This document shows, one piece after another, positions 1 to 32,000 of a DNA stretch of 32,000 bases. Below the pieces are notes generated by a model that searched no databases, had not been told where the DNA came from, and saw only the letters and a program-made list of their open reading frames with translations. Made by a program: the position numbers and the translations under genes. The DNA is from Saccharolobus solfataricus (lineage in GTDB: Archaea; Thermoproteota; Thermoprotei_A; Sulfolobales; Sulfolobaceae). The stretch spans positions 960,001-992,000 of the forward strand of contig NZ_LT549890.1 in NCBI RefSeq assembly GCF_900079115.1. Direction: 5' to 3'. Positions within the stretch are counted from its first letter, which is position 1. The number at the start of each line of letters is the position of its first letter.

Positions 1-162
1 ATAAACAATAAAGTTTTTCATCATCACAAAAACTCACAAAATCCTATCTAAAAGGAAATATTTATATTACGTCTTCATTCTCTCTTCTCGTAAACGAGAA
101 TTATATCCTAATTTTGAGTGGAGGAGGTATTTATATATATCTTTTTTGTAGAGATTATAAAT

Positions 163-924
163 ATGGAAAGTAAACTTTTGAGTCTGGAAGAAGCAGTGGA
201 AGTAGTGAAGAAAGGAGATTCTGTTACAATAAGTGGTATAAGCATACATAGAAATCCTATGGCATTTATATATGCTTTGGTGAAGAAGGGAGTTAGAGAT
301 CTGTATTTCATAGATAGAGAGCCTGGCTTTGGTCTTGAGGTCCTATTAAAATATGGATTGATAAGGAAATTGAGAATAGCCATGTCTACTTTAGAATGGT
401 TCTCGAGTATTCCAAAGCATTTTAGGAAAATGACCGAAGAAAGAGAGGTTGAAATATTGGAAGATACTTGTGGTGCTTTTATTGCTGGGATAAGAGCAGG
501 GAGCTTCGGTATACCGTTTATGCCGGTTAGGGGAATAATAGGGTCTGATCTAGTTAAAATTCATGAAAGAGAAGGTACATGGAAAGTTGTCGAGGATCCA
601 TTTAGTGGAGAGAAAGTTGTACTCGTAAAGGCTATCAACCCAGATGTTGCAATAATACATGTAAATAAGGCTGATGAAGAGGGAAATGCGGAAATCCTAG
701 GTCCACTATATGAAGATGAGTACAAGGCTAAAGCAGCCAAAAAGGTGATAATAACTGCCGAAGAGATAGTTCCTAGATCTTACTTCTATGGTAGGAGACC
801 GACTATTAATGGAGAATACGTTACTGCTGTGGTTCACGCACCAAAGGGTGCAGAGCCGACTAGTATGTTCCCACTTTATGATGCAGATTACGAGAAAATT
901 ATAGAGTTTCTAGAGCACTTCTAA
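163..924 (+). CDS. CoA-transferase family I, subunit A-like
   Basis: ORF track 118..924. The first ATG is at 163 (MESKLLSLEEAVEVVKKGDSVTISG...), about 25 nt downstream of TTTATATATAT (131-141). The blocks 'LSLEEAVEVVKKGDSV' and 'GAFIAGIRAGSFGIPFMPVRG' fit glutaconate/3-oxoacid CoA-transferase alpha subunits. Assigned from motif memory. Confidence 0.7.
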   Translation: MESKLLSLEEAVEVVKKGDSVTISGISIHRNPMAFIYALVKKGVRDLYFIDREPGFGLEVLLKYGLIRKLRIAMSTLEWFSSIPKHFRKMTEEREVEILEDTCGAFIAGIRAGSFGIPFMPVRGIIGSDLVKIHEREGTWKVVEDPFSGEKVVLVKAINPDVAIIHVNKADEEGNAEILGPLYEDEYKAKAAKKVIITAEEIVPRSYFYGRRPTINGEYVTAVVHAPKGAEPTSMFPLYDADYEKIIEFLEHF

Positions 925-1636
925 GGTTATAAGGATCCATATAATTAATGAATCTCAAATCTTCATCAGTTAGATCTATTAACCTTTCGCTATCTTTTCT
1001 CTTTACCTCAAAGTCAGTATTCTCCACTACTTTCTCATATGAGCTAAATGGATAGATTGCCTCTAAGTACCATTTCCTTTCCTCTCTATTATATGCTAAA
1101 ACTCCCAAATTAGTCACCACAAATACTTTATTATTTGAAAACTTTGCTGTTCCAGTTATGAAGTCCACCCTTCTGACAAGAGATCTTTTAGAGTGTTTTA
1201 GGTTCCATAAGATTGCCTTTCTAGAAAGAGGTAGGATAAATGCTGTAGCTGCTCCACCTGGTAATTTAACTTTAGGATTATGGTATTCATTTCCAATCAT
1301 AGTTAAATTTACATTAGTTTCCTCGTCTATTTGTGCTGGACCTAAGAACATGACATCTAGTTTACCTTTCTGTGCGAGGTCGAATGCGTCAGCAGTAATC
1401 ATAACTGGAGAGGCTTCCACAAAGAATGGGTTCCCTGTAGATGGCGATAATACTACTCTTGATGGATTTGAGGCTTCTGCTACTCCTATTATTCTTATCT
1501 TTTTTCTGTAAAGGTCTCTGGCCATGAAAGACGCAATTAGTGAAGGTATTGAGTTCAGGCCAATATAGACTAATTCTCCATCTTCTAATAATGTCGAAAT
1601 AGCCTTTATGACATAATCTACATTGTAACTTTTCAT
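899..1636 (-). CDS. CoA-transferase family I, subunit B-like
   Basis: 245-aa ORF. 'VYIGLNSIPSLIA', 'DVMFLGPAQIDEETNVNLT' and 'KLPGGAATAFILP' resemble beta subunits of the same transferase family. Convergent with subunit A, with a 26-nt 3' overlap. Confidence 0.65.
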   Translation of the reverse strand: MKSYNVDYVIKAISTLLEDGELVYIGLNSIPSLIASFMARDLYRKKIRIIGVAEASNPSRVVLSPSTGNPFFVEASPVMITADAFDLAQKGKLDVMFLGPAQIDEETNVNLTMIGNEYHNPKVKLPGGAATAFILPLSRKAILWNLKHSKRSLVRRVDFITGTAKFSNNKVFVVTNLGVLAYNREERKWYLEAIYPFSSYEKVVENTDFEVKRKDSERLIDLTDEDLRFINYMDPYNLRSALETL

Positions 1637-1674
1637 GAATAATTTTAAGTTTTTACGCGTTATTAAAGATATTG

Positions 1675-1992
1675 ATGGTAAAGGTTTACAAGATAGGTGA
1701 TTATTACATAGCTGGTGTAGAGCACGTAATTCAAGGATATTTACAAGATGTTGTTTTCGTTTATAAGAACAATAATAATTGGGTTAGTGTTAGCGCGGAA
1801 AGATTTAGGAGCAATGACCCTTCTATTAACAAGGTGAAAGAAGCGGTAAAGTATGCTACTCATGAGGAAGATCTAAAAAAGGCGATAGAGGAGTTACGAA
1901 GCAGTGGTATTAAGATAGAAGAAGTTAAGGAAATCCCGTTCCCCAGAAAGTTTATTGAAGGGAGGAAGAAGATTCAAGAAGAGTTTGATTGA
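1675..1992 (+). CDS. hypothetical protein (105 aa)
   Basis: ORF 1672..1992. ATG at 1675 directly follows TTG at 1672. Coding-like composition, no recognisable motif. Confidence 0.45.
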   Translation: MVKVYKIGDYYIAGVEHVIQGYLQDVVFVYKNNNNWVSVSAERFRSNDPSINKVKEAVKYATHEEDLKKAIEELRSSGIKIEEVKEIPFPRKFIEGRKKIQEEFD

Positions 1993-2018
1993 TATAAAAA
2001 TCTAGGGCATCTATACAT

Positions 2019-2945
2019 TTAGGGGAGATGAACCCTAAATTTACTTTTCTTTAGTGCTAATTTCAATAATCTATCATCAATTTTTAACCAATTTTTCAAA
2101 TCAAGTATTGTGTTATAATCAAATTTATCTAACGTATTTAATTCCTTAATTAACCTGCTCACTTTGTCTGCATTTGATTGTGTCGATATAATAGCCTCTT
2201 CTAGGTTATATCCCACGATTACCTTTAATAGTATTTCAATTATTGAATTTATCCTATCTGGGACTCCAACTGTAGAGTTTCTTAACGAAATCTTGACTTG
2301 TGGTAACTCATCATATCCATATCTTCTTGATAGTTCGTAGGTAGCATTCTTAAGCCTTCTTCCCTTATCTACTATCCCCCCAATTATGAAAAACTTCGTA
2401 TTCCTTATTATCTCCTCATTTGCGATAGTGTCACCATAGGGGTTTAACACAATAGCATTGTCTTTAGGAATGTAATTAAGAATTTCTATTTTATTTCTAC
2501 CTTCTAATTTGAAAGAATCTGGAGTATGAGCTAACTTCAAGTTATAGTCAAACAAATACTCCCTAATGGTTTTTATTGAAACCAGTATTTGTTGTTCTAG
2601 ACTTATTTTCTCCTCATCTTGTAATAAATCCATATTCCCTAAATCTATTATGAATTGCGGATTTTCCGGTATTATATAGCTGGGTATCTTTATCTCCCCA
2701 TTTTTCAAAAAAATATAATCCGTAATTTCCTCTCCTTTCCCTTTTAGAATCTTTATCCTTTCCTCAACTGATGCAAGCTTACCATAATCATGTTTTTTAG
2801 ATATTCCATAATCGTAAAGAAGCATGTTTATTGCAATTGATTGCAGATATCCTGTTTTGAAAAATTTTTTTAGAGTGGTAATTTTTAATGTCTCTACACC
2901 GAGAGTGTTTGTGAGATATCTTGCGAAAGCCTTACCTAAGATCAT
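2019..2945 (-). CDS. trm10: SPOUT-class tRNA methyltransferase, Trm10-like (tRNA m1A9/m1G9 type)
   Basis: 308 aa. The C-terminal block 'FFIIGGIVDKGRRLKNATYE...STVGVPDRINSIIEILLKV...LEEAIISTQSNADKVSRL' matches my recollection of the Sulfolobus Trm10 SPOUT core. The start ATG overlaps the stop of the upstream vWA gene (ATGA at 2942-2945, minus strand). Confidence 0.65.
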   Translation of the reverse strand: MILGKAFARYLTNTLGVETLKITTLKKFFKTGYLQSIAINMLLYDYGISKKHDYGKLASVEERIKILKGKGEEITDYIFLKNGEIKIPSYIIPENPQFIIDLGNMDLLQDEEKISLEQQILVSIKTIREYLFDYNLKLAHTPDSFKLEGRNKIEILNYIPKDNAIVLNPYGDTIANEEIIRNTKFFIIGGIVDKGRRLKNATYELSRRYGYDELPQVKISLRNSTVGVPDRINSIIEILLKVIVGYNLEEAIISTQSNADKVSRLIKELNTLDKFDYNTILDLKNWLKIDDRLLKLALKKSKFRVHLP

Positions 2946-4012
2946 TGTCGCATTTTTCTCGTTATTTCTGATAAATCACTCTTACTGTCATTACTCAACT
3001 TTTTAGTCTCCTCAATTAACTCTGGTTTTCTAGTTTCATCAGCAACTCTCTTTAACTCATTGAGAACTTTAGTCGTATCTTTTCCAGCCTCTAAAGCTTC
3101 TGAGTACTCTCTTAGTAATCTATAATATCTAATCTCTAATATAACATCTCTATCCAGATGACTTTCCACAACTTCCGGATTACCCCTTTGTAAAATAACG
3201 CTTTTTGTTACAGTCTTCCTTTGATTATCTATAGGGTCAATATAGTCTGCAGTGAACGTAATTGTATATGGATCCTTTCCAGCGGGTATAACAAAACTTC
3301 CGTAAACTGCAATTAGTTTTTCTACTATAGGTATTCTTATGGGGAGATCGTAGTTAAAAGGCATAAAGCCTTGAGGAACTATTAAATTCAAATTATGGGC
3401 GTATGTCGATGTGGTTCTTTGGCTTTCAAAAACATCGGGTAATTCAGAGATATCTTTCAAATGGTAGAACTTTCCTGATGATTTGTCTGCTAATTTCTTT
3501 AGAATTCTCTCATTATAATCACTACCTATACCTATTGTAATTATTTGAGTGTTTGGTGGGATATCGAATTTTTCATAATCCTTAACGTTCCTCTTATCAG
3601 TTGGTTTTCCATCAGTTAGCATGATGATCTTGTTAGGTACTTGTGATTGTTTTGCTAAGTTAAGGGCAAAATTAACGGCTTCATGAAGTCTAGTGGTATA
3701 TCCTTTACCTACATCGAAAGTTATTATTCCTTTGGCTGGCCCTTGATACTTTATTTCCGGGTGGTTAGAGAATAGAATTAGCGTTACATAGTCTCCCTCA
3801 TTTAGACTATATAAAAGCTTTTGGGCTGATTGTACTGCAGTATTTAGCTTTTCACCACGCATTGATGGACTATTATCAATCATTATGATATAGTGTATGC
3901 TACTTGTTATTGCACCTTGCTGAGGAACTATATAAACTATAAAGCCTACTTCGGTTGGTCTATCACTATAAACGTAAGTATGTGATTGTTTCAGGCTAAT
4001 AGCAATAGCCAT
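2942..4012 (-). CDS. von Willebrand factor A (vWA) domain protein, ArnB-like paralogue 1
   Basis: The ORF track gives 2942..4252, but the conserved protein begins at the ATG at 4012 (MAIAISLKQSH...). MIDAS motif 'IMIDNSPSM', then 'LTDGKPTD' and 'ITIGIGSDYNERILKKLA'. S/T- and K/R-rich C-terminal helical tail. The 80-codon upstream extension is antisense to the Q-rich linker of the FHA gene. Confidence 0.85.
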   Translation of the reverse strand: MAIAISLKQSHTYVYSDRPTEVGFIVYIVPQQGAITSSIHYIIMIDNSPSMRGEKLNTAVQSAQKLLYSLNEGDYVTLILFSNHPEIKYQGPAKGIITFDVGKGYTTRLHEAVNFALNLAKQSQVPNKIIMLTDGKPTDKRNVKDYEKFDIPPNTQIITIGIGSDYNERILKKLADKSSGKFYHLKDISELPDVFESQRTTSTYAHNLNLIVPQGFMPFNYDLPIRIPIVEKLIAVYGSFVIPAGKDPYTITFTADYIDPIDNQRKTVTKSVILQRGNPEVVESHLDRDVILEIRYYRLLREYSEALEAGKDTTKVLNELKRVADETRKPELIEETKKLSNDSKSDLSEITRKMRQ

Positions 4013-4066
4013 ATCTAAGATATTATAGTAGAAATTTTTAAGTACTATGACGCCTTTTATACAAAC

Positions 4067-4696
4067 ATGACATGGAGATGTCCAGTCTGTGGTTATGAAA
4101 ATGCGGACGATTCCCTCTTTTGCATCAAATGTGGTACTAAAAAACCAGAGCAACAAGTAGAGCAACCTCCAGCACCTCCCGTTGAACAACAAGCAAGCGG
4201 ACAACAGTCTGTAGAGCAGCAGCCTGCAGATCAGAATCAACTCTCTCAACAATCTGCAACATCAGAACAACAGCCAGTGACTGAACAACAAGCACCTCAG
4301 CAAGTGGTAGTTGAACAACCCAGTGAAACTGCAAAAACTGAACAACCTCAATCAGCCACAACTACTGTAAGTAAGTACTATCTTCTTTTCATTAATACTC
4401 CTAATCCAGCATTCAATAAGACTAAACTACCTTTAGATTTCGATATATTTCCCTCAATATCGATAGGTAGAAGTCCCGAAAACGTAATAGTGATTCCAGA
4501 TCCTGAAGTGTCTAGAAAACATGCAATTATTAGTTTTGAAAATAACGAGTTGTATCTAGAGGATCTGAATAGTACTAATGGTACTTATGTTTATGATGGT
4601 AAAGTATTCCAGCCAGTAAAGGGGAAGATCAAGGTTCAGCATAATTCAATTATAAAATTAGGTAATAACACTGTAGTGAGAATTGTGGGAGAATGA
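4067..4696 (+). CDS. arnA: Zinc-ribbon + FHA domain protein (ArnA-type)
   Basis: N-terminal zinc ribbon 'CPVCGYEN...CIKCG', a Q/P/E-rich linker of about 80 aa, and a C-terminal FHA with 'GRSPEN', 'VSRKHA' and 'NSTNGTYV'. Same architecture as the Sulfolobus archaellum regulator ArnA. Confidence 0.8.
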   Translation: MTWRCPVCGYENADDSLFCIKCGTKKPEQQVEQPPAPPVEQQASGQQSVEQQPADQNQLSQQSATSEQQPVTEQQAPQQVVVEQPSETAKTEQPQSATTTVSKYYLLFINTPNPAFNKTKLPLDFDIFPSISIGRSPENVIVIPDPEVSRKHAIISFENNELYLEDLNSTNGTYVYDGKVFQPVKGKIKVQHNSIIKLGNNTVVRIVGE

Positions 4697-5502
4697 TGAA
4701 TTTAGACGAAGTTAAGAGCGTCGTAAGTAATGCTATAGAGATTTATAAATCCAAGTATGATTCACCATTTGTGGGGAATTTTGAAGTTGACGGTAATGTA
4801 GTTTTTGTAGGAGATACCCACGGCGCGATTGACGTTACCAGTAAGGTTTTTTCTGATTTCGCTGAGAATGCAGATTTAGTAGTGTTTTTAGGGGATTATG
4901 TTGACAGAGGGGAGGATCAATTAGGTAACTTATTATTAATCTTACGTAAAATGATAGAGAAGCCAGATAAATATATAGTATTAAGAGGGAACCACGAGAG
5001 TCCAATAACCAATGAGTACTACGGATTTAAGGAGGAGGTTAAGGAAAAGTTAGGGGAAGAAAACTATGAAATGTTTGTGGATCTCTTCTCCTATATGCCC
5101 TATGCAGTAGTGGTCAATGGGTATTTTTGTATTCATGGAGGTTTACCAATGGGTTTAGAGAAGGTTGAGGAGATTAAGAAATTGCCCAGACCAGATGTAA
5201 ATCCAGATAACCCGATAGCCTTTCAATTATTGTGGAATGATCCGAGAGAAGGAATTGACGATTTAGACTTCTTACCTAGCATAAGGGGGGAGGGGATATA
5301 TTTCTTTGGAAAACGTGTCGTTGATAATTTTTTGGAGAATAATTCTCTAAAAGGTATAATAAGAGGACATGAAGCTGCAGATGGTTTTAGAACTGACATG
5401 GGTGGTAAAGTGATTACAGTTTTTTCTAGTAGATATCATCATATGAGAGCTGGAATTTTAGTTTTAAAAAAGGATGGTGAATTCGATTACGCGTATGTTT
5501 AG
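4693..5502 (+). CDS. PPP-family Ser/Thr protein phosphatase (PP1-arch/PP2A-like)
   Basis: Canonical metallophosphoesterase motifs 'GDTHG', 'GDYVDRG', 'GNHE', 'HGG' and 'RGHE'. The ATG overlaps the arnA stop (ATGA at 4693-4696). Confidence 0.9.
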   Translation: MMNLDEVKSVVSNAIEIYKSKYDSPFVGNFEVDGNVVFVGDTHGAIDVTSKVFSDFAENADLVVFLGDYVDRGEDQLGNLLLILRKMIEKPDKYIVLRGNHESPITNEYYGFKEEVKEKLGEENYEMFVDLFSYMPYAVVVNGYFCIHGGLPMGLEKVEEIKKLPRPDVNPDNPIAFQLLWNDPREGIDDLDFLPSIRGEGIYFFGKRVVDNFLENNSLKGIIRGHEAADGFRTDMGGKVITVFSSRYHHMRAGILVLKKDGEFDYAYV

Positions 5503-5512
5503 GTGATGTGAT

Positions 5513-6655
5513 ATGACCCTTTCGTTAAGAGTAGATACAAGCCATAAGTACTCATTTAATGCAGATGTTAGGTATATCTTTAAGGTATTATTAGTTCCAG
5601 AGAAATTAGGCTCTGCAACTGGTTTCCACTACATAGTAGCCCTTGATACAAGCGGGTCTATGACGGGATATAAAATAGAGTTAGCTAAACAAGGTGCCAT
5701 AGAATTATTCAAAAGAATACCTAATGGCAATAAGGTTTCCTTCATCACTTTTTCATCAAATGTGAACGTGATTAAGGAATTCGTTGATCCTTTAGACTTA
5801 ACGAATGAGATATTGCAGATAACAGCAGGAGGTCAAACGGCACTATATACAGCGATCTTAACTGCAAATAGTTTAGCTAAGAAGTATCAAATGCCAACCT
5901 ATCTATTACTGTTAACTGACGGAAATCCCACAGATGAGACGAATATTGGGAATTATCTAAAGTTACCCTATTATGAAAAAATACAGGTCTATTCATTTGG
6001 AATTGGTGACGACTATAATGAACAACTACTTCAAAGTGTTAGTGATAAGACGGGAGGGGTAATGTATCATATTTCAGATGCTAACGAAATACCGCAAAAG
6101 CTTCCTCAAAAGGCTGTAACGCAAATAGCTGCAAAGAATGTTACGGTTGATATAACTGCTGAGGGTAACGTAAAACTTTTGAATTATGTAACAACACCAG
6201 TAAAAGTAAATGGGATAGAGAACGTTATTAAAATTTTTGGAGAAACCATTTTACCAGCCAATTATGAGGGTAACTTCTTAACTGTGAAAGTCAATTATGA
6301 AGATCCGGTAACTAATAAGCCAGAATCACTTTTGCAAGTTATTCAAGTTAGGAAAGCACAAGATCAAAATACATTTGTATCTGGCATAAACAATGACGTG
6401 ATAAATGAATATAGATACTATGAACTATTGGATAAATACGCGAAACAAGTTCAAGCCGAACAATTGGTTGAAGCTACGAAAACTCTTAACCAACTAAATG
6501 AAATAGCCCAACAGACCAGAAGAATAGACTTCATGGAGACTACTAGAAGGTTGTCTGAAGGTTTAGAGACCACTAAAAGGATAGGTACAGTTGAACAGAC
6601 TAAGAGGTTATCAAAAGAGGTTACTAGTGAGGTTACTAGAAAGCTTAGGGAATGA
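5513..6655 (+). CDS. vWA domain protein, ArnB-like paralogue 2
   Basis: MIDAS 'ALDTSGSM', 'LLTDGNPTD', 'FGIGDDYNEQLLQSVS'. C-terminal tail carries five T-[RK]-[RK]-[IL] motifs. GGTGA at 5502-5506 lies 6 nt before the ATG. Confidence 0.85.
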   Translation: MTLSLRVDTSHKYSFNADVRYIFKVLLVPEKLGSATGFHYIVALDTSGSMTGYKIELAKQGAIELFKRIPNGNKVSFITFSSNVNVIKEFVDPLDLTNEILQITAGGQTALYTAILTANSLAKKYQMPTYLLLLTDGNPTDETNIGNYLKLPYYEKIQVYSFGIGDDYNEQLLQSVSDKTGGVMYHISDANEIPQKLPQKAVTQIAAKNVTVDITAEGNVKLLNYVTTPVKVNGIENVIKIFGETILPANYEGNFLTVKVNYEDPVTNKPESLLQVIQVRKAQDQNTFVSGINNDVINEYRYYELLDKYAKQVQAEQLVEATKTLNQLNEIAQQTRRIDFMETTRRLSEGLETTKRIGTVEQTKRLSKEVTSEVTRKLRE

Positions 6656-7196
6656 TGGTAGCGTAATCCACATCTAAAATTCTTACATCATTTCTTTCCC
6701 TATATTCTATACCATCTACTATTATAGGTATATTAGAAACTGTAATATTGTAATTTTCTTTTAAATAACCTATTAATTTGTCGATCAATTCCCTTTTATC
6801 TGATGCTATAATTGGTACGTCATTTAAAATTAACATTCGATAGGGCTTTCCGTTCTTTAAACCAAGGAAATATAGTTTCGTCATTAATACGTTCATTTCT
6901 CCTATAACCTTTTTGTAGGCTTTCAGAGCTATCAGTACTCTATCACTGCCTTTAAGTGAGTATAATGTTTCAGCACTCTTTTTCACCTTTATTTTATACT
7001 TGTAGTTAGGATAGAAGTTAAAACCAACTTTTGGAGGATCAAATATTATAAGCTTTCGTAGAGCGTTATTGGTTAGATCATATGACACGTACGCTGGAAA
7101 TTCCTCTGCAAAGGAATCTATGAACTCATACCTGGTTATTATGTATCCGGTTTCAGCAGCAATTATAGACGAGATATCAATTCCATTTAGTTTCAT
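6645..7196 (-). CDS. hypothetical protein (183 aa)
   Basis: Long ORF with coding-like composition and no motif I recognise. Its 3' end overlaps vWA paralogue 2 by 11 nt (convergent). Confidence 0.5.
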   Translation of the reverse strand: MKLNGIDISSIIAAETGYIITRYEFIDSFAEEFPAYVSYDLTNNALRKLIIFDPPKVGFNFYPNYKYKIKVKKSAETLYSLKGSDRVLIALKAYKKVIGEMNVLMTKLYFLGLKNGKPYRMLILNDVPIIASDKRELIDKLIGYLKENYNITVSNIPIIVDGIEYRERNDVRILDVDYATIIP

Positions 7197-7525
7197 ATGT
7201 ATATTCTCTCCTCGGCAATATTTAATTATTTCTTATTTATCGTTGATCAGAATAAACAAAAACCTAATTTATCATTATATATTTCCCTAGAAAGTTGAAT
7301 AGTTTTTAATCGATTACGGTGTTTAATTTATAGAAGAAAGCGATTTAGGTGTCTTTTGCGAATTGTAATTTGTAAATAATACGTTGTAAAAATGTTAATA
7401 TTGGTAGTCATGTATCTCTCCTAGTTAATCGTCTTCATTCAATTAAATTCGTAGTAATCTTTGAAATAAAGTGAATTCGCAATGGATATCTGAATCCCCA
7501 TAGAAGATCTTAATCTATAATTTTA

Positions 7526-8800
7526 TCAACTCAACTTATTTTGTTGAATTCGATTTATTAGATAATTTACAACTTCCTTAGCTTTATTTACTAGCGAAGA
7601 GGGCATGTAAATACTCTTTTTATTTAGTTCATCTTCATCTAATAATGCTATTTCTGAATCTCTAATTGCAATATCTATTTCTAGATCCAAATACCTTATT
7701 TTTCCTCTAAGTAATTCCGGTGGTGTTGATATATTAATGTAGACTCCCTTTAGTGAGTTATCTATACCACTATAATACTTATGTATCTGATACCACTTAT
7801 CAGAATTATATTCTACAATATCGTAATCACCCTCCTCTATCTTCTTACCTATACCATCTAGAATCCCGTTACCTTCAAACTCACGCCTAAGGACTATTCT
7901 ATATCCGTTATCGTTAACTTCCTTTTCAATTACCTTTCCACCTCTCAAATAAATTACCTTTCCATCAGCCTTAATGTGTTCAATTTTCAAGAAATCTGAG
8001 ATTAGCCCTTCCAATAATTTACCGAGAGAACCTTTCTTATCCTTTTCCAAAGAATCAACTTCCCTATTATAGCTTAACTTTAACATATGATGATACTTAA
8101 CAGTATCAACTACATTCTTTCTAACCTCATCTAAATACAGTTTATCCGGTAATGAAAGAGTTATTAAATAAAAATCCTCTCCTTGATCTCTGAACTCCCT
8201 ATTTTCATACCTTAATATTAACCTTTCTAGATCCTCTTTCAATTCATTTAATGCGACATACTTTGCATTACTTCTCCACTTTACATTATATCCTTTTCTA
8301 TTAAGAGGTAAACTCAAGGTTAATAGCCTCATTTTTTCTTCCTCATCAACGATGTGCTCTGAAAAAGTAGTTATTCCCTTCCCTCTCCATACAATAGCGT
8401 ATTTACTTACGGCCTTAGTTTCACTTAGTATTATTTTTCCGTCATAAGGTGGTTTTATAACGATTCCCTCTCTCAAGCAAGGTTCTACTTTAAAGTTAGC
8501 GTAAGTGCAACTTTCGTCTATTTCTATTACCGAGTATAGTTTAACTGGGCTTCTCCAATGGAATGAGTATTTAAAAACGTTACGTAAGTCATCTTCTATA
8601 ATTCCATTTCCCATTACGATGATCTTGCCTCTATCATCCTCAAAATCCTTTATTGTGATATCAGCTGATAAGTTATTAATTTCTTGCATAAATCGTTCTG
8701 ATATTTCCACAGATTGTTGTACAATTTCGTATGAAAGAGAGGAAAAAATTGACGTTAATGCTGTAGCGTAGATTCCCCTTATTCTAACTCTTCCTTTCAT
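7526..8800 (-). CDS. fau-1: FAU-1 / RNase E-G-like RNA-binding protein (DUF402 family)
   Basis: The N-terminus 'MKGRVRIRGIYATALTSIF' is the characteristic start of archaeal FAU-1 proteins, and the length of about 420 aa fits. Confidence 0.7.
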   Translation of the reverse strand: MKGRVRIRGIYATALTSIFSSLSYEIVQQSVEISERFMQEINNLSADITIKDFEDDRGKIIVMGNGIIEDDLRNVFKYSFHWRSPVKLYSVIEIDESCTYANFKVEPCLREGIVIKPPYDGKIILSETKAVSKYAIVWRGKGITTFSEHIVDEEEKMRLLTLSLPLNRKGYNVKWRSNAKYVALNELKEDLERLILRYENREFRDQGEDFYLITLSLPDKLYLDEVRKNVVDTVKYHHMLKLSYNREVDSLEKDKKGSLGKLLEGLISDFLKIEHIKADGKVIYLRGGKVIEKEVNDNGYRIVLRREFEGNGILDGIGKKIEEGDYDIVEYNSDKWYQIHKYYSGIDNSLKGVYINISTPPELLRGKIRYLDLEIDIAIRDSEIALLDEDELNKKSIYMPSSLVNKAKEVVNYLINRIQQNKLS

Positions 8801-11351
8801 TTTCTAAGAATTTCTCGAGCACATAATTTAATATTCCTCCTTTCTTAACATACATTAGTTCAACGTTATTATCTATTCTTGCAACTCCCTTAGTAGTTAT
8901 TTTCTCGCCATTAGATTTTACGAACTCTATGGTTAATTCCTTTTTGGGTTTGAGATCCTTAATACCCTTTATGTTAACAGTCTCATCTCCCTTTATTCCC
9001 AAGTCTCTCCAGTCTGGAATTTGTATAGGTATTACACCCATAGCTACTAAGTTACTCCTATGTATCCTCTCAAAACTTTCTGCTAAGACAGCTTTGACTC
9101 CTAACAATTTAGTCACTTTTGCCGCCCAATCTCTTGAACTTCCACTTCCATACTGTTTACCAGCTACTATTACTAGAGGTACACCTTCCTTTTTATACTG
9201 CATTGCCACTTCATACACACTAGCTATCTTTCTATCTGGGAAGTGGACAGTATACCCTCCTTCTTTTTCCACTAATAGGTTCTTCATCTTAGGATTGAAG
9301 AATCCTCCTCTTAACATTACTTCATGGTTGCCTCTTCTAGCACCATAGGTATTTAGATCGCTCACACCAAATTGCTTTAAGTATAATCCTGCGGGTGAAT
9401 CTGGAGTAATTGGTCCAGCTGGCGAAATATGATCAGTAGTTATCTTGTCTCCCAGTAGTAAAAGTATTCTAGCGTTAGTTATATCATCTAACTCCTCTTG
9501 TTTTTCTTCACTGTACCATGGGGGCAGCCTTATGTAGGTAGACTTCTCATCCCAACTATATATGTCTCCTTGTGGTGTCTTTAATGAGTTCCATAATTCG
9601 TTTCCTTCAAAGATGTTGGAATTCCTTTTATATAATTCTGGTTTTAAGGCCATGTTCACGTAAGCTTTTATCTCCTTTAAAGAAGGCCAGATGTCTCTTA
9701 AATATACTGGTTTCCCATTAGGATCAAATCCTATAGGCTCATTGTAGAAATCTATATCAATTCTCCCTGCTAATGCATAAGCAACTACTAATATCGGAGA
9801 GGCTAGAAAAGTACCCTTTAGTAGCGGGTTTATTCTACCTTCAAAATTCCTATTTCCACTAATTACCGCATAGGTCTCGATACCGTTTTCCTTAATGTCT
9901 TCCTCCACATATTTTGGTAAAGGTCCTGCATTGCCTATACACGTAGTACATCCGAAGCCAACTAAGTGAAAACCTAAGGCCTCTAAATATGGTAGTAACC
10001 CTGTTTCCTTTAAGTACTCAGCTACAACCGGTGATCCAGGTGCAGTACTCGTTTTGATGTAGGGAGGTACTCTTAATCCCATCTCAACAGCCTTTTTAGC
10101 CAAGATACCTGCACCCAACATTACAGTAGGGTTAGAAGTATTTGTACAGCTGGTAATTGCAGCCAAAACTACAGCGTTATCCTCAACATATTTGCCCTTT
10201 TTCTTCTTCTCTTTGCTCAGTTTTCCTTTAACTTCTCTTAAGCTGATTCTCTCATCAGGGTTTCTAGGTCCCGCAATTGCCGGTTCAATCTTACTTAAAT
10301 CCACTTCTACTATATCACTATATCTTATCTTCCTAGAATCGTCATAAAATAGTTCTTGTAACTGGGCGTATTTCTTAACGAATTCTCCATCTCTGTTTGT
10401 GAGTTCAAGATAGCTTACCGTTACATCATCAATCGGGAAGTACGCTGCTGTTGCACCATACTCTGGTGCCATATTAGCTATGGTCGCCCTATCCGGTACT
10501 GAAAGTAATGATAAGGATGGTCCGAAGAATTCAACAAATTTACTTACGACGTTCTTTTTCCTTAATAACTCTGTAATGTAAAGAACCACATCAGTAGGAG
10601 TTACCCCTTCTTGAATTTCTCCAGTTAATCTCACACCTATTACCTCTGGTACATTAAGGTAGTATGGTTCTCCTAAAAGTACAGCCTCTGCTTCTAATCC
10701 GCCAACACCCCATCCTAGGATTCCCAGACCTTCAATCATAGTAGTGTGAGAATCTGTCCCAATTATTACCTCTGGAAACGCTGTTAATAAACCTTTGACT
10801 TCAGCCTTTGCGACTACAGTACTTAGGTACTCTAAGTTTACTTGATGAATTATACCCTTACCTGGAGGAACTATTCTTAAGTTCCTAAAAGCACCTTGAG
10901 CCCATTTTAAAAACTGATATCTTTCTAAATTTCTTTCAAATTCTTTTTTCATATTAAACTCTAGCGAGTAAACTGTGCCATAATAGTCAACTTGTACTGA
11001 GTGATCTATAACTAGGTCAGCAGGGACCACTGGGTTAATCATTTTGGGATCCCTTTTCAGTTGAATCATCTTCTCCCTCATCGCAGCTAAATCCACTAGT
11101 AAGGGAACTCCAGTGTAATCTTGCATTACAACTCTAGTTGGCATAAAAGCTAATTCCTCTCCTATTTTCCATTTTGTTATATTCTCAAGATCTTCCTCTG
11201 TAATTTTACTCCCATCTAGATTTCTGTATACATTTTCGATAAGTATTCTTATCGAATAGGGTAGATCACTTATTTTGTAACCTTTCTCTTCCAATTCTTT
11301 TAAGGGATAATAATATATCTCTGAGCCTTTGTATGAAAATTTATTTGGCAT
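8784..11351 (-). CDS. acnA: Aconitate hydratase (aconitase A type)
   Basis: 855 aa. Contains 'MQDYTGVP', 'IGTDSHTTM', 'AITSCTNTSNP', 'GCTTCIGNAG' and 'GSGSSRDWAAK', i.e. the Fe-S cluster cysteines and the aconitase swivel domain. Confidence 0.95.
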   Translation of the reverse strand: MPNKFSYKGSEIYYYPLKELEEKGYKISDLPYSIRILIENVYRNLDGSKITEEDLENITKWKIGEELAFMPTRVVMQDYTGVPLLVDLAAMREKMIQLKRDPKMINPVVPADLVIDHSVQVDYYGTVYSLEFNMKKEFERNLERYQFLKWAQGAFRNLRIVPPGKGIIHQVNLEYLSTVVAKAEVKGLLTAFPEVIIGTDSHTTMIEGLGILGWGVGGLEAEAVLLGEPYYLNVPEVIGVRLTGEIQEGVTPTDVVLYITELLRKKNVVSKFVEFFGPSLSLLSVPDRATIANMAPEYGATAAYFPIDDVTVSYLELTNRDGEFVKKYAQLQELFYDDSRKIRYSDIVEVDLSKIEPAIAGPRNPDERISLREVKGKLSKEKKKKGKYVEDNAVVLAAITSCTNTSNPTVMLGAGILAKKAVEMGLRVPPYIKTSTAPGSPVVAEYLKETGLLPYLEALGFHLVGFGCTTCIGNAGPLPKYVEEDIKENGIETYAVISGNRNFEGRINPLLKGTFLASPILVVAYALAGRIDIDFYNEPIGFDPNGKPVYLRDIWPSLKEIKAYVNMALKPELYKRNSNIFEGNELWNSLKTPQGDIYSWDEKSTYIRLPPWYSEEKQEELDDITNARILLLLGDKITTDHISPAGPITPDSPAGLYLKQFGVSDLNTYGARRGNHEVMLRGGFFNPKMKNLLVEKEGGYTVHFPDRKIASVYEVAMQYKKEGVPLVIVAGKQYGSGSSRDWAAKVTKLLGVKAVLAESFERIHRSNLVAMGVIPIQIPDWRDLGIKGDETVNIKGIKDLKPKKELTIEFVKSNGEKITTKGVARIDNNVELMYVKKGGILNYVLEKFLENERKS

Positions 11352-11440
11352 ATATAAACAGACTCATTCAAAGCAAAAAAATTAGTTTATAAAACGATTG
11401 TCAGTGTTAAAGATATTTACGCTACATAATAGTATTATAT

Positions 11441-12169
11441 GTGAGCGAGATTTTAGAGATCTGCAAGAAAGTTAAACTACTTGCGTATTTTGGATCGTAC
11501 ACAAGGCAAGAGGATTTCGTAGAGGGTATCTCAGATATAAACGTTTTCCTCATATCTGAGGATAAATACTTAATACTAGAGCTTGCGAGTTTAGGCTATT
11601 CTCCAATTGAACTTTCTGAAAAGAGTTTCATAGATCTATGTGAGAAAGGTGATCCAATCTGTTATTATTTGCTTTACGATTCTAACGTAGTCTGTGGTCA
11701 ATTTCCTAAGAGCGTTAAATTCAATTTAAATGACTTTACATGTGAAAGGATTAGAAGATCAATTTTTCCCCTCTTATCATTATCAGTTTCAAGTTTTTTA
11801 AGGCAAGATGAGATTTCCGCTGTTTCAAACTCCTTTAGGGCTTTGAGAAGTATTATACAATGGAGATCGTGTACTGATCTAAAGACTATTCCATTAAGGA
11901 ATGATGACTTGAGGGATAGATGTAGAGAACTAAATCTTTCAATATGTAACGAATTTTCAGATATAGTGTTAATTAGACGTAGGAAAGCCCCACTATCGTT
12001 ATGGAGTTTGGACAAGATAGTTGAGGCTATCTGTAGCGAGTTAAAAATCAGCTGTACTAAGCCATCTAAAATTTTACAAGTAGTTAAGAATCCTATACAA
12101 GTTACATACAAAGAAGATGGTAGGGTTACGGTAAAGGATAGCTTAAATAGGGAAACGAAGATAGCATAA
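11441..12169 (+). CDS. Nucleotidyltransferase-domain protein (minimal NTase fold + helical C-terminal domain)
   Basis: GTG start. 'LLAYFGSYTRQEDFVEGISDINVFLI' fits the G-S-x(n)-[DE]-x-D pattern of pol-beta-type nucleotidyltransferases. Confidence 0.55.
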   Translation: MSEILEICKKVKLLAYFGSYTRQEDFVEGISDINVFLISEDKYLILELASLGYSPIELSEKSFIDLCEKGDPICYYLLYDSNVVCGQFPKSVKFNLNDFTCERIRRSIFPLLSLSVSSFLRQDEISAVSNSFRALRSIIQWRSCTDLKTIPLRNDDLRDRCRELNLSICNEFSDIVLIRRRKAPLSLWSLDKIVEAICSELKISCTKPSKILQVVKNPIQVTYKEDGRVTVKDSLNRETKIA

Positions 12170-12203
12170 AATTTTTTACTGTAAAATGATATTATAGTAA
12201 TTG

Positions 12204-12668
12204 ATGAGCGAAGAGATTAACCGTGATATGGAAAGAGCAGAAGAATATGAACAAACAACAACTAGGGTTTCTGTGTTAGGTCAAAATAGATTTGAATTAA
12301 GTACTGGGCTCATTATTGCTGCTAGATACGCAGATAAGTTAAGAAGAGTAGCATTAGTAGCATTTAGTAAGATAGCTCCTAAGGAAGTTATTATTAGGGA
12401 TGTGAGTGAGCTGAATAAGCAGTTATATACTAAAATTGTTGAGGAGATGAAGCTAGGTAAATTAGATGTTATTAGAATATCAGTAGATGCTGAATATGAT
12501 GATCGAAATAAAAAATTAATTTTTAGTAATTTACGAATCTTGAGATATATTACTGAAGAACAGTGTGGGGAGAAGTATAAGGATATCATAAGTGAGAATG
12601 AAAGATTAAAAGGAGAAATTTTAGAATTAAAGAAAAAATTAGAGGATATATTATCCCTTTTAAAGTAA
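12204..12668 (+). CDS. hypothetical protein with C-terminal coiled coil
   Basis: ORF 12201..12668 (TTG), with an ATG at 12204. The C-terminus 'ENERLKGEILELKKKLEDILSLLK' is heptad-like. No family recognised. Confidence 0.5.
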   Translation: MSEEINRDMERAEEYEQTTTRVSVLGQNRFELSTGLIIAARYADKLRRVALVAFSKIAPKEVIIRDVSELNKQLYTKIVEEMKLGKLDVIRISVDAEYDDRNKKLIFSNLRILRYITEEQCGEKYKDIISENERLKGEILELKKKLEDILSLLK

Positions 12669-12675
12669 AAAACAA

Positions 12676-12972
12676 TTACCCTTTTATTATCCCTATTATG
12701 AATCCTATAATGAATGTTATGGAAGTATATGGAATTACAGATTTCAAGTTCTCTGCGCTCGAAATTACTGAAGGTAATTTTGCCGATAATGTATGTAAGA
12801 AGTTTATTACATCTTGAGGCGTTATGTAACCGACTGCGATTAGTATTATAACGATGGCAAGTAGTATGAGGCCTATTTGTATAATCTTTTTTACTAAAAA
12901 ACCTATTAGTAACCCCAACAAAAATGCTATAATAATTGAAACTATTCCGCTAGTAGTCAATATTGGTAACAT
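12676..12972 (-). CDS. small integral membrane protein (98 aa, ~3 TM)
   Basis: Strongly hydrophobic stretches: 'IVSIIIAFLLGLLIGFLV', 'IGLILLAIVIILIAVGYI', 'ITFIIGFIIGIIKG'. Confidence 0.5.
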   Translation of the reverse strand: MLPILTTSGIVSIIIAFLLGLLIGFLVKKIIQIGLILLAIVIILIAVGYITPQDVINFLHTLSAKLPSVISSAENLKSVIPYTSITFIIGFIIGIIKG

Positions 12973-13025
12973 ACTAAGTATATTTTATAATCAAACTTAT
13001 AACTCTGTATGGAGTAGCATGAGAT

Positions 13026-13325
13026 ATGAAAGTTGTAAAGTACAATTTGAAGGCTAAGATTGAAAGAGCTGGGAGAGATCCTATAACCATAGAGAGGAAA
13101 TTCAGAAAATTAGTTAATGCAAGAAAGTTTATAGATGAAGTAGTAGGAGAAGATCAAGTAAAGTGTACTCCATTAAGTAAGTCTGAGACTTTAATTACTA
13201 AGCAGTGTGAAGGTGATCAAGTAAAGTACTTCTTCGAAATTACTATAGAGAGGATCAAGAAACCAAAGAAGGAGGAAAAGCCGGAGAAAGAGGAAAAGAA
13301 ACAAGAACAAGGAACTACTCCTTAA
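13026..13325 (+). CDS. hypothetical protein with K/E-rich tail
   Basis: 99-aa ORF with tail 'KKPKKEEKPEKEEKKQEQGTTP'. No family recognised. Confidence 0.4.
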   Translation: MKVVKYNLKAKIERAGRDPITIERKFRKLVNARKFIDEVVGEDQVKCTPLSKSETLITKQCEGDQVKYFFEITIERIKKPKKEEKPEKEEKKQEQGTTP

Positions 13326-13507
13326 TCACCGTAATGTACTCTAGTTTCTCTTAACCATTTCCTAAAGCAAGATTTAGAACAAAATAAATAAGCCTTATTT
13401 TTATGTACTAAAATAAACTCAGCGTACTCTACCTCTTTCCCACACTGAGTACAAGTACCAAAATTAGGAATAGATAAAATTTGTCTTATAGACTTGAATT
13501 CAGCCAT
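13322..13507 (-). CDS. TRASH/YHS-type metal-binding zinc-ribbon protein (61 aa)
   Basis: C-x2-C-x20-C-x3-C pattern ('CTQCGKEV...KAYLFCSKSCFRKW'), the TRASH/YHS signature. Lies 25 nt downstream of, and co-directional with, wHTH regulator R1. Confidence 0.65.
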   Translation of the reverse strand: MAEFKSIRQILSIPNFGTCTQCGKEVEYAEFILVHKNKAYLFCSKSCFRKWLRETRVHYGD

Positions 13508-13532
13508 ATGATATAGTTTTGCTGAAAAAGGT

Positions 13533-13916
13533 TTAAATGACTATTTCTAATGCGGTGTGCTTCTGTAATGCCTCTTTAACAGTTCCTGCAAGTTTTTCTA
13601 GATCTGCCTCCAATTTCCTATATAATCTCTCTTTTTCTACCCAGTATATGTAGTTTGGTCTTCCTTTTCTTTCCTCTTTTTCAGCTGGAGCCTTTTCCCT
13701 CTGTATTAAGCCCTTGTCAAGTAAGTTATTTAGTGCCTTGCTTATAGACGCTTTAGTTACATTTAATTTCTGGGAGAGATCATCAGTAGTCATCTTTCCA
13801 TTTTGTAGTAGTATGTGTAATACTTCTACATCGCTTTTAGATAGACCGTACATGAATGCTATGAAATCGTGTATATCTACTTCCCTTCCATCAGGGAACC
13901 TTACTTTTTCAGCCAT
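13533..13916 (-). CDS. small winged-helix transcription regulator (MarR/TrmB/Lrs14-like), paralogue R1
   Basis: HTH 'TTDDLSQKLNVTKASISKALNNLLDKGLI' followed by wing 'KGRPNYIYW'. Clearly paralogous to the ORFs at 17325..17702 and 18178..18513. Confidence 0.75.
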   Translation of the reverse strand: MAEKVRFPDGREVDIHDFIAFMYGLSKSDVEVLHILLQNGKMTTDDLSQKLNVTKASISKALNNLLDKGLIQREKAPAEKEERKGRPNYIYWVEKERLYRKLEADLEKLAGTVKEALQKHTALEIVI

Positions 13917-13963
13917 TTGTTTTTCACCATATATCTATTTAGCTTACTTACTTAAAAAAGTCG

Positions 13964-14001
13964 TGTATATCTAAATATACATTTGTGTATAAAAGTATAC
14001 A
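13964..14001. promoter_or_regulatory. two adjacent palindromes (candidate operators) in the R1 divergent promoter
   Basis: TGTATAT-ctaa-ATATACA (13964-13981) and TGTATA-aaag-TATACA (13986-14001). A further identical 13-mer, TCGTGTATATCTA, occurs at 13867-13879 (inside the R1 5' coding region) and at 13961-13973. Confidence 0.45.
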
Positions 14002-14118
14002 AATATATTTCAAATATACTCTATGAAAGCTTATTATTACGATAAACTCCATTAATGGTCAAATATAAATATTCATAATAAATACTGTTAAATATTTTCG
14101 TGAAGAGATATAATATAT

Positions 14119-14439
14119 ATGCGTTACTCCACATATTGTGAAGATGGATATATTAATATCGTTCCGGCTCTTAAGGTTGCGTTAATAATTAGTTTGCTAA
14201 GTAAGGGCCAACCACTTCGAGAGGCTTGCAGATGTGTTAACATGTCGATTACTGCGTATGAGAGACATAAGAAGGATAGTGTGGAAAAGATCCAGAAAAT
14301 CAGAGAAGACAAAGAAATTAGTCAAATGATCGATTCTTTGTCCTCGAGAATAATTAATAAGGAGAAAATAGATCCAATGCTGTTCTGTCTAGTTTGTAGT
14401 AAGTCACGAAGGTTATTTAACTTACCAGTATGTTTTTAA
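14119..14439 (+). CDS. hypothetical small protein, possible HTH, Cys-rich C-terminus
   Basis: 106-aa ORF. 'PLREACRCVNMSITAYERH' is HTH-like, and the C-terminus is 'CLVCSKSRRLFNLPVCF'. Its stop lies 4 nt before the MFS gene start. Confidence 0.4.
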   Translation: MRYSTYCEDGYINIVPALKVALIISLLSKGQPLREACRCVNMSITAYERHKKDSVEKIQKIREDKEISQMIDSLSSRIINKEKIDPMLFCLVCSKSRRLFNLPVCF

Positions 14440-14443
14440 AACT

Positions 14444-15580
14444 GTGAAAGCGAAGAGAGTAATTTTTCTCTCAGCATCCTCATTTTTTCTCTCCTATTTT
14501 TCCAGAGTGACTTGGAGTATTGTAGCGCCTCTTTCTACGTTAAAAACTACTACTACTGAAGATAGTATAATATTTGCACTTTTCTTCTTGGGCTATATTC
14601 TAGTCCAAATTCCTTCTGGGATGTTAGCAGATCGTATTTCTGCAAATCACCTACTTTTCCTCTCTTTATTAGGTGTGGCAATTACGTCGTTTATCTCATC
14701 GACTTTTCCTCTCATTATGCTTGAATATGTCGCCAGTTTTCTAATGGGTTTTTCAGCTGGATGGATTTATCCTATTACAGTAAAACTCTTGAGTGCATCC
14801 TTTGATAGCAGAGACTTACCGATTGCCATGAGTATTTACAGTATATCTTGGCCTTTATCCATCGTAGCTTCGGGAGTTATAATACCCTTTTTAGCTTTAA
14901 CATTTGGTTGGGAGTTCTCGTTCTATTTTATAACTGCACTTTCTATAATTTTAGGTATTTTAGCTCTCCTCTATCTTCCTTCCTTGAAGTTATCTAAAAG
15001 TATAATTAAATTTAAGGATGTGGTTAAGGATAAAAACTCCATATATATCTCAGTTGGAGGTTTTTTATTCTATTTAACATATTGGATCCTTGTTCTATAT
15101 CTTTACAAGTATTTACTTAGTGTAGTCGGAAACGAATACACGGCGGGTATCATTTACTCATTCACTGCATTAACTGGAATTTTCTCTACTATTCTAGCTG
15201 GTTATATAATAAAATCTTTAGGTGTTAAAAGGACTTTTCTATCGTTTATTACTCTCTATAGTTTTTCGTTACTCCTTTTTTCGTTTTCAAAAAATGTGAT
15301 AGTTATTGGTATTGACGCATTAGCCTTAGGTTTCTTTAGGTTCGTTATAACGCCAACAAGCTCTACAGCAGTTGCTGTAATCGGAGGAAAAGAAAGGAGT
15401 GGTAGTGTAACTGGCCTTGCTAACTTCTTTTGGCAATTTAGCGGTATAGTTGGGTCCATAATTGCTCCTCTTCTAATAAACTTATTTACTTATACATATT
15501 TGTGGACTTTTGTTAGCGTGTTTTCTTTTCTTTCTTTAATTTTTTACTATAAACTTAAATTTATGAGAGATTATCTTTAA
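14444..15580 (+). CDS. Major facilitator superfamily (MFS) transporter
   Basis: 378 aa with about 12 hydrophobic segments. The loop motif 'GMLADRIS' fits the MFS G-x-x-x-D-R-x-G-R-type signature after TM2. GTG start. Confidence 0.75.
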   Translation: MKAKRVIFLSASSFFLSYFSRVTWSIVAPLSTLKTTTTEDSIIFALFFLGYILVQIPSGMLADRISANHLLFLSLLGVAITSFISSTFPLIMLEYVASFLMGFSAGWIYPITVKLLSASFDSRDLPIAMSIYSISWPLSIVASGVIIPFLALTFGWEFSFYFITALSIILGILALLYLPSLKLSKSIIKFKDVVKDKNSIYISVGGFLFYLTYWILVLYLYKYLLSVVGNEYTAGIIYSFTALTGIFSTILAGYIIKSLGVKRTFLSFITLYSFSLLLFSFSKNVIVIGIDALALGFFRFVITPTSSTAVAVIGGKERSGSVTGLANFFWQFSGIVGSIIAPLLINLFTYTYLWTFVSVFSFLSLIFYYKLKFMRDYL

Positions 15581-15908
15581 GATCTAAGCTCATTCGTTCC
15601 ACTTCTGCGGAGGAAAGCGTATCAAGTATCTTTCTCATATAAGCTTTCACAAAATAGTATATCTTATATTTTCGAAATATCTCATCTTCTTTTTCCACTA
15701 CTTGACTTAAATAATCTTCAGGGTGATATTTAACTACCTTAAATTTCTTTCCCTCAACCTCGATTTCATTAGGAACGTTTAATGTAGTAACCAGAAGTAT
15801 CTCACTACTATTTATTCCGGCAAGGTAAACGTAAAACTTATCAACCTTATCTAATGCGCTTAACAGTATTTCTTTATCATCTAACAACTCTTTTTGCCTC
15901 CTCCTCAA
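15561..15908 (-). CDS. hypothetical protein coupled to lbpA (108-115 aa)
   Basis: The ORF starts at TTG 15908. An alternative TTG at 15887 is preceded by AGGAGGAGG (15905-15897, minus strand) with a 9-nt spacer. It overlaps the lbpA 3' end. Confidence 0.45.
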   Translation of the reverse strand: MRRRQKELLDDKEILLSALDKVDKFYVYLAGINSSEILLVTTLNVPNEIEVEGKKFKVVKYHPEDYLSQVVEKEDEIFRKYKIYYFVKAYMRKILDTLSSAEVERMSLDLKDNLS

Positions 15909-16299
15909 ATTGTTTGTATACCTCTTGAATTGGTTTGAAAGTTCTTTTTATAATATCCATATCCTCTACCCTTATCTTAACTATCCAACTATCATAGGGT
16001 CTTTCATTAATTATTGAAGGGTTTTTTACTACTTCTTCATTTACGTCAAAGACTTCACCCTCTATTGGCAACCTAAACTTACCTATCCACTTTGCACTTT
16101 CAATAGAGAAGAGCACGCTTCTTCCATTTACTTTCTCACCTTTCTGCTTTGCCGTAACTTGGAATATTTTACCAGCCATATATTGTCCTAGATCAGTGAC
16201 ACCTATACTAACTACACTATTATCCTCTATTCTTACCCACACATGTTTTTCAGGTTCATAAAGTAAATCGTCAGGGAATGTAAAACCTAGGATCTTCAT
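15877..16299 (-). CDS. lbpA: Glycine-cleavage-H-like lipoate-binding protein (LbpA of sHdr systems)
   Basis: 140 aa with a GcvH fold pattern: 'EKHVWVR...VSIGVTDLGQ' and the lipoyl-lysine motif 'SIESAKWIG'. Located in an hdr/dsrE/tusA/lplA neighbourhood. Confidence 0.85.
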   Translation of the reverse strand: MKILGFTFPDDLLYEPEKHVWVRIEDNSVVSIGVTDLGQYMAGKIFQVTAKQKGEKVNGRSVLFSIESAKWIGKFRLPIEGEVFDVNEEVVKNPSIINERPYDSWIVKIRVEDMDIIKRTFKPIQEVYKQFEEEAKRVVR

Positions 16300-16322
16300 A
16301 AATATTTGACATATTTTTAAGC

Positions 16323-16333
16323 TTATAAACTTT
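16323..16333 (-). promoter_or_regulatory. BRE/TATA-like motif AAAGTTTATAA upstream of lbpA
   Basis: The reverse complement of 16323-16333 reads AAAGTTTATAA. The TATA centre is about 27 nt upstream of the lbpA ATG (16299). The same 11-mer precedes hdrC1 and hdrB1. Confidence 0.55.
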
Positions 16334-16341
16334 ATTTAGTA

Positions 16342-16357
16342 AACCATAATTATGGTT
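16342..16357. promoter_or_regulatory. perfect 16-bp palindrome AACCATAATTATGGTT
   Basis: Read directly. It spans the ATG (16352) of the HAD-like gene and lies 8 nt beyond the lbpA BRE/TATA motif. Confidence 0.35.
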
Positions 16358-16846
16358 AATTTCGCAGTTTGGTTAGATGGTGTAATTCTAAAAATAGACC
16401 TAACTGATTCACTTTACAAGATCTATAAGGGAGATCAAATTAGCTTACCCATTACGTATGAGGTTAATGATGACTGGATTAAAGTCTACGATAGAATTAG
16501 AGAAGCGAATTTAGCCATACTCTCTCCCTATGACGAAATCACTACAAAGGCTATTTTGGAAAGAATTAACTTGAAACCCACTTACGTTATAGCTAATAGA
16601 GGAAAAACTAAACCATCAAGAGAGCCGTATAGGATTTTAATCGAGGTCACTGGATGGGATCCTTTACAAGTAGTAACTTTAGCTTCTTCTCCCCTAGATT
16701 TGTTATCTGCGAGGTTTTTTGATTCTAGAATTAAAGTTATTTGTGTGAAGAGATATCAAGATTGCTCTAAGTACTCTCCCTTCTTATATTCTGAAAATTT
16801 GGATGACGCTATATCCTCACTTAAGAGACTTAAAATTATAAGGTAA
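16352..16846 (+). CDS. HAD-superfamily-like protein with degenerate catalytic motifs
   Basis: Motif I reads 'VWLDGV' (nucleophile Asp position is Trp). Motif III-like 'KTKPSREPY'. Motif IV reads 'LASSPLDLLSA' instead of GDxxxD. Confidence 0.5.
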   Translation: MVNFAVWLDGVILKIDLTDSLYKIYKGDQISLPITYEVNDDWIKVYDRIREANLAILSPYDEITTKAILERINLKPTYVIANRGKTKPSREPYRILIEVTGWDPLQVVTLASSPLDLLSARFFDSRIKVICVKRYQDCSKYSPFLYSENLDDAISSLKRLKIIR

Positions 16847-16895
16847 GAAAAAGAGTTTTAAATGAATTTATAATTTCTGAATAAAATATAAGAAT

Positions 16896-17246
16896 ATGTC
16901 AATTGAGAATGAGGCTAAGAAGTTAGCTGCCACTTATGCGAGATGGTTGAGGAATCCACAAGATGCTCTCTTTGGGAAAGATGGAGAGGGAGTTGTTCTT
17001 AAAATTTATAAGAAAATAAAGCAAGCTAAAGATAAAAATGAAATAATAGAGATATTAAGGTTAGATCAGTACACAATGGAAAAGACTACGTTTAACGATA
17101 TGACCAGATTTGTAAACGATTTACTAAATAAGATTCAGCAAATGGATGATCAACTCGCTTTGAGATTTACTGTGGAGGTATTTAGATATTTTCAAATAGC
17201 ATTGGCTACTAAAATGGAGGATATGAATAAGGGTTTATGGACGTAG
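16896..17246 (+). CDS. hypothetical protein (116 aa)
   Basis: ORF with coding-like composition and no recognisable motif. Confidence 0.4.
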   Translation: MSIENEAKKLAATYARWLRNPQDALFGKDGEGVVLKIYKKIKQAKDKNEIIEILRLDQYTMEKTTFNDMTRFVNDLLNKIQQMDDQLALRFTVEVFRYFQIALATKMEDMNKGLWT

Positions 17247-17324
17247 AATTTCCAAAAAATCACGTTAACTTTTTTTGCTAAAATAAGGAAAGATTTATAT
17301 ATACGTTTTTTCTGATATATTCAT

Positions 17325-17702
17325 ATGCAAGTAGAGAATATAAGAGTTAGGCTCCCATCTGGAAAAGAAGTTGGATTAGTAGACGCACTAAATTTCTGCT
17401 ATGATATTTCAGATACGGACTTCCAGGTGTTAAAGACATTACTAAATAGTGGACCAAAGACTGAAGACGAACTAGCTGAAATGCTTCATTTAAGTAAGGC
17501 TTCAATAAATAGATCGGTAAATAAGTTAGTTTCCTTGGGTTTTGTAGATAGGGTAAAGGACTCATCATCGAAGGGAGGTAGGCCAAGATATATATACAAA
17601 CCTATAGATGCGGATAGAATTACCACGAAGATTTCAAATGATTTCAAATATTGTGCTGACTTATTCTCTAGCGTGATACCACAAGAATTGAAAGAAAAGT
17701 AA
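17325..17702 (+). CDS. small winged-helix transcription regulator, paralogue R2 (Cys25/Cys110)
   Basis: 'VRLPSGKEV...[17 protein letters not shown]...[29 protein letters not shown]...GGRPRYIYK' aligns along its length with R1 and R3. TTTATATATA box at about 17295-17304. Confidence 0.75.
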
Positions 17703-17713
17703 GTAAATTTATT

Positions 17714-17881
17714 TTAATCTTCGTTTTTCTTACATTTAAACGTAAATCTATCTGGTTCTCTTAAAAAAGCTAACATACATATTTCGGTGTCGAAATAATA
17801 CTTAATGTTACTATGATCAGTAGTATAGGGTGTGCATTCAGCTTCAAATAGCCTATTGCATACTGGGCATACGACCTTCAT
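17714..17881 (-). CDS. unlisted small ORF: YHS/TRASH-like zinc-ribbon protein (55 aa)
   Basis: Hand translation of the minus strand gives MKVVCPVCNRLFEAECTPYTTDHSNIKYYFDTEICMLAFLREPDRFTFKCKKNED*. 'CPVC...YYF(D)TEIC..F..P..F' follows the YHS/TRASH pattern, with the third Cys replaced by Asp. It falls below the 60-aa cut-off of the ORF track. Confidence 0.55.
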   Translation of the reverse strand: MKVVCPVCNRLFEAECTPYTTDHSNIKYYFDTEICMLAFLREPDRFTFKCKKNED

Positions 17882-17928
17882 GCTGTCAAAATAAAATTTT
17901 TTATCTTTATAACGTTAATTCTTTGACT

Positions 17929-18195
17929 ATGATTGAAGAAATGGATTTAACTCCGCTTGAGTGCCCGGAGCCCTTTATGAAGGTAGTTGCTAAACTAATG
18001 AAGATAGAAAATGGAGAACTTAAGATCAGGTATAAGGATCCTAAGTGCAGAGAAATGTTACTAGAGGCTATGAAGTTAATGAATTGTAAGGTTCTTGAGG
18101 ATTCGCAAAATAATGGAGTATTTTTCATGCATATTAAAAAAGAAAGTGGTAGTTCTGAAAAACCTAAAAAAATTGAACTAACTGGAGGTTGCTGA
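17929..18195 (+). CDS. TusA-fold sulfur-carrier-like protein with C-terminal ...TGGC arm (88 aa)
   Basis: ORF track 17830..18195; the ATG at 17929 gives MIEEMDLTPLECPEPFMKV.... It aligns with the canonical TusA in this window (LDARGMYCPGPVLET...), sharing CPxP, 'G E(L/V)L.I...DP' and '...IK(K/R)'. An extra tail 'ESGSSEKPKKIELTGGC' ends the protein. Confidence 0.6.
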   Translation: MIEEMDLTPLECPEPFMKVVAKLMKIENGELKIRYKDPKCREMLLEAMKLMNCKVLEDSQNNGVFFMHIKKESGSSEKPKKIELTGGC

Positions 18196-18513
18196 CAATA
18201 TTTTAGAAGCGCAGTTAGTCAAGTCTTGTTTTATTTTAGTTTCAGCATTATGTATTACCGCATATAGATATTTAGGTCTTCCTATTCTCTTACCTTCTTC
18301 TCCATCTTTATTCCTGACTATTAACCCTATTTCTATTAATTTCTTCAGACTATTTTCAACGGTAGTTTTGCTGAGTTTCATTATCGAAGCTAACTCTTCC
18401 GCGGAAATCGGTCTGTTAAGCTCAACTAATTTAAATAGACACTCGACATCAGTATCTGATATTTTATAACAACATCTTATTACCTCTTTACTTTCTGAAA
18501 GTTTTAAACTCAT
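18178..18513 (-). CDS. small winged-helix transcription regulator, paralogue R3 (Cys14/15/25/101)
   Basis: 'RCCYKISDTDVECLFKLV...SAEELASIMKLSKTTVENSLKKLIEIGLI...IGRPKYLYA' is paralogous to R1 and R2. Co-directional with, and 32 nt downstream of, the CoA-binding protein gene. Confidence 0.75.
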   Translation of the reverse strand: MSLKLSESKEVIRCCYKISDTDVECLFKLVELNRPISAEELASIMKLSKTTVENSLKKLIEIGLIVRNKDGEEGKRIGRPKYLYAVIHNAETKIKQDLTNCASKILSATSS

Positions 18514-18545
18514 AAACTTATTTTATCTTTTCTAGTATTAAAACT

Positions 18546-19010
18546 TTAACTATTTTTTAAGGATGATACTGGGGGAGGATTATTTACATTAAATATTTTT
18601 TTCATATATTCCTTGTACATACACCTATCTTGGATAACTACAAGTCCAGCTTTTCTGGCCTTTTCCGCAGCCTCATCATTTCTAATACCTTCCTGCATCC
18701 ATATTACCTTCACATCGCCAACCTTTTTCACTCTCTCCAAAACTTGATCAACAATTTTAGGTACTTCATTTGATGGTCTAAATATCTCAACAATTTCTAC
18801 CTTATCTGGTACGTCGAGAATTGAGGGATAAGACTTTTTACCTAATATTTCACTCGCGGATGGATTTACTGGGATGACATTATAACCATGATCCATTAAA
18901 AACTTAGGCACTTGAAAAGCTGCCTTGGATGGGTCTTTGGAGAAACCAACAGTTGCAATATTTTTATATTTAAGTAAAACTTCCTTTATGACTTCCTCTT
19001 CGTTCTCCAT
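18546..19010 (-). CDS. CoA-binding domain protein (YccU/YneT-like)
   Basis: 'IATVGFSKDPSKAAFQVPKFLMDHGYNVIPVNP...VEIVEIFRPSNEVP...KVIWMQEGIRNDEA...GLVVIQDRC' is the typical CoA-binding Rossmann-like pattern. Confidence 0.75.
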   Translation of the reverse strand: MENEEEVIKEVLLKYKNIATVGFSKDPSKAAFQVPKFLMDHGYNVIPVNPSASEILGKKSYPSILDVPDKVEIVEIFRPSNEVPKIVDQVLERVKKVGDVKVIWMQEGIRNDEAAEKARKAGLVVIQDRCMYKEYMKKIFNVNNPPPVSSLKNS

Positions 19011-19117
19011 AAAATTTACTAGTATTTTTTGGCTTTTAAATTTTTCTATATCAATTTAATGTTTTTCGAGGATTTGAGAGAAATATTTTTATATTAAGTT
19101 AACTAAAGCATTTAGGA

Positions 19118-20152
19118 ATGAGAGAATTAAGGTTCTTAATTGAACGAAATAGTCAAGCTCATATACTAGCAGGTGAAGAAGCTCTTCTTTTATCAGTCGC
19201 TAATGGTTCCCAACCAATTTTACGATTTGTAATATTTGATCCTCCAGCAGTTCTTGTAGGCTATCATCAAGCGGTTGAGCAAGAAGTAAATATAGAAGAG
19301 GTGAAAAAAAGAGGCTGGGAAATAGGTAGAAGGCCTACTGGGGGAGGTACAATTATAATGGGCCCATGGCAATTGGGTTGGGAAATCTACGCAAACAATG
19401 ATCTATTAGGGTATACTCCAGAAAATGCAATAAAAATTGGTGCTGAAGGCGTTATTAGGGCACTAGACAAGTTGGGTATAAAAGCATCTTTTAGGCCAAA
19501 GAATGATGTAGAGGTAAACGGGAGGAAGATTTCTGGAATCGGAGCATTTTCTGAGGGTAATTACATTGCAGTTACCGGAACAATTCTACTAGATTTTGAT
19601 GTGGACGCGATGATTTCAGTTCTTAGGTTATCTTCTGAAAAACTTAAGGACAAACTAGCCAGAGATTTTAAGGACCGATTAACGTGGGTTAATAAGGAAT
19701 TAAAACGCTCACTTGATATGGAAGAATTAATAAAAATCTCTAGAGATTCCTTTGCTGAAGTGCTAGGGATAAAGCTTTCGGATGACTACTACAATGAATT
19801 TGAAAAGAAGACCATACAAGAATTAGCGTTAAAGTATTCATCGCCCGAATGGATATTTAACTTAAGGCGACCATTAATTGGGGACGATATAAGATACGTA
19901 GAAAGGAAACTTCCAGGTGGACTGGTTAAGGTGCAAGTTAAAATGGTCAGTAAAAATCTAATAGAATCTGTACTAGTAACTGGTGATTTCTTCATAGAAC
20001 CGAGAACTGCCATATATGATTTGGAAGCTAGATTGAAATGGAGTAGAGTTGAAGATTTAGAAAACGAAATCAGAACGTGGTTTAACAGTGTGAAGGCAAT
20101 TGGAATAACTGCTGATGATCTCATAAAAATAATAGAAGAGGTGGTAAGGTGA
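19118..20152 (+). CDS. lplA: Lipoate-protein ligase (LplA-type, sLpl(AB)-like)
   Basis: BPL/LplA/LipB catalytic-domain motifs 'GRRPTGGGTIIMGP' and 'NDVEVNGRKISGIGA' (catalytic Lys), plus a C-terminal accessory domain. Confidence 0.85.
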   Translation: MRELRFLIERNSQAHILAGEEALLLSVANGSQPILRFVIFDPPAVLVGYHQAVEQEVNIEEVKKRGWEIGRRPTGGGTIIMGPWQLGWEIYANNDLLGYTPENAIKIGAEGVIRALDKLGIKASFRPKNDVEVNGRKISGIGAFSEGNYIAVTGTILLDFDVDAMISVLRLSSEKLKDKLARDFKDRLTWVNKELKRSLDMEELIKISRDSFAEVLGIKLSDDYYNEFEKKTIQELALKYSSPEWIFNLRRPLIGDDIRYVERKLPGGLVKVQVKMVSKNLIESVLVTGDFFIEPRTAIYDLEARLKWSRVEDLENEIRTWFNSVKAIGITADDLIKIIEEVVR

Positions 20153-21054
20153 GGCCATTATTCCTTTATGCTCCCAATTTAAAGAGGTATGAGAGTGAGT
20201 TTTTAGATTCTAGAAAAGGTTGGAAATCAATATCTGTTACGGGTACTTATTGTGCATTTAACTGTAAACATTGTGGTAGGCGAGTATTAGAATCAATGAT
20301 TGACGGTTCTACTCAAGGTAAAATTGAGAAAGAAATTATGGAAGCAATTAGTAGAGGAGATGAGGGAATTATACTATCTGGTGGTTCTACATCGAGAGGA
20401 GATGTTCCGATATGGAGGTATTCTAATTTATTGAAGAGATATTCCGATAGACTTACAATAATAGCTCACACTGGTGTAGTTAAAAACGAAGAAATAGCTA
20501 GGAAATTTAAGGAAAGTGGTGTGAAAATCGCATTGTTAGATATGGTATCCGATAATGATGCAATTAAAGATATTTTAGGGCAACCATTTACCGTAGATGA
20601 CTATCTTAATTCATTTAAATATCTAAAAAAGGTTAATATAAAAATAGTTCCTCATGTGATATTAGGATTGAGCAAAAAGGGCTTAGAAGGTGACTTAGAG
20701 TCAATAAGACTGCTTCAGGAAGTTAATCCTGATGCGCTAATAATCGTTGGACTAATGCCATTAGTTGGAACACAGATGAATGCATCTAGACCTCCGACTC
20801 CAGAGGAGATTATAGTCGCCTTAAGAACTGCGAGAGATACTTTCCCTAATATTCCGATAAACTTAGGTTGCGCAAGGCCTAGGGGTAAGTCGTATCTTGA
20901 AGTCGAGAAGTTCGCTGTGGATTACGATATTGACGCAATAGCTTTTCCCGAAGACGAAACGTACGAATACGCAAAAAGTAAGAGGGAAATATTTTTAAGT
21001 AATGCGTGTTGTGGTAATATAGTTTTTGATATATTTAAGGTGATAACCTCATGA
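20149..21054 (+). CDS. Radical-SAM protein, LipS-type lipoyl synthase component (LipS1/LipS2, not discriminated)
   Basis: CX3CX2C 'CAFNCKHCG'. Extra cysteines ('GCARPRG', 'NACCGN') could ligate an auxiliary cluster. 4-nt overlaps with lplA upstream and with the second radical-SAM gene downstream. Confidence 0.7.
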   Translation: MRPLFLYAPNLKRYESEFLDSRKGWKSISVTGTYCAFNCKHCGRRVLESMIDGSTQGKIEKEIMEAISRGDEGIILSGGSTSRGDVPIWRYSNLLKRYSDRLTIIAHTGVVKNEEIARKFKESGVKIALLDMVSDNDAIKDILGQPFTVDDYLNSFKYLKKVNIKIVPHVILGLSKKGLEGDLESIRLLQEVNPDALIIVGLMPLVGTQMNASRPPTPEEIIVALRTARDTFPNIPINLGCARPRGKSYLEVEKFAVDYDIDAIAFPEDETYEYAKSKREIFLSNACCGNIVFDIFKVITS

Positions 21055-22106
21055 CATTACGTCTAATTTCAAGTCCAGATTGGGTAAGACTAAGTTTTGG
21101 CGCAGATATGGTCTTAGGTTTTTCTTCTGGAGTGTTTTTAAAGGGAGCTCTGAATACCACGATAAATCTGTTGCAATATTACCCAGATGGATGCAAAGCA
21201 AATTGCTCATATTGTGGCCAAGCTAGAGAGGTCGCCAATGGTCCAGAATGTAAAACGTTAATAAGGGTAGAATGGCCACTTAGACCTCTAAATGAGGTAT
21301 TAAAGAGAATTTATGAGAGACAAGGCAATCCAGAATACGGTCTTCAAAGGATATGTATAGGACAATTGGCCCATCCTAGGGCATCTCCAGATGCCATAGA
21401 GATAACGAGAAGGATAAGAAATGCGGGGATTGAGCTACAAATTTCAGAATTAGTTACAGCAACTTATACTTTCAAACATCACATGATTGAAATGAGGAAA
21501 GCTGGAGCTGATATGATTGATGTTGCAATAGACGCGGCAAATGAGAAGGTGTTTGAAGAGCTAAGGGGTAAGAAAGCTAGAAGCATGCACTCATGGAAGA
21601 GATATTTAGAGGCAATAGATGAAGCTGTGGAAGTATTTGGTAAAAAGAACGCTGGTATTCACTTAATAATAGGTTTAGGGGAGAGTGAGAAAGACGCAGT
21701 CAACCTTATGTGGTACGCTCATAGTAGGGGAGCTAAAATTTCACTCTTTGCGTTTTATCCAGAGGCTGGTACTCCAATGGAAAAACGAAAACCAGTCCCA
21801 GTTCACGTCTATAGAAGGATGCAAATAGCTAGATGGCTGATTGAAAATGATATTGTCGATATTAATGCGTTCAAGTTTGACGACAAGGGAGAACTAATAG
21901 ATGTAGAAATACCGTCCGATATAACCTTAAATGAATTAGCCCCAGCATTTATGACTAGTGGATGTCCAGGTTGTAACAGACCATATTCCAATGAGAGGCC
22001 AGGTAGAGTATTAAAGAACGTTCCTTGGTATCTAGACAGAGAAATGACTTTACGTTCAATTAAAGCTTCCAGATTAGATTCCTTAATAAAGAAAGTAGTA
22101 AGGTAA
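21051..22106 (+). CDS. Radical-SAM protein, biotin-synthase-like LipS-type lipoyl synthase component
   Basis: CX3CX2C 'CKANCSYCG', and a C-terminal 'TSGCPGCNRPYSN' Cys pair. Sits in the lplA operon. Confidence 0.7.
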   Translation: MTLRLISSPDWVRLSFGADMVLGFSSGVFLKGALNTTINLLQYYPDGCKANCSYCGQAREVANGPECKTLIRVEWPLRPLNEVLKRIYERQGNPEYGLQRICIGQLAHPRASPDAIEITRRIRNAGIELQISELVTATYTFKHHMIEMRKAGADMIDVAIDAANEKVFEELRGKKARSMHSWKRYLEAIDEAVEVFGKKNAGIHLIIGLGESEKDAVNLMWYAHSRGAKISLFAFYPEAGTPMEKRKPVPVHVYRRMQIARWLIENDIVDINAFKFDDKGELIDVEIPSDITLNELAPAFMTSGCPGCNRPYSNERPGRVLKNVPWYLDREMTLRSIKASRLDSLIKKVVR

Positions 22107-22892
22107 AAATGTTCATAAAGGATGGCTCTTTAATAAGCTATTTTTCAAGTGGTTTTCCTTCACATGTTAGAGTTAAGGCAATAGATATCTCATCTCCAGA
22201 CTATGAAGTATTTTACTCCCCGGTTAAAGGTGAGGTCGTAGACATAGTGCGATTTGAAATAGGACGGCCAAATAGGTTCTCTACTATAAATTACGACTAT
22301 ATGATCTTAATTAATAGTGAAAATCAAAGAATTATTAAAGTCCTTCACGTTTTACCGTGGGTGGAGAAGGGAGAATACGTTAAAGAAGGGCGAGTAATAG
22401 GGGAGTTCCTTCAAACGCCTTATACTGGAGGTGATTTTCCTCACGCCCATATTGAAGGTATTACAATAAGATTTCCTAAGATTTCAAATTATAGAGATTC
22501 TAAAATCGGTATAGTGCATAAGAAGGACAAGGAGTTTTTCGATGTCATAATAAAAGATTTTGCGGAAGCTGGGAAGCTTAGAGGATTAGGTTGCTGTGGA
22601 GGGCTATTAAATGCGAGTTTACCATATGCATGCTATGGTGGAATTATTGGCGGATTCACCGGTCAACTATCACTTTATGACCTAAATTTAGGATACTTAG
22701 CGGTTAGACGTAAAACTTACCTCTTGTTTGAAGGTAGGAAGAACTTATTGAGAAATTGGGAAGAAGATGCGTCATTCAAGGTTCTCGTAAATAAACCTAT
22801 ATGTGGTTTTGCGTTTATGGAGATTGTCTTATCTCATAATGGTTATCCTATGATTAGATTCTTTTTAAACAATGTTAATTTGAGTGAAGGTG

Positions 22893-25539
<2,647 letters not shown>

Positions 25540-26055
25540 GTATCACAGTTGAAGGGAATCCCCCTGGGATTTCCACCTTATCGTTAAATATGATTTTAGG
25601 CACACTTAAAACCCTATACTTGTCTCTTTCCTCTTCATACTCTGTTGCGTCATATATCTCCAGTTTAACATTTTCATTTATCTGAGAAACTTGATATAAG
25701 AACTCCGCGGTAATTGGACATTTAGTACAATCTGGAGTTACAAACAATTTAACGCTTCCTCTTACTTGCTTTGCTAATTCCACCTCCCTTTCATCTAGGT
25801 TAACAACGTTATTAGAGATTCTTACCAATGAGTTAAGAAACGGCCATAATTCATTTGCTATCGGAATACCATAATAAGTATAGTAAACCCTATCTCCCCT
25901 CTTAACTTTAACAAGAGGTTTTTTACAATTATTTAGAGTTTCAACGTTAACGTAATTTTTAAACTCGTGAAATAAACTATCTCCATTACATTGCTGTATT
26001 GTTATATCTCCCTTTTTAATCGCGTTAAGATATTCCTTGATAACGTAATCATAGC

Positions 26056-26400
26056 TCATATGAAATACCTCAAACTTTCTATACCTTCTAGTGACTTAAT
26101 AATTGAGTTTTCTAAATCTTCTCTATTTTGAAACCTTTTAATAATATAAATGGTTGTACCATTCAATTCATATTCTAGTGGTGCTCCTAATCCTTGAGAG
26201 ATTCTAGATGCTCTAGCATATCTTGTTCCCATTCCTATAAGATCATCCAAACTCTCCTTACCAGTGGGCAATGGAATTGGTAACAATATAGTTAAGTTCT
26301 CAATAAAAAACTCATAATCATCCATTACCACTCTTTCCCTTTTTCCCTCATTAACTAGGGAAAATCCCTTCTTCTTTAAATAATCCTCAAGTTTTCCCAT
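26056..26400 (-). CDS. hypothetical protein (114 aa) between the E3-like and PDO-like genes
   Basis: ORF 26056..26424. The ATG at 26400 (MGKLEDYLKKKG...) is preferred, overlapping the E3-like gene by 14 nt instead of 38 nt. No family recognised. Confidence 0.45.
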   Translation of the reverse strand: MGKLEDYLKKKGFSLVNEGKRERVVMDDYEFFIENLTILLPIPLPTGKESLDDLIGMGTRYARASRISQGLGAPLEYELNGTTIYIIKRFQNREDLENSIIKSLEGIESLRYFI

Positions 26401-27727
26401 CTTTACTCTTATATTTATCCACATCTAAATCAAAAAAGCCCTTCGCTGCATTAACTATGGCCTCAGAGAATGAAGGGTGAACAAAAGACATTAGCGCTAA
26501 ACTCTCGATTCTTATTCTATTATTTACTACTAACGTTAAAATATTGATTAATTCCTCAGCCTTATCGCCAATTACTTCTCCAAAAACTATCTCATTTCTC
26601 TCATTTATTCCTAGTTTAACGTACCCATCCTTAAATCCATTGATAATTGCTCTGGTAGTTGCAGCAAACGGAAAAACAGAAAACTCCTTAGCCTCTTTAT
26701 CGTTACCTACGATACCAACTTGAGGATCAGTATATAACACTTGGGGTATCTTAAGATTATCTATTAGGGGAAGAAATGTTGCGTCCTTAAGGATATGTAG
26801 TGATGCAATTACTGCATCTAAAATTGCTGAATGTGCAGTTTTTCTCTCTTTGTCTATTACATCACCTATTGCGTATACATTGTTCTTTACTCTTCTATAC
26901 TTATCAACTACTATCCCACATTCATTAATACTCAATCCAAGTATTTCAATACCCTTAGGCAATTGCGGTCTTCTCCCTGTGGCATACACTATTACGTTTC
27001 CTTCTACCTCACCCTTTTCCGTAATCACTTTTCCATCATGAATCTTCACTATTCTAATGTTTTCCTCTATATTTACTCCATCGAATTCCAAGGAATCCTT
27101 TATAATACTTCTAGCATCCTCTGGAAATGTTGGTAAAATTTTACTTCTGGACAATAAGGTAACTTGTGACCCTAATCTGGAATACATTTGAGCTATCTCA
27201 ACTCCTGCATAGCCTCCGCCAATAATAACCATTGAAGAAGGTACTGAATTCAAATTAACCGCATCATCTTCACTTAAAGTATTTTCAATGCCATTAATAC
27301 TTGGTACCATCGGTTTAGAACCAGTAGCTATGATTAAATTATCGAACTCCACAATTCTCCCATTTACCTTTACCGTACTAGGAGAAATTATTTCAACTTC
27401 ACCTAACTCAGTTTCACCGCCCGAATCTTCAATTAGCTTTCTTCCGGCGTTTGATAAGTAGTCTATAATTTCGTTTCTTTTACTGAAAAGGAGATCTTTA
27501 TATTCAATTTCACCATCTAAGCCTATATAATACACAATTTCTTTAAATCTATTTAATAAAAAGGTTGCATCAAAAAGAAAAATACTTGGTACACAGCCGA
27601 AGTTTACACAAACTCCACCAAATTTCTCTTTTTCGGCAACTAGTACCTTCTTGCCCTTTCTCGCTAATATGCTTCCAGCAACATAACCGGCAGTACCACC
27701 GCCAATTATTACGATATCATATTTCAT
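26387..27727 (-). CDS. Pyridine-nucleotide-disulfide oxidoreductase, dihydrolipoamide-dehydrogenase (E3)-like
   Basis: FAD site 'IVIIGGGTAGYVAG', redox disulfide 'GGVCVNFGCVPS', NAD site 'MVIIGGGYAGVE', C-terminal dimerisation motif 'HPSFSE'. Confidence 0.85.
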   Translation of the reverse strand: MKYDIVIIGGGTAGYVAGSILARKGKKVLVAEKEKFGGVCVNFGCVPSIFLFDATFLLNRFKEIVYYIGLDGEIEYKDLLFSKRNEIIDYLSNAGRKLIEDSGGETELGEVEIISPSTVKVNGRIVEFDNLIIATGSKPMVPSINGIENTLSEDDAVNLNSVPSSMVIIGGGYAGVEIAQMYSRLGSQVTLLSRSKILPTFPEDARSIIKDSLEFDGVNIEENIRIVKIHDGKVITEKGEVEGNVIVYATGRRPQLPKGIEILGLSINECGIVVDKYRRVKNNVYAIGDVIDKERKTAHSAILDAVIASLHILKDATFLPLIDNLKIPQVLYTDPQVGIVGNDKEAKEFSVFPFAATTRAIINGFKDGYVKLGINERNEIVFGEVIGDKAEELINILTLVVNNRIRIESLALMSFVHPSFSEAIVNAAKGFFDLDVDKYKSKDGKT

Positions 27728-27737
27728 GCTAGGTCAT

Positions 27738-28139
27738 TTAGAAGAATAATGTCCTATCAGCTTCCAATGTCAGATCTATTAATGTAGATCCTCCGACTAG
27801 TTCTATGCCTTCCACTACATCATCCTCTTTCATATGGCACATATCCTTTAGGCTTTGTACACAAACATACATTTTAACTCCATTTTCTTTTGCCATATCG
27901 AAGAAGTGTATAAATGGATTTCCGCCTTTTTTCCTCTCTTCCTCTTGCCATTTCTTATCTAATAATTTTGGCCCCTTTATCATAAAGAACACTGAAGTCT
28001 CATATTCCATTGAGGCAGATATTGAAGCCATAAATAATGGGGCATATGTCCTATCTAAATCCTCAGGACCATGGGTTACTACGATTAATATCTTCTTCTT
28101 TTGCTCTTCCTCTTGACCCTGAGTTTGAGCTTGAGCCAT
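27738..28139 (-). CDS. DsrE-family sulfur-transfer protein
   Basis: 133 aa. '[11 protein letters not shown]...' and conserved Cys 'MYVCVQS' in a DsrE/DsrF-like fold pattern. Lies 10 nt upstream of the E3-like gene on the same strand. Confidence 0.7.
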
Positions 28140-28296
28140 ATTTTATTCCCAATTATAACTTCTTAAAGAACTTACTTAAATTTTTTATTAAACCATTATT
28201 CTCTTCCAATAGGTTGCAGAAAATAGGAAATAATTAAAATAAATGAAAAGGATAAAGCTTAAATAACTTAAATGCAAAAATAAATATGGTGAAAAT

Positions 28297-28728
28297 ATGG
28301 CTGAAGAAAAGAAGAAGAAATTATCCATAATAGTCTTCTCTGGTACGATAGATAAGTTAATGCCAGTTGGAATTTTAACATCAGGTGCTGCAGCATCTGG
28401 ATACGAAGTTAACTTGTTCTTCACATTTTGGGGATTACAAGCAATCACGAAAAGGAGCCTAAATAGCCAACAACCACCTCAAATTGATAAGAACTACGAA
28501 CAGATGGGTCCAATAATGATGCAAAAAATGCAAGAAATGAAATACCCAATGTGGCATCAACTAGTACAGCAGGCTAAGGAAATTGGAGAAGTTAAAGTGT
28601 TTGCGTGCTCAACCACTATGGAATTCTTCGGAATAAAGAGAGAAGACTTAGCGGAATTTGTAGATGATGTAGTTGGTGTTGCAACGTTTTTAGACAGAGC
28701 AGAAGGAGGAACAACTCTATTCATTTGA
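28297..28728 (+). CDS. dsrE3A: DsrE3A-type sulfur-transfer protein
   Basis: 'LSIIVFSGTIDKLMPVGILTSGAAASG...VFACSTTMEFFGI' matches the DsrE3-type family found upstream of tusA-hdr in Sulfolobales such as Metallosphaera. GGTGA lies 5 nt before the ATG. Confidence 0.75.
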   Translation: MAEEKKKKLSIIVFSGTIDKLMPVGILTSGAAASGYEVNLFFTFWGLQAITKRSLNSQQPPQIDKNYEQMGPIMMQKMQEMKYPMWHQLVQQAKEIGEVKVFACSTTMEFFGIKREDLAEFVDDVVGVATFLDRAEGGTTLFI

Positions 28729-28739
28729 GGTGAGAGAAA

Positions 28740-28982
28740 GTGTCTCAAGAGGTTAGGATTGCGAAAACGTTAGATGCTAGGGGTATGTATTGCCCTGGTC
28801 CAGTTTTGGAGACAGCTAAGGCAATTAAACAAATAAATGTTGGTGAGGTTTTAGAAATATTGGCTACTGATCCAGCAGCTAAGCCAGATATTGAGGCTTG
28901 GGCTAGAAGGACTGGAAATCAAATAGTAGATATACAACAACAAGGAGGAGTAACGAGAATATTAATTAAAAGAGTGAAATAA
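28740..28982 (+). CDS. tusA: TusA sulfur-carrier protein
   Basis: 80 aa. Contains 'LDARGMYCPGPVLET', the canonical TusA Cys-Pro-x-Pro motif. GTG start with GGTGA 6 nt upstream. Confidence 0.9.
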   Translation: MSQEVRIAKTLDARGMYCPGPVLETAKAIKQINVGEVLEILATDPAAKPDIEAWARRTGNQIVDIQQQGGVTRILIKRVK

Positions 28983-28997
28983 GTTAAGCCAGAATTC

Positions 28998-29003
28998 TTT
29001 TTT
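28998..29003 (+). terminator. T6 run after tusA (possible archaeal terminator)
   Basis: TTTTTT lies 16 nt after the tusA stop. Archaeal termination commonly uses oligo-T. Confidence 0.3.
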
Positions 29004-29006
29004 AAC

Positions 29007-29017
29007 AAAGTTTATAA
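29007..29017 (+). promoter_or_regulatory. BRE/TATA-like motif AAAGTTTATAA upstream of hdrC1
   Basis: Exact 11-mer (12-mer AAAGTTTATAAG shared with the lbpA copy). 33 nt lie between the motif and the ATG at 29051. Confidence 0.55.
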
Positions 29018-29050
29018 GTATCTAATTCTTCTATTTAATTGTGAAATGGA

Positions 29051-29893
29051 ATGGCTACTAAAACTATATTACCTCCTCTTCCTGATGATCCAAGATTTCT
29101 AGACATGTCATATGATGTTCAAGCCCCACTACCAGAGGAAGAGAGGAACTTGCTAAGTAATTTAAAACCGGAAGAAAGAGAAGTTGCAGTAAAGTTTTGG
29201 GAAGCTGTTAAAAGCGATTTCAGATATAATGAGTATTTAAGAGGATGTTTGAACTGTGGTGTTTGTACCTCGGGATGTCCTGCTGCAAAATTCTACGATT
29301 TCGGTCCTAGGGAAATGATACAGTACATGATGAGGGATGAAGTAGACAAGATATGGGAGTTTGTAAATAAGAAAGTTTGGGCCTGTGTACAATGCTACAC
29401 TTGCTCAATGAGATGTCCATTTAATAATGAGATCGCTGGTTTGATAATGGTATTAAGAGAATATGCTGTAAAGTTTGGTTTACAATCAGCTAAGGAAGTA
29501 TTAGCTCCTTATAGAAGAGTCTTATTAACAGTAATTACAACGGGCAACCAGGTTACACCAGATATGATCCAACCCGATGCGTTCCCGGACTGGGGACCAC
29601 AAGCTGTAGAGGAGTCTAAGAATATGGATGTGTATAGGAAGGCAGTTCCAGTGGATCTTTTACAAAGGACTGATATAGGCTGGCACGCTTCATTACAGAC
29701 TGCTGTTGAAATGATGACTATATTTGTAGAAGCAGGAGTTCTTGATTCCTTAAAGAACGTCGATAAGGACTTATATGATATGATCATGGATATATATGAG
29801 GAAAGGAAGCAACAATTAGAGGAGATCAAGGAGAAGTGGGAGAAAGGAGAGTTAAAGGAAGAGGATTTACCTGATAGTTGGTTAGAGTTATAG
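29051..29893 (+). CDS. hdrC1: Heterodisulfide-reductase-like subunit C (sHdrC1), 2x[4Fe-4S]
   Basis: Ferredoxin-type motifs 'CLNCGVCTSGCP' and 'CVQCYTCSMRCP'. E/K-rich C-terminal tail. Confidence 0.85.
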   Translation: MATKTILPPLPDDPRFLDMSYDVQAPLPEEERNLLSNLKPEEREVAVKFWEAVKSDFRYNEYLRGCLNCGVCTSGCPAAKFYDFGPREMIQYMMRDEVDKIWEFVNKKVWACVQCYTCSMRCPFNNEIAGLIMVLREYAVKFGLQSAKEVLAPYRRVLLTVITTGNQVTPDMIQPDAFPDWGPQAVEESKNMDVYRKAVPVDLLQRTDIGWHASLQTAVEMMTIFVEAGVLDSLKNVDKDLYDMIMDIYEERKQQLEEIKEKWEKGELKEEDLPDSWLEL

Positions 29894-29898
29894 TATAC

Positions 29899-29922
29899 TT
29901 TTTCCTAATGAAAGTATTTTTT
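29899..29922 (+). terminator. T5 and T6 runs directly after hdrC1
   Basis: TTTTT (29899-29903) and TTTTTT (29917-29922) lie within 30 nt of the hdrC1 stop. Confidence 0.3.
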
Positions 29923-30059
29923 CTGTAAAATTCGTTACTATATAAACTGTATCATAATACTAAGAGTGAGTTGGTTGTATCTGTAACTAACGTTTTTACC
30001 TCAAGTTGCGATAAAAATTATATTTACTCTTTCTTCTTGTTAGAAAGAAGTTTTAAAAT

Positions 30060-30070
30060 AAAGTTTATAA
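30060..30070 (+). promoter_or_regulatory. BRE/TATA-like motif AAAGTTTATAA upstream of hdrB1
   Basis: Exact 11-mer. 30 nt lie between the motif and the ATG at 30101. Confidence 0.55.
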
Positions 30071-30100
30071 ATGTGAAATAACTAATATTAATAAGGTGGA

Positions 30101-31414
30101 ATGTTGAGTCAAGATGAGAAACAAATACAAAGGGAAGTTCGAGAAGCCTTCCCAATGTCAGATGATGTTGACTGGAATGAGGTTTATCAGAGAATAATTT
30201 ATAGGTATAGCACACCTCATGGACTAGAACATGTTAAAGAGGAAATGTATAAATTAGAAGATAAGGGCGAAATTATAATACACCATATTAAGCCCTACAA
30301 TAACCCAGTAGAAGCCCAAACACTAAACGGATCTCCAAAGAAAATACCCACAACAAAATTATGGCATCATAAGAGTTGTGGACAGTGTGGCCACATACCC
30401 GGTTATCCAACCTCTGTTTTCTGGGTAATGAATAAGTTAGAAATAGATTACCTAGATGAACCGCATCAAACATCGTGTACTGGATGGAATTATCACGCGT
30501 CTGGTGCCTCCAACCCCGTAGCCTTGGCAGGAGTATATGTAAGGAACATGTGGAGAGCTTATGAAACGGGTTACTTCCCATTAATACATTGCGGAACATC
30601 ATTTGGTCATTATAAAGAAGTTAGAAACATGATAATATTACACAAAGAGATAAGAGACAAACTTAGACCAATCATGAGAAAACTGGATATGGACATTGTA
30701 ATACCAGAAGAGGTAGTTCATTATTCTGAATGGTTATATGTAATGAGCAAGAAAGCTGCACAGCAGAAGAAATACAATCTAGATAATATTAAGGCAGCTG
30801 TACATACTCCTTGTCATGTTTATAAGTTAGTTCCAGAGGATACTGTTTACGATCCCGAAGTATTCCAAGGTAGAAGACCAGCAGCCCCATCTGGAACTGT
30901 ACAGAATTTCGGCGCTAAACTAGTGGATTACTCAACCTGGTGGGATTGCTGTGGATTCGGATTTAGACATATCCTAACAGAGAGGGAATTCAGTAGAAGT
31001 TTCGCACTATTTAAGAAGGTTATACCAGCAGTTGAGGAAGGGAATGCTGATATCTTTGTAACCTCAGATACTGGGTGTGTTACTACTTTAGATAAGAGTC
31101 AGTGGGCTGGAAAGGCTCATGGTTTCAATTATAACTTACCAGTATTAGCTGATGCGCAATTTGCAGCTTTAGCAATGGGCGCTGATCCATATATAATTGC
31201 TCAAATTCACTGGCACGCGACAGATGTAGAAGGTTTCTTAAGAAAGATAGGTGTTCCGGTTGATGATTATAAAGAGAAGTTCGTACAATATCTACAAGAT
31301 CTAAGAGAAGGTAAGACGGAACCACAATACTTATATCCAAAGCATAGAAAGATTGACTTCTACTTATCACTTCCAGATAGAGTAAAATGGTACAAGAAGG
31401 AGGTTCCAAAGTAA
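30101..31414 (+). CDS. hdrB1: Heterodisulfide-reductase-like subunit B (sHdrB1), CCG domains
   Basis: 437 aa. CCG-domain cysteines 'HTPCHVYK...WWDCCGFGFRH...SDTGCVTT', and N-terminal Cys cluster 'HKSCGQCGH...SCTGWNYH'. Confidence 0.85.
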   Translation: MLSQDEKQIQREVREAFPMSDDVDWNEVYQRIIYRYSTPHGLEHVKEEMYKLEDKGEIIIHHIKPYNNPVEAQTLNGSPKKIPTTKLWHHKSCGQCGHIPGYPTSVFWVMNKLEIDYLDEPHQTSCTGWNYHASGASNPVALAGVYVRNMWRAYETGYFPLIHCGTSFGHYKEVRNMIILHKEIRDKLRPIMRKLDMDIVIPEEVVHYSEWLYVMSKKAAQQKKYNLDNIKAAVHTPCHVYKLVPEDTVYDPEVFQGRRPAAPSGTVQNFGAKLVDYSTWWDCCGFGFRHILTEREFSRSFALFKKVIPAVEEGNADIFVTSDTGCVTTLDKSQWAGKAHGFNYNLPVLADAQFAALAMGADPYIIAQIHWHATDVEGFLRKIGVPVDDYKEKFVQYLQDLREGKTEPQYLYPKHRKIDFYLSLPDRVKWYKKEVPK

Positions 31415-31471
31415 ATACAGTAAAAGCAAAGTTTTTTAAATTAAATTTACTTAATAAAAGGTGGTGATTAA

Positions 31472-32000
31472 GTGGCAAGTAAATCAGTCTTGGTTATAGG
31501 TGCTGGGCCAGCGGGTCTCTCAGCTACTAAGGAACTAGCGAATATGGGAGTTAATGTTGTAGTTGTTGAGAGAGAACCGTTCTTAGGTGGTACGCCCAAG
31601 AGGTTAAAGTATAGTTTATTATTCCCCGAGCTAAGACCAGCTTCTGAGGTTATCGATCCATTAGTAAAAACTGTCCAAGAGAACGGTAATGTTAAGATTT
31701 ACACGGAAAGCATAGTTGATGCTGCTAAAAACACCTCTGACGGCTTTGAAATAAGTATTAAAGATAAGAATGGCAAAGTAAAGGTGGAGAAAGCTAATGC
31801 AATAATTGCAGCTTCTGGTTTTGAGCACTTCGATTCTAGAAGGAAGTATGAATACGGTTATGGTATAATTCCCAACATATACCAAATATCTGACATAGAG
31901 GGTATGCTTCACGAGAATAAGCTAGTTACCACAAAGGGAACTCCGCCTAAGAGGGTTGCAATATTATTATGTGTAGGTTCTAGAGACGCTACTGTAGGAA
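31472..32000 (+). CDS. hdrA: Heterodisulfide-reductase-like subunit A (sHdrA), 5' part; continues beyond the window
   Basis: Not in the ORF track because it has no stop in the window. Hand translation from GTG 31472 gives (M)ASKSVLVIGAGPAGLSATKELANMGVNVVVVEREPFLGG...AIIAASGFEHFD...KRVAILLCVGSRDATVG, open to 32000. It has the FAD GxGxxG and the HdrA 'CVGSRD' motif. GGTGA at 31463-31467. Confidence 0.85.
   Translation, partial: MASKSVLVIGAGPAGLSATKELANMGVNVVVVEREPFLGGTPKRLKYSLLFPELRPASEVIDPLVKTVQENGNVKIYTESIVDAAKNTSDGFEISIKDKNGKVKVEKANAIIAASGFEHFDSRRKYEYGYGIIPNIYQISDIEGMLHENKLVTTKGTPPKRVAILLCVGSRDATVG

Follow-up and report, generated by a model that had tools for sequence, protein, structure and literature searches.

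The cysteine pair shared by two small regulators, R2 and R3, of the sHdr/LbpA sulfur island of Saccharolobus solfataricus is probably a staple formed by an ancestral disulfide that may be redox-tunable, in autoregulated Lrs14-family proteins that belong to a conserved island cassette. We arrive at this explanation from family identity, cysteine conservation, fold, synteny, and promoter conservation, together with the disulfide of Sto12a and the autoregulation of Lrs14 known from the literature. A preliminary description of the 32,000-nucleotide stretch of DNA analyzed here (the window) had proposed that R2 and R3 are thiol- or persulfide-sensing regulators of the island and that a third protein, R1, is a non-redox relative. 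The genes concerned are the following.

13322..13507, minus strand: TRASH1, small TRASH-domain protein directly downstream of R1 (Pfam Arc_trans_TRASH 5.6e-05, under the curated cutoff)
13533..13916, minus strand: R1, 127 aa, AbfR2-type Lrs14-family paralog, cluster 2, with M22 and L109 at the paired positions
17325..17702, plus strand: R2, 125 aa, Lrs14, cluster 4, with Cys25 (helix H0) and Cys110 (helix H4)
17714..17881, minus strand: TRASH2, 55-aa YHS/TRASH-like Cys-rich protein (Pfam YHS 1.1e-04, under the cutoff)
17929..18195, plus strand: TusA2, second TusA-family sulfur carrier, ending in GGC (Pfam TusA 1.1e-11)
18178..18513, minus strand: R3, 111 aa, Sto12a-type Lrs14 paralog, cluster 5, with Cys14 and Cys15 in H0, Cys25, and Cys101 in H4
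18546..19010, minus strand: CoA-binding-domain protein, by inference SSO1111, directly upstream of R3 (Pfam CoA_binding_2 3.6e-38)
28740-28982: canonical TusA, a gene separate from TusA2

Family and identity of R1, R2, and R3

The three open reading frames align over their whole length, as had been described, with R2 and R3 showing 33% and 30% identity to R1, respectively, in an end-to-end alignment. Their shared winged-helix fold is likewise borne out, given that all three match TrmB/MarR winged helix-turn-helix models of Pfam. The family to which they belong is Lrs14 (NCBIfam NF040939, arCOG02242), for which R1, R2, and R3 score 118.6, 134.0, and 124.5 bits against a curated cutoff of 90 bits. 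The genome, a single 3.03-Mb contig, encodes six members of this family, compared with the three recognized previously. Lrs14 proteins are described as abundant and low in DNA-binding specificity and fall into five clusters, of which cluster 2 contains AbfR2, cluster 4 contains both Lrs14 (SSO1108) and saci_0133, and cluster 5 contains Sto12a (PMC11841832). The best PDB match of R1 is 6CMV (AbfR2, Saci_1223; 9.4e-22), and R3 matches 2D1H (ST1889/Sto12a of S. tokodaii) at 7.1e-37. An R2-type gene was present in all 47 Sulfolobaceae species genomes searched, and an R3-type gene was present in 44.

The gene order of the window (R1, six genes, R2, TusA2, R3, and the CoA-binding gene) agrees exactly with the SSO numbering, in which the last of these, SSO1111, carries the label "acetyl-CoA synthetase" in the literature. 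The homolog of saci_1223 is SSO1101 (PMC10302679), and SSO1108 is the gene named Lrs14 (PMC3518317, PMC11841832). R1 would thus be SSO1101, an AbfR2-like gene whose number follows from gene order and literature naming. On the basis of gene numbering and published statements, R2 is very probably SSO1108, the founding member Lrs14, or a strain variant of it. R3 is SSO1110 as judged from gene order, and it is the positional ortholog of Sto12a (PDB 2D1H).

The cysteine pair and its probable disulfide

Both cysteines of R2 (C25, codon 17397-17399; C110, codon 17652-17654) and of R3 (C15, codon 18469-18471; C101, codon 18211-18213) lie exactly where the preliminary description had placed them, and in R1 the aligned columns do hold M22 and L109. 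The pair also withstood comparison among orthologs. With homologs drawn from a set of 5.8 billion proteins, C25 of R2 was found in 67/67 sequences and C110 in 66/66, and all 29 R3 orthologs contained both C15 and C101. R3 has further cysteines that had been overlooked, namely C14 (29/29 orthologs) and C25 (24/29). The R1 clade is free of the pair: none of its 45 orthologs has Cys at either column, and 41 contain no Cys at all. The conservation of the pair in R2 and R3 is far beyond chance.

The structural counterpart of this pair is known. In the Sto12a crystal, H0 packs against H4, and there is an intrachain disulfide between Cys16 in H0 and Cys100 in H4 as well as an interchain Cys15-Cys15' disulfide; the H0-H4 pair is kept in clusters 3, 4, and 5, while cluster 1 retains only the H4 cysteine and cluster 2 retains neither (PMC11841832). 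An alignment of the six paralogs in this genome gave exactly this cluster-wise pattern. Residues C14, C15, and C101 of R3 align with C15, C16, and C100 of Sto12a, such that R3 combines the CC doublet in H0 with the H4 cysteine and is predicted to form the disulfide. For R2, the AlphaFold (AF2) model (pLDDT 91.6) contains helices at residues 18-26, 30-42, 47-54, 58-71, and 96-122 and strands at 74-78 and 89-93, which fits the Lrs14 topology H0-H1-H2-H3-S1-S2-H4 with its long C-terminal dimerization helix and places C25 inside H0 (18-26) and C110 inside H4 (96-122). The top Foldseek matches of this model were 3R0A, 6CMV, and 2D1H (TM 0.75-0.83, normalized to target length), and its rmsd to 2D1H was 1.9 over 100 columns. 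By homology to 2D1H, C25 and C110 of R2 would lie close together. The cysteine pair of R2 and R3 is therefore the documented H0-H4 disulfide pair and not a new feature. Given that the distribution of the pair and its suggested redox role, along with the OxsR thiol switch, are in print (PMC11841832, PMC9426492), neither what was observed nor the general idea of a redox role is new to the literature.

The pair also occurs outside the sulfur island. An unlinked paralog at genome position 43,944-44,333 (129 aa, 48% identical to R2) has both cysteines. This paralog is the counterpart of Sul14a, and its gene is located approximately 930 kb from the island. Sul14a (sire_1948) is apparently essential and, as a nucleoid protein, binds AT-rich DNA throughout the genome (PMC12847825). 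Both cysteines were also present in 16 of 18 single-copy Lrs14-like homologs from five other crenarchaeal families of the GTDB order. We detected sHdrB1 in 8/8 Sulfolobaceae genomes of the same sample and in none of the 73 genomes searched outside the Sulfolobaceae. We rejected the possibility that the pair is tied to sHdr, given its presence in Sul14a and in families with no detected sHdrB1; for the same reason, an origin as a persulfide sensor specific to sHdr does not hold. The two cysteines go back to the family ancestor, and clusters 1 and 2 have lost the pair. Because it is an old character of the family and also occurs in a nucleoid protein, the pair is by itself no sign of a persulfide sensor.

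Cytoplasmic protein disulfides are abundant in Crenarchaea (PMC3177088), and in such a disulfide-rich cytoplasm a structural staple is the default reading. In the mechanism that we propose, the pair, inherited from the family ancestor and lost in clusters 1 and 2, would join H0 to the long C-terminal dimerization helix H4 through an intrachain disulfide, and the extra Cys14 of R3 could also connect H0 of one subunit to H0 of the other. We infer that the disulfide forms in R2 and R3 in vivo, where its main role would most likely be to staple and stiffen the dimer. Because the dimer would be stapled by this pair, DNA binding would at least potentially depend on the thiol-disulfide state.

Some observations sit less easily with a staple. 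The strict invariance of the pair over long distances and its place next to a sulfur carrier would suit sensing as well, and clusters 1 and 2 could do without a purely structural staple. In addition, the disulfides of Sto12a come from recombinant protein and may have arisen while it was being purified.

The sulfur-island cassette and the case for sulfur sensing

TusA2 lies between R2 and R3, with an 18-nt overlap between the 3' ends of TusA2 and R3, and TRASH2 converges with R2 and diverges from TusA2 across a 47-bp gap, a position that it also occupies in 12 of the related loci mapped. In the cassette, orf164, orf116, and R2 run forward, TRASH2 runs in reverse, TusA2 runs forward, and R3 (with the CoA-binding gene) runs in reverse, followed by lplA-lipS1-lipS2. 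We found this cassette inside the sHdr/LbpA island of Saccharolobus, Ca. Aramenus, Sulfuracidifex, Sulfurisphaera tokodaii, three Metallosphaera species, including M. javensis and M. yellowstonensis, and Acidianus brierleyi, A. copahuensis, and A. manzaensis. An R2-type gene is within approximately 2 kb of TusA2 in 34/47 species genomes, and R2-type and R3-type genes are both no more than 1 kb from TusA2 in 27 of the 47 Sulfolobaceae species, representing six genera. Among the 44 genomes with an R3-type gene, this gene adjoins TusA2 in 27, the CoA-binding gene in 30 (including genera in which TusA2 is elsewhere), and one or the other in 37. In S. tokodaii, the gene that takes the place of R3 agrees with the Sto12a (2D1H) sequence at every aligned residue; thus, the crystallized protein is the island copy. 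At the cassette locus of Stygiolobus and of genome g46, the R2-type gene stands alone. We found no report of cassette synteny inside the sHdr/LbpA island, which is possibly new. Our literature search likewise found no link of Lrs14 to sHdr or TusA, and the co-mentions of "Lrs14" and "heterodisulfide" that we checked were unrelated.

Two promoters within the cassette bear on its regulation.

17275..17303, plus strand: R2 promoter, degenerate palindrome TTGCT-N6-AGGAA (17275-17290) abutting the BRE/TATA element GATTTATATATA (17292-17303)
18536-18547, minus strand: R3 promoter, with its own conserved BRE/TATA element

The BRE/TATA element of R2 is situated approximately 22 nt before the ATG, and the promoter block is kept across genera. 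Seven related loci (Metallosphaera loci, A. brierleyi, Ca. Aramenus-type loci, and A. manzaensis) contain a perfect TTGCT-N6-AGCAA once per locus, in the R2 promoter only. Scanning the window for the palindrome gave one site, at the R2 promoter, and no further significant copy. We compared approximately 90 nt upstream of 13 island genes in up to 25 loci and scanned all loci for the palindrome; the other promoters share BRE/TATA-like cores only, and an island-wide operator was rejected. Autoregulation of Lrs14 has been published, and the conserved palindrome fits it as a candidate operator, through which R2 would repress its own promoter. Given that R2 and R3 are fixed in a small cassette (R2, TRASH2, TusA2, R3, and the CoA-binding gene), they probably act locally, on their own cassette.

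The position of the cassette is also an argument for an alternative to the staple, namely, a persulfide or sulfane-sulfur switch. Sulfur delivered by TusA2 or by the DsrE3A/TusA relay would act on the H0-H4 dithiol/disulfide of R2, R3, or both to give a tri- or tetrasulfide or an S-thiosulfonate, which would change DNA binding and derepress the sHdr/LbpA genes. We consider such a switch unlikely. The order R2-TRASH2-TusA2-R3 within the island of 27/47 species in six genera, the retained 3' overlap of TusA2 and R3, and the invariance of the pair in R2 and R3 orthologs would all suit it. Pfam searches recognized no other regulator gene in the sHdr/LbpA island of the window, and papers on sHdr and on sulfur metabolism in Sulfolobales name no regulator (PMC6067878, PMC8551704). 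Several observations weigh against a switch, however. The pair is older than sHdr, occurs without it, and is shared with the nucleoid protein Sul14a. Neither R2 nor R3 was found in the g42 island that we examined, and in S. acidocaldarius, a distance of 2 kb separates the R2 ortholog from tusA2, but R3, hdr, and the CoA-binding gene are scattered, with the orthologs unlinked to hdr and the cysteines kept. The island promoters share no common operator, and abundant DNA binders of low specificity are poor candidates for such a role. Nor does expression argue for it: in S. tokodaii on sulfur, STK_18890 (Sto12a) changed 1.56-fold (p = 0.11, not significant), and the neighboring tusA2 changed 1.8-fold (p = 0.059) (supplement of PMC11323534). 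In S. acidocaldarius, the strongest response of saci_0133 is to stationary phase and starvation, and saci_1242 shows a limited transcriptional response to stress, measured as transcript levels only (PMC11841832); these two genes are the R2 and R3 orthologs, respectively, as assigned from genome positions only.

The earlier proposal that R2 and R3 sense thiols or persulfides on behalf of the island therefore stands only in part. Strict cysteine conservation, the H0-H4 disulfide of Sto12a, the presence of OxsR in the same arCOG, and the conserved island cassette remain in its favor; the occurrence of the pair in Sul14a and in families with no detected sHdrB1, the dispersal in S. acidocaldarius, the lack of significant induction of Sto12a, and the confinement of the palindrome to the R2 promoter do not fit it. 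In its fullest form, the R2-TRASH2-TusA2-R3-CoA-binding cassette would be a dedicated sulfane-sulfur/thiol sensing module, in which the C-terminal Cys arm of TusA2 and/or CoA persulfide loads the H0-H4 pair of two Lrs14-type dimers and so switches DNA binding, a model that we regard as rather improbable. If true, it would describe the first persulfide-responsive transcription factors in archaea, with a fold unrelated to that of the bacterial ones. The regulation of archaeal sHdr/LbpA genes is unaddressed in the literature that we searched, and two classic proteins, Lrs14 and the crystallized Sto12a, are encoded around a TusA paralog in the island, which makes them concrete and cheap candidates. 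Purified proteins, a crystal structure, and S. acidocaldarius deletion strains already exist for these candidates, and the cassette synteny is worth a bench test.

Redox sensing, partner proteins, and known systems

We also considered that R2 and R3 could be general redox (oxidative-stress) sensors with a chromatin role, in which the oxidation state sets the rigidity of abundant Lrs14 dimers and thereby reshapes chromatin and global transcription, the island position being incidental or reflecting shared thiol metabolism. A change in oxidative state is part of a published model for these proteins (PMC11841832). OxsR of Haloferax volcanii, a TrmB-family protein of the same arCOG (arCOG02242), is a proven thiol switch, which also weighs against a purely structural staple, and C14 of R3 aligns with the MM_1094 (3R0A) cysteine that has been equated with C24 of OxsR (PMC9426492). 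Moreover, 3R0A ranks first among the fold matches of R2, and Sul14a has the pair as well. Against this, R2 has F24 at the OxsR-equivalent position and thus no such cysteine, the tight conserved cassette is left unexplained, and the stress response of saci_1242 is limited. On balance, we find general redox sensing doubtful. We think it very unlikely that the TRASH proteins (as metal or sulfur sensors) and the CoA-binding protein (as a sensor of CoA or CoA persulfide) modulate R1-R3 while the cysteine pair plays no part in signaling, given that the TRASH matches are under Pfam cutoffs and gene adjacency alone is weak, even though R1-TRASH1 (also found in related loci L019 and L027) and R2-TRASH2 pairs recur and R3 adjoins the CoA-binding gene in genera without TusA2 linkage. 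The ancestral, possibly redox-tunable staple is the reading that we retain.

SqrR, BigR, and sHdrR are persulfide sensors of the ArsR-SmtB family, and CstR belongs to the CsoR family. In SqrR, the cysteine pair bridges an N-terminal and a C-terminal helix. The sensing cysteines of the ArsR-type sensors sit in alpha2 and alpha5, and contact with sulfane sulfur creates a tri- or tetrasulfide bridge that frees the DNA. The pair of R2 and R3 likewise spans N- and C-terminal helices, and the likeness to all four systems extends to two cysteines in a small dimeric repressor beside sulfur-oxidation genes; SqrR, BigR, and sHdrR are thus the functional analogs invoked for a persulfide switch in R2 and R3. 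They are members of different families, however, and the cysteine positions are not homologous. R2 and R3 are not related to these sensors; family models place them with the Lrs14/TrmB-type proteins. ArsR-type membership was rejected because the HTH_5 (PF01022) matches are marginal (22.8 bits for R2 and 22.7 for R3, with a cutoff of 22), far below TrmB (55.4 and 34.6 bits, respectively) and below the Lrs14 model. CsoR-type membership was rejected because the proteins have a winged helix instead of the all-helical CsoR/DUF156 fold, and no CsoR-type model was among the Pfam matches considered (the best 25 for R1 and R3 and all 24 for R2).

OxsR has the same single-domain winged helix-turn-helix architecture as R2 and R3, in both of which the TrmB domain was found. 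It senses through a cysteine of its N-terminal helix, located where the dimer subunits meet, a position equivalent to C14 of R3 via MM_1094. However, OxsR senses hypochlorite through a single cysteine, whereas the H0-H4 pair of R2 and R3 is a different, intrachain pair.

Sto12a, whose structure (2D1H) was reportedly determined by Shinkai in 2007, occupies the same TusA2-adjacent slot as R3 and is approximately 70% identical to it, as estimated by eye from the HMMER alignment. The two differ in that R3 has a fourth cysteine (C25) that is absent from Sto12a and in that the Saccharolobus gene follows the CoA-binding gene, whereas S. tokodaii has that gene at another site. Lrs14 of S. solfataricus was reportedly the subject of work by Napoli in 1999 and by Bell and Jackson in 2000. 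Its place in the sHdr/LbpA island is undiscussed in the Lrs14 (SSO1108) literature that we examined. As judged by family model, by gene order, and by an operator-like palindrome at its own BRE/TATA that fits the published autoregulation, R2 shows no difference from Lrs14.

Genes of the regulator cassette and related genes

The following genes of the window are considered here.

13322-13507, minus strand, TRASH1, a small Cys-rich TRASH/YHS-like protein
13533-13916, minus strand, R1, AbfR2-type Lrs14 paralogue
17325-17702, plus strand, R2 (Lrs14, cluster 4)
17714-17881, minus strand, TRASH2, a second TRASH/YHS-like protein
17929-18195, plus strand, TusA2, a TusA-family gene
18178-18513, minus strand, R3, Sto12a-type Lrs14 paralogue
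18546-19010, CoA-binding-domain gene
28740-28982, canonical TusA-family gene, following dsrE3A

The two TRASH/YHS-like proteins, whose Pfam matches both fall under the curated cutoff, each adjoin one Lrs14 paralogue, TRASH1 on the same strand as R1 and TRASH2 convergent with R2. TusA2, one of the two TusA-family genes in the window, has GGC as its last residues; the copies from S. tokodaii and S. acidocaldarius keep the C-terminal Cys. TusA2 and R3 are convergent, and their 3' ends overlap by 18 nt (18178-18195). This tight junction is retained in 27 species, with the aligned coding regions lying -11 to +16 nt apart, and antisense interplay between the two genes at their overlapping 3' ends is therefore possible. 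The CoA-binding-domain gene is paired with the Sto12a-type gene in 30 of the 44 species, a conservation equal to that of the TusA2 link, and the pair is retained in the genera g42 and g49, where TusA2 is located elsewhere. This pairing may hint at a connection to the CoA thiol.

Promoter elements

The R2 promoter (17275-17303) is conserved nearly base for base across genera in which the R2 proteins are only 65-75% identical. The palindrome TTGCT-N6-AGCAA, present in one copy per 20-kb locus, adjoins the BRE/TATA of R2 on its upstream side.

Separately, the lplA-lipS operon has a near-palindrome, ATTAAGTTAAC, at 19093-19103, between its TATA box and ATG. This element is a perfect GTTAA-N-TTAAC in the Sulfuracidifex locus (L027) and in L019, and none was seen at the equivalent position in the Metallosphaera or Sulfurisphaera loci.

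Islands with a different regulator content

The genera Sulfurisphaera, Stygiolobus, and g46 (loci L020, L022, and L023) carry two R2-type (cluster-4) paralogues about 19 kb apart, of which the one less similar to R2 (57-60% identical) occupies the island slot. The compact island of a g42 genome (L032 in G081) has neither R2 nor R3; orf116 is followed directly by TusA2 and lplA, and the TRASH2 homologue has moved from its usual place. Thus, the sHdr/LbpA sulfur-oxidation island can exist without either regulator.
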